DNA of 64,000 nucleotides from Myxococcota bacterium (GCA_030749415.1 JASMKC010000029.1:38827-102826), one strand, 5' to 3'. Numbered from the stretch's first letter, positions 1 to 64,000 are shown. Notes: generated by a model from the sequence alone, not told the origin. Numbers and translations are program-made.

Positions 1-1
1 C

Positions 2-292
2 GCGCGCGTTGGTGTCGAGCACCGCCTTCGCCATCGAGCGGCGCAGGTCGACCAGTGCCGCGCAGTGGAACACCGCGTCGCAGCCCTTCATCGCCTCCGC
101 CACGGAGGTCTCATCGACGATGTCGCCCACCACGATCTGATCTTCCGGAATACCGATGCCGTGCGGGTCGAATACCCGGCGCACCTTGCTGCTGTCCCGA
201 ACGAGCAGGCGCACCGTGTGGCCGGCAGCCACGAACGCTTTCACCGTGTGGGACCCGGTGAACCCGGTCCCTCCCGTCACCATGACCTTCAC
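2..292 (-). CDS. NAD-dependent epimerase/dehydratase family protein (3' end outside window)
   Basis: Read manually, not in ORF track: GTG start 292 with GGAGG RBS; MKVMVTGGTGFTGSHTVKAFVAAGHTVRLLVRD...VGDIVD...GCDAVFHCAA has the extended-SDR Rossmann motif; runs off the left edge. Confidence 0.85.
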   Translation of the reverse strand, partial: MKVMVTGGTGFTGSHTVKAFVAAGHTVRLLVRDSSKVRRVFDPHGIGIPEDQIVVGDIVDETSVAEAMKGCDAVFHCAALVDLRRSMAKAVLDTNAR

Positions 293-363
293 CCCTATCC
301 TCCGCTGGGCCGAAGCCTAACCGAACCGTCGTTACCCCACGGCTGGACCAGTTCGGGAATCGG

Positions 364-579
364 TCAGCGTTCGGTGAGGGCGGCGATGAAGTCCGGATCG
401 TGCAGTGGATCAGCCGGCGGTCCCGCTTCCGGACCGCCGGTCCCGGTCAGGCGGTGGAACACGAAATCGTCGTCGCCCGGGATTGCGGTGTTGTTGCAGG
501 GCGGCGTGTGGCGGCGCGGCCGGTGCGTCGGACGCCCGTCACTCGAGGGCCACTCCAGGCGGAGCTTGAGGACTGTCAC
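364..579 (-). CDS. small hypothetical protein or gene remnant
   Basis: 71-aa ORF; the 3' half (NNTAIPGDDDFVFHRL...DPDFIAALTER) has GC3-rich coding-like codons; no family recognised. Confidence 0.3.
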   Translation of the reverse strand: MTVLKLRLEWPSSDGRPTHRPRRHTPPCNNTAIPGDDDFVFHRLTGTGGPEAGPPADPLHDPDFIAALTER

Positions 580-614
580 AGGGCGACGCCCCGGCCCGTT
601 TGACGGCCCACCGA

Positions 615-650
615 TTCAAGCGTAAATTTAAAGCGTTTCGCTTGAAGCGT
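615..650. promoter_or_regulatory. putative TetR (PsrA-like) operator, inverted repeat
   Basis: TTCAAGCG (615-622) / CGCTTGAA (639-646) inverted repeat, inner AAGCGtttCGCTT palindrome and three AAGCGT copies in an AT-rich patch just upstream of the TetR gene. Confidence 0.6.
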
Positions 651-672
651 TCGATTGGATCTGCCCCTCGAA

Positions 673-1320
673 ATGTCGACGACCAAGGACCGCATTCTCG
701 ATGCCACGGAGCGCCTGTTCGCGCGGCAGGGCATCGGTGCGACATCCCTGCGCGCAATCACGGCGGAGGCGGACGTCAACACGGCCGCGATCCACTACCA
801 CTTCGGGTCCAAACAAGAGCTGCTCGAGGCGGTGCTGGGGCGGCGCATTGCACCGCTCAACCAGGAGCGGCTCAAACGTCTGGAGCAGCTCGAGGTCGCT
901 GCGGGGGACAATCCTCTGCCGCCGCGTGAGCTGCTCGAGGCCTTCCTCGCTCCGGTCGTCGCACTGCGCACCGAATTTGGTGGGAACGTGCCGTTGCTCG
1001 GGAGTCTGATGGCGTGGCTGCGCATCGAGAGCGAGCGGGCGGCCGAGGGCATGCCCAGCCGCCACTTTGAAGACGTGAAGCGGCGCTTCGCCTCGGCGGC
1101 CTGCAAGGGACGCGACGATCTCTGTCCCGAAGAGGCAGTCGAACGCCTGGACTACGCAGTTGGTGCTATCGGTCGCGTCATGGTGGACGAGGGCTTTGCG
1201 ACAAATGCCGGTGCAGCCGTGACCACGGCGCTTTCCGATCGCGTCGATCGACTGGTCGCATTCCTCACGCCGGGATTTGCGGCTCGCGGTACCCGACACG
1301 GCGGTGGGGCTCCATCGTGA
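673..1320 (+). CDS. TetR/AcrR family transcriptional regulator (PsrA-like)
   Basis: MSTTKDRILDATERLFARQGIGATSLRAITAEADVNTAAIHYHFGSKQELL TetR HTH, followed by PsrA-like RRIAPLNQERL; alternative TTG start 655. Confidence 0.92.
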   Translation: MSTTKDRILDATERLFARQGIGATSLRAITAEADVNTAAIHYHFGSKQELLEAVLGRRIAPLNQERLKRLEQLEVAAGDNPLPPRELLEAFLAPVVALRTEFGGNVPLLGSLMAWLRIESERAAEGMPSRHFEDVKRRFASAACKGRDDLCPEEAVERLDYAVGAIGRVMVDEGFATNAGAAVTTALSDRVDRLVAFLTPGFAARGTRHGGGAPS

Positions 1321-2552
1321 GTGAAGGATCCCCGCGCGCGAAGCCGCCGCCGGAGCCGACGCCGCTCCGGGCTCGGCACGCGCCTGCAACGCGTGTCCGG
1401 CAGCTCTTCGTCGTCCTGGCGGTTCTGGCCTCTGGTGCGGTGTTGGTGGGGCTCGTCTTTTTCACCAAGGGGGAACCCACGACCGCTGCCCCGGCACCGC
1501 TGGTGCCCGCGGTGCGGGTGGCGGTCGCGGAGCCGGAAACGACCGGGCTCAGTGTCGTGACCCACGGAACCGTGGCGCCGCGCACCGAGAGCGAGCTGGT
1601 TGCAGAGGTACCCGGGCGCGTCGTGTTGGTCTCGCCTTCTCTGGAGGCGGGGGGCTTTTTCTCCGCGGGGGATGAGCTTCTTCGTCTCGATGGACGGGAG
1701 CACGAAATCGACGTGGAGCGAGCGCGCGCCTCGGTGAAATTAGCCAGCAGCGAGGCGCGTCTGGCAGATGCCGAACTAGCACGTCGCCGCGAGCTTTCGA
1801 AACGCGGCATCGCGAGCTCCGCGGATCTCGAGCAGTTCGAGAGTCGTGCGGCGGTCGCCCGCGCGAGCCTCGACCAGGTTGAGGCGAACCTGGCCCAGGC
1901 GGAACTCGACCTGGAGCGGACCGTCGTTCGCGCGCCCTTCGATGGGCGGGTGCGAGAACGTCGGGTCGACCTGGGACAGTTCGTGAGCCCCGGTGTTTCC
2001 CTCGCCCGGATCTTTGCCGTCGACTACGCCGAAGTGCGGCTTCCGATTCGCACCGAGGACCTATCCTACGTCGACGTACCGCTCGGCGTCGGAGTGGACG
2101 GCATCGCCGCCCTGGACGTCCCGGTCACGCTTCGCGCGGAACTTGGCGGCGAAGAGCGCGAGTGGCCAGCGCGACTCGTTCGTGCCGAGGGGGAGATCGA
2201 TCTCACGACCCGTATGTTGAATGTGGTTGCCCGGGTCGAGGATCCCTACGCACGCCATGCGAACGACAGATCGCCGCTACCGGTGGGCCTGTTCGTACGT
2301 GCAGAAATAGACGGGCGCCAGCTCGAAGCTGCCTACGTGCTCCCCACCATGGCAATTCGCGATCGGAATCGCGTGTTTCTGGCGGATGCTGACGACCGGT
2401 TGCGATTTCGTGATGTCAAAGTCGTGCGGCGTGCCGGAAACGAGGTCGTGATCGCTGCCGGGCTCGATCCGGGCGACCGGGTGATCGTCTCGCCGCTCCC
2501 GAACGTCACCGAGGGGATGCGGGTCCGCGCGCTACCCGCCGAAGCGCCTTGA
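1317..2552 (+). CDS. RND efflux periplasmic adaptor (membrane fusion protein)
   Basis: N-terminal TM, lipoyl halves (AEVPGRV; VRAPFDGRV), coiled hairpin, GLDPGDRVIVS; GTGA overlap with TetR. Confidence 0.93.
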   Translation: MSEGSPRAKPPPEPTPLRARHAPATRVRQLFVVLAVLASGAVLVGLVFFTKGEPTTAAPAPLVPAVRVAVAEPETTGLSVVTHGTVAPRTESELVAEVPGRVVLVSPSLEAGGFFSAGDELLRLDGREHEIDVERARASVKLASSEARLADAELARRRELSKRGIASSADLEQFESRAAVARASLDQVEANLAQAELDLERTVVRAPFDGRVRERRVDLGQFVSPGVSLARIFAVDYAEVRLPIRTEDLSYVDVPLGVGVDGIAALDVPVTLRAELGGEEREWPARLVRAEGEIDLTTRMLNVVARVEDPYARHANDRSPLPVGLFVRAEIDGRQLEAAYVLPTMAIRDRNRVFLADADDRLRFRDVKVVRRAGNEVVIAAGLDPGDRVIVSPLPNVTEGMRVRALPAEAP

Positions 2553-5500
2553 ACGCCATCATCGCCTGGTTCGCTCGCAACCACGTGGCGGCGAACCTGT
2601 TGATGTTCGGCATCGTGCTCGCGGGTCTCGGGTCCATTCCCTCGATCAAGCAGACGATCTTTCCCGACTTCGAGGTCAACTACATCTCGGTGACGGTGGT
2701 CTACCCGGGCGCCTCGCCGAGCGACGTGGAGAAGTCCATCACCCTGCGGCTCGAAGAGGAGATCCAGGACGTCGAGGGCATCCGGGAGATTCGGGCGACG
2801 GCGAACGAGGGCGCTACCAACCTGACCATAGAACTCGAGGAGGATGCCGACTTCGGGCGAGTCCTCACCGAGATCGGAACTCGAATCGACGGTATCGACA
2901 CGCTGCCCGAAGAAGCGGAGCAGCCCATCGTCTCGGAGCTGGCGTTCAGCCACGAGGTGCTCAGCATCGCGGTGCACGGCGAGGCCGACGAGTACACACT
3001 CACCCGCATTGGGCAGCAGGTGCGCGATGGGATCGCGGCGCTGCCCGGCGTCTCGAAGGTGAAGCTCACCGGCGTTCGGCCTTACGAAATCTCGATCGAG
3101 GTCTCCGAATTCGCGCTCCAACGTCACGGCCTGCGTTTTGACGATGTCGTCCGGGCCGTGCGTCGATCCTCGGTGGACCTGCCCGGCGGCTCGGTCAAGA
3201 CCGACTCGGGCGAGATCCTGCTGCGCACCGAGGGGCAGGCCTACAGCGGGGAGGAGTTTGCGCGGATCGCGCTGCTCACGCAGTCCGACGGCTCCCGCGT
3301 CCTGGTCGGCGATGTGGGGACGGTGATCGACGGTTTCGAGGAGGGCGACAAGTTTTCGCGCTTCGACGGCTCCCCATCCGTGATGATCGATGTCTTCCGT
3401 GTCGGGAAACAGCAGGCGACCGAGATTTCCCGCGAGGTTCGGGAGTACCTGGAGCGGGTTCGCACAGAGCTTCCCGAAGGCGTGCGGCTCACGGTATGGG
3501 ACGACGACTCGCAGTACCTCGCCGATCGGCTCGCGATGATGATGGGGAACGCTGTTTACGGCTTCCTGCTGGTGGTCGTCCTGCTCGCGGTCTTCCTCAA
3601 GCTGCGCGCTGCGTTCTGGGTGGCGCTCGGTGTTCCCATCTCGGTGTGCGGCGCGTTTGCCCTCATGCCCGTGTTCGATCTCGACATCAACCTGTTGACC
3701 GCCTTCTCGTTCATCATGGCGCTCGGGATCCTGGTCGATGACGCCATCGTCACGGGCGAGAACATCTGCACCCACCAGGAGCGTGACCCATCTGATCTGA
3801 TCGGAGGAGCAATCCGCGGCACCCAGGAGATTGCGACGCCCGTGATTTTCGGCGTTCTGACGACGATCGCCGCCTTCGCACCCTTTACGTTGATCGGTGG
3901 CCACACGCGGTTCATGGCGCTCGGTATCAGCGGCGTAATGATGGTGGCGCTCGGCTTCTCCCTCGTCGAGTCGAAGCTCGTACTCCCCTCGCACCTGGCC
4001 CACGGGTCCGGTGTCGGGCATGAGCCGACGAGCGGCATCTCCATTGCCTGGGCGCGTTTCCAGGCGCGTGTCTCGCGCGGCCTGAATCGCTTTGTCGAAA
4101 ACATCTACGCGCCGGCGGTGAAATACTGCATTGAGTGGCGGTACGTGACAGCGGCGGTCTCGAGCGTTCTCTTCATCCTCAGCCTGTCTCTGCTCGCGAG
4201 CGGGCACATCAAGACATCGATGATGCCACCCATGATGGCGGACAGCGTATGGGCGAAGCTTCGCATGCCGCTGGGCACACCCGTGGCGCAGACGAGGGCG
4301 GTGGTCGAACGACTCGAAGCGACGGCCGGAGAGCTGGGACTGGAGCTCGATGCGAGTCGCCGGGGAGACGAGCCCCAGATGCTGCGGCACACGCTGAGCA
4401 TGGTGGGCGAGCAATCCGGAAGCGGACTGGGAAGGCGGCCGAGCTCTTCGGGGCAGTCCCACCTCGGGCAAGTGAGCGTGGAGCTCAGCCCATCGGAGGT
4501 CCGCAGCATCAGTGCCCCGGAGATCGCGGCCCAATGGCGCGAACGAGCCGGTGCCATTCCGGGTGCGGAGGAGCTCACCTTTGCCGGCCAATTCCGCCGG
4601 TTCGGGGATCCGATCGTCGTGGAACTCCGGGGAGACGATGAGGTCGCCCTCGAAGGCGCGGCGGGAAAGGTTGCGGCGGCGCTGATGTATTACCCGGGTG
4701 TATCCGACATCCGGGATTCGAGCCAGCAGGGCAAGCAGGAACTCAAGATCTCGATCCTCCCCGGAGCGGAAGCCCTGGGGCTGAGTCTCGACGATGTCGG
4801 CCGGCAGGTGCGGCAGGCCTTCTACGGCGCCGAAGTCCAACGTCTTCAGCGCGGTCGCGACGAGGTGAAGGTGATGGTTCGTTACCCCGCCAGCGAGCGG
4901 CGCTCCCTTTCCGATGTGGAGAACATGCGTGTCCGGCTTCCCGATGGGACGGCGGTTCCGTTCCGGTCGGTGGCTTCAGCCGAGATGGGTCGGGGACCGT
5001 CTTCCATCGTTCGCAAGAACCGCTACCGGACGGTGTCCGTAAGCGCTGACGTGAAGGGAGATAGCAACGCCAACGAAATCGTCGCACAGCTGACACGCGA
5101 CGTGCTGCCCGGGATTCTCGCGGAGTATCCGGATGTCACCTACGTGATGGAGGGCGAGCAGAAGGAGCAGGGGGAGGCGTTTGCGGGTTTCAGGACCGCA
5201 TTCCTGGTGGCTCTGCTGACGATCTACGCGCTGCTCGCGATCCCGCTGCGATCTTATCTGCAGCCGATCTTCATCATGACCGTGATTCCCTTCGGGTACG
5301 TCGGTGCGGTGGTGGGTCACCTGATTACGGGAAACGGCATGAGCATGTTCTCGTTCATCGGCGTGATGGCGGCGGCCGGGGTGGTGGTGAACGACAGCCT
5401 GGTGCTCGTGACCTTCCTGAACCGGATGCACGATGCGGGGATCTCGCTCGAGGAGGCGGCGGAACGGGCCGGCCAGGTCCGCTTCCGCGCCATCATGCTG

Positions 5501-5734
5501 ACCTCGCTGACGACCTTTGCGGGCCTGACGCCGATCATGCTCGACGCAACGACCCAGGCGCAGTTCGTCATCCCCATGGCAATTTCCCTGAGCTTTGGCG
5601 TGGTGGTCGCGAGTGTTTTCACCCTGCTGCTGGTGCCCGCGGTGGTGCTGATTGCCGAGGACCTGCGGCAGGCGTTCCGGCGAATCGCTCGGCGGGTCGG
5701 CGGGGCCGCCTCGCAGGTGGCAACTCGGATCTAG
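2549..5734 (+). CDS. RND efflux transporter permease (AcrB/AcrD/AcrF family)
   Basis: 1061 aa; WFARNHVAANLL, YPGASP, LGILVDDAIVTGEN, GVVVNDSLVL, RFRAIMLTSLTT. Confidence 0.95.
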   Translation: MNAIIAWFARNHVAANLLMFGIVLAGLGSIPSIKQTIFPDFEVNYISVTVVYPGASPSDVEKSITLRLEEEIQDVEGIREIRATANEGATNLTIELEEDADFGRVLTEIGTRIDGIDTLPEEAEQPIVSELAFSHEVLSIAVHGEADEYTLTRIGQQVRDGIAALPGVSKVKLTGVRPYEISIEVSEFALQRHGLRFDDVVRAVRRSSVDLPGGSVKTDSGEILLRTEGQAYSGEEFARIALLTQSDGSRVLVGDVGTVIDGFEEGDKFSRFDGSPSVMIDVFRVGKQQATEISREVREYLERVRTELPEGVRLTVWDDDSQYLADRLAMMMGNAVYGFLLVVVLLAVFLKLRAAFWVALGVPISVCGAFALMPVFDLDINLLTAFSFIMALGILVDDAIVTGENICTHQERDPSDLIGGAIRGTQEIATPVIFGVLTTIAAFAPFTLIGGHTRFMALGISGVMMVALGFSLVESKLVLPSHLAHGSGVGHEPTSGISIAWARFQARVSRGLNRFVENIYAPAVKYCIEWRYVTAAVSSVLFILSLSLLASGHIKTSMMPPMMADSVWAKLRMPLGTPVAQTRAVVERLEATAGELGLELDASRRGDEPQMLRHTLSMVGEQSGSGLGRRPSSSGQSHLGQVSVELSPSEVRSISAPEIAAQWRERAGAIPGAEELTFAGQFRRFGDPIVVELRGDDEVALEGAAGKVAAALMYYPGVSDIRDSSQQGKQELKISILPGAEALGLSLDDVGRQVRQAFYGAEVQRLQRGRDEVKVMVRYPASERRSLSDVENMRVRLPDGTAVPFRSVASAEMGRGPSSIVRKNRYRTVSVSADVKGDSNANEIVAQLTRDVLPGILAEYPDVTYVMEGEQKEQGEAFAGFRTAFLVALLTIYALLAIPLRSYLQPIFIMTVIPFGYVGAVVGHLITGNGMSMFSFIGVMAAAGVVVNDSLVLVTFLNRMHDAGISLEEAAERAGQVRFRAIMLTSLTTFAGLTPIMLDATTQAQFVIPMAISLSFGVVVASVFTLLLVPAVVLIAEDLRQAFRRIARRVGGAASQVATRI

Positions 5735-5832
5735 GGCCAGCGCTCTGCGCCCCGGCACGAACCGGTGCGCCCGGAGTACCCTTCGCACACCCCGGACTGC
5801 TAATCTGGGTTCGAGAGACATCCGATCCGGGA

Positions 5833-5997
5833 ATGAGGCGGTGCGTCGAGGAGTTCCTCGCGGTGATGCTCGATGCGTTCGGCGCCGTTGGCCTGGTTGG
5901 ACTGGCGGCGAAGCCACGCGTGGTCGAAGAGGCCTTCGAACGCCATCTCCCGGCTCGCGTTCCGCAGAGTTGCCCCACTTGCGCTGCGCTGTCGTGA
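5833..5997 (+). CDS. putative 54-aa small protein with C-terminal CxxC
   Basis: Read manually: MRRCVEEFLAVMLDAFGAVGLVGLAAKPRVVEEAFERHLPARVPQSCPTCAALS*; GC3-rich; its TGA overlaps an in-frame GTG (5994) of the cytochrome gene. Confidence 0.35.
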   Translation: MRRCVEEFLAVMLDAFGAVGLVGLAAKPRVVEEAFERHLPARVPQSCPTCAALS

Positions 5998-8240
5998 CTC
6001 TCGCCGTTCTGGCCGTGGCGACGGCCTGCGGCGATGCACACACTCCCGCACCGCCGCGTTCCCCCGTCGCTGCACCGGCCTACGTCGGGAGTGCAATCTG
6101 TGGGAGTTGTCACGCCGAGGTACTAGGGCGCTGGACCGGGTCGCACCACGACCTGGCCATGCAGCCGGCAAGCGAGGGCAACGTGCTCGGCGACTTCGAC
6201 GCTGCCGAGGTTACGCACTTTGGAATCACCACCCGGTTCTTCCGGCGCGCAGACGCCTACTTCGTGCGGACCGAGGGGCCCGACGGTGAGATGGCGGATT
6301 TCGAGGTCGCCTTCGTGTTCGGGGTCGCACCGCTCCAGCAACTCCTGATCGCTCGGCCCGGCGGACGCTTGCAGGTGCTGGGCCTTGCCTGGGATGCGCG
6401 GCCGGCCGAGGTGGGTGGGCAGCGCTGGTTTCCCCTCTATCCGGAAGAGCGCATTGCCCCGGGTGACCCGCTCCACTGGACGGGGCGCGCGCAGCGCTGG
6501 AACCTCATGTGTGCGGAGTGCCATTCGACGGGTCTGCGCCGTGGCTACCGCCCGGAGATCGATGGCTACGAGACGACTTGGGAGGAGATCGACGTCTCCT
6601 GCGAAGCGTGCCACGGCCCGGGGTCCGGGCACGCCGAGAGCGACGGGGGGGAGGCCCTTCCGGTCGACTTTGGCGACCCCGGAACCTGGCAGCGTGCGCC
6701 GGGAGATCGCGTAGCCCATCGCGTGCCGCCGCGTGCGAGCCACACCGAACTCGAGACCTGCGCTCCCTGTCACGCGCGTCGTTCCCGGCTCGTCGACGAC
6801 GCGCAGCCCGGGGACCGGCTGCTCGATGGCTTCCTGCCCGCGGTCCTCGAAGAGGGGCTCTACCACGCCGACGGGCAGATCCTGGGCGAAGTCTACGTTT
6901 ACGGCTCGTTCCTCCAGAGCCGCATGTTCGCTGCCGGTGTCACGTGCAGCGACTGCCACGAACCCCATGGACTTTCGCTGCGTGCCGAGGGCAATGCGCT
7001 GTGTACGCGCTGTCACTCGGCGGAGCGTTACGACGCGCCGGCGCACCACCATCACGCCGCCGAGGACGCGGGCTCGCGCTGCGTCGACTGTCATATGCCG
7101 GCGCGTGTCTACATGGGGGTGGATGCCCGTCGAGACCACGGCTTCCGCGTTCCGCGTCCGGATCTGGCGGCGGAGCTCGGGGTGCCCGATGCGTGCAGCG
7201 GCTGTCACGCCGATCGCACGCCGGAGTGGGCCGCCGAGCAAGTGGTTCAGTGGCGGGGCGGTGCGGCGTCTCCGCACTTTGCCCTTGCGATCAACGCGGC
7301 GCGGCGAGGACTTCCGGGTGCGGAGGCTGCGCTCGCGGCGCTCGTCGGCGACGTTCGCCAGCCCCCGATCGTGCGCGCCAGCGCGCTCCGGCTCCTGGGC
7401 GACCTCTTGTCTCCGGCATCGGTGGACGTGGTCGTGGCCTCACTGCGCGATGCCGATGCCGCGGTGCGGTTGGCCGCCGCCGGGGCCACCGCAGCGGTAG
7501 ATCCGGGCACCCGGGCCGCCTGGCTCGCTCCGCTGCTATCGGATCCCGTCCGCGCCGTGAGGATCGAGACTGCACTCGCGCTGGCGGACGTGCCGCCCGA
7601 GTTGCTCCCGGAGCACGACCGCGCCGCGCTCGAGACCTCCCTCACCGAGTACCGCGACGCCCAGTGGGCCAACGCAGATCGCCCCGAGGCGCACCTCAAC
7701 CTGGGAATCCTCGCCGCTGCGCGCGGGAACACCCGCCGGGCCACTGCGGCGTACGAGCGCGCCATCGCTCTCGAGCCCGGCTTTGTCGCTGCTCACGTGA
7801 ACCTCGCAGATCTCCACCGGGCGACCGGTCGTGACGACTACGCCGAGCAGGCTCTGACGCGTGCCCTCGATCTGGCGCCAGATGCCCCGGACGTCCTGCA
7901 CGCGCTCGGGCTCTTGCGCGTGCGCCAGGGGCGCCTCGATGCGGCCCTGGAGTTGCTGCGCCGCGCTGCCGAGGCGGACCCGGAACACACCCGGTACGCG
8001 ACCGTCTATGGCGTCGCACTCCATTCCGATGGCCGCAGTGTCGAGGCTCTGGAAGTTCTCGAGGCGGCGCGGGCAGGGCGGCCTGCCGATCGCCGGTTGC
8101 TCTACGCACTGGCGACGATCTCGCGCGATGCCGGCCACACCGAGGCGGCGCTGGGCTACGCCCACGCGCTGCGCGAACTGCGCCCCGGGGACTCGGGTAC
8201 AGCGGCACTGATTCGGGAACTCGAGGCAGATCGCGAGTGA
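5970..8240 (+). CDS. octaheme c-type cytochrome with HEAT and TPR repeats, probable lipoprotein
   Basis: Eight CxxCH motifs (CGSCH, CAECH, CEACH, CAPCH, CSDCH, CTRCH, CVDCH, CSGCH), HEAT-like segment, C-terminal TPRs; LAVATAC lipobox-like. Start uncertain (TTG 5970/5979 or GTG 5994). Confidence 0.88.
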   Translation: MPHLRCAVVTLAVLAVATACGDAHTPAPPRSPVAAPAYVGSAICGSCHAEVLGRWTGSHHDLAMQPASEGNVLGDFDAAEVTHFGITTRFFRRADAYFVRTEGPDGEMADFEVAFVFGVAPLQQLLIARPGGRLQVLGLAWDARPAEVGGQRWFPLYPEERIAPGDPLHWTGRAQRWNLMCAECHSTGLRRGYRPEIDGYETTWEEIDVSCEACHGPGSGHAESDGGEALPVDFGDPGTWQRAPGDRVAHRVPPRASHTELETCAPCHARRSRLVDDAQPGDRLLDGFLPAVLEEGLYHADGQILGEVYVYGSFLQSRMFAAGVTCSDCHEPHGLSLRAEGNALCTRCHSAERYDAPAHHHHAAEDAGSRCVDCHMPARVYMGVDARRDHGFRVPRPDLAAELGVPDACSGCHADRTPEWAAEQVVQWRGGAASPHFALAINAARRGLPGAEAALAALVGDVRQPPIVRASALRLLGDLLSPASVDVVVASLRDADAAVRLAAAGATAAVDPGTRAAWLAPLLSDPVRAVRIETALALADVPPELLPEHDRAALETSLTEYRDAQWANADRPEAHLNLGILAAARGNTRRATAAYERAIALEPGFVAAHVNLADLHRATGRDDYAEQALTRALDLAPDAPDVLHALGLLRVRQGRLDAALELLRRAAEADPEHTRYATVYGVALHSDGRSVEALEVLEAARAGRPADRRLLYALATISRDAGHTEAALGYAHALRELRPGDSGTAALIRELEADRE

Positions 8241-8249
8241 CTCCCGCGC

Positions 8250-8377
8250 TCAGTCCAAGGCGGGTTCGGGCGGGTACGCGTGCAGCCGGGGCAGCAGCTT
8301 GTCCGCGAAGAGCTGCACGCTCGCCTTGGCCACACCTCGAACTCGCAGCGGGCGAGGCCCCGGCCGATGCTGTGCAG
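8250..8377 (-). pseudogene. possible remnant of an LLM-class oxidoreductase gene
   Basis: Two out-of-frame fragments resembling LLM segments: SIGRGLARCEFE and C-terminal AKASVQLFADKLLPRLHAY*. Confidence 0.35.
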
Positions 8378-8525
8378 CGCAGGTCCCCCCACGCGAGGCG
8401 TTCCCCCTTCGCCACTGCCCGCGGCCGAGTCGCCACTCTGCCCGCTCCGGCGGCGCCACGGGGAATCTCCAGCTGAACTATGATAGCCGGCCCGGCGCGG
8501 ACAGCGGTCCGGGACAGGAGGTCCA

Positions 8526-9275
8526 ATGCGACGTTTCGAGGGCAAGGTGGTGTTTCTCACGGGTGCCTCGGCAGGAATCGGACGGGCGACGGCGGAGCGT
8601 CTCGCCGAGGAGGGGGCGAGTCTCTACCTGGTCGACGTGGCGCGCGATGGGCTGGACGAGACCGCAAAGCTGTGCGCCGAGCACGGGGCGGAGGTTGCCC
8701 AGGACCTCTGCGACGTCTCGGACGAGGAGCAGGTGCACGCGAACATCGCCGCCTGTGTGGAACGGTTCGGGCGGCTCGACGTGTTGGTGAACGTGGCGGG
8801 CATCTTGCTGCTCGAACACTTCGAGAAGATTCCCGTCGAGAAGTTTCGCAGGATTCTGGATGTGAATCTGATCGGCACGTTTCTGTTGTGCCAGGCTGCA
8901 ATTCCCCATCTGCGAGAAAGCGGCGGCAACATCGTCAACACGTCTTCGACCTCGGCGCTGGCCGGCATGCCCTACGGCGCCGCCTACGGCTCGAGCAAGG
9001 GCGGAGTCAGCGCCCTGACGCGAACGCTCGCGGTGGAATTCGCCCGGCAGGGGATCCGTTGCAATGCCGTCGTTCCGGGATCGATCCTCACGGCGATGGG
9101 CAGCGGTGACAACCTTCCGGAGGACACCGACATGCAGCTCGTGATGCGCGCGACCGCCCTCGACAAGCCGCGCAAAGCCGAGGTCGTTGCGGGACTCATC
9201 GCCATGCTCGCCAGCGAGGACGGTGCCCACATCAACGGTGAGGAGATCCGTGTCGATGGGGGGACGCTCTCGTGA
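8526..9275 (+). CDS. SDR family oxidoreductase
   Basis: TGASAGIG, NVAG, YGSSK catalytic motif; AGGAGG RBS. Confidence 0.93.
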   Translation: MRRFEGKVVFLTGASAGIGRATAERLAEEGASLYLVDVARDGLDETAKLCAEHGAEVAQDLCDVSDEEQVHANIAACVERFGRLDVLVNVAGILLLEHFEKIPVEKFRRILDVNLIGTFLLCQAAIPHLRESGGNIVNTSSTSALAGMPYGAAYGSSKGGVSALTRTLAVEFARQGIRCNAVVPGSILTAMGSGDNLPEDTDMQLVMRATALDKPRKAEVVAGLIAMLASEDGAHINGEEIRVDGGTLS

Positions 9276-9742
9276 CAACGGACGAGGCCGCGGACCTCGC
9301 CGAGATCCAGCAGAAGATCTACCGCTACGGCTACGCCATCGACGCGCGCGACTTCGAATCCCTCGACGCGCTGTTCACCGAGGATGCGATCGTCCACTAT
9401 GACGTTCCCGGCGGGGTGCGGAAGCCGTGGCCGGAGATGAAGGGCTGGCTCCCGCAGGGCCTGAAGCTCTTTCGAGTGACCCAGCACAACATGTCGAATC
9501 CCCTGGTGGAATTCGACTGCGATCGGGCGCGCTCCCGCACCTACGGGCACCTGCTTCACCTGCAGCACCACAAGGACGGCAGCACCACGCGCATGGTCCA
9601 CCACGCGACCTACAACGATGAGTGGGTGCGGGGAGCTGACGGCTGGAAGATCCGCCGGCGCACCCTTTCGAATCTCTACATGGAGGGCCGGGTCTACGGG
9701 CCGGACGATGTGGAGCTCTACGCGTCTCCCGAGCCTTACTGA
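9272..9742 (+). CDS. SnoaL-like / NTF2 family protein
   Basis: EIQQKIYRYGYAIDARDF..LFTEDA, TQHNMSN, YNDEWVR..GWKIRRR; overlaps the SDR stop. Confidence 0.88.
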   Translation: MTTDEAADLAEIQQKIYRYGYAIDARDFESLDALFTEDAIVHYDVPGGVRKPWPEMKGWLPQGLKLFRVTQHNMSNPLVEFDCDRARSRTYGHLLHLQHHKDGSTTRMVHHATYNDEWVRGADGWKIRRRTLSNLYMEGRVYGPDDVELYASPEPY

Positions 9743-9765
9743 GAAGTCGACGCAGGAGGAGACCC

Positions 9766-10869
9766 TTGGCGCAGGGCGATACCGAGAAGCGAATCGTGGA
9801 TGGAACCGTCTGGAGGGATTTCTGTCGCGCCCTCGAGGAGGCCGGCGACGCCATTCTCCGGGAGGGGACGCCCGGGGATCCGTTCCAGCGGGCAGAGGGG
9901 ATTCGCTACCTGTCGCGCCTCGCCCGCGCGGGTCTCGAGAGCTTCGTCGAGTCGTCGGATCCGCTCTTCCCCCGCTTCTTCCAACTCTCGAACGACACGA
10001 TCAAAATCGGAAACGACAATCCAGACAACATCTACCACAACGCCCGGGTGAGCGGCGCCCACGAATACCGCATCCGCGGCAAGCGGGGCTCCGTCCCGTA
10101 CCTGACCTTCGGGACCAAGAGCGGTGGCTACGAGACGGATGGCACTATGGTGCCGACGGGCCAGTTCGACCTGGCGGTGACTTCTTGTGAGTCCGATGGC
10201 TCCTTCGAGATCCTCGTGTCGTGCGAAGAGAAGCCGGGCAACTGGCTTCCGATGCAGCCCGAGACCAACTCGATCGTGGTGCGGCAGACTTTTGAACACC
10301 GGGACAAGGAAGCCGCGGCGGAGTACACGATCGAGTGTCTGGACGCGCGGGGTTCGGATAGTCTGCGGCCCGAGACGCTGGAACCGGCTCTCCAGCATGC
10401 CGCGCAGTTCGTGAAGGGAACCGCGAACCTCTTCGTGGACTGGATGAATCTCTTCCAGAAACACACGAATGCGCTGCCTCCCAACGACCAGAAGATGTGC
10501 CAGCGCGCCGGTGGGGACTCGAATATCTTCTACCACAACAGTCACTGGAAGCTCGGTCCCGACGAGGCACTGGTCATCGAGCTCATGCCTCCAGAATGCA
10601 CGGCCTGGAACCTCCAGCTCAGCAATTTCTGGATGGAGTCGTTGGACTTCCGCTATCACCGCATCCACGTGAACAAGCACACAGCCGTTTACGAATCCGA
10701 CGGGTCGGTCCGCATCGTCGTGGCGCACCGCGCCCCGGGACCGCGCTGGCCGAATTGGCTAGAAACGTGCGATCACGAGGAGGGCGCGATGCTCTTCCGC
10801 TACGTGGGCGCCGTCGAGACCCCACCCATTGCTGCCCGCGTGGTGCGCTTCGAAGACCTGGGCGAATAG
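9766..10869 (+). CDS. DUF1214 domain-containing protein
   Basis: RAEGIRYLSRL, GNDNPDNIY, WNLQLSNFWMESLDFR, DGSVRIVVAH..PG..NWL; TTG start with AGGAGG RBS. Confidence 0.8.
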   Translation: MAQGDTEKRIVDGTVWRDFCRALEEAGDAILREGTPGDPFQRAEGIRYLSRLARAGLESFVESSDPLFPRFFQLSNDTIKIGNDNPDNIYHNARVSGAHEYRIRGKRGSVPYLTFGTKSGGYETDGTMVPTGQFDLAVTSCESDGSFEILVSCEEKPGNWLPMQPETNSIVVRQTFEHRDKEAAAEYTIECLDARGSDSLRPETLEPALQHAAQFVKGTANLFVDWMNLFQKHTNALPPNDQKMCQRAGGDSNIFYHNSHWKLGPDEALVIELMPPECTAWNLQLSNFWMESLDFRYHRIHVNKHTAVYESDGSVRIVVAHRAPGPRWPNWLETCDHEEGAMLFRYVGAVETPPIAARVVRFEDLGE

Positions 10870-10888
10870 ATTCGGCCGGTCTTCTGAG

Positions 10889-12319
10889 TCACGCATGGAT
10901 TCGGGGCGTTCGACCGGTCCAGGGCGCAGCGGCTTCGAGCTGGGTGGCGAGGCGGAAGAGCAGGTCTTCGCGCCCGGTTGCGGCGACGAGCTGCACACCA
11001 ATCGGAAGGCCGCTTTCACTTTCGTGAAGGGGGAGCGAGATGGCGGGTTGCCCGGTGACGTCGAAGGGCAGGGTAAAGGGCGTGGTCTGCCCCATGCGCG
11101 GCAGCAGCTCTTCCAGGGGAACCTCCGGACTGCACTCTCCCAGGCGCGGTGTGAGCTTCGCGGTCGTCGGGGTCAACAGGACGTCGCCTTCGGTGGCCCA
11201 CCATTGCTGGAGTTCTCGTGACCAGGCGTGGGCGCGCTCCGCGGAAGCGATGTAGTCCGAGACGCTGAGGGCCCGCCCCTGCTCGGCCATGAGCCAGTTC
11301 ATGGGCTCGACGTCGTCTGGTCCGATGGGGGCGCCGGTGAGTTCCGACCACCGGTCCAACTCCCGCGCCAGGCCTGCGGCGATCCACGGGCCCGCCTGGA
11401 TGTCGCCGAGTGCCGGGATGCGGGCTTGTTCGACCCGGTGTCCCAGCTCCCCCAGCAGAGCCGCCGTTCGCTCCACGGCCTCGGCGCACGCGGGATCGAC
11501 GTCCGCGATCGAGGTGCGCGCAACGAAGCCGATCCGGAGTGCGGCCGGAGCCGCGTCGAGCTCTGCGAGCCAGGGCCGCACCGGGGCCGGGGCGGTGTAT
11601 GGATCCCCGACTGCGGGTCCTGCGACGGCGTCGAGCACTCCGGCGCAGTCGCGCACCGTGCGTGTGACCACGTGTTCGTGGGTGAGAGGCCCCCAGTACT
11701 CGCCCAGTTCGGGTCCGAGGCTCCCCCGGGCCCGGGTCGGCTTGAGCCCCACCAAGCCGCAAAAGGCCGACGGGATCCGGATCGAACCGCCCATGTCGTT
11801 GGCGTGCCCCACCGGTGCGAGCCCTGCGGCAACTGCTGCGGCCGAACCACCGCTCGAGCCTCCCGGTGAGAGCGAAGGATCCCAGGGGTTGCGGGTTGCG
11901 CCGTAGGCGAGCGGTTCGGTCGTAACCGACATGGCCAGCTCGGGGGTGTTGGTCTTGCCCACGATCACGAAGCCGGCGGCGCGGAAGCGCCGGGCCAGTT
12001 CCGTGTCGGTTTTCGCGACCCACTCGCGCTCCTTCAGGAACCGCATTCCCACGTGGTAGGGGTCGCCCGCCGTGTGGCAGACGGCGTCCTTCACGAGCAG
12101 GGGAACGCCTCGAAATGGGCCGTCGGGCAGCGCCCCGCCCGCGGCCTGGCGCGCCTTTTCGTAGAGCGGGTGGATCACGGCGTTGAGCTGCGGGTTTACC
12201 CGCTCGATGCGCGCGATGCTGGCTTCCACCAGCTCGGCGGGCGTCGTCTCGCCCCGCCGGACCCGCTCGGCCTGGGCAGTCGCGTCCAGCAGTGCAATCG
12301 GGTCGGAGTCTACCGGCAT
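10889..12319 (-). CDS. amidase (amidase-signature family)
   Basis: GVPLLVKD, GKTNTPE, PGGSSGGSAAAVA, DMGGSIRIPS; ATG 12319. Confidence 0.93.
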   Translation of the reverse strand: MPVDSDPIALLDATAQAERVRRGETTPAELVEASIARIERVNPQLNAVIHPLYEKARQAAGGALPDGPFRGVPLLVKDAVCHTAGDPYHVGMRFLKEREWVAKTDTELARRFRAAGFVIVGKTNTPELAMSVTTEPLAYGATRNPWDPSLSPGGSSGGSAAAVAAGLAPVGHANDMGGSIRIPSAFCGLVGLKPTRARGSLGPELGEYWGPLTHEHVVTRTVRDCAGVLDAVAGPAVGDPYTAPAPVRPWLAELDAAPAALRIGFVARTSIADVDPACAEAVERTAALLGELGHRVEQARIPALGDIQAGPWIAAGLARELDRWSELTGAPIGPDDVEPMNWLMAEQGRALSVSDYIASAERAHAWSRELQQWWATEGDVLLTPTTAKLTPRLGECSPEVPLEELLPRMGQTTPFTLPFDVTGQPAISLPLHESESGLPIGVQLVAATGREDLLFRLATQLEAAAPWTGRTPRIHA

Positions 12320-12327
12320 GGCTGGCC

Positions 12328-13182
12328 TCACTCGTCGAAGGGTGCGCGTCCGGCGAGTACCGCCGCGAAGGCCTCGGCCCCGTAGATCTGCTCGACCATT
12401 GGCCCCATGTCGGGTGCCCGCCGCAGCTCGTTGCCCCCCTCGATGGCGAAACTCTGGCCGGTCACCCAGGAGGACTCGGGCCCCGCCAGGTAGCGAACGC
12501 CCGCCGCCACGTCTTCGGGCTCGCCGAGACGACCCAGGGGCTTTTGCTCCGAGAAGCGTCGGTAGATTTCCGGGTCGGCGAAAAGTGCCGCGGTCGAGCC
12601 GGCGCGCGTGAGACCCGGGCGCACGGCATTCACGCGAATTTTCTGACCCGAGAGCTCTTCGGCAGCGCAGCGCACGAAGGCCTCGAGCCCTGCCTTGGCC
12701 GTGCAGTAGGCGGGGATCCACGGGAAGACGAGCTTGGCCGAGTCGGAGGAGATGCACACGATGCTGCCGCCGCCCGAGCGCGCGAGGAGCGGAGCGGCGT
12801 AGCGCACGGCGAGGAAGGCGCTGATGATATTCAACGAGAGATTCTCGAGGAAGGTTTCCTCATCGTGCATCAGGAGCGGGCGAATTTCACCGCCGCCGAC
12901 AGTGGGAATCACGATGTCGAGGCGTCCCTGCAGCGCCCAGGCCGCGTCGAGCGCGGCGACGACGCCTTCCTTCTTGCGCGCGTCCCCGGCGTGGATGACC
13001 ACGGTCGCTCCCGGACAACGCTCGAGGATTCCCTTGCGGGTGGACTCGAGTGCGCCGGCGCGCCGGCCCATGAGCAGCGCGGCAGCGCCGTCGCGAACCA
13101 GCGCTTCGGCGCAGGCGCTGCCGATGCCACCCGAGCCGCCCGTCACGAAGGCGGTCTTGCCGGCGAGGGGTGCCGCGGTCAT
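12328..13182 (-). CDS. SDR family oxidoreductase
   Basis: TGGSGGIG, YCTAK, VNAVRPG; ATG 13182 overlaps the upstream stop. Confidence 0.92.
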   Translation of the reverse strand: MTAAPLAGKTAFVTGGSGGIGSACAEALVRDGAAALLMGRRAGALESTRKGILERCPGATVVIHAGDARKKEGVVAALDAAWALQGRLDIVIPTVGGGEIRPLLMHDEETFLENLSLNIISAFLAVRYAAPLLARSGGGSIVCISSDSAKLVFPWIPAYCTAKAGLEAFVRCAAEELSGQKIRVNAVRPGLTRAGSTAALFADPEIYRRFSEQKPLGRLGEPEDVAAGVRYLAGPESSWVTGQSFAIEGGNELRRAPDMGPMVEQIYGAEAFAAVLAGRAPFDE

Positions 13183-13610
13183 TGGGTGTCTCCCTTGAGG
13201 GGAAGTTCCTGCTCCCAGACGACGCGGAGTTCCCGGCGTGCGATGCGCCAGCCCTCCGGCTCGCGGCGGAAGCGGTCCTGGTAGCGGATACCCCAGTCGA
13301 GCTTGCAGGGACGCCCGTCCTTTTCGAGCACGTGGTTGGCGACGCAGTACGTCTCTCCGGTCGCCTCGTCTCCGTCGATCGCCACGAACTGGTTGTGGAC
13401 CGAGTGGAGAGTGACTGGGAACTGCTCGATTCCGCGCATGGCTCCGCGAATCTCGTCGGACCCGCGACACTCGAACCCCGGGCCGACGAGAGTCGCGTCT
13501 GCTGTGAAGACACGGTCCACGAGGGCGTAATCGCGGTCGTCCGGAATTCGTGAGTACAGGTAGACGAGATCCCGCAGTGCCTGCCGGTCCTCGAGTTCGT
13601 TGGAATTCAT
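13179..13610 (-). CDS. SnoaL-like / NTF2 family protein
   Basis: LEDRQALRDLVYLY, TLHSVHN, YQDRFRR..GWRIARR. Confidence 0.87.
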   Translation of the reverse strand: MNSNELEDRQALRDLVYLYSRIPDDRDYALVDRVFTADATLVGPGFECRGSDEIRGAMRGIEQFPVTLHSVHNQFVAIDGDEATGETYCVANHVLEKDGRPCKLDWGIRYQDRFRREPEGWRIARRELRVVWEQELPLKGDTQ

Positions 13611-13675
13611 GCTCGGTCCTCCGTGGGCCGCCAGGATACCCCCTGGGAGTCTTCGGGTTGCGCTACCTACTCGGA

Positions 13676-15088
13676 ATGCCGGACGGCCGACGCGGTCCGA
13701 GGCGTTGGGGGCTCGCCACCGCAGCGCTCGTTTTCTGCGCCGTGGCCGCGTTGGTCGCGTGGGGGAGTCTCGAACGTCGCGCCCTCGCGGAGCGTCTGCT
13801 GGTCGACTTGCTGCGAGACCGGGGCGTGCCGGAGCCCAGCCTTCGGGTGGAGGACTTCGGAGCTTCCGGCATTCGTGTCGCCGACCTTTCGCTCGGGCGG
13901 GACGATGAGGTCACGGCGAGTCGCGTCACCGCGAACTGGACTGGCGCCAGCCTGGGAGACGGGCGGATCGAGCGTCTCGAGGTCGATGGCCTCGAGGTCC
14001 GCGCTCGCCTCGAGGCAGATCGGATCTCGCTCGGTTTTCTCGATGCGCTGCTGGCCTCAGGAGAGACAGAGACGGGAGGCGGGGGCGCAGCGGAACTTCC
14101 CGTCATCGGGGCGCATCTGGAGGCGGCGCGGATCGCACTCGAGACTCCCGGTGGTTCAGTGGTCGTTCGGGTCGATGCCGATTTCGAGCGCGGCGAGGCG
14201 CAGGCCGCACTCCGACTCGAGCCGCTCGTATTCGAACCAGGTGGGCTCCAGCCCGCGCAGCTGGTGCCCGTACTCGGGGAGTGGCTGGTCCAGGCCTCGG
14301 GTCGCGTCGAGGGGCAGGGCGTCGCGCGCTGGAGTGCCGGGGAGCCCGAGGTGCGCTTCGACGTGGAGCTCTCGGGTGTGGACCTCGAACTGCCCTTTGC
14401 CAGCATCGAAGGGCTCGCCGGCACGTTGCGGGGGGTCGCGCCGCCTCCCGCACTCCCCGCTCCCCAGCAGCTCAGCATGACCCACCTGCACCTGGGGCTC
14501 GACCTGACGGACGGCGAGGTGCGCTTCGGCATCGATTCCGACCGGGTCTTGGAGATCGAGGAGGCGCGTTGGAGCCTGGCCGGAGGAACCCTGCGAACCT
14601 CGGGTCGCGTCGACTTTTCTGCGGACGAGCAGCGACTCGTTTTCCGGGTGCGGAACGTCGATCTCGCCCGGCTGCTCCAGAGCCTCGACATCGCCGGGCT
14701 CTCGGGCGAGGGTCGGCTCTCCGGCGAACTCCCCGTGGTGCGCCACGGGGAGCAGCTGGTGATTCGGGGCGGGAGAATCGCCGCGGATGCGGGCGGCGTG
14801 TTGCGTTACGCCCCCCCGCCGGGTCCCGGCACGAGCGAGGCCGGTTTCGACATTCTGTTCGCGGCCCTCAGCAATTTTCGCTACGAGACGCTCTCCGCGG
14901 GAATAGACGGTGATCTGCTCGGCGATGTGCGGCTCGGGCTCCACGTGGGCGGGAGCAATCCCGAACTCGAGGCCGGGCGCGCGGTGAAGTTCAATCTCGT
15001 CGTCGATGCACCGCTGTTGAGCATGCTTCAGGGCGTTGCCCGGTCCGTCGAGATTCCGGGGGCGGTCGAGCGGGCGCTCATCCGGTAG
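13676..15088 (+). CDS. ydbH: YdbH family intermembrane bridge protein (short form)
   Basis: N-terminal TM, beta-rich body, C-terminal GEGRLSGELPV..GGVLRY..ALSNFRY..GSNPE..VKFNL; followed by ynbE and ydbL homologues. Confidence 0.8.
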   Translation: MPDGRRGPRRWGLATAALVFCAVAALVAWGSLERRALAERLLVDLLRDRGVPEPSLRVEDFGASGIRVADLSLGRDDEVTASRVTANWTGASLGDGRIERLEVDGLEVRARLEADRISLGFLDALLASGETETGGGGAAELPVIGAHLEAARIALETPGGSVVVRVDADFERGEAQAALRLEPLVFEPGGLQPAQLVPVLGEWLVQASGRVEGQGVARWSAGEPEVRFDVELSGVDLELPFASIEGLAGTLRGVAPPPALPAPQQLSMTHLHLGLDLTDGEVRFGIDSDRVLEIEEARWSLAGGTLRTSGRVDFSADEQRLVFRVRNVDLARLLQSLDIAGLSGEGRLSGELPVVRHGEQLVIRGGRIAADAGGVLRYAPPPGPGTSEAGFDILFAALSNFRYETLSAGIDGDLLGDVRLGLHVGGSNPELEAGRAVKFNLVVDAPLLSMLQGVARSVEIPGAVERALIR

Positions 15089-15099
15089 ACTTCGGCGCT

Positions 15100-15285
15100 G
15101 TGTGGTTCCGGATCATCCTGCTGGCGGTTTCTTGCGCTGCCTGCACGCCCAAGGCCGACGTTTCGGTCAGGGCGCCCGAGAAACCGATCGTCATCAATCT
15201 CCACGTGAAGATCGAGCACGAGATCCGCATCAAAGTCGACAAGGATCTCGACGAGCTCTTCGCGGAGGACAAGGGGCTTTTCTGA
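15100..15285 (+). CDS. ynbE: YnbE family lipoprotein
   Basis: CAAC lipobox; PEKPIVINLHVKIEHEIRIKVDKDLDELF signature. Confidence 0.9.
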   Translation: MWFRIILLAVSCAACTPKADVSVRAPEKPIVINLHVKIEHEIRIKVDKDLDELFAEDKGLF

Positions 15286-15302
15286 GTTCCTGGGAGGCAC
15301 CC

Positions 15303-15644
15303 TTGCAGAGCCGTTGGTTTCGCGCGATGGGGGCTGCACTGCTCGGCCTCTGGCTCGCCGCCGCGCCCGCGCTGGCCCTCGATCTGGACGGGGCCAAGGC
15401 TTCGGGTCAGGTGGGCGAGCAACTCGATGGTTACGTGGGACTCGTGAAGGGCGGTGCGTCCGGGGAGGTGCAGGACCTGGTCCAGCAGGTGAACGGCGGC
15501 CGCCGCGAAAGGTACGCGGAGATCGCGCGTGAGAACGGCATCGGCGTCGAGGCGGTTGGTGCACGGGCCGGCGCGAAGCTCGTCGAGAGGGCCACGGCGG
15601 GTCAGTGGGTCAAGGGTTCGAACGGGAAGTGGCTTCAGAAGTGA
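15303..15644 (+). CDS. ydbL: YdbL family (DUF1318) protein
   Basis: Signal peptide, then LDLDGAKASGQVGEQLDGY..VNGGRRERYAEIA..GQWV; TTG 15303 with GGAGG RBS (alternative ATG 15327). Confidence 0.87.
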   Translation: MQSRWFRAMGAALLGLWLAAAPALALDLDGAKASGQVGEQLDGYVGLVKGGASGEVQDLVQQVNGGRRERYAEIARENGIGVEAVGARAGAKLVERATAGQWVKGSNGKWLQK

Positions 15645-15653
15645 CTTCCCATG

Positions 15654-17105
15654 TCAGTGGAGAGCAGGCGGTCGCGCCTCGGACTCCTCCACGCCGCCCC
15701 GGGTCACAGCCTCAACGTCACCCAGTCGGGCGAGTGAAGCCTGGAGCATCTCCACGAAGACGTCGGCGTCGGGCACCAGGTCCGGGTCGCTGATGATCCC
15801 CCAGCTGACCTTTCCGTCGTAGCTGATCAGCCCGATGGCCAGCCCCATCCCGTCGAGCAGCGGTGCCTGGGGATAGATGCTCTTCAGCCGCGCGCCGCGC
15901 ATGTAGAGCGGGATCTGGGGTCCGGGGACGTTGGTGACGATCGTGTTGACCGGCCCCGAGATGGCCTGGGCCCCCAGCGAAAGCAAGCTGGACGGCGTCC
16001 ACTCTGCGATGCCCAGCATCAACTCGACGCCGAGCGCCTGCCGCGTCTCCTTCAACTCGCGCGTCTGGCCCGTGATCCGTTCGAGCTGGCGGCGCGGGTC
16101 GTCCTCCTCGATGGGGAGCGGAACGATCCACGAGGAGACGCGGTTTCCCAGTTTTCCACGCTCCTCGTCGCTGCGAGTGCTCACCGGAGCGGATACGCGG
16201 AAGTCGAGGTGCTGCGGGTCCACGCCCCGGTGGAGCAGGTATTCGCGCACGGCGCCGGTCACGGTCGTCAGCACGACGTCGTTGATCGAGCAGCTCGAGG
16301 CGCGGCGGATCGCCTTGAGATATTCGAGCGGGACATCGAACCAGTCGAAGCCGCGATGCGGCCCCACCTTGCCGTTGAGCGGGGTCGCGTCGGTGCTGGT
16401 CCCCATGCCCGCCAGGTGCGTCAGCGCCTGGACGCGTATGCCGACCTCCTCCTTCAGGTTGGGCACTTTCCGGAGCGTCTGAATTCCTTCGATGACGCGC
16501 GTGGGCATCGATAGGCGGCGCAGTGTTTCGTCTCGCATCAGCTGGACGCGTGTCGGAGCCGGCCTCGGAATGAACTCCGGGAGCGGGCTGGCGGGAGGTA
16601 CCTCTGCGCTCGGTGAGAGCAGGATGTGGGAGAGGTCGACGCCCGACACGCCGTCGATCATGCAGTGATGGACCTTGCACAGAAAGCCGAAACACGCCCC
16701 GCCATCGATTCCCTCGACAACCCAGGTCTCCCAAAGCGGCCGGTTCCTGTCCAGCGGTTGTGCCATTATCCGAGCCGCAAGCGCCTTCAGCTGCTCCTTT
16801 CCGCCGGGTCGCGGCAGGGCGGTGTGCCGGAGGTGAAAGTCGAGCGAGAAGCGCGGGTCGTCGACCCAGACGGCGTGCTGGTCGAACGGTATCCAATGCA
16901 GCTTCTGTCGGTAGCGGGGAATCCGGTGCAGCACGGCGTCGATGGCGTCGCGAATCCCGGCAAAGTCGATGCCTCCGTCCGGTGTCTGGAGCGGGTCCGA
17001 TTCGAAGACCAGCAGCGAGCCGACGTGCATGGGGAGGTTTCGCGTCTCCATCAACAGGAACGAGTTGTCCTGGGCCGAGAGGCGGTCGTAGTTGTACCGG
17101 GCCAT
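15654..17105 (-). CDS. wax ester/triacylglycerol synthase (WS/DGAT)
   Basis: RLSAQDNSFL, PLDRNRPLWE, HHCMIDG catalytic motif, TNVPGP. Confidence 0.93.
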   Translation of the reverse strand: MARYNYDRLSAQDNSFLLMETRNLPMHVGSLLVFESDPLQTPDGGIDFAGIRDAIDAVLHRIPRYRQKLHWIPFDQHAVWVDDPRFSLDFHLRHTALPRPGGKEQLKALAARIMAQPLDRNRPLWETWVVEGIDGGACFGFLCKVHHCMIDGVSGVDLSHILLSPSAEVPPASPLPEFIPRPAPTRVQLMRDETLRRLSMPTRVIEGIQTLRKVPNLKEEVGIRVQALTHLAGMGTSTDATPLNGKVGPHRGFDWFDVPLEYLKAIRRASSCSINDVVLTTVTGAVREYLLHRGVDPQHLDFRVSAPVSTRSDEERGKLGNRVSSWIVPLPIEEDDPRRQLERITGQTRELKETRQALGVELMLGIAEWTPSSLLSLGAQAISGPVNTIVTNVPGPQIPLYMRGARLKSIYPQAPLLDGMGLAIGLISYDGKVSWGIISDPDLVPDADVFVEMLQASLARLGDVEAVTRGGVEESEARPPALH

Positions 17106-17131
17106 GGCAGGGGCTCCTTCGGATTTTCGGG

Positions 17132-18589
17132 TCAGGCCTTCGCCTGCTCGGCTTGGCTGGGATGTGCTGCGCCTTCGGAGAACTCGTCGGGGGCAGCCGC
17201 TGCCGCCACCCGCTCAAGGCTGGTTTGGACGGCGGCGAGGAATGACTCGAGATCGGGTACGAGCTGGGGGTCGGCGTTGAATCCCCAGCAGACCTTCCCG
17301 TCGTAGCTGATCAGCGCGATCCCGATTCCGATGTTCGGCAGCAGGGGTACCTGGGGGTAGAGCGCCAGCATTCGCGCGCCCTGGAGGTAGAGTGGGAACT
17401 GCGGCCCGGGGACGTTGGTGACGATCGAGTTGACGGCACCGGATGCGGCCTGCACGCCCAATGAGAGCAGTCCCGTCGGCATCTCGCCGATTGCCTTCAT
17501 CATCATCTCGACCCCCAGAGCCTGGTGGGACTGCTTGAGCTCCCGGGTCGTCTCGCGGATGGCGGCGAGCTGATCGTGGGGGTTTTCCTCTTCGAGAGGA
17601 AGCCGCACCAGCCAGCCCGAAACGTGGTTGCCCAGCTTTCCCTGGGACTCCTCCGGCCTCACGCTCACCGGTGCCTGGATGCGGAATTCGAGGTCTTCCG
17701 GCCGCACGCCCCGGCGTCGCAGGTAGTTGCGGAAGGCTTCGGTCACGATCGTGAGCACGAGGTCGTTGAGCTTGCAGTCGTAAGCGCGCCGCAGCGCCTT
17801 GAGCTCGCCCAGGTCCATGTCGATCCAGCCGAAGGCGCGGTGCGGTCCCACGAGGCCGTTGACCGGACTTTCGGAAGCGAGGGAGTACTGGTCGGCAAAA
17901 AGTCGTGCCAGGATGCGGGTGCGCATCCGGATCTCCCCCCAGAAATCCTGGCTCTCGCGTCGGAACTCGCGGATCCCGCGCAGCGCGCGCAGCGGCAATG
18001 CGAGCCGATGGCGCAGTGCGAGAGCGACCAACTCGGCTCGTTCCGGTGCCGGGCGCGGGATGAAGCGGGGCGTCTTCCCGATGCGCCGGTCCGGTGTGCG
18101 CGATTGGAGGATCTGCGAGATGTCGACCCCCGAGCTTCCATCGATCATGCAGTGATGAATCTTGCTGATCAGGGCGAAGCGTCCTCCCGACAACCCCTCC
18201 GCCACCCAGATCTCCCAGAGCGGGCGTTCGCGGTCGAGTGGCTGCGCCATGACCCGGGCGGAGAGCGCGCGCAGCTGGGATTCGTCCCCCGGCCTCGGAA
18301 GCGACGTGTGACGAACGTGGTAGTCGAGCTGGAAATCGGCATCGTCGACCCAAACCGGCGTGCCGTCGAGGGGTACGGTCATCAGCTTCTGCCGATAGCG
18401 CGGGATGCGGTGGAGCACCGATGCGACGAACCGTTTGATACGGGCGAAGTCGACCCCGCCGTTTTCGGTTGCGAGCGGACCCAACTCGAAGATCTGAGTC
18501 GACGAGACGTGCATGTGGAGATTGGGAGTCTCGAGCACCAGGAACGAGTGGTCCTGTGCGGACAAGGGTTCATACATGTATTGGGCCAT
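17132..18589 (-). CDS. wax ester/triacylglycerol synthase (WS/DGAT), tandem paralogue
   Basis: PLSAQDHSFL, PLDRERPLWE, HHCMIDG, TNVPGP; ATG 18589. Confidence 0.93.
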   Translation of the reverse strand: MAQYMYEPLSAQDHSFLVLETPNLHMHVSSTQIFELGPLATENGGVDFARIKRFVASVLHRIPRYRQKLMTVPLDGTPVWVDDADFQLDYHVRHTSLPRPGDESQLRALSARVMAQPLDRERPLWEIWVAEGLSGGRFALISKIHHCMIDGSSGVDISQILQSRTPDRRIGKTPRFIPRPAPERAELVALALRHRLALPLRALRGIREFRRESQDFWGEIRMRTRILARLFADQYSLASESPVNGLVGPHRAFGWIDMDLGELKALRRAYDCKLNDLVLTIVTEAFRNYLRRRGVRPEDLEFRIQAPVSVRPEESQGKLGNHVSGWLVRLPLEEENPHDQLAAIRETTRELKQSHQALGVEMMMKAIGEMPTGLLSLGVQAASGAVNSIVTNVPGPQFPLYLQGARMLALYPQVPLLPNIGIGIALISYDGKVCWGFNADPQLVPDLESFLAAVQTSLERVAAAAAPDEFSEGAAHPSQAEQAKA

Positions 18590-18661
18590 GCTTGATCTAC
18601 TCACACTCTGGTTTGAATTGTGACCACCGGGCATCGGGAAAGCTCAGCTGCCCGCAGCGTG

Positions 18662-19969
18662 TCATTCGAGCTGTTCCAGTGCAGCGCGAGTCACGCCGAT
18701 GCGGTGGCGTAGCCACCCGGCGATCTGGAAGTTACCACCTCCGTCACGCGCTGCCAGAAGCTCGAGCGCTGCGAGCCGCGCCTCGAGCGCCCCGCGGTGG
18801 TTGGGCTCCGTCACCAGGGCCACCTCCGTCAGGTGGAGGGCGCGCAGCGGCCGTCCGGCCTCCACGTGGGCGCGGGCCCGGACCGCCAGGGGGTTCGCCC
18901 CTCCAGCTAGTTCACCGATCTCGGCGTAGACGGCCTCCGGCGGTACGCCGTAGAGCTCCGTCGTCGACTCGTAACGGAACCAGCCCGTGTGCGCCTCCCA
19001 GATTGCGCGCACGCCCCAGGGCACGCGTCCGTACTCCTGGCTCACTTCGAGCTCAGGTGGCAGGCGCACCTCCTCCATGAGCGTCCACAGGTCTTTGCCC
19101 TCGTTCATTCCCGCCACGGTTGCGTCGTGAACGTGTCGGATCGCTGCCGCCGTCCGGTCGAGGAGGGCGTCGATCTTCTTCTTGCCCACGACAGGGTCGA
19201 AGTGACCCGGCAGGAGGATGCTCGCTTCCAGGGACCGGATCCGATCGATGGATTCGAGCATCGGAGTGACGAGGCGCAGGTTTTCTCCACGCAGCGTGAA
19301 CAAGTTGGGAAAGGATGCGACCGTAGGTCCGAGCAGGTCTCCGGTGAACACCGTGCGCCGGTCGGGCAGCCATACGGAGACACCGTCTGGACCTTCGCCG
19401 CCTGGTGTCGAGATCACTTCGAAGCGCACCCCCCCGAGTTCGAACTCGTACACGTCGTCTACGATGACGTCGGGCGCGATCTCGGGGTAACCCACCGCGT
19501 CCGCACCCGAGGGCATGACCGCCGCCCACAGTACCTGCGCCCGTCGGTTCCGGAAGCTTTCGAAGCGTATCTGATCGCGGTTGCGCTCGATGAAGGCGCG
19601 GTGGGCGATCACCGGTATGCCATCTCCGCGCCACAGCGGGGTGCCGCCGATGTGGTCCGCGTGGGCGTGGGTCAATACGATGGCCCGAAGCGGCGGGGAG
19701 CCGGCCGCCTCGAGCAGAAGTTTTCGCGTGCGTTGCGCCTGGACACCGAGCCCGGTGTCGATCAGCACGGCGCCTTCCGGCGTCTTGACGAGATAGGCGT
19801 TCGAGTTGCCCGAAACGAGCCAGGTGCCGTCGGCTACCAGGCGTGCCTCCAGGTCGCCGCCGCGTGAAAGGAGCTGGGAGACGCTCTCTTTGTCCCCGTC
19901 CCCGGCCGCGGCAGCGGCCGGCGATCCGAGGAACGCGAGGGTTGCCAGGGCCAGGATGCTGCGCCGCAT
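18662..19969 (-). CDS. secreted MBL-fold hydrolase, alkyl-sulfatase-like
   Basis: Signal peptide; THAHADH, FPNLFTLRG, PGH, YGRVPWGVRAIWEAHTGWF (SdsA-type dimerisation region). Confidence 0.85.
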   Translation of the reverse strand: MRRSILALATLAFLGSPAAAAAGDGDKESVSQLLSRGGDLEARLVADGTWLVSGNSNAYLVKTPEGAVLIDTGLGVQAQRTRKLLLEAAGSPPLRAIVLTHAHADHIGGTPLWRGDGIPVIAHRAFIERNRDQIRFESFRNRRAQVLWAAVMPSGADAVGYPEIAPDVIVDDVYEFELGGVRFEVISTPGGEGPDGVSVWLPDRRTVFTGDLLGPTVASFPNLFTLRGENLRLVTPMLESIDRIRSLEASILLPGHFDPVVGKKKIDALLDRTAAAIRHVHDATVAGMNEGKDLWTLMEEVRLPPELEVSQEYGRVPWGVRAIWEAHTGWFRYESTTELYGVPPEAVYAEIGELAGGANPLAVRARAHVEAGRPLRALHLTEVALVTEPNHRGALEARLAALELLAARDGGGNFQIAGWLRHRIGVTRAALEQLE

Positions 19970-20040
19970 GAATACCTCCCGTAGTGCGGGGCATTCTACG
20001 CCCGGCGGCCGCTTCGCGGGCCGGCGGCTATGCTCGCGGC

Positions 20041-22368
20041 ATGGCGCGGGGTTCGGGCGGTGTGGGCCCGCTGCGGGGGGTGGTCGCCGGGGCCGCGCTG
20101 GTGCTCGCGCCCTGGGTCTGGCGATCCGTGGCCATCGCCGAAAGCCCCGGGGCTTTCGGCACCGGGGATCTGCGGGGCTACGCCGCCGACGCGGCCGTCT
20201 CCCTCGCGGTGCTGGGGCTGCTGTGGAGCCTCGCCCGCTTTGCGCGTTGGCTCGCGGTCCTGCTCGCCGGGTTGCTGGCCGTGGGCTACTACGCCAACTA
20301 CGAGACCATTGCGGCGCTGGGCACGGTCGCGTCGCCGCTCGACGTCGGGTTCCTGGTGGATCCGACGTTCGTCACCGGCTCGGCCCTCCAGGTGCGTCAC
20401 CCCGTCCTGCTCAGCGGGGTCGTGCTGGCCACTTTGGTGCTCGCCTGGGTGGGGCTGCGCGCTGCCGCGTTCTCGGATTCGCTGCTGGCTCTGGCCGGTG
20501 CAGGTCTCGCGATCGGTGCGCTCTCGATGTGGGGCCCCAATCCGGCTCATGCGACCTGGCGCCAGGCCAACGCGATCGAGCACAACGTCGAGTGGCTGGT
20601 GCTGCGTCCCAACGACGCCCTCGCGCCCAGCGAAGGCTTTGCGGATCCGGCCCAGGCCGTTCTGGCGGCGGCACCGGAGATTGGTGCGGATCTCGAGGCG
20701 CCCATGCGCTTTTCCTTCGATGGCAGTAGGAAAAATGTCCTGCTCGTCGTGCTCGAGGGCGTCTCCGGAAACTATCTGGCGGCCGCTGCGCGCGAACACA
20801 AGCGCGAGGCGGTGAACAGGATGCGCAACCTCGATCGCGTCTTCGAAGAGAATGTCGGCTACGCCACCTTCTTCAATCACAACCGGCGTACGAACCGCGG
20901 TCTCTACGCCCTGCTCTGTGGCGAATATCCTCGGCTCGTCGCGGGCATGCCGAAGATGACAGTGGCGGCGACGCAGGGTTGGCGGCGCTGTCTCCCGCAG
21001 ATTCTCGTTGACAAGGGCTACCGCACGCTCTTCCTGCAGGCGGCACCGCTGGCGTTCATGCTGAAGGACCGCTTCATGCCGGCAATTGGCTTCCAGGAGG
21101 TTCTCGGTCACGCCGCGCTGACTCGGCATTACCGGCGCACGTTCTGGGGCGTCGATGACCGGGCGTTCTTCGAGCAGGCGCTCGAGCGCCTGGAAGCGCT
21201 CGACGAGGAAGGTGAGCCCTGGTTCGCGACGCTGCTCACCGTGGGAAGTCACCATCCCTACGTGATCCCCGAGAAATTCGAACACCCGGACCTGCCGGAC
21301 TTCCGCAATGCCTTCGCCTATCTCGATTTTGCCACTGGACGCTTCCTGAAGGCCCTGGAGTCGCGCGGGTTGCGGGAGGACACGCTGGTGATCCTGACCT
21401 CGGACGAATCGGCAGGCGACCTGGGGCAGGTGGCGGATGCGACGGCCGGTCGCGTCAGTGAGAGCTGGGGGTTCATGATCCTGCTGCTGCCGGAACGCAC
21501 TCAGCTCGTCGTCACCGAGCCCTTTGCGCAGAGCGACCTCGCGCTCTCGATTCTCGACTATCTCGGTTTTGCGGAGAATGGCCGGCATTTCTTCGGACGC
21601 AGCATTTTTCGCCGCTACGACCGGGGGCGCTCCATCTTCTTTGGAAACGTGAATCACCGGACGATTGGCGGGATTTCACCCGATGGTTCGCTGCTCCTGT
21701 GCGAATACGAGGGGCACCGCTGTCGGCGCTTCGCGATCGAAGACGGGCATTATTTCGGCGAGCGCCTGAAGCCCGTTCGCGGGGGGGAGCGCTTCGCCGA
21801 CAAGGTGCGTGCGGTCGCGCGTCGCAGCGTGCCGCCGAGCAGTGATGCTCCGCTCGCGCTACCGCTGGTGACGCAGCCGCTCTTTCCGGTACGAAACGCG
21901 GAGTGGCAGATGGTGCAGGGCATCTCCCAGCTGGCGCTCGAACCCCACGAGTGGATCGAGGTCGCCTTCGAGGTCGAGGCCCGGGGTCGAGGCAGCGCGG
22001 AGCTGCGTCACGAGCTGCGGCTGTCGAAGAAGCGCGGCCTGATCCGCACCGAGACGCAGATCGATGCCGGGCAGTGGCTCGTCCTTCGCTACCGGTTTGC
22101 CTCGGATCTTCCCGTGCCCCAGGCACGGCTCCAGACGATGGCGCGTATGAAAGGCGAGGGCTTCGTCGATCTGGTCTTCCACGAGCGTCGCTTCGCCCTG
22201 CGGCGCAGCGGCGAGCGGCCGCCCGAGGGCATCGAAGTCGAGCGCTACGAACTCGATCCTCCCAGTGAGAGCGAAACCGCTCTCGATCTCGAGGTAGTGC
22301 CGGTGGAGCGCTGGGCCGACTTTTTGCGGGGGCGCAACGCCGAGAGGATCAGCGCCTCAGACTCGTGA
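20041..22368 (+). CDS. LTA synthase-like / sulfatase-fold membrane protein, paralogue 1
   Basis: About 5 N-terminal TMs; NVLLVVLEG, RRTNRGLYALLCG, WGVDD, LTVGSHHPY, TSDES; about 200-aa C-terminal extension. Confidence 0.82.
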   Translation: MARGSGGVGPLRGVVAGAALVLAPWVWRSVAIAESPGAFGTGDLRGYAADAAVSLAVLGLLWSLARFARWLAVLLAGLLAVGYYANYETIAALGTVASPLDVGFLVDPTFVTGSALQVRHPVLLSGVVLATLVLAWVGLRAAAFSDSLLALAGAGLAIGALSMWGPNPAHATWRQANAIEHNVEWLVLRPNDALAPSEGFADPAQAVLAAAPEIGADLEAPMRFSFDGSRKNVLLVVLEGVSGNYLAAAAREHKREAVNRMRNLDRVFEENVGYATFFNHNRRTNRGLYALLCGEYPRLVAGMPKMTVAATQGWRRCLPQILVDKGYRTLFLQAAPLAFMLKDRFMPAIGFQEVLGHAALTRHYRRTFWGVDDRAFFEQALERLEALDEEGEPWFATLLTVGSHHPYVIPEKFEHPDLPDFRNAFAYLDFATGRFLKALESRGLREDTLVILTSDESAGDLGQVADATAGRVSESWGFMILLLPERTQLVVTEPFAQSDLALSILDYLGFAENGRHFFGRSIFRRYDRGRSIFFGNVNHRTIGGISPDGSLLLCEYEGHRCRRFAIEDGHYFGERLKPVRGGERFADKVRAVARRSVPPSSDAPLALPLVTQPLFPVRNAEWQMVQGISQLALEPHEWIEVAFEVEARGRGSAELRHELRLSKKRGLIRTETQIDAGQWLVLRYRFASDLPVPQARLQTMARMKGEGFVDLVFHERRFALRRSGERPPEGIEVERYELDPPSESETALDLEVVPVERWADFLRGRNAERISASDS

Positions 22369-22812
22369 CTCGGGCCAGATCGATGCCACGAGCTTCGCGT
22401 CGGGGCTTTCGACGCATAGACGGGTGAGGCGCGAACTGGAGATGCGCCAGCGTCCATCCTCGCCGCGGCGGTATTCCTCGTGGTAATGCCCCCAGCCGTC
22501 GAGTTCGAAGCCGTCACCGCGCAGACGGTCGAACATGGCCCAGATTCCCGATGCGGTGTCGGCTCCCGTGAACTCGATCTCGGGCATATGACCGTGGTGC
22601 ACCGTATTGAGGTGCTGGACTCCGCGCTTCACGTAGGCCACGATCTCGTTGCGGCCGGTTACCACACCGTCTTCGACCGGCCCGTTGGCGAGTGCACAGT
22701 CCTCGGTGAACACCTCACCGAATTCTTTCCACTGCTTGGTGTCGAGCGTGCGAAAGTAGCGCGCCTTGAGTTGTCTGATCTCCTCGAGGTCCGCGAGTCG
22801 CGACGGATCCAT
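22357..22812 (-). CDS. SnoaL-like protein (BaiE / bile-acid 7-alpha dehydratase-like)
   Basis: EEIRQLKARYFRTLDTKQW, TVHHGHMPEI, ASGIWAMFD, GWGHYHEEY; ATG 22812. Confidence 0.87.
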   Translation of the reverse strand: MDPSRLADLEEIRQLKARYFRTLDTKQWKEFGEVFTEDCALANGPVEDGVVTGRNEIVAYVKRGVQHLNTVHHGHMPEIEFTGADTASGIWAMFDRLRGDGFELDGWGHYHEEYRRGEDGRWRISSSRLTRLCVESPDAKLVASIWPESRV

Positions 22813-22849
22813 GGCTTCCTCCCCAGTTTCGATGATACCCTGGCTTGGG

Positions 22850-24022
22850 ATGTCGGTGACGTCGCGACGGGTTCTTCTGGTGATCTTCGCGCTCCTCGCC
22901 GGTATGGCCGCACTGCTTGCAGCCCTGCTTCCCGGCGCGATCGAGGCGGGAATGAACCGCGTGCGGCCCCACGAGCTCCCGGCCGTGGGGGCGGTCGCCC
23001 GGGATCTCCACACCTCCGTGCCGGTGGCGGACCTCCATGCCGATTCGCTGTTGTGGACACGCGACCTGCTCGAGCGCGCAAGCCGCGGGCATCTGGACGT
23101 GCCGCGAATGATCGAGGGCGGCATGGCGCTTCAGGTCTTCACGGCTGCGACGGTGGCGCCGATGGGACAGAACTACGAGGGAAACGAGCGCGGCCTCGAT
23201 CCCCTGACTGCGTTGGTCGTGGTTCAGCGCTGGCCGCTTCGCACCTGGCTGAGTCCCATGGAACGCGCCATGTATCAGGCCGAGAAGCTGGCCGACCTGG
23301 AGCGGCGGGCCGGCGGTCGATTTCGGTTGATCCGGAACCGCGGGGATTTGCAAGGGCTGCTCGCAGAGCGCGCCGGCGGTGAGTCGGTCGTGGGCGGAAT
23401 CTTCGGCATCGAGGGGGGGCACGCACTGGAGGGGGATTTGTCGAACCTGGAGCGGCTCGATGCTGCGGGTCTCCGCGTGGTCGGGCTCACCCATTTCTTC
23501 GACAATCGTCTGGGCGGCTCGCTTCACGGCATGAGTCGTGACGGGCTGACGGATTTTGGGCGGCGGGTGGTCGTGGAGGCGGTACGGCGCGGCATGATCG
23601 TCGACGTTGCCCACGCGTCGCCCGCCATGGTTCGCGAGGTACTGGCGATCTCGGATCGCCCGGTGATCCTCTCCCACGGTGGGTTTCGCGGTGCCTGCGA
23701 CACGGCGCGAAACCTGGATGACGACCTGATGCGCGAGATCGCGGCGCATGGCGGCCTCGTCGGCGTCGGGTTCTGGGACGGCGCGGTATGTGACATCACG
23801 CCTGAAGGCGTGGTGCGGTCGCTGCGCTACGGCATCGATCTGATGGGAGTCGACCACGTGGCATTGGGCTCCGACTGGGACGGGGGCACGGAGGTTTCCT
23901 TCGACGCCGGCGAACTCCCAGCCCTCACCCAGGCCATGCTCGATGCAGGCTTCTCGGCGGAAGAAATCCGCAAGGTGCTCGGCGGTAATGCCGTGCGATT
24001 CCTGCTCGAGAATCTCCCCTGA
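22850..24022 (+). CDS. membrane dipeptidase (peptidase M19)
   Basis: N-terminal TM; DLHAD, GIEG, DVAH, SHGG, RNLDD, LGSDWDG. Confidence 0.9.
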   Translation: MSVTSRRVLLVIFALLAGMAALLAALLPGAIEAGMNRVRPHELPAVGAVARDLHTSVPVADLHADSLLWTRDLLERASRGHLDVPRMIEGGMALQVFTAATVAPMGQNYEGNERGLDPLTALVVVQRWPLRTWLSPMERAMYQAEKLADLERRAGGRFRLIRNRGDLQGLLAERAGGESVVGGIFGIEGGHALEGDLSNLERLDAAGLRVVGLTHFFDNRLGGSLHGMSRDGLTDFGRRVVVEAVRRGMIVDVAHASPAMVREVLAISDRPVILSHGGFRGACDTARNLDDDLMREIAAHGGLVGVGFWDGAVCDITPEGVVRSLRYGIDLMGVDHVALGSDWDGGTEVSFDAGELPALTQAMLDAGFSAEEIRKVLGGNAVRFLLENLP

Positions 24023-25646
24023 GCATGCTGCGGCGGACCTGCCCGAGGGCAGCAGGGGAGCATGGAGGCGGGCATCGCGAAGCCACCTCGATGGGTATGC
24101 CGCGGACTGCATCTCCGAGATCCTGAAGAATTTTCCAGCGCGGGCGGTGAGCGACAGATCCGCGTCGGCGAGCATTCCCGTCCTGCGCCCGCCTTCACCG
24201 CGGGGAACGCGCCGCGGCCCTCGATCGGTGATGCTCCATGGTTAGGGGGTTGGCGACGGCCCCGATCCGCGCGGCTGGGATGCGATTCGAGTCCGGCTAA
24301 GCTCCGCGATTGAGCCGGGAGCCGCCGTGTCGCCGCTGCGTGCCGAAATCCGCAAGATGATCTCGCTCGGCGCGCCCGTCGCGGCCGCACAGCTCAGCAC
24401 GATGCTGCTCGGTCTGGTCGATACGCTGATGGTCGCGCGTGTCAGCGTTGATGCCATGGCGGCCGCTGCGCTCGCGAACGTCTGGATCTTCGGAACGTTG
24501 ATGTTCGCCAGCGGTGTGCTCTTCGGGCTGGATCCCATCGTCACGCGTGCGCACGGCGCCCGGGACGGCGGACGCTCGGCGCTGGCGCTTCAGACGGGTG
24601 TCGGCGTGGCGTTGTTGCTGAGCCTGGGGGTGGCCGCGCTGTGGACCGAGAGCGAGCGGTTTCTGCTGCTCACCGGTCAAGAACCGGAGCTCGCGCGCAT
24701 GGCGCACTCCTACACCCAGATGCAGATACCCGGGATTCCCTTCTTCCTGGTGTACGCGGTGCTGCGGCAGTACCTACAGGCGCGGGAGCACATGCGCCCG
24801 GCGCTCTGGGTGATCCTCGTCGCGAACGTCGTGAACATCTTTGCGAACTGGACACTCATCTTCGGGCATCTCGGCGCCCCCGCCCTCGGTCTCGAGGGGG
24901 CGGGTCTCGCCACTGCCCTCACGCGATCCTTCTCGTGTCTGGGGCTCGTTCTCTACGTGCGCGTCTTCCGGCTCCACGATGGAGCGTGGTTGCCGTGGAC
25001 GTGGGAAGCGTTTCGTCCCCACCGGCTCCGCGAGCTGGCGAGTTACGGCATCCCCATCGCAGTGCAGATCTCGCTCGAGATGTGGGCCTTCATGGGCGCT
25101 GCGCTGATCGCCGGCCGCCTCGGTGCGGTGGCGCTCGCCGCGCACACCATTGCCATGAACATGGCGTCGCTCTCGTTCATGTTGCCGCTCGGGGTTGCCC
25201 AGGGGGCCACCACGCGCGTCGGAAACCTGCTCGGCGCGGGAAGGCCCGCGGCAGCCCAGCGCGCCGCCTGGGTTTCGATGGCATTGGGTGCCGGAGTGAT
25301 GAGCCTGGCCGCTTTGTGCTTCGTGGTCTTTCGCATGGCGCTGCCTCGGCTGTACACGGGCGATGGGGCGGTGATCGGTCTGGCGGCCTCGATCCTCCCC
25401 ATCGCGGCGGCCTTCCAGATCTTCGACGGTACCCAGGTGGTCGCGTGCGGCGTGCTGCGCGGGATGGGCCGGGTGCGGCCGGCCGCGGTCTTGAACTTCG
25501 TGGGCTACTGGCTGCTGGCGCTGCCGATCGGCGGCTGGCTGGCGCTGCGCGGTGGCTGGGGCCTGCCGGGGCTCTGGTGGGCGCTCTGCGGGGGACTGGG
25601 ATTCGTGGCGTTGCTGCTCGTGCTCTACATCCGCCTGCGCGGGCCT

Positions 25647-27313
<1,667 letters not shown>

Positions 27314-27317
<4 letters not shown>

Positions 27318-27763
27318 CCGGTGGCGGCGACCTCCTCTGCTGGTCGCCACTTCCACATCAGGTACTCGTGCTCGTCGTCCTCGTAGAGTGTGCCGAGCAC
27401 GAGTTCCATTTCCTGCCCCAGAAACAAATCGGACGCCTCGAAGCCATCGGCGAGCTGGCCGAGCACGACCATCTTCTCCTCATCGAGTTCCACGGCGACC
27501 ACGGCGTACGGTTCGAAGGGGTCGGGAGTCATATAAGGAGCCGGCGGCGCGTAGTTCCCGGTGGTCCAGGACCAGACGCGGCCGTGCCGGGAGAGTTCGA
27601 CGGCTTCGCGCTCCTCGAAGGGCGCGGCCGGGTCCGCCGAGATTGCGCCGGTCGGCGGGAAGAAGACGCTGCCGGTCTCCTTGCCGCGCATCCCGATCAG
27701 GCACGGCTCGGCCTCGTTCATCGTGAACCATCCCTCGACGGCCGGCTTGCGCGGCTTCGACAT
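27314..27763 (-). CDS. DUF35-type OB-fold protein (Zn-ribbon cysteines absent)
   Basis: FFPP..LSRHGRVWSWT..Y.PP.PY..PYAVVAVEL..VLGQ..GQEMELV..WKWRP; ATG 27763 with GGAGGAG RBS. Confidence 0.82.
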
Positions 27764-27910
27764 CGGCTGCTCCTCCGCCGGCAGGGAGCCGGACAGGGCG
27801 ATTGTAGCGCGACCCGTGCTTGTCTGGCCCTGCGTTTCGAGCCTCGGGTCCAGCTGCGCTGGCATGGAAGCGTTGCTCCAGGCCCTCGAAGCTGACAAGC
27901 TACGGGTTTC

Positions 27911-28660
27911 ATGGGTGCCCCGGTCCACTTCGACTTCTCGACCCGGCGCGTGCTTGTGACCGGCGGTTCGCGCGGTATCGGTCACGGCATCGCCCGCGCA
28001 TTCGCAGATGCCGGTGCGCAAGTGACCATCACGGGGCGGAAGGCCTCGCCGAGCGAGTACGAGGCGGACCTCTCCGACTTCGAATATCGCCAGCTCGAGA
28101 TGACGGACCGGGCGGCACTCGATGCGTTCGCCACGGAAATCGACGCCCTCGACGTGCTGGTGAACAACGCCGGTGGAAGCTTTCCCGGCGGCCGCAACGA
28201 GTGGGAGCCGGATGTTTTCGAAGAGGCCGTTGCGATGCATCTCTCGAGCGGCTTCCGGCTGGCCGTGGGCGTCAAGGAGAAGCTCTCGCGCAGCGGCATC
28301 GAGGGCGGCGGCAGCGTTCTCAACATGGCATCCATGTCCGCATACTTCGCGGTGACGGTGGTGCCGGGCTACGGGGCGGGGAAGGCCGCCGTCGTCCAGA
28401 TGACGAAGAATCTGGCCGTTGCCTGGGCGCGGGACAATGTGCGGGTCAACGCCGTCGCGCCAGGGCTCATCCTGACGGACATGACATCGGTCATGAAGGG
28501 CGTCGAGGAACTCGAGGGCAAGGAGATCTCCCGGACTCCCATGGCGCGCTGGGGAACACCCGGGGACGTCGCACCGGCATATCTCTTCCTCGCGAGTCCG
28601 GCCGCGCGCTTCATCACCGGGCAGACGCTGAACGTCGACGGCGGCTATTCGGTGGCGTGA
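27911..28660 (+). CDS. SDR family oxidoreductase
   Basis: TGGSRGIG, NNAG, YGAGK, VDGGY. Confidence 0.93.
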   Translation: MGAPVHFDFSTRRVLVTGGSRGIGHGIARAFADAGAQVTITGRKASPSEYEADLSDFEYRQLEMTDRAALDAFATEIDALDVLVNNAGGSFPGGRNEWEPDVFEEAVAMHLSSGFRLAVGVKEKLSRSGIEGGGSVLNMASMSAYFAVTVVPGYGAGKAAVVQMTKNLAVAWARDNVRVNAVAPGLILTDMTSVMKGVEELEGKEISRTPMARWGTPGDVAPAYLFLASPAARFITGQTLNVDGGYSVA

Positions 28661-28726
28661 GTCCGTCTCGGTGGCGGTCGGGCGCCGCGCGACCCCCGGC
28701 TGCGGGAAGCCGGATCCAACGGAGTG

Positions 28727-29743
28727 TCAGAGCGTGAAGTCGTCGGGCACCGGTTGTAGCTGGAAGACCCGGCGCGGCATGCCGAAGCGTGTGGCCGCCT
28801 CAGCGCCGCGCCCGTCGACCTCGAGAATGCGGAAACGGTTGCCGTCGGCAATCAGGTGCGTGCCGTAGGGCGTCTGCAGCGCGTCCTGCGTCCAGCGGAT
28901 CAGGCGCGGGACGCGCCGGTTTGCACCGTAGATCTCGCCGCAGGCTGAGAAGTTCCGGTCGTAGAGCTGGACGAAGCCGTCCCGTGTATTCGAGACCATG
29001 TAGCCGTCCGGCGTCCCGCGCACGTGGTGGGGGCCGTTGAGTCCCGAGGCCACCACGTCGTGGTCGAGGCTCTTGCGGTCGATGCGGACGATCGTCCCCT
29101 GGTAGAAGAGCACTGCGAGCACCTTCGAGGCGTCGTGGGGATCGACGATCGCCGAATTCAGGTGCGTCGTCTGGGCGTGGCTCGGGTAACAGCGGCAGCG
29201 ATGGTCGATGCCGGGCTCGATTTTGCGCCGCTCGCCCGACTTGAGGCTGTCGTAGCCGTGGTCGGTTGCCCACCAGGACCAGAGCAGGTTTCCGGTGAAA
29301 TCGACCTCGAGGATCGCGTCGACTCCACTCGATGTGATCAGCAGCCCATGCTCGGTGCGCTGCACCGTGCGTGGCAGGTTGAACAAAGGGCTGCGGATTT
29401 CGAGATCGATCTCACCCGATGGATTCCTGCGGGCTACATGCTCGTCGCCGGGAACGCCGTCTTCGGAGCAGATCGGTCCGGTCAGGAAGTAGAGCCCCTC
29501 GCCCGGGACGTGGTTCATGCCAAAGGGTTTGACGCAGTCGATCGAGCCGAGTTGCCGGATGTCGCCGAAGTCCTGGCCGCGCTCGAAGAGCGCGATTTCG
29601 CCGCCCGGATCCCCGGCGAAGACGTCGCTCATGCGCGCGAGGAGGAGCTTTTGCACCCAGGGGTTTCGGCCCTGGATGATGCGGTTCAGCCGGAAAGCAC
29701 CGTAGCGCCAGGTCGTCTGGGCGTAGGAGGCCAGGAACTTCAC
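28727..29743 (-). CDS. beta-propeller protein, arylsulfotransferase(ASST)-like
   Basis: Blade-like repeats; ILEVD..GNLLWSW, THLNS and GPHH resemble ASST His motifs; no signal peptide. Confidence 0.55.
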   Translation of the reverse strand: MKFLASYAQTTWRYGAFRLNRIIQGRNPWVQKLLLARMSDVFAGDPGGEIALFERGQDFGDIRQLGSIDCVKPFGMNHVPGEGLYFLTGPICSEDGVPGDEHVARRNPSGEIDLEIRSPLFNLPRTVQRTEHGLLITSSGVDAILEVDFTGNLLWSWWATDHGYDSLKSGERRKIEPGIDHRCRCYPSHAQTTHLNSAIVDPHDASKVLAVLFYQGTIVRIDRKSLDHDVVASGLNGPHHVRGTPDGYMVSNTRDGFVQLYDRNFSACGEIYGANRRVPRLIRWTQDALQTPYGTHLIADGNRFRILEVDGRGAEAATRFGMPRRVFQLQPVPDDFTL

Positions 29744-29756
29744 ATCAGCTCGGTTG

Positions 29757-30389
29757 TCAGAAGCGGTACTGCACGCCGAATTGAATCGGGATGTAGAAGA
29801 GGTTCTTCAGGTCGCCGCCTGTCGAGTTGTCGATTTTGGTCGTGCTGAAGGCAGCCTGGATGCCGACGGTCAGGAGCCAGTTCTCGGTGAGGTAGGCATC
29901 GAGCCCGGCGCCGATGCGGCCGCCAAAGCCGACGCTGGTGTCGTCGAGACCCGCAGTGGGCGTGCCGGTGGTGACCGTCGCCTTGGTTTTCTTTGCCTGC
30001 CAGATCGAGACGCCGACTCCGAGCAGGCCGTAGGGCTGCCAGCGGCCCCAGCCGGGATAGAGGAACTTGCCGTTGACGCTGATGAGGTTCGAGCGCAGCT
30101 TGACGATGTTTCCGTCTGCGCTCGTCCGGTTGCCGAAGCCCTCGATCCACTCGTACTCGAGTTCGGCTCCGAACCAGGAGTTCACCCGGTAGCCGCCTTG
30201 CAGGTTGAAGCCGCCGGAGTCGCTGCTGCGCACGGTGGGTCCGCCGGCGAGGTCTTCGTCGAAGTCGCCGGGGAACCAGTGGAATGCGTAGGTGCCCCCC
30301 GCGCCCAGGTAGAAGCCGGGTCGCGCGTAGTCCTGCGCTTCGGCGAGCGCCGGGGCGAGCAGCGCGATCAGGGCAAGTGCGAGTCGCAT
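29757..30389 (-). CDS. outer membrane beta-barrel protein (OmpA-like transmembrane domain)
   Basis: Signal peptide, amphipathic strands (GFYLGAGG, GYR..FGAELEY, QPYGLLGVG), C-terminal GVQYRF; ATG 30389. Confidence 0.88.
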   Translation of the reverse strand: MRLALALIALLAPALAEAQDYARPGFYLGAGGTYAFHWFPGDFDEDLAGGPTVRSSDSGGFNLQGGYRVNSWFGAELEYEWIEGFGNRTSADGNIVKLRSNLISVNGKFLYPGWGRWQPYGLLGVGVSIWQAKKTKATVTTGTPTAGLDDTSVGFGGRIGAGLDAYLTENWLLTVGIQAAFSTTKIDNSTGGDLKNLFYIPIQFGVQYRF

Positions 30390-30446
30390 GGGTGACCTTT
30401 CGGCGCAGCGGAGGCGGCAGGCTAGCACGCTGTAGACTGGAGGGCC

Positions 30447-31247
30447 GTGTCGCACCGGAGCCGTTTTGCCGCGTTGTTTCTCGCTGTTTGGCTCGTCGCG
30501 TCCGGCGTGCTCGCCGAGGGGCCAGACCCTGCATCGCTGCGCGCCGTCGACCTCAGCCACTCCTTCGATGAGCGCACGCTCTACTGGCCCACGGCGCCGT
30601 CGCGCTTCTCACTCGAGCAACTCGCGTCGGGTGTGACCGAAGGCGGCTGGTTCTACGCGGCGAATCGCTTCGCGGCGCCCGAGCACGGTGGCACCCATCT
30701 CGATGCCCCCCTGCACTTCGCGCAGGGGCGATGGTCGGTCGACGAGATACCCGTGGCGCGCCTCGTGGCAGCGGCGGTCGTGATCGATGTCGCGAAAGAG
30801 GCGGCCGAGGCGCCGGAGTACGCCCTCACGCTCGATCGAGTGCGTGCCTTCGAGGCGCGTCATGGCGCCATAGCGGCTGAGAGTGTCGTGCTTCTGCATA
30901 CGGGTTGGGATCGCTTCTGGCCGGCCGCCGCCGCCTATCTCGGTGACGATACGCCGGGAGACGCTTCGAAGCTGCGCTTCCCGAGCTTCGGCACCGAGGC
31001 CGCACGCTTCCTGGTGGAGAAGCGTGGCGTCGCCGGGCTCGGGGTCGATACCGCATCGATCGATGTGGGCTCGTCGTCAGACTTTCCCGTGCACCGGATT
31101 GCCGCGACCCGAGACGTCTACGGCCTCGAGAATCTCACGTCGCTCGGGGCCCTTCCGCCGGTGGGGGCCACGCTCGTGGCCCTCCCCATGAAGATCGGAG
31201 GCGGGACGGGTGCGCCCGTCCGCGCCGTTGCCCTGATCCCGGAATAG
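30447..31247 (+). CDS. cyclase family protein (kynurenine formamidase-like), secreted
   Basis: VDLSH, EHGGTHLDAPLHF, GVDTASID, GLENL, GGTGAPVRAVA; signal peptide. Confidence 0.9.
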   Translation: MSHRSRFAALFLAVWLVASGVLAEGPDPASLRAVDLSHSFDERTLYWPTAPSRFSLEQLASGVTEGGWFYAANRFAAPEHGGTHLDAPLHFAQGRWSVDEIPVARLVAAAVVIDVAKEAAEAPEYALTLDRVRAFEARHGAIAAESVVLLHTGWDRFWPAAAAYLGDDTPGDASKLRFPSFGTEAARFLVEKRGVAGLGVDTASIDVGSSSDFPVHRIAATRDVYGLENLTSLGALPPVGATLVALPMKIGGGTGAPVRAVALIPE

Positions 31248-31324
31248 ATCTGCCAGCGCTCCGCACCGATGGACGGGCTGAGCCAGGCGCGCCCGGCCGC
31301 AGGTTCCGGCTCGGGTTCGAGGAA

Positions 31325-32059
31325 TCAGCGCTCTTCGGCGATGCGCCAGCGCGTTACCCGCGAGCGCATCCAGCGTACCGCGAAGGTGTCCCTCAGGGCG
31401 ACGAAGACACGGTCCCACATGCCGTACTTCGATGCTCCGTGCACGCGTGGCCGGGTGCCGACCGGAACCTCGACGACACGGTAGCCCTCGAGTCGGATCA
31501 GCGTTGGCAGGAAGCGGTGCATGCCCCGGAAGATCTTCACGCGCTCGATGCATTCCCGGCGGAAGGCGCGGAATGTGCATCCCGCATCTCGAACCGAATC
31601 CCCGGTGAGTGCGTTGCGTACGGCGTTTGCAATCCGGGATTGCAACTGGCGCCAGACGTTGTCGCCCGCGTCGCGCGAAGTTCGCCATCCACAGGCACAG
31701 TCGGCGTCGCCGCGCTGGATCGGGTCCAGCAGTTTCTGGATGTCTTCGGGTGGATTCTGAAGGTCGCAGTCCATCACGACGAGAATTCGTCCCCGCGCCG
31801 AGCGCAGGCCTGCCTCTGTCGCAGCGCTCTCGCCGCAGTTCTCGGCCAAGCGAAGCATGCGGAAACGGCCGGGCTCGCGCTCCGCCTCCTCGCGCGCCCG
31901 GTCCGCGGTGGCGTCCCGGGAGCCATCATCGACGAAGATGACTTCGTAGGAGTCGATCCCTGTCTTGGCGAGCTCGTCGCGCAACTCGCGGGCCAGGAGC
32001 GGAACGTTCTCCTCCTCGTTGTAGGAGGGAACGATCACCGAGATTTCCGGCTCGGCCAC
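31325..32059 (-). CDS. GT2 polyprenyl-phosphate glycosyltransferase (ArnC/DPM1-like)
   Basis: SVIVPSYNEEEN, VDDGSRD, MDCDLQNPP, DAGCTFRAFR, MHRFLP, GASKYG; GTG 32059. Confidence 0.9.
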   Translation of the reverse strand: MAEPEISVIVPSYNEEENVPLLARELRDELAKTGIDSYEVIFVDDGSRDATADRAREEAEREPGRFRMLRLAENCGESAATEAGLRSARGRILVVMDCDLQNPPEDIQKLLDPIQRGDADCACGWRTSRDAGDNVWRQLQSRIANAVRNALTGDSVRDAGCTFRAFRRECIERVKIFRGMHRFLPTLIRLEGYRVVEVPVGTRPRVHGASKYGMWDRVFVALRDTFAVRWMRSRVTRWRIAEER

Positions 32060-32060
32060 G

Positions 32061-33173
32061 TTACGAGCGATTGCCGAGGAAATCCAGCACCGCCGTTGCC
32101 ACCCGCTCGACGTCCTCGTCAGCCAAGGCCGGGAACATGGGAAGGGAGAGGATTCTGTCCGCAGATTCCTCGGTGTGGGGCAGCCGCTGTGCCGGCGCCT
32201 GGAGACGCGTTTGAGTGCCGGGCTGCAGGTGGTTTGGAATGGGGTAGTGCACACCGGTCTGGATGCCGCGGTCTGCCAGGTGCTTTGCCAGCGCATCGCG
32301 TTGGGATGTCTCGATTACGTAGAGGTGACGGACGTGGTGGGAGCCTTCGCGCTCGTGCGGCAGGGTGACTGGTGCGCTGGCCAGTAGCTCTGCATAACGC
32401 GCAGCGATGCGGCGACGAGCTTCGTTGCGCGCGTCGAGTCGGGACAAGAACACGCGTCCCACCGCAGCCTGAAGGTCGCTGAAACGCAGGTTCCAGCCGA
32501 CGATCTCGTGTGTGTGTTTGTCCCGGCGGCCATGGTTGCGCAGCATGCGAACCTTCTCTGCCAGCTTGGATTGGTTCGTGAGGAAGGCGCCGCCGTCACC
32601 GAGAACCGGGAGGTTCTTCGAGGCGTAGAAGGACAGAACGGAAGCGTCTCCGATAGCACCGACCTTGCGCTCGCCGTCGCGTGCTCCGGGTGCCTGGGCG
32701 CAGTCCTCGAGGATCGGAAGCCCGTGGCTCTTGGAGAGCGCCAGGAGGGCGTCCATATCGCAGGCCTGCCCGTAGAGATGCACCGGCAAGATCACCCGGC
32801 TGCGCGGCGTGATCGCCCGTTCGAGTGCATCGGGCGCGACGGTGTGGGTCTCGTCGGTATCGATGAAGACCGGTGTCGCGCCGACGTGGAAGATCGGCTC
32901 CACGGTGGGGAATGCCGTGTGTGAGGGCACCAGGACTTCGTCTCCCGGCCCGACATCGAGGGCCAGCAGCGCCAGCATCAGGCCCGAGGTGGCGTTTGCG
33001 ACCAGCAAGCAATGCTCGACTCCGAAATAGGCCGCCAGTTCTTCCTCGAAGGCGCGGCACTCGGGACCGAGGATGTACTGGCCGGAATCGACCGCGGTGG
33101 AGATGCGTTCACGGATCTCGGCGTCGATCTCGATGCGGGAGAGCGGGATGGGACGCCGGTCTGTCTCGCTCAC
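32061..33173 (-). CDS. DegT/DnrJ/EryC1/StrS PLP-dependent sugar aminotransferase
   Basis: YILGP, PVHLYGQ, EDCAQA, SFYASKNL..GDGG, GVHYP, LSLPMFP; GTG 33173. Confidence 0.93.
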   Translation of the reverse strand: MSETDRRPIPLSRIEIDAEIRERISTAVDSGQYILGPECRAFEEELAAYFGVEHCLLVANATSGLMLALLALDVGPGDEVLVPSHTAFPTVEPIFHVGATPVFIDTDETHTVAPDALERAITPRSRVILPVHLYGQACDMDALLALSKSHGLPILEDCAQAPGARDGERKVGAIGDASVLSFYASKNLPVLGDGGAFLTNQSKLAEKVRMLRNHGRRDKHTHEIVGWNLRFSDLQAAVGRVFLSRLDARNEARRRIAARYAELLASAPVTLPHEREGSHHVRHLYVIETSQRDALAKHLADRGIQTGVHYPIPNHLQPGTQTRLQAPAQRLPHTEESADRILSLPMFPALADEDVERVATAVLDFLGNRS

Positions 33174-34162
33174 GAGTCTTCTCCGCGCGCCGGTGTGGGC
33201 AGCTTGACCTCGACACGCCGCCCGTCGGTGGCCGCGCGATTGCACGCCTCGACCGCGGCCACGGCAGCGGCCCCATCGAAGCCGCTTGCGGCGATCTCCG
33301 ACGGGGTGCGTGTGCGGCAGGCATCGACGAAGGCATCGAGCTGGTCGAGGAGCGGTTCGTCGTTTCCCGTGGGATGCGATTCGCGATTGCGGTCGGGTGC
33401 CTGCCACGCGCCGGTGTCGTCACGTACATGACCCCCGCGATAGACGTGCAACTTGTCTCCCTCGGCGAGGAAGTCGCAGGTGAGAGCGCCCCTCGGGCCC
33501 ATCACGGTGAAGTTGCGCCGCGGTTCGGGTAGATGGTAGCCCGCCTCGATCTGCACGAGAGTGTCACCGTAATCGAGGGTCAGCAGCGCAACGTCATCGA
33601 GACCGCGGCCGAGCGTGTCGCGCAGCGTCGCCTGCACCGCGCGGGGCTGTGCACCGAGCAGCCACGATGCCAGGTCGATCCAGTGAATGCCGTCGGAGAT
33701 GGCCGCGCCGCCGTCGGCGCGCGGGCGCTTGAAGCCGCCGAATTGGCCGCTTGCGTAGGTTGGGAGCCCGATGTGCCCGGCCTCGAGGAGACGCTTGAGC
33801 CCACCGGCCTCGGGCGAAAAGCGGAAGACGTGCCCCACCTGCAGGATGGCGTTGCGTTCTCGCGCCAACGCGTCGAGTTCGAATGCCTCGTCCGCACGCG
33901 GCGTGAGGGGCTTTTCCACGAAGACATCCTTGCCCGCCTCGATCGCCTGACGCACAAGTGCGGCGTGGGTCGAACTCGGCGTTACGACATCGACTGCGTC
34001 GACACTGCCGAGGGCAGCGTCGATCGAGGCAGCGGTGGGCACATCGAACGGGGCACAGGCGGCCGGATCGAGGTCGAATAGGCAGAGGTTTGCCCCAAGA
34101 CGTTGCCAGCTGCGGACATGGTTTCGCCCCCAGCGACCGGCGCCGATCTGCAGAACTCGCAT
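33170..34162 (-). CDS. Gfo/Idh/MocA family oxidoreductase
   Basis: MRVLQIGAGRWGRNH, VFVEKP, QVGHVFRF, DGIHWID; ATG 34162. Confidence 0.92.
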   Translation of the reverse strand: MRVLQIGAGRWGRNHVRSWQRLGANLCLFDLDPAACAPFDVPTAASIDAALGSVDAVDVVTPSSTHAALVRQAIEAGKDVFVEKPLTPRADEAFELDALARERNAILQVGHVFRFSPEAGGLKRLLEAGHIGLPTYASGQFGGFKRPRADGGAAISDGIHWIDLASWLLGAQPRAVQATLRDTLGRGLDDVALLTLDYGDTLVQIEAGYHLPEPRRNFTVMGPRGALTCDFLAEGDKLHVYRGGHVRDDTGAWQAPDRNRESHPTGNDEPLLDQLDAFVDACRTRTPSEIAASGFDGAAAVAAVEACNRAATDGRRVEVKLPTPARGEDS

Positions 34163-34242
34163 GGTGGTGGAACCCCCTCGTCGTGCTCTGGGGACGGGCG
34201 AGGTGCTACCAGAAGCATTCCCGGTCGGCAAGTTGCGCTGGC

Positions 34243-34863
34243 TCAAGCCCGCGCGCGGTACAGGATCATGAGGTTGCGGATCTGTACGAAGGGCCCCAGG
34301 GCCAGTCCTGCGATCCAGATCGGGTCCCCGAGGTGGATCGCGTAGGTAAGCAGCAGGCCGTTGCCCGTAAGGCTGATCCACCAGAAGGCCTCGGGGAGGT
34401 GGCTGCGCGCCTCGCGTTCGCTGAGCATCCACTGGACGACGAAACGCGAGCTCCAGAGCGCCTGGCCGGCTCCACCCGTTACCAGCCACGGCAGCGTGTT
34501 GCCGTGGTCCGGCCGCAGGGTTGCCAGTCCGAGTGTCGCGAGCAGGGCCCAGGCTGCGAGGGCCGTCAGTGTCACGGCCAGCGGACGCAGCGCACTCCCG
34601 GGGCTGTGGAAGATCCAGAGATTGCGGATGTAGATCGCCAGCGTCACGAGGTAACCGGCCAGAAAGATGGGCTCGCGCCGCTCCAGGCTGTAGCCGATCA
34701 TCAGGCTTGCGCCGGCCAGCGATATCCACCAGAACGCCTGGGGTGTCGCGGTCTTGCCCGCGCGCTCGGAAGCGATCCACTGGATCAGGAAGCGGATGAA
34801 GAAACAGCTGATGCCAATCCAGCCGACCCAATCCCAACCGCTGTCGAACCAGGTTGCGCTCAC
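34243..34863 (-). CDS. LAB_N (lipid-A-disaccharide synthase N-terminal domain) membrane protein, two repeats
   Basis: Twice RF..QW..SER.....P..FWWISL.G..L...Y; YIRNL/QIRNL; GTG 34863 (alternative ATG 34902). Confidence 0.85.
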   Translation of the reverse strand: MSATWFDSGWDWVGWIGISCFFIRFLIQWIASERAGKTATPQAFWWISLAGASLMIGYSLERREPIFLAGYLVTLAIYIRNLWIFHSPGSALRPLAVTLTALAAWALLATLGLATLRPDHGNTLPWLVTGGAGQALWSSRFVVQWMLSEREARSHLPEAFWWISLTGNGLLLTYAIHLGDPIWIAGLALGPFVQIRNLMILYRARA

Positions 34864-34920
34864 CCACCGGTCCTTGCAGCTAGGGTAGGTAGCATGTTTC
34901 ATTCCTGGCAGTCGGTAACC

Positions 34921-37248
34921 GTGAACGGGAAACAGCGGGCAGTAATCGGGGTCTGGTTTCATTTCGCGGCCGTTCTTGCTGCGCTGCTGCTGGCACCGTG
35001 GACCTTCCGGGTGCTTCTGCTGACCGGGGAAATCGGTGGGGTGCCCGCGGCGATCGACCTGCGCGGTTTCGTCTCGGATCTGGCGGTGGCGCTCCTGTTC
35101 GCGAGCGTCGTCGTTGCGCTCGGTTGCGTCGCTCGCCTGCTCGGGGCGCTCCTCGTCGCAGCATTCACCCTGCTTCATTACGCGAACTACGAGACCGTGG
35201 TGGCCCTCGGAGCGGTGGCGTCGCTGCTGGACGTGCGGTTCCTGGCCGATCAGACCTTTCTCCGCGGTTCGGTTGCCGCTGTCTCTCACCCGTGGCTCCT
35301 GATGGCGGCATGTGCGGGCTCCTTCGGACTCGCGTGGTGGGGGCTCCGGGGGCTCTCGCTGGGTGCCGCACTCGGTGCGTTCGCCGCTTGCGCAGTTGCC
35401 GGCATCGGCCTGGTGCTGTGGCCGCAGGACGATCGCGTCGAGACGTGGCGGCAGGTGAACGCCCTCGAGCACAACGCGGTCTGGCTGTCCTGGCGCAGCT
35501 TGGGATCGGAGGGCGGCTTCGCCGATCCGCCCAAGGCGATGCTCGAACTGCTTCCCGAGATCGCCGCTGACCTCGATGCCCCAGCGCGCTTCGAGTACCA
35601 GGGCCGGGGCCGCAACGTGCTGCTCATCGTCGTCGAGGGTGTGTCCGGCGCCTATCTGGACGGCCCCGCGCGTGCGCAGGGACGCACGGCGGTCCATCCC
35701 ATGCCGCGCCTCGAGTCCCACGCTGCCGGCGGCGTGCGTTTTGACAGCTTCGTCACGCACCAGCGCAAGACGAACCGGGGAACCTACGCGCTGCTATGCG
35801 GTGAGTTGCCCGGTCTGGTGGCGGGGACGGCGAAGATGACGGTATCCGTGCATCGCCGTTGGCAGACCTGTCTGCCCGAGATCCTGCGCGAGGCCGGCTA
35901 CCGCACCGCCTATCTCCAGGCCGCGCCGCTCGCTTTCATGCTGAAGGACCGTTTCATGCCGGAGATCGGATTCGAGGACGTGAACGGTCACGACTGGTTC
36001 GGTGAGGCGAATGCGCGCAGCGAGTGGGGCGTCGACGACCGCGCCTTCTTTTCCCAGGCCCTGCAGAAGGTCACCGCCCTGCAACGCTCCGGGGATCCCT
36101 GGTTTCTGACGCTCCTGACCGTCGGCACCCACCATCCGTACGTCGTTCCGGAGAGCTATCGCCACCCCGGCGACGCGCGTGCACGTGCCTTCGCATATCT
36201 CGACCGCGGGCTCGACGAATTCCTGGTGGCTCTCGATGAACTCGGCATTCGAGACGACACGCTGGTCCTCATTGTCTCCGATGAATCACAGGGCGACCGC
36301 AAGAGCGGGGCGAGCGCAGTCACGCGCCGGCTCAGCCAGAACTGGGGTGTGCTGGTGGCGCTGTTGCCCGAGCGCGTCGCAGAGGCTGTGGTCGAACCGT
36401 ACGGGCAGATCGACGTGGCGCTTTCGATTCTCGATTACCTGGGGCTTGCCGATCGCGGTGAGCACCTGTTTGGGCGCAGCCTCTTCCGCCGTTACGAAAG
36501 TGGCCGTCACATGTTTTTCGGCAATGTGAACCGGGGGGAAGTGGGTGGGATCGATCCGGAGGGCCGGCTCGTCGTCTGTGCCCACGATGGGCGGATCTGC
36601 AAGGGCTACGATGTGCGCGACGGCCGGCTCTTCAAGGCCAAGCTCCGGCGCGAGACCCCCGACAGCGCCCTGGTGGCGCTGGTGCGCGGGATGGCCCAGC
36701 GAAGCCGCCCGCCGTCTCGGGACCTTCTCGAGCTGCCCCTGATCACGAACCCATTCTTCGATCTCACCGGGCGCGGCTGGCAGATCATCGCCGGCGGCCA
36801 GCACGTTTCCCTGATGGAAGACGATATATGGCTCGACGTCGAACTCGTCGTCGAGGCGCGCGGAGCGGGGCGCGCTGAATTCCAGCATCTCGTGAGGCTC
36901 CAGGGAGTGAAGGACCTGCGCGATGTCGCGCTGGCAGCGGCGCGCATTCGCGGCGGGGAGACGCTTCGCATGCGCTACACGTTTGCGGCCGATGCCCCTC
37001 TGCGGCAGGTGGGCCTGCGCACTCGAGCGCGGCTGCTTTCGCGCGAGGGCGTGAGGCTCGTGTTTCTGCGACGGCGGCTCTTTCTGCGCCAAGGAGACGG
37101 CGCGCCACCTGCAGGCGCTCGTTTCAGCCGATTCGAACTCGATCCGGCGAACGCCGAGAGCCGGGAGCGGCTGAGTCTCGCTGTTGCAGAGCCGAAGTCT
37201 TACGAAGGCCTCGTGATGGACAAGGACGTGGCGGCGGAGGAACGCTAG
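34921..37248 (+). CDS. LTA synthase-like / sulfatase-fold membrane protein, paralogue 2
   Basis: NVLLIVVEG, RKTNRGTYALLCG, WGVDD, LTVGTHHPY, VSDES; same architecture as 20041-22368; start approximate. Confidence 0.82.
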   Translation: MNGKQRAVIGVWFHFAAVLAALLLAPWTFRVLLLTGEIGGVPAAIDLRGFVSDLAVALLFASVVVALGCVARLLGALLVAAFTLLHYANYETVVALGAVASLLDVRFLADQTFLRGSVAAVSHPWLLMAACAGSFGLAWWGLRGLSLGAALGAFAACAVAGIGLVLWPQDDRVETWRQVNALEHNAVWLSWRSLGSEGGFADPPKAMLELLPEIAADLDAPARFEYQGRGRNVLLIVVEGVSGAYLDGPARAQGRTAVHPMPRLESHAAGGVRFDSFVTHQRKTNRGTYALLCGELPGLVAGTAKMTVSVHRRWQTCLPEILREAGYRTAYLQAAPLAFMLKDRFMPEIGFEDVNGHDWFGEANARSEWGVDDRAFFSQALQKVTALQRSGDPWFLTLLTVGTHHPYVVPESYRHPGDARARAFAYLDRGLDEFLVALDELGIRDDTLVLIVSDESQGDRKSGASAVTRRLSQNWGVLVALLPERVAEAVVEPYGQIDVALSILDYLGLADRGEHLFGRSLFRRYESGRHMFFGNVNRGEVGGIDPEGRLVVCAHDGRICKGYDVRDGRLFKAKLRRETPDSALVALVRGMAQRSRPPSRDLLELPLITNPFFDLTGRGWQIIAGGQHVSLMEDDIWLDVELVVEARGAGRAEFQHLVRLQGVKDLRDVALAAARIRGGETLRMRYTFAADAPLRQVGLRTRARLLSREGVRLVFLRRRLFLRQGDGAPPAGARFSRFELDPANAESRERLSLAVAEPKSYEGLVMDKDVAAEER

Positions 37249-38267
37249 GCACCCAGCACGAGTTCCGCGGCTGTTCTCAGCTGCTCCTTGTCGTGGCTCC
37301 CGATCAAAAGCGAGGTGACGGGGGTCTCGCGCCAGGCCTCGAGTCGGTCGCGAATGCGCTCCGGGGGGCCCACCAGGGAGATCTCGTCGGCGAATTGCTC
37401 GGGGACGGCGGCGATGGCCTCTTCGCGCTTGCCCTCCAGGAAGAGTTCCTGGATTTTCTCCGCCTCGGCCTCGAAGCCCATGCGGCCCAGCAGCTCCTTG
37501 TGGAAGTTGCGCCGCTTGGCCCCCATGCCGCCGATGTAGAAGCCGAGCATCGCCTTGATTGGCACGAGGCCCGCGGCAACGTCGTCGGTGACGTTGATGG
37601 CGATGGTCGTCGCGATTTCGAAGCCGGGCTTCGCGTGTTTCAGCGAGTCGGCGTAGACCTCGGGGCGGTAGGGCGAGTAGTAGAGTGGGAGCCAGCCGTC
37701 GCAGATCTCGGCCGCCAGGGCGACGTTCTTCGGGCCCTCCGCGCCCAGGAAGATCGGCACCTCCGGGCGCAGCGGGTGCGTGATCGAACGCAATGGCTTG
37801 CCGAGGCCCCACGCGTTTTCACCCGTGTAGGGAAGCGGGTAGTGCGGACCATCGTTGCGGACCGGGGCGTCGCGGCGCAACACCTGGCGGATGACGTCGA
37901 CGTATTCGCGCGTGCGAGCGAGCGGTTTGCCGAAGGGCTGTCCGTACCAGCCCTCGACGACCTGCGGGCCCGAGACGCCGAGGCCGAGCATCACGCGGCC
38001 CTTCGACAGGTGGTCCACGGTGAGGGTCGCCATCGCCGCCGCCGTCGGGGTGCGGGCCGACAGTTGGACTACCGCCGTTCCCAGGCGGACTTTCGAGGTG
38101 TGGGCGGCGATCCACGCCAGCGGCGTGAATGCGTCCGAGCCCCAGGCCTCCGCCGTCCAGATCGAGTCGTATCCGAGGCTCTCCGCTTCCGCCGCGATGC
38201 CGGCGAGATCCGGCGGCGGCTGCGCCTGCCAGTAGCCGAGTTGTAGTCCGAGCTTCAAGTCTTTCAT
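37245..38267 (-). CDS. LLM class (probably F420-dependent) oxidoreductase
   Basis: AEAWGSDAFTPL, GLGVSGPQVVEGWYG, GAEGPKNV; ATG 38267. Confidence 0.9.
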   Translation of the reverse strand: MKDLKLGLQLGYWQAQPPPDLAGIAAEAESLGYDSIWTAEAWGSDAFTPLAWIAAHTSKVRLGTAVVQLSARTPTAAAMATLTVDHLSKGRVMLGLGVSGPQVVEGWYGQPFGKPLARTREYVDVIRQVLRRDAPVRNDGPHYPLPYTGENAWGLGKPLRSITHPLRPEVPIFLGAEGPKNVALAAEICDGWLPLYYSPYRPEVYADSLKHAKPGFEIATTIAINVTDDVAAGLVPIKAMLGFYIGGMGAKRRNFHKELLGRMGFEAEAEKIQELFLEGKREEAIAAVPEQFADEISLVGPPERIRDRLEAWRETPVTSLLIGSHDKEQLRTAAELVLGA

Positions 38268-38321
38268 GGCCGTATGATAAAGCCCTGCGGCGAGGACGCA
38301 CACGAGCAGAGGGAGCACGAG

Positions 38322-39131
38322 ATGGAACGGGTTTTGCGCGAGGGTGCTTTCGAGGGAGAGACCCACGTCGTGACCGGGGCGGGGCAGGGGATCGGTCGCT
38401 GCGTCGCCGAGGCGCTGGCGGTGCACGGTGCCCAGGTGGTGCTGGTGGACATCGACCCCGCCCGCCTCGATGAGGCCCGCATGGAGATCAAGGCTGCCGG
38501 CGGGCCGGAGCCGGTCGTGGTCGCCGCCAACGTCGCCGAGGAGGACGAGGTTCGGAGAGCAGTCGCCAGGGCGCTCGAGGTCAGCGACTGCATCAACGGC
38601 GTGGTCAACGTGGCTGGCATCACGCGGGACGCCAGAATCGCCAAGAAGGATTTCGACGAGTTCCGTGCGGTGCTCGCCGTCCACTTGCACGGGACGTTTC
38701 TCTTCACCCGGGAAGTGGCCGCACAGCACTGGCATCCGCTGTTCAAGGCGAACGGAAACCAGCCGCTCGCGGATGGTGTCAACCGTTTCATCGTGAACTT
38801 CTCATCGGTGAGTGCGCGCAACGGAAATGTGGGTCAGATCGACTATACGGCGGCGAAGGGCGCGATCGAGGCGATGACGCGCACAACGGCCCGCGAGTTC
38901 GCGTCCTACGGCGTCCGAGCCAACGCCATTGCTCCCGGCCCCGTCGACACGACGATGCTTGCCAAGGTTCCCGATGAGGGACGCCGCGCCATGGAGCGCG
39001 CGACGCTGGTGGGACGCATCGCACAGCCCGAGGAGATCGGGGCGACCATCTGCGCGATCGCGGACCCGAAGCTCTTCGGGTACACGACCGGCCAGGTCTT
39101 CGCCGCCAACGGCGGCATGTATCTCGACTGA
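38322..39131 (+). CDS. SDR family oxidoreductase (FabG-like)
   Basis: TGAGQGIG, NVAGITRD, GNVGQIDYTAAK; ATG 38322. Confidence 0.92.
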   Translation: MERVLREGAFEGETHVVTGAGQGIGRCVAEALAVHGAQVVLVDIDPARLDEARMEIKAAGGPEPVVVAANVAEEDEVRRAVARALEVSDCINGVVNVAGITRDARIAKKDFDEFRAVLAVHLHGTFLFTREVAAQHWHPLFKANGNQPLADGVNRFIVNFSSVSARNGNVGQIDYTAAKGAIEAMTRTTAREFASYGVRANAIAPGPVDTTMLAKVPDEGRRAMERATLVGRIAQPEEIGATICAIADPKLFGYTTGQVFAANGGMYLD

Positions 39132-39143
39132 GTCGCCCGCGCG

Positions 39144-39764
39144 ATGGAACTGCTCCTCGTCCGTCACGCGTTGCCGCTGCGCTTGTCCACCACGGACGGG
39201 AGTCCTGCGGACCCGCCCCTCTCTGAGGAGGGGCGCGAGCAGGCGCGGCGGCTGGCGCGCTGGCTCGAGAGGGAACCTCTGGACGCACTCTACTCGAGCC
39301 CGCTGCGCCGCGCGCTCGAGACGGCCGAGCCCCTGGCGCAGGTGCGAGGGCTCGAGACCCGGATCGAGCCGGGCGTCGCGGAGTTCGACGCCGAGGCCCC
39401 GCACTACGTGCCGCTGGAGGAACTCAAGGCCACGGATTACGAGAGCTGGAGAGCGCTGGTGGCGAGTGGCTTCTATCTCGAGGGCGATGCCGAGAGCTTC
39501 CGGGCCACGGTGGTCGGGGCGCTCGAGGGGGTCATCGCGGCCAACCCGGGAATGCGTGTCGCCGTCGTCTGCCACGGAGGAGTCATCAACGCCTGGGCCT
39601 CTCATATCCTGGGCACGCAGCGGCTCTTCCTATTCGAGCCGGTCTACACCGGCGTGAGCCGCTTCCTGGCCGCAAGTTCGGGCGAGCGCAGCGTCGTCAG
39701 CCTGAACGAGACGGCGCAGTGGCCCGGCGACGCGGGGCCGCCGCCCGGCCTGCCGGGCACCTGA
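39144..39764 (+). CDS. histidine phosphatase family protein
   Basis: LLVRHA, SSPLRRALETA, VCHGGVI. Confidence 0.9.
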   Translation: MELLLVRHALPLRLSTTDGSPADPPLSEEGREQARRLARWLEREPLDALYSSPLRRALETAEPLAQVRGLETRIEPGVAEFDAEAPHYVPLEELKATDYESWRALVASGFYLEGDAESFRATVVGALEGVIAANPGMRVAVVCHGGVINAWASHILGTQRLFLFEPVYTGVSRFLAASSGERSVVSLNETAQWPGDAGPPPGLPGT

Positions 39765-39770
39765 AGCGTT

Positions 39771-40433
39771 TCAGACGCCGTCGGTCGGGTCGGGCTCGGA
39801 GCTCGGGGTCCGGGGCGTCATCATCAGCCGGGCGAGCTTGCGAAAGAAGTGGGTCTGGCGCTCGAGGGCGTCGGGCGAGAGCGGGTCTTCGCCCCGCACC
39901 TCTGCGAGCAGGGGTGCCAGGGCGAAGTGTCCGAAAACCATGTGGAGCCAGGCCGAGATTACGAGGGCCTGCTCGCCTTCTCCCCAGGGATTGATCGGAT
40001 CCCGTCTCAGCGCGGAAATGCCCTGCTCGAAGAGCGGCCGGATCCACTCCCGCGAGATGTGCTGAAGGCGCTCGGCGCCGCTGGCCGCCTCGTGGTGGAG
40101 CAGGCGGGGGACGTGCGGCGTGCGCGCCAGGCGCGCCATGATGGCACCCACCATCTCGTCGGCGGCGGGTAGGCTCTGGTCCCGGCTCGCGAAGTCTCGA
40201 AGGATCTCGAGCAGCGGGGTGAGAGCACGGGCGAGCACCGCCTCGTAGAGCGCCTCTTTGCTGCGGAAATGGTTGTACAGGCTCGCCGGAGTGAGATCGG
40301 AGACCTCCGCGATCTCGCGCATGCCGGCACCGGCGAAGCCGCGCTCGGCGAAAAGCGCCTCGGCGGCGTCGAGGATCGCTTCACGGGTAGCGGCCGAGTC
40401 GATCGAGCGGCGGCGGCTTGCGGTCGTGGGCAT
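39771..40433 (-). CDS. TetR/AcrR family transcriptional regulator
   Basis: TREAILDAAEALFAERGF..SLYNHFRSKEAL. Confidence 0.92.
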   Translation of the reverse strand: MPTTASRRRSIDSAATREAILDAAEALFAERGFAGAGMREIAEVSDLTPASLYNHFRSKEALYEAVLARALTPLLEILRDFASRDQSLPAADEMVGAIMARLARTPHVPRLLHHEAASGAERLQHISREWIRPLFEQGISALRRDPINPWGEGEQALVISAWLHMVFGHFALAPLLAEVRGEDPLSPDALERQTHFFRKLARLMMTPRTPSSEPDPTDGV

Positions 40434-40517
40434 GTGTCTCCCCGAGGCCGGCCGATGCCGGTGAACGTTGGTTCGTAAACCCGAACCGGGCGGACTGTCA
40501 AGGGAATCCGGTGGAGT

Positions 40518-41885
40518 TCAGGGGCGCCCGCCGAGCATCCAGAAGTACGGGACCCCGAGGCCGAAGATCGCCGCCAGCACCACCGCGGCGCCGATGGCCC
40601 CCCTGCGGTCGAGGGCAGAGGGTATCCGCCGGCCCAGGATCAGAGCGTGAGCCGCGTAGATGCACAGCAGCGGCAGCCAGGGGACGCGGAAGCGCGGTGT
40701 GGCGTTTGCGGCCACATGCACCAGGATGACACCGCCGAGGAGCAGTACGGCCAGTGCCCTGCGCCCGCCCGCCCGGGCCGCCGCCACGCCGAGCGCCGCA
40801 GTCGCCGCCAGTGCGAGCCAGGCGGGGCCGCTCACGGCCAGGAGCCAGCGCGCCGGGGCGGCGGGTCGATCCCCGTAGGCGCCGTTGCGGACCTTGGTGC
40901 GCACCACCGAATCCGGGTTGAGCAGGAGTCCCAGGTTGCGGACCAGCTTCTTGCCGATCCATCCCGGTTGTTCGGCTTGCACCCGCTCGAGCGCGTGGTC
41001 GCGGGCCAGGTCGAGGCGGGCAAGTTCGTCACGCGTGGAGAAGTAGCGGGCGTGGAAGCGCCCCTGCACGGGGCCGCGCTGTTCCCACCACGCGGGGGAT
41101 TCCAGGCTGTTGCCCTCGGCGGCGGCGAACCAGCCCACGGTCGATACGCCGACGAATCGGCCGAGGGTCTCGTAGTTGCGCAGCACCCACGGGGCGGTGA
41201 CGGCGAGCGCGACCGCGAGCAGGAGCCCGCCGCGAAGTGTCGCAGCGCGCCGGTCTGCCGGGGCGGCGAGGTCGATCCACCAGAGTCCCGATGCGGCGGC
41301 GATCAGGAGGGCGAGTTCCCGGGTGAGCGCGGCGGCACCGAAGACGACCCCTGTCGCGAAGACGATCGGGAGTCGAGGCCGACGCGCCACCGAGACGACC
41401 CCGAGCAGCCCCGTCATCACGAGGACGGCGAAGAGGGTCTCGGACCACAAGAAGTGGCTGTGGGCGATGAGTGCGGGGCAGAGGGCCGCCAGCAGTCCGG
41501 CCAGCACACCGGTACGCAGGTCGAAGAGCGCGCGACCGAGCAGCGCCGTGAGCAGCACGAGGAGGGTGCCCCAGAGGATCTGCAGGCGTTGGAATCGAAC
41601 GACCGGCGTGTTCGCAGCCCCGTCGGGGGCGGCCGCGAGCGACAGCAGCCAGGCGTGGGCGGGGGGGCGCCAGGCGCGCGACGCACCCTCGAACTTTCCG
41701 ATGTAGATGTGCCCGTCACCGCGCGCGATGCTGTCTGCGACCTGGGCGTAGTAGTTCTCGTCGCCGAGCGTCGCGACGGGTCGCGCTGTCTCGAAGGCGA
41801 GCCAGCGCAGGCCGCCCGCGATGATCAGCAGGCCCGCGAGCAGCGCGAGGGTCGACGGGTGGGCCGCGCCGGTCCGTCGAACCAT
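40518..41885 (-). CDS. ArnT/PMT-like GT-C glycosyltransferase
   Basis: Multi-TM; DENYY, WRPP, LWSETLF, AALTRE, PWVLRN, PRFRVP; ATG 41885. Confidence 0.83.
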   Translation of the reverse strand: MVRRTGAAHPSTLALLAGLLIIAGGLRWLAFETARPVATLGDENYYAQVADSIARGDGHIYIGKFEGASRAWRPPAHAWLLSLAAAPDGAANTPVVRFQRLQILWGTLLVLLTALLGRALFDLRTGVLAGLLAALCPALIAHSHFLWSETLFAVLVMTGLLGVVSVARRPRLPIVFATGVVFGAAALTRELALLIAAASGLWWIDLAAPADRRAATLRGGLLLAVALAVTAPWVLRNYETLGRFVGVSTVGWFAAAEGNSLESPAWWEQRGPVQGRFHARYFSTRDELARLDLARDHALERVQAEQPGWIGKKLVRNLGLLLNPDSVVRTKVRNGAYGDRPAAPARWLLAVSGPAWLALAATAALGVAAARAGGRRALAVLLLGGVILVHVAANATPRFRVPWLPLLCIYAAHALILGRRIPSALDRRGAIGAAVVLAAIFGLGVPYFWMLGGRP

Positions 41886-41907
41886 GGTCCGCGCGAAGCC
41901 AGTCGGC

Positions 41908-42396
41908 TCAGCCGAGTGCGGCTTCGACTGCGGCCAGAACGTCTTTGGCCTCGGGTTCGGTCGGGGGCTCGAAGCGGGCCACCACATGGCCACCGCGATC
42001 GACCAGGAACTTTTCAAAGTTCCATTTCACGTCGCCCGGTCCCTCGGGTGCAGTGTCCTCGCTCGTGAGCCAGGCGTAGAGCGGACTCCGGTCGTCGCCG
42101 TTCACATCCACCTTTGCGAACAGGGGAAAGGTGACGTCGTAGTTCGCGGTGCAGAACTCGCGTATCTCCGCCTCGCCGCCGGGTTCCTGACCCGCGAACT
42201 GGTTGCATGGGAAGGCCAGGATTTCGAGCCCTTGCGTCTGAAAACGGCCGTAGAGGCGTTGGAGTCCGTCGTACTGGGGGGTCAGCCCGCATTTCGAAGC
42301 CACGTTCACGATCAGGCAAACCCGGTCCTTGAAATCACTCAGTGACCGCTGATCTCCGTCGATCGTGGTCGCAGTGAACTCGTGTAGATTGGGCAT
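41908..42396 (-). CDS. glutathione peroxidase (Cys type)
   Basis: NVASKCGLTPQY, FPCNQF..QEPG, WNFEKFL. Confidence 0.95.
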   Translation of the reverse strand: MPNLHEFTATTIDGDQRSLSDFKDRVCLIVNVASKCGLTPQYDGLQRLYGRFQTQGLEILAFPCNQFAGQEPGGEAEIREFCTANYDVTFPLFAKVDVNGDDRSPLYAWLTSEDTAPEGPGDVKWNFEKFLVDRGGHVVARFEPPTEPEAKDVLAAVEAALG

Positions 42397-42585
42397 GGCT
42401 ACCTCCTGTTTCGGGCTTGGTGGGGCGGATTCGCTGGCGCTGCTTTCCTACATTTGCCACGGATTTGCGGCAGCCATGCTGGAACCGGCGAGATCCATTC
42501 CGATTCGGGCGCGATTATATCACCGGCGGGGCCGGGTGCGGGCCGGCTCGCGCGCCGCGCGGGCTACCATGGCGCCGAGCACTGC

Positions 42586-43989
42586 ATGATGGCCCGACCC
42601 GATTCTACTCCTGCAGCACTCCGTGACCCGTGGCTGATCGGTGCGGTCGTTGCGGCGCTCCTGCTGCGTTGTGGTCTCGTCGCGCTCTTTCCCGACCCGA
42701 CGCCGGTCAACGACGAGATCGACTACTGGCGTCTGGCGGAGGGGCTGGCCCGGGGCGAGGGCTTCGCGTCGAATTTCCGGCCGCCGCTGCACCCGGCGTT
42801 CATGGCGGTCTTCGTCGGCATCGGCGAGGGGGCGGGGGCCGTGCGCGCGGTCCAGGCTTTGCTCGGTGCGCTCGCCGTGCCGCTGGTTGCGATCCTCGGA
42901 GGGCGCGTGGGCGGCCGCGCGGCCGCGCGGGGCGCGGCGTGGCTCGTGGCGCTCGATCCGGTGCTGGTGGGCTTCTCGCACCTGCTCTGGTCGGAGACGC
43001 TCTACGTGGCGTTGTTGCTCGGCGGACTCGTGCTCCTGCTGCGCGGCACCGACCGCTGGCGCTGGCTCGACTGGGCGGGCGCCGGGCTGGCCTTCGGGCT
43101 GGCGTCGCTGACGCGCCCCCAGCTGCTGACGTTCCTGCCGCTGCTGCTGCCGTGGGCCTGGCTGCAAGCGGCTCGGGGGAGGGCGGAGCGCCGACGCATG
43201 CTCGCGGCGTTCGGTGTTCTGACAGTCGCCACGTGCTGTGTGGTGCTGCCCTGGTCGTTTCGCAACCTCCGGGTCTGGGGCGACGCCTTCTTCGTCGACA
43301 CCAATGGGCCGTACAACCTGCTGGTCGGCACCGAGCCCGGGGCCCACCAGGTGGACAAGGACGACCGCTGGAGCCCGACGTGGGCCGCGATCGGAAACAT
43401 GCACTACATGGTGGCGGTCGAGCGCGACCCGGGGATGGTGCAGCGCGTCGCGCTCGCCCGTGCGGAGCAGCGCATCCGGGCGCATCCCAGTCGCTTCCTG
43501 TCGAAGTCGGCGTGGGAGGCGGCGCACCTCTTCACTCTGGACAACTTCGTGCTGCGTCACCTCCGGAACGACTGGTACGGCGTGGCGTCGCCGCGCCCCC
43601 TGGTCGCTGCGCTGACCGTTCTCTGCGTCGTGTGGACGGCGCTCCTCTACGCGGGCGGCGGCCTGGGGCTGGCGGCGCAGCCCGCCTCGCCGTTCCGGGG
43701 CTTTGCGCTGCTCGCCATCGGCCACGCCGTGGTGCTCTACGGCATCACCTACTCGCTGTCCCGCTACGCCGTGCCCCTGCGTCCGCTGCTCGCCGTTGCG
43801 GTCGGCTGGGCCGCGACACATCCCGGCGAGGTTCGGGCGCGGCTGGCCGGCGACCGCCGCGTGGCGGTCGTGGTGGGGGTGCTCGCCGCGTGGCTCCTCT
43901 TGGCCTGGGCGCGCGATCTGCCGCTGCTCGCAGACATGCTGGCAACGGGCGGGAAGGGCTTCCTGTTCGTGCGGGATGCATTGCCGTGA
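42586..43989 (+). CDS. ArnT/PMT-like GT-C glycosyltransferase
   Basis: DEIDY, FRPPL, LWSETLY, SLTRP, PWSFRN, SRYAVP; paralogue of 40518-41885. Confidence 0.83.
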   Translation: MMARPDSTPAALRDPWLIGAVVAALLLRCGLVALFPDPTPVNDEIDYWRLAEGLARGEGFASNFRPPLHPAFMAVFVGIGEGAGAVRAVQALLGALAVPLVAILGGRVGGRAAARGAAWLVALDPVLVGFSHLLWSETLYVALLLGGLVLLLRGTDRWRWLDWAGAGLAFGLASLTRPQLLTFLPLLLPWAWLQAARGRAERRRMLAAFGVLTVATCCVVLPWSFRNLRVWGDAFFVDTNGPYNLLVGTEPGAHQVDKDDRWSPTWAAIGNMHYMVAVERDPGMVQRVALARAEQRIRAHPSRFLSKSAWEAAHLFTLDNFVLRHLRNDWYGVASPRPLVAALTVLCVVWTALLYAGGGLGLAAQPASPFRGFALLAIGHAVVLYGITYSLSRYAVPLRPLLAVAVGWAATHPGEVRARLAGDRRVAVVVGVLAAWLLLAWARDLPLLADMLATGGKGFLFVRDALP

Positions 43990-44023
43990 GGCAAGCGTGG
44001 GCGGGGCTGGGGGATGCGGCGTC

Positions 44024-45412
44024 GTGAAGGGGCTGTGCACGACACTCGCGGTCTGCGCCTGGCTATTCACCGGGTGTACCGGAGACGAACGCCCGAATGT
44101 GGTGCTGGTGATCCTGGACACGACGCGTGCGGACCATTTCTCCGCCTACGGCTATCCCCGAGCGACGACCCCCGGCTTCGACGCATTTGCCGAGCGGGCG
44201 ATTCTGTTCGAGCGGGCCTTCGCCACGTCGAGTTGGACCGTTCCCTCCCACGCCTCGCTCTTCACCGGCCTGTATCCGATGACTCACGGTGCGACACAGG
44301 AGAGCCAGTATCTCTCGGAGGAGGCCGAAACCCTGGCGGAACTGCTCGCCGCTGACGGTTACGAGACGGCCGCCTTCTCGAACAACGCCTGGGTGGGGGA
44401 GAAGACGAATCTCACCCAGGGTTTTGGCTACGTGGGCGAGATGTGGCGCGAACGCGGTCACGGACAAGCGATGCGTACCAACCGGGCGGTGATGGAGTGG
44501 CTCGACGCGCGGGATCGCGACAGGCCGTTCTTCCTCTTCGTAAACTACATCGAACCCCACTGGACCTACTCGGCTCCACGCGCCTGGCAGGACCGGTTCC
44601 TCGGTCCGGGGGTTACCCCCGCGCAAAGGAAGCGGGCCAATTTCGGAGTCGTCGACTGGTACCTCGACCGCAGCCGTGTGCCCGATGGACTCCTGCCGAT
44701 CCGAACGGCTCTCTACGACGCCGAACTGGCCTGGGTCGATTCTGCGCTGGGAGAGCTGCTCGAATTGCTGCGAAATCGCGGGCTCGAGGATTCGAGCCTG
44801 GTCGTGGTGGCCTCGGACCACGGCGAGAATCTCGGCGACAACGACCACCAGGGGCATTCCTTCGCGCTCTACGACAGCACCCTGCGCATTCCCCTGGCGA
44901 TCCGGCCGCCGGGCGGCGGAGGTGCGGGCAGCCTGCGGCGCGACCCCGTGCAACTGACCGACGTATTCCACACCATCGCGTCGGCAGCGGGCGTCGCACC
45001 GGGTGACACCCGCAGCGTCGGCGAGGACCTGCTCGCGGGTCCGCTCCCGGACGAGCGTCCGGTGGTCGCCGAGTACTACTACCCGGCGCAGTTCCTCAGT
45101 TATTTTCCCGAACCGGCGCGCGAGGGGCCGGGGCTCGCCCCCTTCCGCCGCCGCATTCGGTCGCTGCGCGTCGGGCCTCATAAGTTCATCTGGGGGTCGG
45201 ACGGTCGACACGAACTCTACGACGTGGAGGCCGACCCGGGTGAGACGCGAGATCTCGCCGCCAGCGCGCCCGCAGTCGCGGGCCGCATGCAGGAAGCGCT
45301 CGAGATCCTGGTCGAAAGGTATGGCGCCGACACCGCACCGCCGGCCCCTCGCGACGGCGTTCTGGATCCAGAAACCGAGGCCACGCTCCGCGAACTCGGC
45401 TACCTGCGCTGA
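44024..45412 (+). CDS. sulfatase-fold lipoprotein (TxPxH variant)
   Basis: LFTGC lipobox; PNVVLVILDTTRADH, WTVPSHASLFTG, EPH, SDHGE, H, ELYD..DPGE, LRELGY; GTG 44024. Confidence 0.87.
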   Translation: MKGLCTTLAVCAWLFTGCTGDERPNVVLVILDTTRADHFSAYGYPRATTPGFDAFAERAILFERAFATSSWTVPSHASLFTGLYPMTHGATQESQYLSEEAETLAELLAADGYETAAFSNNAWVGEKTNLTQGFGYVGEMWRERGHGQAMRTNRAVMEWLDARDRDRPFFLFVNYIEPHWTYSAPRAWQDRFLGPGVTPAQRKRANFGVVDWYLDRSRVPDGLLPIRTALYDAELAWVDSALGELLELLRNRGLEDSSLVVVASDHGENLGDNDHQGHSFALYDSTLRIPLAIRPPGGGGAGSLRRDPVQLTDVFHTIASAAGVAPGDTRSVGEDLLAGPLPDERPVVAEYYYPAQFLSYFPEPAREGPGLAPFRRRIRSLRVGPHKFIWGSDGRHELYDVEADPGETRDLAASAPAVAGRMQEALEILVERYGADTAPPAPRDGVLDPETEATLRELGYLR

Positions 45413-45454
45413 CGCCCGCGCGACGGCGCCCGCGGGCCGGTATGCTCACCTGTC

Positions 45455-47791
45455 GTGGCGGATGCGCGCGGTGCGGCGGGAAGGGCGGGGGGCGGCGTGC
45501 GCCGGATCGCGGCGTTCTTGTCCCTGCTGCTGGTTCCCTGGGCACTGCGCGCGCTGCTGCTCGCCGAGACCGAGGTCGCGCCGGTTCCGGCGGATCTTCA
45601 CGGCTTCGCGGCCGACGCCGGGGTCGCGGCTGTCGGACTGGCACTGCTGTTCCTCTTGGCGCGTCTATCGCGCGCGGCGGCGGTGGCGCTGGTGTTGTTG
45701 TTCGCGTCACTCGAGGTGGCGAACTACGAGACGGTCCTCGCGCTGGGCTCCGTGGTGAGCCTCGGCGACGCCGCGTATCTGGGAGACATGACTTTCCTCA
45801 GCGGCTCGGCCGCTGCGCTGACGCATCCCCTGCTCGTCTTTTTCCTGATGGTCGGCGTGGCGGCACTCGCCTGGTTCGGTTTCGGAGGGGCGCAGCGGCC
45901 TCCCGCCTGGGGGATCCTGGCGGCGGGCCTGGTGCTGCTGGCCGCGACGGCTGCCTGGCCCCTTTCTGCCTCCGTCGAGACCTGGCGTCAGGCCAATCCC
46001 GTGCAGCGCGACCTTCTCTCGCTGCTGCGCGGTGGGGCCGGGGCGCGGGAGCGCCCAAACTCGTCCGACGCCCTCGCGGAACGCTTGCCGGAGCTGCGCG
46101 GCGACCTGACCGGCGCGCCTCGTGTCGCGCTCGGCGGCGGAGGCCGAAACGTGTTGCTCGTGGTCGTGGAGGGGGTCTCGGGCGCCTACCTCCAGTCCGC
46201 GGCGCGGGTGCACCGGCGCAATCCCGCGCTGCGAATGAAGCAGCTCGATAGCGTCTTCCGCGAGAACGTGGGTTTCGCGACGTTCCTCACCCACAACCGG
46301 CGCACGAACCGCGGGCTCTACGCGCTGTTGTGCGGTGAGATGCCCGCTCTCGTGCGCGGCATGCCGAAGATGACGGTCGCGTCGACCCGGCCGTGGCGCA
46401 CCTGCCTGCCCGAGATTCTCCGAGCCAGCGGCTACCAGACCGTTTATCTCCAGGCGGCGCCCCTCGCGTTCATGCTGAAGGATCAGTTCATGGAGCGCAT
46501 TGGCTTCGAGCGCGTGCTGGGCCACAAGTGGTTCGACCGCTACTACCTCCGCACCACCTGGGGAGTCGATGACCGGGCGTTTTTCGAGCAGGCCTCGGAG
46601 CTGATCGAATCGCTGCAGGAATCCGCTGAGCCGTGGTTCCTGACCCTCCTCACCGTGGGCACCCATCATCCCTACACCGTTCCGCTGTCCTACCAGTCCC
46701 CCAACGCGAAGGAAAATGTGCGCGGCGCCTTCCAATACCTCGATCGGGCGATCGGTGAGTTCATGGTGTGGCTCGAGGCGTCCGGTGTGCGGGACGATAC
46801 GCTCGTGATCTTCACGTCCGACGAGTCTTCGGGGCACCAGACCGGGAGCACCGATGTGTTTGCCCAACGGCTCTCGCACAACTGGGGTTTTCTGGTCGCA
46901 CTGCTTCCCGATCGAACGCGCGTCCTGGTGACCGAGCCCTACGCCCAGTCGGATGTACCGCTCAGCGTGCTCGACTACCTGGGGCGCGCGGACTCCGGCG
47001 GCGCTCTGCACGGCCGGAGTCTCTTCCGGCGCTACGACACGGGGCGCCACCTCTTTTTCGGAAACGTGAACCTGCGCACGATCGGGGCGCTCGATCCCGA
47101 TGGACGGCTGGTCGTCTGCGAGTTCGAGGGTTCGGAATGCTCCGGCTACGACACGTTCAGCGGGCGGGTCTTCGCAGAGGCGCCGGGCGCGGTGGACCTG
47201 CCGCCCGACCTGTCGGAGCTGGTGGTGGATATCGCCGGGCTCAGCCTTCCGCCGCGCGACAGCTGGGATCTCGAGGTCTCGCTCCTGCTCGATGAGCGCT
47301 TCACCGTCGACATGCGCGAATGGCAGCTCGTGCAGGGCGTTGCCCAGATCGCACTCGAGCCGGATGAGTGGCTCGAGGTGGACGTCGAGCTAGAGGCGAC
47401 TGGCGACGGCCGCGCGGAGATCGAGCACTACCTGCGTTTTCCCCGGAAGCGCCAGCTGCTCTACGGACGCGCCCCGGTATCACCGGGCCAGACGCTGCGC
47501 ATCCATTACACGCTCGCCGCGGGCGATCGGATTACCCAGATGTCGTGCCGTACCAAGGCGCGGTTGCTCGATGGCTGGAAGCTCGACCTCGTGCACTCGA
47601 AGCGCCGCTTCGTGGTGCACCGCGGCGGCGTTCGCCCGCCGCCCGGGCTGCGTGTCGAGGTATTCGACAGCGGCGGCGAGCCGGTGGAACTCACGATCAT
47701 GGAGTCCGCTGAGATCGACCGGATTGCCCGCGAGATGTCGCCGGTGGGACCGATCGACGCAGCGGTGGGACCGGTCGACGCCGAAGGTTAG
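45455..47791 (+). CDS. LTA synthase-like / sulfatase-fold membrane protein, paralogue 3
   Basis: NVLLVVVEG, RRTNRGLYALLCG, WGVDD, LTVGTHHPY, TSDES; alternative start GTG 45497. Confidence 0.82.
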   Translation: MADARGAAGRAGGGVRRIAAFLSLLLVPWALRALLLAETEVAPVPADLHGFAADAGVAAVGLALLFLLARLSRAAAVALVLLFASLEVANYETVLALGSVVSLGDAAYLGDMTFLSGSAAALTHPLLVFFLMVGVAALAWFGFGGAQRPPAWGILAAGLVLLAATAAWPLSASVETWRQANPVQRDLLSLLRGGAGARERPNSSDALAERLPELRGDLTGAPRVALGGGGRNVLLVVVEGVSGAYLQSAARVHRRNPALRMKQLDSVFRENVGFATFLTHNRRTNRGLYALLCGEMPALVRGMPKMTVASTRPWRTCLPEILRASGYQTVYLQAAPLAFMLKDQFMERIGFERVLGHKWFDRYYLRTTWGVDDRAFFEQASELIESLQESAEPWFLTLLTVGTHHPYTVPLSYQSPNAKENVRGAFQYLDRAIGEFMVWLEASGVRDDTLVIFTSDESSGHQTGSTDVFAQRLSHNWGFLVALLPDRTRVLVTEPYAQSDVPLSVLDYLGRADSGGALHGRSLFRRYDTGRHLFFGNVNLRTIGALDPDGRLVVCEFEGSECSGYDTFSGRVFAEAPGAVDLPPDLSELVVDIAGLSLPPRDSWDLEVSLLLDERFTVDMREWQLVQGVAQIALEPDEWLEVDVELEATGDGRAEIEHYLRFPRKRQLLYGRAPVSPGQTLRIHYTLAAGDRITQMSCRTKARLLDGWKLDLVHSKRRFVVHRGGVRPPPGLRVEVFDSGGEPVELTIMESAEIDRIAREMSPVGPIDAAVGPVDAEG
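47742..47781 (+). repeat. 21-bp-period imperfect tandem duplication
   Basis: CGGTGGGACCGATCGACGC / CGGTGGGACCGGTCGACGC encoding VGPIDA-AVGPVDA at the 3' end of paralogue 3. Confidence 0.6.
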
Positions 47792-47817
47792 ACGGGGACA
47801 TTTGGGAGGAAGTTGGT

Positions 47818-48612
47818 ATGGGACGGCTCGAAGGCAAGCGGGCGATGGTCACCGGCGCGGCGCGGGGAACAGGCGAGTCCATCGCGGGGCGGTTCGTGGC
47901 GGAGGGTGCTCGCGTGCTCTGCGTGGATGTTCTCGACGAGCCCGGGCAAGCGGTGGCGAATGAACTCGGCGCTGCCGCCTCCTTCCTTCACCTCGACGTC
48001 ACGAGCGAAGCCGATTGGCAGCGGGGCATCGATTTGTGCACCGAGGAGCTGGGCGGGCTCGATGTGCTCGTGAACAACGCGGCAATTCTTCTGATGAAGG
48101 GCATGGCGGATACGAGCGTGGCCGAATTCGAACGCGTCGTTTCGGTGAACCAGACCGGGGTCTTTCTCGGCATGCGGGCCGCCACCGAGGCGCTTCGGGA
48201 AGCGGGCGGTGGCTCGATCGTGAACATCGCCTCGGTCGACGGAACCCGGGGGGCGACTTCCCTGATCGCCTACGCCGCGAGCAAGTGGGCGGTTCGGGGT
48301 ATGACGCGGGTGGCCGCTCTCGAACTCGGCCGCCACGGCATCCGCGTGAACGCCGTTTGTCCCGAGGCCGGGAGTCCGCATATGGTGGCGCCCTACCTGT
48401 CCGAGGGAGTCGACATGGAGCGTGTGATGGCGGCGCAGATGCCCGTGCTGCCACCGCAGAAGAAGCGCACGATCGCGGAACGACTCGATGACATCGCCCA
48501 ACTCAGCGTCTTCCTGGCCTCGGACGAGAGCAGTTCGTGTACGGGCGCGGACTTCGTGATCGACGCTGGGAATACGGCGGGGCGCATCCTTCCCGAGATA
48601 CCCGGACGCTAG
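47818..48612 (+). CDS. SDR oxidoreductase (3-alpha/20-beta-hydroxysteroid dehydrogenase-like)
   Basis: TGAARGTG, LDVT, NNAA, YAASKWAVRGMT, CTGADFVID. Confidence 0.9.
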   Translation: MGRLEGKRAMVTGAARGTGESIAGRFVAEGARVLCVDVLDEPGQAVANELGAAASFLHLDVTSEADWQRGIDLCTEELGGLDVLVNNAAILLMKGMADTSVAEFERVVSVNQTGVFLGMRAATEALREAGGGSIVNIASVDGTRGATSLIAYAASKWAVRGMTRVAALELGRHGIRVNAVCPEAGSPHMVAPYLSEGVDMERVMAAQMPVLPPQKKRTIAERLDDIAQLSVFLASDESSSCTGADFVIDAGNTAGRILPEIPGR

Positions 48613-48644
48613 GAGTCCCAGGTGCGCAGCCCCTGGCCTGCTCC

Positions 48645-49678
<1,034 letters not shown>

Positions 49679-49682
<4 letters not shown>

Positions 49683-50740
49683 GGGCGAACGAGGTAGAAA
49701 GCATTCACCGGGTGGTCCACGTCGATCGACTCGAAGCTCGAGAAGCCTGCGTCCCGCACCATCTGTTCCGCCAACTCGCGATGGAATCCCAGGGTTCCCA
49801 GTCCCAGGCCGTCGGGCTCCGAGAGCGCCGACGACATGCATGTGAGCACCGACGAGCCGTACATCATCGCCGACATCGGGTTGTGCTCGACGTTCTCCTC
49901 CCAACTCGGGTGCGCCTTGATGTCGGCGATGAGCCAGATTCCTTTTGGAAGGATCGAGCTCCGGATCGCACGCATCACACGCTCGGGGTGGGCCATGTCG
50001 TGTAGGCAGTCGAAGGTCGTGACGAAACCGTAGGTGGGGTCCGCCGGCAGGCGATCGCGCGTCGGGTCTCGGAAGCTCGCGTTCGAGATTCCGGCGCTCT
50101 GCCGGTTCGACTCGGCGAGTGCGAGAGCATGACGCGAGATGTCGTAGCCGTGGAACTCCGAGGAGGGGAAGGCGGCCGCCATGGCCAGCAGCGCGGCGCC
50201 TCCGCCACAACCCACGTCCGCCACGGCGATGCCCCGTTCGAGCGCGGAGACGAGCCCCTCGATCCGGGGCAGGACGGTTGGCACCAGTAGACTGCGGAAC
50301 CACGGGGCGAGCCCGCGTTCGATGCCTGCGGCGCCCTCGGGGCCCATGGCGTCGTAGGGCAGCCCGATGCCGCTTCGGAAGGCGCTGGGTAGCTGCTCGA
50401 CCACGCGGAGCTGTTGGGGAAGGTGTGCGAAGAAGCCCGCACCGAAGGCGGGGTGCCCCTCATCGGCGAGCAGTGCCGCGGCCTCCTCCGAGAGAGCGAA
50501 ACGCAGGTTGCCGCGGTGCTCGAGCAGGCCGGCGGCTCCCTGTTGGTAGAGCCACTCGCGTACCCAGCGTTCGGAGAGTGCCGCGTGACGCGCCAGTTCT
50601 TCGCTCGAGGCATCGCCTAGCTCGAATAGTGCTCTGTACAGACCGAGGCGATCACCCAGATGAATCATCGTTGCGGTCATGGCTCCGCCCAGCGCGTCGA
50701 AGACGCAACGTGCGGTGTCTTTCAGCTTCTCGGGGTCCAT
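49679..50740 (-). CDS. class I SAM-dependent methyltransferase with N-terminal wHTH (Rv2258c-like)
   Basis: [30 protein letters not shown]. Confidence 0.88.
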
Positions 50741-50778
50741 CGGCGCTCAGACTCTACCGGATCGGATAGGATCCGGGC

Positions 50779-51894
50779 ATGCGCGGACCGTGGACGGTTT
50801 CCCGTTACCTCGCGACCGAAGTGGTGAGCTATGGCACCGTGGGTCTCGTCACCGTGTCCGTGGTCTTCATCGCACACAACCTGCTGCGGCGCGTCAACGA
50901 ACTCCTGTTGATCGGTGTCACGGCCAGCGACATCCTGACTGTCCTGGGTTCGATCGTGCTCGTAACCCTCGCCTACACGGTGCCCATTGCCTTCCTCTTT
51001 GGTGCGCTGATCGGCATGGGTCGCCTCGCTTCCGATTCGGAGATGCTCGCGCTGCGCACTTGCGGCATCGGACTCCGCGAGATGGTGGTCCCCGTACTGA
51101 TGATCGGTGCCGTGGTTTCTCTGATCAGTGGGTACATCGTTTTCGAGCAGGAGCACCGCGCGAAGCGGACGCTGCGCGACCTCCTGAAGTCGATCACGGC
51201 CTCGGGTCGCATGATCCAGCCGAAGACGTTCACCCAGGTCGGAAAACGGATGTTCTACGTCGAGAGCCGCGGCCGGGACAATAGCCTCGAGGGGGTATTC
51301 ATTGCCGACCAGGCGGATCCGGAGCGGCCGCTCTTCGTATTCGCCCGCACCGGGCAGTTTGACTTCGATACGGAGACGGGGGTGGGTCGCGTGATGCTTC
51401 GCGATGGAGACATCCAGCGTGATTCCGACGGGAGTGAGGTGGGACAGCGGGTCTCCTTCCGAACCTTCGAATACTCGTTCCCGGTAGCAACGGGATTCCT
51501 CGGCCGGGGCCTGCTGCGCCCCAGGGACATGACCCTGCCGGAGCTCCGCGAAGCGGTCGCGACCACTCGCGCTGGAGGTTCGCTGAACCACCTGGTCAAG
51601 GAGAAGCTCGAGAAGTACCAGAGTCAGATCCAGCGGCGCTATGCCGTTCCCTTCGCACCGATCGTCTTTGCCCTGCTGGCGGTTCCCCTGGGCACGATTC
51701 GCATGCGCGGCGGACGTGCGTGGGGCGCGCTGCTGAGCGCGCTGGTCGTCGGTGGCTACTACGGCATGGTCAGCTTCGGCGAGGCTCTCGTCGACGTGGG
51801 GGTGCCGGCCGTCGTGGCGCTATGGCTTCCGAACCTGTGTTTTGGAGCCGTCGGCGTCCTGCTTCTGCTTCGCATGCGCCGGGTTCCGAGCTGA
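50779..51894 (+). CDS. lptF: LptF/LptG family LPS export permease (LptF-like)
   Basis: RYLATE, GRLASDSEMLALRTCG, periplasmic beta-jellyroll segment, FALLAVPLG, WLPN. Confidence 0.85.
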   Translation: MRGPWTVSRYLATEVVSYGTVGLVTVSVVFIAHNLLRRVNELLLIGVTASDILTVLGSIVLVTLAYTVPIAFLFGALIGMGRLASDSEMLALRTCGIGLREMVVPVLMIGAVVSLISGYIVFEQEHRAKRTLRDLLKSITASGRMIQPKTFTQVGKRMFYVESRGRDNSLEGVFIADQADPERPLFVFARTGQFDFDTETGVGRVMLRDGDIQRDSDGSEVGQRVSFRTFEYSFPVATGFLGRGLLRPRDMTLPELREAVATTRAGGSLNHLVKEKLEKYQSQIQRRYAVPFAPIVFALLAVPLGTIRMRGGRAWGALLSALVVGGYYGMVSFGEALVDVGVPAVVALWLPNLCFGAVGVLLLLRMRRVPS

Positions 51895-51952
51895 CGGGGC
51901 GGCTGGGCCCGGTGACTACCGGGAGATCCGGCCGGTGTCCCGGCAAGGGGAT

Positions 51953-52690
51953 CTATTGCCAGCCCTCGGATGCACCCCGAACCATCGCAAAGGGCCCGAC
52001 GGGCCAGTTGAAGCAGTCGACCATCAGTTGGTTCACCTGGTCGGGCGTTGCGACTCCCTCTTCCACCACTTGCTGGGCCTCGCGGATCATGGCGAAGTAG
52101 ACCCGGTTCGAGACGTACCCCCAGGACATGGGCGCGTCCTTCACCACCACCGGGTTCTTTCCGCAGCTGCGCGCAATGCTCTCGACGCTGGTGATCGTTT
52201 CAGGGCTCGTCTGCTCGGTGACGACGATCTCGGCGAATCGCATGATCACGGGCGGAGATGCCCAGTGCCAGCCGATCACCTGGTCGGGCCGGTCGGTTAC
52301 GGCCTGGAGCGCCGCGATGGGGAAGCCCGAGGAATTCGATGCCAGGATCGTTCCATCCGGTGCCAAGGCGTCGATGTCGCGAAACAGGCGCAGCTTGAGG
52401 TCGAGGCGCTCCGGCACGCACTCGACGACGAGGTCGCAATTCGCCGCCTCTTCCAGCGAATTCGTGAAGCGCAGCCGTCCATAAGCCGCTTCGGCGGCCT
52501 CTTTTTCGAGCTTGCCCCGTTCGACCGCACGTTCGAAGCCGTAGCGCCCCTTCCGGACCTGCTCCTGTGCCAGCGAAAGTGCCTCTTCCGACACGTCGGT
52601 GCACACGGTGGGGTGACCCGCCGTCGCCAGGGTCTGCGCGATTCCGCTACCCATCACGCCGGCTCCGATTACTCCGATGCTCGAAGTCAC
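51953..52690 (-). CDS. 3-hydroxyacyl-CoA dehydrogenase family protein
   Basis: GVIGAGVMGSGIA, VECVPE..LK, ASNSS, GWHWASP, GYVSNR, PVGPF. Confidence 0.9.
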   Translation of the reverse strand: MTSSIGVIGAGVMGSGIAQTLATAGHPTVCTDVSEEALSLAQEQVRKGRYGFERAVERGKLEKEAAEAAYGRLRFTNSLEEAANCDLVVECVPERLDLKLRLFRDIDALAPDGTILASNSSGFPIAALQAVTDRPDQVIGWHWASPPVIMRFAEIVVTEQTSPETITSVESIARSCGKNPVVVKDAPMSWGYVSNRVYFAMIREAQQVVEEGVATPDQVNQLMVDCFNWPVGPFAMVRGASEGWQ

Positions 52691-53922
52691 GATTTGTCTC
52701 CTCCTTTCGGTTCCGCCGCGAGCGTTTCCACGAGGCGGTGCAGCGTCTCGGGTGTGTTGCGGCTGGGATCCTCTACGACGCAGTGGGTGAGGAAGGCGAG
52801 GGTCCGCCCCACGTGCGGCCCGGGGCCGCAGCCCAGCAGCCGCATCACCTCCTTGCCGTCGATCGCGAGATCGCGGCGGCGGAGGGCGAGGTCCCCCGCT
52901 TGGCGGACGCGTTCGAAAGCCGCCACCAGGGCTTCTAGCTGCGCGAGGCCGGCGACCGCGCGGGGCGTTCCGGCCGACTCGCCGACGCGCAATTCGGCAT
53001 GCCGCAGGGCCACCAGGTCATCCGCTCGCTCGGGACCGATCTGCTTCAGATGGCGTCTGACCGCGACGTCGCGCTGCGTGTCGACGTTCCATTCCACCGG
53101 GTGCCAGCGCAGGAGGTCCGCGACGCTATCTGTCGTGCGCCGTGCGAAGCGCAACTTGCGGAGGATTGCGGTCGGGCGCGCTCCGCGCAGCCAGCCCGCG
53201 AGTCGGAGTTCCAGTCGAGCCGGCAATGCCTCGACCACGGCGGCGGCGTCCGGGGCGGCAGCGGGAGCGAGCCGGGCCTCGAGACCGCCATCTCGAAGCA
53301 GCCGGAGACCTGTCGCCACCCCCGGTGCGAGCAGCAGTGTCACCAGTTCGTGGCGGACGCGCTCGCGAGCCACGCGCGAGAGTGCGGGCACCGCATCGCC
53401 GAGTGCCTGTGCGAGTTCGTCGTCGATCTCCAGGCCGTGGGTGGCCACCAAGCGGACGGCGCGAAGCGCCCGCAGGGGATCTTCGGCCAGTCGATCGGCA
53501 GCGCATCGAACCGCGCGCAAACGTCCCTTGGCGAGATCCGATCGGCCGTCGAAGGGGTCGAGTAGCTCGCCCCGTCCGGGATGCCAGGCGAGCGCGTTGA
53601 CGGTGAAGTCTCGGTGGCCCAGATCCTCTTCGATGTCGTTGCCCCGCAGCGTCGTGATGTCGACTGGACCGGCCGGGGTGGGCACCATGACGGTTCCGAA
53701 GCGCAGACCGATCGGTACCGCGCGCGGGAAGCGGGATAGCACGGCCTCGGGCGGTGCCGCCGTCGCCAGATCGAAGTCGCCGGGCGGCTTTTCGCACAAC
53801 AGGTCGCGCAGGCCTCCGCCCACGATCCAGGTGGCGTAGCCCGATGCTTCCAGGGCTTCGGCCAGGGCGCATACCGGTTCCGGAATTCCATCGATCTCGA
53901 GGCGCAAAGGGGAGGGCTCCAT
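52687..53922 (-). CDS. class II tRNA nucleotidyltransferase (probable CC-adding type)
   Basis: VGGGLRD..DFDLAT, RDFTVNA, EDPLRALRAVR, ERVRHEL; flexible loop absent; ATG 53922. Confidence 0.85.
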   Translation of the reverse strand: MEPSPLRLEIDGIPEPVCALAEALEASGYATWIVGGGLRDLLCEKPPGDFDLATAAPPEAVLSRFPRAVPIGLRFGTVMVPTPAGPVDITTLRGNDIEEDLGHRDFTVNALAWHPGRGELLDPFDGRSDLAKGRLRAVRCAADRLAEDPLRALRAVRLVATHGLEIDDELAQALGDAVPALSRVARERVRHELVTLLLAPGVATGLRLLRDGGLEARLAPAAAPDAAAVVEALPARLELRLAGWLRGARPTAILRKLRFARRTTDSVADLLRWHPVEWNVDTQRDVAVRRHLKQIGPERADDLVALRHAELRVGESAGTPRAVAGLAQLEALVAAFERVRQAGDLALRRRDLAIDGKEVMRLLGCGPGPHVGRTLAFLTHCVVEDPSRNTPETLHRLVETLAAEPKGGDKS

Positions 53923-53951
53923 CCCGGCCGAGTGTAACGGGTCCGGCGGGT

Positions 53952-54770
53952 CTAGAGGCGCTCGAACTTCGGGTGGCGCTTCTCGAGGAAGGAGTTCACG
54001 CCCTCGCGGAAGTCCGGGCGCTGAAAGCTCTCCAGCATGAGACGCACCGATTCCTTTTCGACGGACCCGAGCCGCTCGTGCAGGCTCTCGTAGACCTGGC
54101 GCTTCATGATCGCCAGCGAACTGGGGGAGCAGCTCGTGGCGAGTTCGCGGGCGTATTCGCGAGCGAAGGGCAGCAGCTCGTCGTGGGGGAGTACCCGGTT
54201 GACGAGGCCGATCCGTTCGGCCTCGGCGGCGTCGAAGACCCGCGCCGAGAGCAGGATATCGAGGGCGTGGGCGGGGCCGACGAGACGCGTCAGCAGCCAA
54301 CTCACACCCCACTCGGCAACGAGACCGCGCTGTGAGAAGGCGGTGGTGAAGCGCGCGCGGTCGGACGCGAAGCGCAGGTCGCACGCCAGCGCGATTGGAA
54401 CCGCCATACCGGCTACGGGTCCATTGATCGCGGCGATGACGGGCTTGCGCATCGACATCGGAAAGGTGTAGGTGCCGCGGAAATCCTCCATCGTGGCGTC
54501 GCCCGGGTCGGCCTCGAGTCCTTCGGGAATCTCGCGGCCCCGGCTGCCCTTCCCGAGCGCCTGGAGCCGCTTCAGGTCTGCCCCGGAGCAGAAGCCGCGC
54601 CCGGCGCCGGTCAGCAGGATCGTCACCACTCGCGGATCCCCTTCGGCTTGCGCCAGCGCGTGCTTCACCTCGGCACTCATTCGATCGGTCCACGCATTGA
54701 GGACCTCGGGTCGGTTGAGGGTCAGGGTGGCGATGGGATCTTCGATTTCGTAGAGGATCTCTTTGTACAT
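53952..54770 (-). CDS. enoyl-CoA hydratase/isomerase family protein
   Basis: LNRPEVLNA, FCSGADL, KPVIAAING, DFREGV..FLEKR. Confidence 0.92.
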   Translation of the reverse strand: MYKEILYEIEDPIATLTLNRPEVLNAWTDRMSAEVKHALAQAEGDPRVVTILLTGAGRGFCSGADLKRLQALGKGSRGREIPEGLEADPGDATMEDFRGTYTFPMSMRKPVIAAINGPVAGMAVPIALACDLRFASDRARFTTAFSQRGLVAEWGVSWLLTRLVGPAHALDILLSARVFDAAEAERIGLVNRVLPHDELLPFAREYARELATSCSPSSLAIMKRQVYESLHERLGSVEKESVRLMLESFQRPDFREGVNSFLEKRHPKFERL

Positions 54771-54829
54771 GGCTGCTCTCCGGTGGATGTGTCCAGCCTA
54801 CCAGGAGAAGGTCCGGGGAGGCATGGCTC

Positions 54830-56122
54830 CTAGTTGCGGAGCGGCCGCCTTCGTTCGAAGCGAAAGGCTGCCCCGCGGCTGAGCTTCGCCAGCCGGAGCT
54901 CCTCGGGCATTTCCCGGGGCTCGGCGCCCGGGTCGATTTCCACGTTCCAGGCGAGTGTCCCGGTGTCGGGGCTCGCCACCGGCCGGCAGCGTGCCCTTGA
55001 ATTTACGCTTCCCGCGATGGCGTCGAGCGCTCGGTGGGGCGCCGCGTCGAGTCCCGCGAGCCAGGAGTACGGGTCTGCTTCCCGCAGCGCCGGGCAGTCG
55101 CGGATCGCAATGCGTGCGCTTCGCGACCCGGTGATTTCGATGCGGAAGTCCACATAGCTGCGCGGGTGGAAGCAGGGGTGGATCTGGAACACCTTGGCCA
55201 CTGCCTCGATGTCGTCGCCAGCGATGCCCATCGGTTCGCGGATCCGTTCCGCCGTGAGGGCCGCGGTGCCCGTCCACTGGGCCTCTGCCAGCTCGGTGGC
55301 CGCCGCAGTGTCCAGGCGTTGGGAAACAGCGAGCAAGAGCGACCGTGCCAACAGGTGGCTTTGCAGCGCGACCTCCCGGTTCACGCCGACGAGTGCCCGG
55401 TGTGAGAGATCCTCCAGCTGGAAGTCGGGGTCGAAAGGTCCCGAGTAGTCTGGCCAGCCGCCGGGCTCGCCGTCGTTCCCGGGCACTTCGATCGGAAGGC
55501 AGGCGGCTTTCGATGCTCGGACGCGTTCGAGGTTCGGGTGCTGCTCGTAAGGCTCGGCCTCATCGCCAATGAAGACCTTCCACCGGCAGTGGGGATGCCG
55601 GTCTGCCGGTGTGCGCGGCGGACGGTGGATCGGCCGCATCTTCATGCACGGATGGGTGGCGGCGGCTGTCGCATCAAAGGTCGGGTCTTCGATGTCGTGG
55701 CACATGAGCTTCACACTGGCCTCCCCGAAGGGCTCGACATCCATCAGAGCGCCGCAGTGCGCGAGCCAGAACTCGCCGTATTCGGGGCTGTCGAGGCGGA
55801 ACTGGAAGTCCATGAACTGTTGCGGCGCACCGATGTCGAGCTGGAGGTTCTTGAAGACCGTGCCGACGTCCCGGCCCTCGAACCCCAGGACCTTCTGCAT
55901 CCGGAGCGTGTAGATCGGGCTCGCCCCCATCCACTCCTCGACCGCACAATGGAAATAGGACTTGCCTCCGGAGTGCTTTGCGACGAGGGGGAGGCCGACG
56001 CGATCCTGGAGATGACCGTTCAGGAGATACTCGCGTCCCAGGTCGGCGAGGGCCTGGCGGGAAAAATCCGCAAGGCTGAGGTCGGGGTCGAAGCGGCCGG
56101 AATAGTCTTTGCGCAGCGCCAT
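54830..56122 (-). CDS. hypothetical protein with internal two-domain duplication
   Basis: 430 aa; DYSGRFDPDLSLADFS.. vs DYSGPFDPDFQLEDLS..; conserved Cys in both halves. Confidence 0.75.
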   Translation of the reverse strand: MALRKDYSGRFDPDLSLADFSRQALADLGREYLLNGHLQDRVGLPLVAKHSGGKSYFHCAVEEWMGASPIYTLRMQKVLGFEGRDVGTVFKNLQLDIGAPQQFMDFQFRLDSPEYGEFWLAHCGALMDVEPFGEASVKLMCHDIEDPTFDATAAATHPCMKMRPIHRPPRTPADRHPHCRWKVFIGDEAEPYEQHPNLERVRASKAACLPIEVPGNDGEPGGWPDYSGPFDPDFQLEDLSHRALVGVNREVALQSHLLARSLLLAVSQRLDTAAATELAEAQWTGTAALTAERIREPMGIAGDDIEAVAKVFQIHPCFHPRSYVDFRIEITGSRSARIAIRDCPALREADPYSWLAGLDAAPHRALDAIAGSVNSRARCRPVASPDTGTLAWNVEIDPGAEPREMPEELRLAKLSRGAAFRFERRRPLRN

Positions 56123-56185
56123 GGACCGCCGTTCCTGTTTCGGGAAAGGACCCTCGGATGCCCGGACGCTCGAGGGTGTCGCCTG

Positions 56186-57010
56186 TCAGCGACTGTGGAG
56201 TGCGTACATGATGTCCTGCGCCGTGCCGCAGCTCGCGTTCTGGTTCATGCCGGTGAAGATGTTTCCGTCCTTCGTCCGGTGGTTCGTGAACAACTCGTGC
56301 ACGGCGTCGTGGTCTTCTTCGAAGTTCGCTCCGACACGCCGGAGTTCCGTCTCGGGGTGCATGGGGGTGCAGGTGATTCCGAGTGCCGCGACGGCTTCGT
56401 CCGTCACACCGGTGACGCGTCGGTCGCGCAACAGCGGTTTGCCGTTTTCGTCGCGGGCCTGGATCAAGCCCAGGGGTCCGTGGCAGACCGCACCGAGAAG
56501 CGCTCCCGAGGCGTTTGCCTGCGTGATCTTGTCTCCGAGGACCTTGGATTGGCCGAGATCGAAGGCCGCCCCCCAGCCCCCGGCGAGGAAGATGACGTCG
56601 TATTTCGTGAAGTCTACGCCGTCGATCTCGAGTGAGTTCTGCATCTTTTCCTGCAGCACCGGATCCTTCGCGTAGCGGGCTTCGTATGGGCCGGCCAGCG
56701 GCCAGTCCAGCATCCCCGGCTCGATCGGAATCTCTCCCCCCTGAATGCTCGCGACGTCCACTTCCATTCCTGCATCGAAGAACTCGTAGTACGGATGCAT
56801 GAGTTCCGAAGCTGCGACGCCGGTCGTGCCGCCCTTCTCACCGCACATCGTCGAGTGGCTCGTCGAGATCACGAGTGCGGATTTTCCGTCGAGGTTTTTC
56901 TCGAATTTCGGGCATTCGGGATGCAGTCCCAGGGCGTAGAGGAGGCGCGGTGCACCGAGCCAGACCGCCAGGGCGACCAGGGCGACACCGATCAGAATTT
57001 TTTTGAACAT
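56186..57010 (-). CDS. DJ-1/PfpI (type 1 glutamine amidotransferase-like) protein with N-terminal anchor
   Basis: SELMHPY, AGGWGAAFD, AVCHGP, TGMNQ; ATG 57010. Confidence 0.87.
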   Translation of the reverse strand: MFKKILIGVALVALAVWLGAPRLLYALGLHPECPKFEKNLDGKSALVISTSHSTMCGEKGGTTGVAASELMHPYYEFFDAGMEVDVASIQGGEIPIEPGMLDWPLAGPYEARYAKDPVLQEKMQNSLEIDGVDFTKYDVIFLAGGWGAAFDLGQSKVLGDKITQANASGALLGAVCHGPLGLIQARDENGKPLLRDRRVTGVTDEAVAALGITCTPMHPETELRRVGANFEEDHDAVHELFTNHRTKDGNIFTGMNQNASCGTAQDIMYALHSR

Positions 57011-57095
57011 TCTGTGGCTTCTCCAGCGCCCGGATCGGCGGGGTCTGGTAACGCTAGCCGAGAGCACACTGCGAGTGAAGTGCCCGGCCGCAGAC

Positions 57096-58418
57096 TCACT
57101 CGATTCCGAGCCGCTTCATCTTCTTGTGAAGTCCCTCGCGGGTGAGTCCGAGCCTGCGTGCGGTCGCGGCGCGCCGGCCCGCGTGACCGTCGAGCGCGCG
57201 CCGGATCAGAAATGCTTCGATGCGAGCGAGGGTCTCGCGGAGGGTGTCGCCCGGTTGGAGGTGAGCCTCCACGGGATCGAGGATTGCCCCGAGTCGTTCG
57301 GATAGATGCTGGGGCGTGAGCGTCTCGCCGGACTCGGCCATCGCAAGCGCGCGCTGGATCTCGTTCTCGAGTTCGCGAACATTGCCGGGCCAGTTATGCG
57401 AGAGCAGCAGCCGACATGCCTCGGGTGAGAGGTCGACGTTCGACTTGCCCTCTGTGGCGCCGTGGAATGCGAGGAAGTGGTGCGCAAGAGGGATCACATC
57501 CGTCGGGCGTTCGCGGAGCGGAGGCAGCGGGATCGGGAAAACCGCGAGCCGGTAGTAGAGATCTTCGCGAAAGCGCCCATCGACTGCGTCGCGGAGAAGG
57601 TTGCGGTTGCTCGCGGCCACGACGCGCACATCGATGTGCCGGCTGTGCGAGCCGCCGACCCGGCGCACCTCGCGCTCCTGGAGCGCGCGCAGCAGCTTGG
57701 CCTGGAAGGGGCCGGACGTTTCGCTCACCTCGTCGAGGAAGAGAGTGCCGCCGCCGGCCGCCTCGAAGAGCCCCACCTTGTCGCGGTCGGCGCCCGTGAA
57801 CGCTCCGCGCACGTGACCGAAGAGCTCACTCTCGAGCAGCGTGTCGGGAAACGCCGCGCAGTTGACAGCGACGAAGGCGCCGTCGCATCGGGGGCTCGCC
57901 TGGTGGATGGCTCGCGCCATCACCTCCTTGCCCGTGCCGGTCTCGCCCGACAGCAGCACGGTGGCGCGGGAGCGCGCGGCGACGGCGACGAGCCCGAGAG
58001 CCCGGGTCATGGCGGGTCCGGAGCCGATGATTTCAGAAAGGGCGGCACGCCGTGTCCGGCGCCGCACCCGAAACAGGTTCTCTACCTCGGCCAGGAGGTC
58101 GCGGTCCTCTCGGGATCCACCCCGAAGCACCACCTCGGCCGCGCCGGCGCTGCGGAGTTCGCCGCCGCGTTGGGCCTCGCGGGGCGCAAGGCGCACCAGC
58201 ACGGGCGCGTCGGTGGCCCGCTTGAGCTCCTTCAGGGCGCCCAGTGCCGTGTCGGCCCCGGTGTCGAGCACCACTGCGTGGAAGCCGTCGCGTGCGAGAC
58301 GGACACCCTGTGAGGCATCGCATTCCCAGACCACATCGAATGTAGGTGCCTCGCTCACAAGGTCGGCCAGGAACCGGCTGGCGGCTCCGATCCACAGCAC
58401 GCAACGAATCGATCCCAC
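57096..58418 (-). CDS. sigma54-dependent transcriptional activator (bEBP) with degenerate receiver domain
   Basis: [43 protein letters not shown]-terminal HTH; GTG 58418 with GGAG RBS. Confidence 0.92.
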
Positions 58419-58456
58419 GGTGCATCTCCGGCTTCCCCCCCGATCCCGGCACAGAG

Positions 58457-58472
58457 AGCAAGGTGCGTGCCG
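58457..58472 (-). promoter_or_regulatory. sigma54 (-24/-12) promoter of the bEBP gene
   Basis: Minus strand CGGCACG-CACC-TTGCT, correct GG-N10-GC spacing, about 40 nt upstream of the start. Confidence 0.65.
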
Positions 58473-58588
58473 CTGGAAGCGCACCGGAAGGCGCGTGAGT
58501 GCCCGGTGTAGCCAGAATCGGCCGGGTAGTGATCGCGGGCGGCCGGGTGTGAAGCTGTGGCGTGTGGACCCGGCCGATGGGGGTTCAC

Positions 58589-58636
58589 GCCGCCGGGATT
58601 CCGAACGGGGCCCTTCCGTGGGCCGCCGGGATCCGA
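58589..58636. repeat. direct repeat, candidate upstream activator sequence
   Basis: GCCGCCGGGATTCCGA (58589) and GCCGCCGGGATCCGA (58622), 33 bp apart, about 120-165 bp upstream of the sigma54 site. Confidence 0.35.
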
Positions 58637-58667
58637 CGCCACCCGCTGTCGGGTGCGACCCCTCGGA

Positions 58668-59009
58668 TCAGACGAGTGCTGCGTCCCCGCCGTCTCCGGT
58701 GCGGATGCACACTGCGTTGTTCACCGGCAGAACGAAGATTTTTCCATCACCGCTCGAGCCGGTTCGGGTCGCATCGCGCAGTTGCATGACGACCTTGTCC
58801 GCCAGGTCATCGGGCACGATGACCTCGATGAAAAGATTCGGTAGGGAATCAATTACGACTTCGGTGCCGCGGAAGAATTCACTATGGCCCTTTTGCCGGT
58901 TGAATTCCGTGACTTCGCTCACCGTCATGCCCGCCACGCTGAGTTCGCCGAGGGCTTGTTTCGCATCGTCGAGCTTGAACGGTTTGATGATGGCCTGGAC
59001 CTTCTTCAT
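58668..59009 (-). CDS. P-II family nitrogen regulator, non-canonical
   Basis: MKKVQAIIKPFKLDD, RQKG, TG..GDGKIF, IRTG; colinear with GlnB but key residues substituted; ATG 59009 with GGAG RBS. Confidence 0.9.
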   Translation of the reverse strand: MKKVQAIIKPFKLDDAKQALGELSVAGMTVSEVTEFNRQKGHSEFFRGTEVVIDSLPNLFIEVIVPDDLADKVVMQLRDATRTGSSGDGKIFVLPVNNAVCIRTGDGGDAALV

Positions 59010-59119
59010 GCCGTGTCTCCAGGTGGGATCAACTGCTTTCGCTTGCTGCAGATGCAAGAATGAAACCGGCCGGTCCATCTGTCGCATCCATCGAGCCTCT
59101 GGCTCTGGACGGGCGATCG

Positions 59120-59134
59120 GCAACAGCCGTGCCA
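59120..59134 (-). promoter_or_regulatory. sigma54 (-24/-12) promoter of the PII gene
   Basis: Minus strand TGGCACG-GCTG-TTGC, exact consensus match in the intergenic region. Confidence 0.78.
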
Positions 59135-59262
59135 TGGTCACAGGCGCCGGTTCGCGTGGATTCGTACACGCAAGCCGGACCCAGCGGACTCATCGAGCGA
59201 CGGGGAGTGGGGGGCTGCCCGGTGGCTTTGACTGTCTTTCCGTGACGTGTGCAGGCCACGCG

Positions 59263-59586
59263 TCAATCGATGTGCGCGGCGCTCTCGTGTTCCGCCCCGT
59301 TCTGTTCCTTCTCGGACGCGTGCGTGAGCCAGATCGGGTTGAGTCCGTGCTTGTCCATCTTGGCGTAGAGTGTGCGGCGGCCGATGCCGAGCAGGCGCGA
59401 GGCTGCGGAGCGGTTGCCGCTGGTTTCGCGCAATGCCTGGGCAATTCGCCACGCTTCGGCGAGCGCCACCCACTCGCGCAGCGAAAGCGGGCGACCCGCG
59501 TTGGCGCGGCGCGTCCTGGCCTCGAGCTCTGCCAGGCTGAGGGACTCGATCGCGACCTCGGAGTTGGGCCGGTGCGCGTAAGCCAT
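59263..59586 (-). CDS. stand-alone Fis-type helix-turn-helix protein
   Basis: 107 aa; EAWRIAQALRETSGNRSAASRLLGIGRRTLYAKMDKHGL is an HTH_8 domain; no AAA+ domain. Confidence 0.8.
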   Translation of the reverse strand: MAYAHRPNSEVAIESLSLAELEARTRRANAGRPLSLREWVALAEAWRIAQALRETSGNRSAASRLLGIGRRTLYAKMDKHGLNPIWLTHASEKEQNGAEHESAAHID

Positions 59587-59599
59587 CTCAAGCTTTTAG

Positions 59600-59615
59600 T
59601 GCAAGCTCCGTTCCA
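59600..59615 (-). promoter_or_regulatory. sigma54 (-24/-12) promoter of the Fis-like gene
   Basis: Minus strand TGGAACG-GAGC-TTGCA followed by AT-rich CTAAAAG; predicted +1 near 59589. Confidence 0.68.
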
Positions 59616-59862
59616 GGCTTCGGACACGCCGGAGAGTCTCTCGGGCGATCGAGAGTGCGCCGCTGCACGCGACGCGGGCAGACCTGCTCAACTCGTAGGC
59701 GGCGGCACGGCTCCCGGGCAGTCCTTCGTCCAGTGCCCCGGGGAAGCACTCGCCGAGGGGGGCAGAGGGTCTCGTGCATTTCCAATTGCCGCGGTGGTCT
59801 CGAGCCAGATTCTCCCAAAGTTCTGTTCGAGCCGCTGACCGAGCGGCCGGAGCCGGCGGGTG

Positions 59863-62800
59863 CTAGCGCTTCCACCAGAAACGGTGGAAGCGGTCACAGC
59901 CGAGTGGGCCGAAGTCGTCGCCCGGAATGCGGGTGCCTTCGGGCAGGTCGACGGGCTCCTGCCCGCGGAAGCGTTGGTCTGCGACGCCGTCGTGGTCGGC
60001 GTCCTCGTCCTGGTGGGTTGGCTGCCCGCTGGCGTCGTAGTAGATCGCGGCGTTCGGTTTGCGATTTTCGTTCGTATCGACCTCGAGCCGGACGATCGCG
60101 CCACCCTCGTACACGATCCGCTGATCCGCCACGCCGTTTCCGGTCGTGTCCGTCAGGACCTCCACGACAGTCCCATTCGCATCGACGTTGGCTCGTGTAT
60201 TCAGTCGCTTGCCGTCCTCGGACAGAGTGCATTGGGCCTCCACCACTCCGCCAGGGCCGAGCAGGAACTTCTTGTCGGGCTCGCTGCCGCTGCTCGCCAC
60301 CTCTTGGGCTGTCGCGTTTCCGGCTGCGTCGTAGTGGATCAGTGTGTTGGGACGGCCATTCCCGCTCGTGTCCTGACCCTGGCGCAGGATCACGCCATTC
60401 TCGAGGTACGTCCAGAGATCCGTCTTGCAGTTGCCGGTGGTGTCCTGGTAGCGGGCACGGACTTTTTCGTTGGCGTCGTACCACTCCTTCAGATCGGCGC
60501 AGCCGGCTCCCTTCGTGTCCTGTTCCAGACGAACGGGTTTCTCGTTTTCGAACCAGACTTTGAAATCGGGTTTTCCGTCTCCGGATCGGTCCTCGCGTCG
60601 ATCGAGCACCGTTCCGGCAGAATCGAGTACGATCCAGACGTCCGTCGTGCCGTCGCCGTTCGTATCCGCTTCCTGGGTCGAACGGCCGCCTTTCCCGCTC
60701 CGGCTCCGGAGATCCACCGTGCCGTCGAAATTCGAGTCCTGCTCCTGTCGCACGACGGTCTCGCCCTCGTACCAGGCGATGAGGTCGGCCTTGCCGTCCG
60801 CGTTGCGGTCCTTCTCGGTTCGCACCTTCCGGCCGGCTTCCAGATAGGTCACCGTCTCGAGCATTCCGTCCCGGTCGCTGTCTTCATCGATCTGGGTCGC
60901 GCGCTCCTCGGCGTCGAAAAGCGTGATGACGTCGATGCGTCCATCGAAATCCAGGTCCTCTTCCTGCCGCGACTTCTTGCCGCCGGTATAGGTGACGCTG
61001 AGATCCGATTTCCCATCGCCGTCCATGTCGGCGCTAGAACTCTGGGCCTGGCCATCGGAGAAGGCTGTCACCAGTTCGAAGCGGCCGTCAGCGTCCTCGT
61101 CGCTCTCCTCGCGTACGAGCACACCCGCCTCGTAGACCTTCACGAGGTCGGGCTTCTGGTCCGCGTTCTCGTCGAGCTCCTCCCGGGCGGGGCGTTCCTC
61201 GGCATCGAAGCGCACCACGACATCGGGCTTGCCGTCGCCGGTGGTGTCGCGTGTCTGCACGGCCTGCAGGCCGTCTTCGAATTCGATCACTGAGTCGTAT
61301 TGGCCGTCCCCGGTAGTGTCCTGTTGCTGCTTCACCCGCTCGTTGTCATCGAACGTGGTGATCACGTCGAACTTCCCGTCGCCTCGGGTGTCGCGCTCCT
61401 CCTTGGTCTTCTGGGCGCCGGCGTAGCTGGTGCGGACGTCGAACTTCCCGTCGCCGGTGGTGTCGCGTGCTTCTCGGGTGGTTTGCCCCGAAGGGTCGAG
61501 CTCGCCGCGCAGGTCGATGCGGCCGTCGAAATTGGTGTCCTCCTGGAACCGGTTCGCCACGCCGCCCTCGAAGTGGACGGTCCGATCCGGTTTCTCGTCT
61601 CCGTCGCGGTCCTCTTCGAGCTTCAGGGTCTCGCCGTTCGGGGCGTTGCTCTGCCATTCGTCGGGCTTTCCGTTTCCGTCCCGGTCCCGCCGGATGGTGC
61701 GCTCCTTTCCCGTCTCCGCATCGAGTGTTACCCAGGTGTCGACTGCGCCGTTGGAGTCCGAATCCTGTTCCTGGCTCGTCAAGGTGCCGTCCGCCGCGTA
61801 GTGGTTCCAGAGGTCGATCGAACCGTCGCCGCTTTCGTCGAGTTCCATCCGGGTGAGCTTGCCCGTTTCGAAGTGCTCGATCTGCGCCGCCTTGCCCGAT
61901 TTGCGTGAGATCGTGGTCCGGCGCTGGAGGCTGCCTCCGGCGTGGGCGTTGGCGATCTCGAAGTGCCCGTTCTTGTCCTCGTCGAGCTCTTCGAAGACGA
62001 GCGTGCCCTCGGAATCGAAGCGGTAGCGGGCGTCGGCCTTGCCGTCTCCATCCCGGTCCTCTTCCTGGCTGACTTTCGTTCCGTCCTGGTACTGGATCGT
62101 CGTGTCCTTGCTGCCGTCCAGGTTCGTGTCCGCTTCTCGAACCAGGGGATGCTCGCCGTCGTAACGCGTGACTACGTCCGACTTGCCATCGGCATTCTGG
62201 TCCTCCTCTTCTCGCACGCGGCGGCCGTCCGCGAAGAAGCGCACCAGGTCGGTCTTGCCGTCCTTTTTCGTGTCGAGCTCCTCGCGCTGCTTCGCGCCGG
62301 AGGCGTCGAGGTAGATGATCAGATCGACCATTCCGTCCGCGTCGGCGTCCTGGGTCTGGCGGCGCTCGGCACCGTCTTCGTAGTAGGCAACCGAATCGAA
62401 GCGCCCGTCAGCGGTGGTATCGGCTTCTTTCCGGTCGATGGTTCCGTTGCGGTAATGAGTGACGACATCGGGTTTCCCCGTACCCGTGGTGTCCTCTTCG
62501 ACGCGAACCTTGGCGCCGTTTTCGTAGTGGATCGCCACGTCGTACGCGCCGTCCTGCTTCGTGTCCTGCTTCTCCACTGTCTTGGCACCGCTCGCGTCGA
62601 ACTCGGCCCGGGTGTCCGGCTTGCCGTCTGCGTCGGTGTCGTCTTCCACGATGGAGACCTCGCCTTCGCGGTAGGTGACCCAGCGGTCGTCCTTCCCATC
62701 GAGGTTCGTGTCTTCTTCGAGGCGTGCGGCAATGCCGCCGTCGTAGTAGAGCTTCGAGTCGGGCTTTCCATCTGCGTTCCGGTCGTCCAGCTGGGAGGCG

Positions 62801-63156
62801 GGCTTGCCTTCCCGGTACTGGACCCAGCGGTCCTTGTTCCCGTCGCCGTCGATGTCGAATTCCTGGCGGCCGATCGTGGTGCCGTCTTTCTCGTAGAAAG
62901 TCCAGGTGTCGGCACGTCCATCGTGGTTGCTGTCGATGGCGGCGCGTTCGGGCTTGCCTTCGACGTAGTAGACGAATTGGTCGTGCTTGCAATCCTTGTT
63001 CGAGTCGAGGCGCTTTTCGGCGAGGTTCTCGAGCTCGTCGTACAGGAGCTCGACGGCGGGGCACCGCTGCTGCGCCTGCGCGGTGGCGGCGGCGAAGGAG
63101 AACGCGAAGACGGTGAAGAGTGCGTTAGCCCGCAAGCGGATTCGTAAACGTCGCAA
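59863..63156 (-). CDS. large secreted acidic repeat protein (~42 x 24-25 aa, DxDxDG loops)
   Basis: Signal peptide (..FAFSFAAATAQA), then repeats R.E.D.[ND].DG..D....[YF]..G; start uncertain (TTG 63156 or 63135). Confidence 0.85.
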   Translation of the reverse strand: MRRLRIRLRANALFTVFAFSFAAATAQAQQRCPAVELLYDELENLAEKRLDSNKDCKHDQFVYYVEGKPERAAIDSNHDGRADTWTFYEKDGTTIGRQEFDIDGDGNKDRWVQYREGKPASQLDDRNADGKPDSKLYYDGGIAARLEEDTNLDGKDDRWVTYREGEVSIVEDDTDADGKPDTRAEFDASGAKTVEKQDTKQDGAYDVAIHYENGAKVRVEEDTTGTGKPDVVTHYRNGTIDRKEADTTADGRFDSVAYYEDGAERRQTQDADADGMVDLIIYLDASGAKQREELDTKKDGKTDLVRFFADGRRVREEEDQNADGKSDVVTRYDGEHPLVREADTNLDGSKDTTIQYQDGTKVSQEEDRDGDGKADARYRFDSEGTLVFEELDEDKNGHFEIANAHAGGSLQRRTTISRKSGKAAQIEHFETGKLTRMELDESGDGSIDLWNHYAADGTLTSQEQDSDSNGAVDTWVTLDAETGKERTIRRDRDGNGKPDEWQSNAPNGETLKLEEDRDGDEKPDRTVHFEGGVANRFQEDTNFDGRIDLRGELDPSGQTTREARDTTGDGKFDVRTSYAGAQKTKEERDTRGDGKFDVITTFDDNERVKQQQDTTGDGQYDSVIEFEDGLQAVQTRDTTGDGKPDVVVRFDAEERPAREELDENADQKPDLVKVYEAGVLVREESDEDADGRFELVTAFSDGQAQSSSADMDGDGKSDLSVTYTGGKKSRQEEDLDFDGRIDVITLFDAEERATQIDEDSDRDGMLETVTYLEAGRKVRTEKDRNADGKADLIAWYEGETVVRQEQDSNFDGTVDLRSRSGKGGRSTQEADTNGDGTTDVWIVLDSAGTVLDRREDRSGDGKPDFKVWFENEKPVRLEQDTKGAGCADLKEWYDANEKVRARYQDTTGNCKTDLWTYLENGVILRQGQDTSGNGRPNTLIHYDAAGNATAQEVASSGSEPDKKFLLGPGGVVEAQCTLSEDGKRLNTRANVDANGTVVEVLTDTTGNGVADQRIVYEGGAIVRLEVDTNENRKPNAAIYYDASGQPTHQDEDADHDGVADQRFRGQEPVDLPEGTRIPGDDFGPLGCDRFHRFWWKR

Positions 63157-64000
63157 CGATTGGCATATGCGCCAGGCAGCGCACGCCGTCCGGCATGGGA
63201 GGGAAGGGGGCGGCAGAGCGGACCGCATCGACCGCGCTGGCTCCGAGGGCGTTGCTGCTCGCATCGACCAGGGACACGTCGATAGCCGACCCGGTGTGGT
63301 CGAGCCGGAAGCGCAGTGTGACTTCCTGGTCGGGATCGACGCCCGGGGGCAGGATCCAGCGGTCGTAGGTCTTCTCCTCTACCCCGCTCAGATAGCGCAT
63401 GACTTCGGGCTTTCCCATGCACTGGCGATTCGTGATGCCCGAGGCGCCTCGGCCCGTGCCGTCGCCGCCGGCGCCGCCGAGCAGGCCGTCGCCGACGGTC
63501 GTGTTGATGTTGACTACGGGCGCTCCGGTCGGAGTGCCCACCACGTCGCGGCCGGTGATGCGGCCCTCGCGCACCGAGGATCCTGTGCCCCCGACGTCGA
63601 GCTTGCCCGTGCCGAAGCTCCTGTTGGCGGAGGTTGTCGTTACCTGGCGCGGGCCCACCGAGGGGCCGGCCGGCGCGGCAATCTTGATCGGGCCGCGCAC
63701 CGCGGGTCCTCCGACGCCGCGAATGTCGACCGTGGAAGCGCGGGCCTGGATCGGAGAGTGCACTGCGGAGACCCGTTCGACCACCGGAGCGGAGCTGCGG
63801 CTGATCTCGGTGGGCGCGCGGATGGTGGCGACCGCGTCCATTTCGAGGGCTTCGGCCCGAACCACGGGCGAGGCGTCGGAGATGATGTGGGGGTTCACGA
63901 TCTGGGGCGCCACCGCCTGCACCTGGGGCGCAAAATTCGGGAGTGCGCGCTCGGCCAGGGCCATCGGGGCCGGCCGGGCGGTCTCGGGCTCGTCGCGAAT
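63125..64000 (-). CDS. TonB/TolA C-terminal domain protein (5' end outside window)
   Basis: Pro/Ala/Gly-rich linker, then W.LP..EVTLRFRLD..G..V.....S......SAVDAVRSAAPFPPMP; frame open to the right edge. Confidence 0.8.
   Translation of the reverse strand: MRDEPETARPAPMALAERALPNFAPQVQAVAPQIVNPHIISDASPVVRAEALEMDAVATIRAPTEISRSSAPVVERVSAVHSPIQARASTVDIRGVGGPAVRGPIKIAAPAGPSVGPRQVTTTSANRSFGTGKLDVGGTGSSVREGRITGRDVVGTPTGAPVVNINTTVGDGLLGGAGGDGTGRGASGITNRQCMGKPEVMRYLSGVEEKTYDRWILPPGVDPDQEVTLRFRLDHTGSAIDVSLVDASSNALGASAVDAVRSAAPFPPMPDGVRCLAHMPIVATFTNPLAG

Follow-up and report, generated by a model that had tools for sequence, protein, structure and literature searches.

The locus examined here raises the question of whether three regulatory genes that stand side by side in a Myxococcota genome, encoding a Fis-like helix-turn-helix (HTH) protein, a PII protein and a bEBP, constitute one regulatory circuit. 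The window, i.e., the whole stretch of 64,000 nucleotides that was analyzed, carries them in a row, all on the minus strand:

59263–59586, minus strand: Fis-like stand-alone HTH protein (gene called fis below), 107 aa; Pfam HTH_8 4.5e-13, 49.1 bits against a cut-off of 22
58668–59009, minus strand: PII, an orphan and degenerate GlnK-type protein, 113 aa; Pfam P-II 82.6 bits
57096–58418, minus strand: bEBP, GTG start preceded by GGAG; Sigma54_activat 222 bits and HTH_8

The first-pass annotation had read these genes as a self-contained module, a proposal that was not borne out by comparison with relatives. The genes are mostly unlinked elsewhere, the box upstream of fis is shared with a glnB promoter and not with the bEBP promoters, and the same-genus genome G001 lacks fis and PII. 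In addition, another same-genus genome (G002) carries amtB at this place, and an NtrB/NtrC-like pair and GlnD are encoded elsewhere in the genome. No evidence was found for a self-contained circuit of three genes. The locus is probably a composite instead, consisting of the remnant of a nitrogen operon beside an unrelated bEBP, rather than one new circuit.

The promoters themselves held up well. Each gene is preceded by a sigma54 motif:

59600–59615, minus strand: sigma54 promoter (-24/-12) in front of the Fis-like gene, TGGAACGGAGCTTGCA; the ATG follows 14 nt after the C of the -12 GC
59119–59134, minus strand: sigma54 promoter now upstream of PII, TGGCACGGCTGTTGCC; its position is equivalent to that of the amtB promoter in relatives
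58457–58472, minus strand: sigma54 promoter of the bEBP gene, CGGCACGCACCTTGCT

All three show GG-N10-GC spacing, are oriented toward their own downstream gene, and match 11 of 12 positions in a consensus-count scan (TGGCACG-N4-TTGCW), which confirms the description of three co-oriented regulatory genes, each behind a correctly spaced motif. Against the genome background, only 40 sites scoring at least 11/12 are found on both strands of 4.08 Mb, and three of the 40 fall in this locus, within 1.15 kb and on one strand. The exact GGCACG-N4-TTGC occurs twice in the window against 0.24 expected, a count reached in 3 of 100 shuffles; once a single mismatch is tolerated, there is no enrichment over the window as a whole (7 found, 7.71 expected). 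Shared 8-mers between the promoters provide a lead only. Transcription from a sigma54 promoter starts 11–13 nt downstream of the GC and depends on rpoN and on an activator. The genome contains rpoN (C12:40824-41300, 203.6 bits) and about 16 matches to the NtrC model over its central AAA+ region. Furthermore, the promoters are conserved. The bEBP promoter (GGCAY-N5-TTGC) lies 42–66 nt upstream of the aligned start in all 20 loci compared, that of the window and those of 19 relatives that represent several families of the order, and 21 of the 30 loci orthologous to fis carry its promoter (GGAAC/GGCAC-N5-TTGC). The site upstream of PII corresponds to the amtB promoter of relatives, where a regular expression recovered the motif in four of five fis–amtB intergenic regions, the fifth carrying a near match.

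The surroundings of the locus include genes for DJ-1/PfpI, a 430-aa protein of no family, an enoyl-CoA hydratase, a poly(A) polymerase/CCA-type enzyme, a TonB-like protein and a large repeat protein. As had been noted at the outset, no histidine kinase, amtB or glnA is found among the neighbors of the three genes in the window. Scans returned 0 sigma70-type promoter sites, a single terminator, on the plus strand only, and no Rfam match near the gathering score. RNA libraries X1 and X2 contain sequence identical to fis, the fis–PII spacer and the 3' portion of PII, and X3 contains sequence identical to parts of the bEBP gene, although presence in a library is not proof of transcription. These libraries are assembled contigs of depth 2–10 from which no starts, strands or levels can be read, and positions 58865–59051 and most of the bEBP gene are uncovered. 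One contig (X1 record 5) extends 33 nt upstream of the fis ATG, over the promoter, an extent that fits read-through or DNA carry-over rather than a clean start.

The third gene encodes a bEBP, which can be divided into two parts:

58026–58418, minus strand: N-terminal pseudo-receiver with a long helix alpha5 (AF2 model, Foldseek)
57096–58025, minus strand: AAA+ sigma54-interaction domain (Sigma54_activat 4.4e-66), lid (AAA_lid_14 3.7e-20) and C-terminal HTH_8 (5.7e-9)

Besides the Sigma54_activat match, the translation holds an HTH_8 domain of 36 bits, the GAFTGA motif and the Walker A sequence GETGTGKE. The closest solved relatives are ZraR, NifA, FlrC, LuxO and FleQ, with sequence matches that begin near residue 111–130. 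Residues 1–124 match no Pfam or NCBIfam family, Response_reg giving nothing at E<=0.01. A model of the N-terminus built from a 20-row alignment (pLDDT 88) has (beta-alpha)5 topology, and its top Foldseek matches are receiver domains (PmrA, BfmR, CpxR and others; TM 0.63–0.77, 15–26% identity). By motif and by the strands of the model, no acidic pair follows beta1 (WIGAAS), no Thr/Ser closes beta4 (VLVRLA) and no Lys follows beta5 (VVLRG); only the Asp that ends beta3 is present, and it is retained in 16 of 20 orthologues. The term pseudo-receiver was thus well chosen, as this is a receiver fold with no acidic pair, Thr or Lys. No kinase was found among the neighbors in the window or in the flanks of the 16 bEBP orthologues examined.

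The linkage of this bEBP to the other two genes proved largely absent in relatives. When 19 orthologous bEBP loci are compared out to 1.5 kb in both directions, a PII gene is present in G002 only and the Fis-like gene in none, 18 of 19 having neither, and this bEBP gene accompanies the Fis-like gene in a single one of 30 loci, that of the window. The neighbors of the bEBP orthologues are heterogeneous, mostly with no link to fis or PII; in G025, fis and the bEBP gene lie 14 kb apart. Upstream of the bEBP promoter, a further element was considered:

58509–58523, minus strand: candidate upstream element of the bEBP promoter, GGCCGATTCTGGCTA

Its pattern, GGCCR-N2-8-YGGCYA, was defined post hoc and occurs upstream of 8 of 20 bEBP orthologues, compared with 5 of 200 background pieces. 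Within the locus it is confined to this position and is absent upstream of fis and PII. GGCCGATTCTGGCTA might thus be an upstream element of the bEBP promoter, for which these counts are a weak indication. Taken with the conserved promoter, these observations point to a separate, order-wide regulator with a non-phosphorylatable receiver fold and no partner kinase, whose sigma54 promoter would be driven by the bEBP itself or by another activator, and whose location beside fis and PII would reflect local gene order only.

The Fis-like gene shows a very different distribution. Of 193 genomes of this uncultured Myxococcota order, 147 carry it as a single copy, and PII, amtB, glnA or a porin adjoins it in 27 of 30 loci (PII in 14, amtB in 6, glnA in 7, BBP2 porin in 13). 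The product combines the HTH_8 motif with the four-helix, putatively dimerizing architecture of a Fis/NtrC-type DNA-binding domain (DBD). Its family profile aligns with Fis over residues 23–97 (E 3.4e-4) and also matches the DBDs of NtrC, ZraR and FleQ; in the AF2 model (pLDDT 79), four helices are seen, the N-terminus is variable and modeled with low confidence, and the top fold matches are Fis and the DBDs of NtrC1/NtrC4. The protein failed the equivalog test for Fis proper, with NCBIfam Fis scores of 20.5 bits (cut-off 99) and 24.3 bits (cut-off 122). Fis possesses an N-terminal beta-hairpin arm; since the alignment begins at Fis residue 23, no counterpart of this arm was matched. The closest paralogue in the genome is not the DBD of the adjacent bEBP. 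Altogether, the protein may be regarded as a stand-alone Fis/NtrC-type DBD at the core of the nitrogen gene neighborhood of the order. A literature search (full text, mostly listings and abstracts) found no described counterpart of such a gene in amtB/glnK clusters.

The placement of the fis promoter is unusual as well. In 17 of the 21 loci with the promoter, the first in-frame start codon lies 13–17 nt after the GC. The frame of the window gene is closed by a TAA 9 nt upstream of its start, and the family-invariant residues L36 and W39 precede the only later start codon. Because the sigma54 promoter is so near the start codon, the implied fis mRNA would be leaderless or nearly so, its start being judged from the motif position. 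No relevant paper on leaderless sigma54 transcripts was found in the literature searched (mostly listings and abstracts), and the mentions of 'leaderless' in passages of PMC3333780 are unrelated to sigma54. Further upstream, a second feature stands out:

59675–59690, minus strand: imperfect palindrome upstream of fis, TGAGCAGGTCTGCCCG; 76 nt ahead of the fis promoter's -24 GG

The corresponding box, TGNGCA-N3-5-TGCNCA, is short and was derived post hoc, after the sequences had been viewed. Among 20 fis orthologues, its strict form is found upstream of 6 and its loose form upstream of 11, compared with 0 of 20 bEBP promoters; the 16-bp palindrome sits about 70–150 nt upstream. Of the 18 places in the genome with the strict box, one is on contig C30, 73 nt ahead of the sigma54 promoter that serves a glnB-type PII gene, and the palindrome is common to the fis and glnB promoters. 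It is a candidate enhancer or operator of a nitrogen regulon. The PII promoter holds a half-box only, GGGCAGCC, so that control of PII by a shared enhancer is unproven.

The origin of the fis–PII pair is best understood from its relatives. At the same place in G002, the order is fis, sigma54 promoter, amtB, canonical glnK and bEBP, and the fis–amtB spacer carries TGGCACGCGAGTTGCT. Since amtB stands between fis and PII in G002, its absence beside these genes in the window can be seen as a recent loss. The genome has a single amtB, located on C12, with none in the window; the G002 orthologue of PII is linked to amtB, and the locus PII does not have the amtB linkage that goes with the GlnK subtype. 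The region upstream of PII further points to amtB:

59010–59108, minus strand: inferred 5' leader of PII, about 100 nt, its start placed by the promoter motif; it ends in CTGGAGACACGGC before ATGAAG

CTGGAG, a spacer and ATGAAG/GTGAAA are common to this leader and the amtB leaders of L055, L060 and L063; the region upstream of G002 glnK differs. In this short, post hoc comparison, the PII leader resembles that of amtB rather than that of glnK. Other relatives show further arrangements. In the same-genus genome G001, a GDSL hydrolase stands where fis and PII would be. The second genus of the family with a comparable order (G015, G065 and G066) has a gene called big followed by fis, PII and, after 2 to 6 kb, the bEBP gene; there, fis and PII abut, no amtB is present and PII is canonical, which indicates that loss of amtB alone does not force PII decay. 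The direction of amtB gain or loss rests on parsimony over few genomes.

From this comparison, fis and PII would be the leftover of a second nitrogen operon of the type fis–(sigma54 promoter and leader)–amtB–glnK, which is widespread in the order. The amtB coding sequence was probably deleted in the lineage of the window, apparently from start codon to start codon, as both genes begin with ATGAAG, so that glnK would now be expressed directly from the promoter, leader and ribosome-binding site of amtB. No longer tied to AmtB, the PII protein may then have lost its T-loop tyrosines and several effector residues.

The PII protein itself bears clear marks of divergence. It spans the full-length P-II domain (model positions 1–101 of 102, with a score well above the cut-off of 25 bits), and in a six-frame search of the genome with the same model it scores 81.9 bits, compared with 118 and 108 for the two other PII genes. 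It falls under the cut-offs of the NCBIfam PII equivalogs (128.3 against 202; 110.8 against 181). Its sister in the tree is the G002 GlnK (support 95/92), and its own terminal branch, 0.51, is approximately 12 times as long as that of the G002 protein, 0.043. Ten changes unique to this protein affect columns invariant in 12 other PII proteins (G35E, G37N, L45F, Y46F, A49T, Y51V, V53I, K58N, I86S and R101C); together with the sub-cut-off scores, they justify the label degenerate that the first-pass annotation had applied. The T-loop Tyr51, the uridylylation site, is absent, as are the effector-site residues Gly35/37, Lys58 and Arg101; in PII proteins, several of the lost residues hold ATP, Mg and 2-oxoglutarate. 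With Tyr51 gone, the GlnD of the genome cannot uridylylate the protein at this position. The B-loop TGxxGDGKIF, R38, Q39, R47 and R103 are retained. Furthermore, the 113-codon frame is intact and dN/dS against G002 is 0.19, a value that argues against simple decay; an intact frame under purifying selection overall leaves a PII that is either slowly decaying or retargeted. GC3 of the gene is 0.72, the lowest of the locus (neighbors 0.79–0.85), while that of the G002 PII gene is 0.92, the highest.

Elsewhere, the genome retains the components of conventional nitrogen control. A second amtB–glnK pair and a glnB-type PII gene both lie behind 11/12 sigma54 motifs, GlnD is present above its cut-off (664 bits), and an NtrB-like and NtrC-like pair on C75 is full length, slightly under the equivalog cut-offs. 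This pair would switch on fis and PII under nitrogen limitation, and a dimer of the Fis-like protein could bind or bend enhancer DNA, thereby modulating NtrC-like activation.

Several other readings of the locus have to be weighed against the composite origin. The one closest to the initial proposal supposes that the promoters of fis, PII and the bEBP gene itself are all fired by the pseudo-receiver bEBP, and that the remodeled PII binds the pseudo-receiver, replacing phosphorylation as input. It would explain the clustering of three sigma54 promoters within 1.15 kb, a receiver fold devoid of phosphorylation residues with no kinase nearby, a T-loop whose remodeling is restricted to the lineage with PII 250 nt upstream of the bEBP gene, and a PII frame that is still constrained. 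Yet by our tally the bEBP with its pseudo-receiver occurs in about 90 genomes of the order, mostly with no adjacent PII or fis, and the G002 protein at the same place is a canonical GlnK accompanied by amtB, so that any PII–bEBP pairing would be very recent. The sharing of the fis promoter box with glnB and not with the bEBP promoter, and the lack of the bEBP promoter's candidate element upstream of fis and PII, also speak against it, and the reading appears highly improbable. A related version, in which GlnK was retargeted after amtB loss and its remodeled T-loop binds either the bEBP pseudo-receiver or the Fis-like protein, with PII gating the sigma54 circuit instead of phosphorylation, is likewise very unlikely. 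Complex prediction for the canonical PII trimer of G065 and its Fis-like neighbor, each with an alignment, scored 0.02 against a mark of 0.32, with no verdict from the tool, and speaks neither for binding nor against it.

The bEBP could also be a NifA-like, PII-controlled nitrogen activator of the order, kinase-less and receiving its input from any PII via the pseudo-receiver, in which case its place downstream of fis and PII in two genera would be functional. The order big–fis–(amtB)–PII–bEBP is found in G000, the genome of the window, and in G002, G065, G015 and G066, and the recurrence of fis–PII–bEBP in the second genus, together with the 14-kb distance in G025, makes a looser functional link between nitrogen genes and the bEBP possible. 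None of the 16 flanks examined links a kinase, and the best NCBIfam scores of the central domain are for NorR and NifA. Against this, other genera of the family and other families place the bEBP gene elsewhere. The shared order is confined to one family except for G025, and may therefore be inherited; moreover, bEBP promoters are devoid of the nitrogen box, and the genome already has a full-length NtrB/NtrC-like pair. We consider this quite unlikely. A different doubt concerns PII alone, whose gene may simply be dying after amtB loss, functionless and open only because too little time has elapsed. The terminal branch 12 times that of its sister, the loss of invariant residues, the lowered GC3 relative to the G002 orthologue and the retention of two canonical PII genes in the genome would all suit such a fate, but the intact frame with its low dN/dS, the conserved B-loop and arginine and glutamine residues, the strong sigma54 promoter with its ribosome-binding site and the identical sequence in RNA libraries fit it poorly. 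Simple death of the gene is possible, if unlikely. The composite origin, in which fis and PII descend from a nitrogen operon and the bEBP is an independent neighbor, remains the preferred reading.

Comparison with known systems places each component more precisely. Operons of glnK and amtB under NtrC and sigma54 are known from enteric and other proteobacteria. Similarly, the locus has a GlnK-type PII behind a sigma54 promoter with a palindromic, enhancer-like box upstream, amtB lies directly upstream of glnK in G002, and the genome also encodes GlnD together with an NtrB/NtrC-like pair. Unlike in these operons, amtB appears to have been deleted so that the promoter and leader of the channel drive PII alone, PII lacks Tyr51, Tyr46, Lys58, Gly35/37 and Arg101, and a small Fis-like gene heads the cluster. 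The Fis-like protein shares the four-helix architecture of Fis and the NtrC-family DBD (HTH_8), its profile and fold matches being to the same proteins. It differs from Fis in that no N-terminal arm was matched and in that its gene, sigma54-dependent by motif and in a leaderless arrangement, is found in nitrogen clusters of Myxococcota metagenome-assembled genomes. NifA is a bEBP controlled by PII, through GlnB or NifL, and senses through a GAF domain. As in NifA-type systems, a sigma54 activator with no working phosphorylation input here adjoins a PII gene; in contrast to NifA, it has a receiver fold rather than GAF, and PII adjacency is seen in few related genomes. FleQ, a bEBP with an atypical, non-phosphorylated receiver domain, offers the same succession of a receiver-fold N-terminus with no acidic pocket, AAA+ and HTH_8. 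However, the N-terminal domain of our bEBP has no sequence similarity to that of FleQ, no FleN-like partner or flagellar context was seen, and its own promoter is of the sigma54 type in all 20 orthologues.

Altogether, what looked like a plausible regulatory module falls apart once relatives are compared, while its promoters are real; two of its genes, fis and PII, would belong to a nitrogen regulon, and the third, encoding the bEBP, would be an unrelated neighbor. A small protein resembling the DBD of Fis and NtrC appears central to the nitrogen clusters of a whole uncultured Myxococcota order, a protein with no described counterpart in the literature searched, and the placement of a sigma54 promoter for a leaderless mRNA is a combination for which that literature likewise held no relevant description. 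The canonical GlnK with amtB in G002 and the orphan, T-loop-degenerate GlnK with no amtB in G000 provide a natural experiment on the conservation of PII residues. If the retargeting of GlnK were true, this would be a PII sensor caught in the act of acquiring a new target.

The three regulatory genes lie on the reverse strand of the window, and the gene order of the locus is as follows (bEBP, sigma54 activator).

Reverse strand: TonB-like gene, first in the gene order
59863 to 63120, reverse strand: FG-GAP/adhesin-like repeat protein of about 1,100 aa ("big"), directly after the TonB-like gene
59675 to 59690: palindrome, loose form, upstream of the fis promoter
59263 to 59586, reverse strand: HTH_8 (Fis-like) protein of 107 aa, gene fis
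58668 to 59009, reverse strand: PII protein of 113 aa
57096 to 58418, reverse strand: bEBP of 440 aa
Reverse strand: DJ-1/PfpI protein, after the bEBP
54830 to 56122, reverse strand: protein of 430 aa, assigned to no Pfam or NCBIfam family, after DJ-1/PfpI
Reverse strand: enoyl-CoA hydratase, last in the order

As the first-pass annotation had remarked, no histidine kinase, amtB or glnA was found among these neighbours. Residues 1-174 of the 430-aa protein are duplicated at residues 225-385, with about 28% identity in a self-match. The protein big is secreted, with weak FG-GAP matches and a below-cut-off match to the adhesin-like NCBIfam family Lsa25.6 (84 bits); no sigma54 motif was seen ahead of its gene.

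The three sigma54 motifs that had been proposed were all recovered in place, with GG-N10-GC spacing and each in the upstream gap of its own gene. Within the window, the one-mismatch pattern was not enriched (7 observed, 7.71 expected), and the exact pattern occurred twice against 0.24 expected. When both strands of the 4.08-Mb genome (66.5% GC) were scanned for matches to 11 or more of the 12 consensus positions, 40 sites were obtained, three of them here, on one strand within 1.15 kb. The genome encodes rpoN, and its other two PII loci, of glnB type (G000:C30:8458-8546) and amtB-glnK (G000:C12:50377), each have an 11/12 sigma54 motif just upstream. The bEBP promoter, GGCAY-N5-TTGC, was present in all 20 loci compared (the window and 19 fetched relatives), with the aligned start 42-66 nt downstream of it. 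The fis promoter, GG[ACT]A[CT]-N5-T[TC]GC, was present in 21 of 30 loci, mostly in the unusual form GGAAC that the window also has.

The three genes proved far less constant in their linkage. Among the bEBP loci of the 19 relatives, PII was found in one (G002, same genus) and the Fis-like gene in none; apparent fis matches there were the bEBP's own HTH. In G001, also of the same genus, a GDSL-type hydrolase lies between big and the bEBP (L091 7472-8644), and no Fis-like match was found in that genome at E<=1e-12. The big-bEBP gap of G001, 1.47 kb, is close in length to the fis-PII stretch of the window and differs in content, suggesting rapid turnover in the slot ahead of the bEBP. In genus g14 (G015, G065, G066) the order is big, luciferase-like oxidoreductase, fis, canonical PII, 2 to 6 kb, bEBP, and in G025 fis and bEBP are 14 kb apart. 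Together with the survey of bEBP loci, these cases show a neighbourhood passed on by descent in part of one family and disrupted elsewhere. The sole recurrent neighbour of the bEBP is big, upstream of it in G000 (the window's genome), G001, G002, G065, G186 and G192 (e.g. L091 4152-7424, L090 130-1932). In G065 the bEBP orthologue is directly preceded by an ORF of 366 aa (L090 4743-5843), which has a Walker-A-like GPKRAGKT and belongs to no Pfam family.

The closest comparison is provided by G002, where the order is big, one unassigned gene, fis, TGGCACGCGAGTTGCT, a leader of about 110 nt, amtB, glnK and bEBP, and where GlnK is canonical (GFGRQKGH, Tyr46, Tyr51, Lys58, Arg101). Apart from the missing amtB, the window matches this frame of genes. 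Its PII promoter site is the counterpart of the relatives' amtB promoter, and the end of its PII leader, CTGGAG-N7-ATGAAG, resembles the amtB leaders of three relatives, unlike the region upstream of glnK in G002. Since amtB and glnK both start with ATGAAG in G002, a deletion from one start codon to the other would yield the exact junction of the window, and amtB may have been removed in this way. Because the arrangement fis-amtB-(PII) is shared by further genera and families (L054, L060, L063, L065), with a sigma54 motif in four of five fis-amtB spacers, amtB is read as lost in the window's lineage rather than gained in G002. One other amtB is kept in the genome, on contig C12.

In a tree of 13 PII rows, the window's protein is sister to G002 GlnK (support 95/92), with a terminal branch of 0.51 against 0.043. 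At ten columns invariant in the other twelve rows it carries unique changes (G35E, G37N, L45F, Y46F, A49T, Y51V, V53I, K58N, I86S, R101C), seven of them in the T-loop; every other row has at most four such departures. The PII T-loop bears the uridylylation site Tyr51, reaches into the AmtB pore and serves, with Lys58, Gly37 and Arg101, to shape the ATP/2-oxoglutarate site. The genome encodes GlnD. The intact frame, a dN/dS of 0.19 against G002 (dS about 1, near saturation) and a GC3 of 0.72, the lowest of the locus compared with 0.92, the highest, for the G002 orthologue, point to a gene that is altered and probably less used but is no obvious pseudogene. The amtB-linked PII on C12 (G000:C12:48623-48958) also has a long branch (0.46) and low GC3 (0.74), with T-loop and effector residues kept.

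Of 193 genomes of the order, 147 have the Fis-like gene in a single copy (87 of the 101 high-quality ones), and the record titles of relatives are mostly Myxococcota or "Deltaproteobacteria" MAGs. Its family profile aligns with Fis residues 23-97 and with NtrC-family DNA-binding domains, and four helices are modelled. In the 30 loci compared, PII lies within 1.5 kb of the gene in 14, amtB in 6, glnA in 7 and a BBP2 porin in 13. One or more of the four is present in 27 loci; the other three loci are short. The BBP2/OmpL-like beta-barrel porin adjoins the gene mostly convergently (L056, L057, L061, L064, L070-L076, L080, L082) and may be nitrogen-regulated.

The first in-frame start lies 13-17 nt past the -12 GC in 17 of 21 motif-carrying fis loci. 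In the window, the ATG at 59586 must be used, since a stop stands 9 nt upstream and the family-invariant L36 and W39 are encoded ahead of the sole later start codon. Transcription from sigma54 promoters begins about 11-13 nt past the GC, so that the fis mRNA, from its predicted start, would carry no more than a few nucleotides of leader.

Upstream of the fis promoter, the palindrome TGNGCA-N3-5-TGCNCA was found in strict form in 6 of 20 loci and in loose form in 11, in clear contrast to none of 20 bEBP promoters, although these counts overstate significance because the pattern was set after the sequences had been inspected. Strict copies number 18 in the genome, and one of these, the perfect TGAGCAGCCGCTGCCCA, precedes the glnB sigma54 promoter on C30 by 73 nt. 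Obvious candidates for action at this box are an NtrB-like kinase and an NtrC-like activator encoded together on C75, full length and just below equivalog cut-offs.

The bEBP has full-length orthologues throughout the order (50-68% identity, N-terminal domain included) and an ordinary central domain, GAFTGA, lid and HTH. Residues 1-124 had no family match; they were modelled (pLDDT 88) with the (beta-alpha)5 topology of a receiver and a long helix alpha5, and receiver domains are the top structural matches. The modelled receiver has neither the acidic pair nor the Thr/Ser of beta4 nor the Lys of beta5, and 16 of 20 orthologues retain the Asp; "pseudo-receiver" is a fair name. In 16 relatives, the bEBP flanks are mutually unrelated (GDSL hydrolase, DUF1329, PIN, dehydrogenases, porin, CoA-transferase and others) and contain no histidine kinase. 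An element GGCCR-N2-8-YGGCYA precedes the bEBP promoter in 8 of 20 loci against 5 of 200 background pieces, a weak and post hoc signal; within the window's locus it occurs only there.

RNA-library contigs identical to the window cover 59052-59619, 58662-58864 and 58640-58790 in X1 and X2 (one sample), and 57845-57995 and 58047-58197 in X3 (another study). The organism's sequence is present in these libraries, as RNA or possibly as DNA carry-over, and the contigs give neither starts nor strands.

The first-pass annotation had joined the three genes, each behind its own sigma54 promoter, into one self-contained circuit. The genes and promoters are confirmed, and that interpretation is only partly right: a self-contained PII-to-bEBP circuit is unsupported and very improbable. 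A wider PII-controlled role for the bEBP is hardly more credible. Altogether, the locus is probably the amtB-less remnant of a nitrogen operon, in which the gene of a Fis-like regulator, conserved and leaderless, and an orphan GlnK, degenerating or retargeted, stand beside an independently conserved pseudo-receiver bEBP with its own sigma54 promoter. It would represent a variant of known nitrogen and sigma54 regulation, its main interest lying in the Fis-like family, the predicted leaderless sigma54 promoter of that family, and a natural pair of canonical and orphan GlnK.
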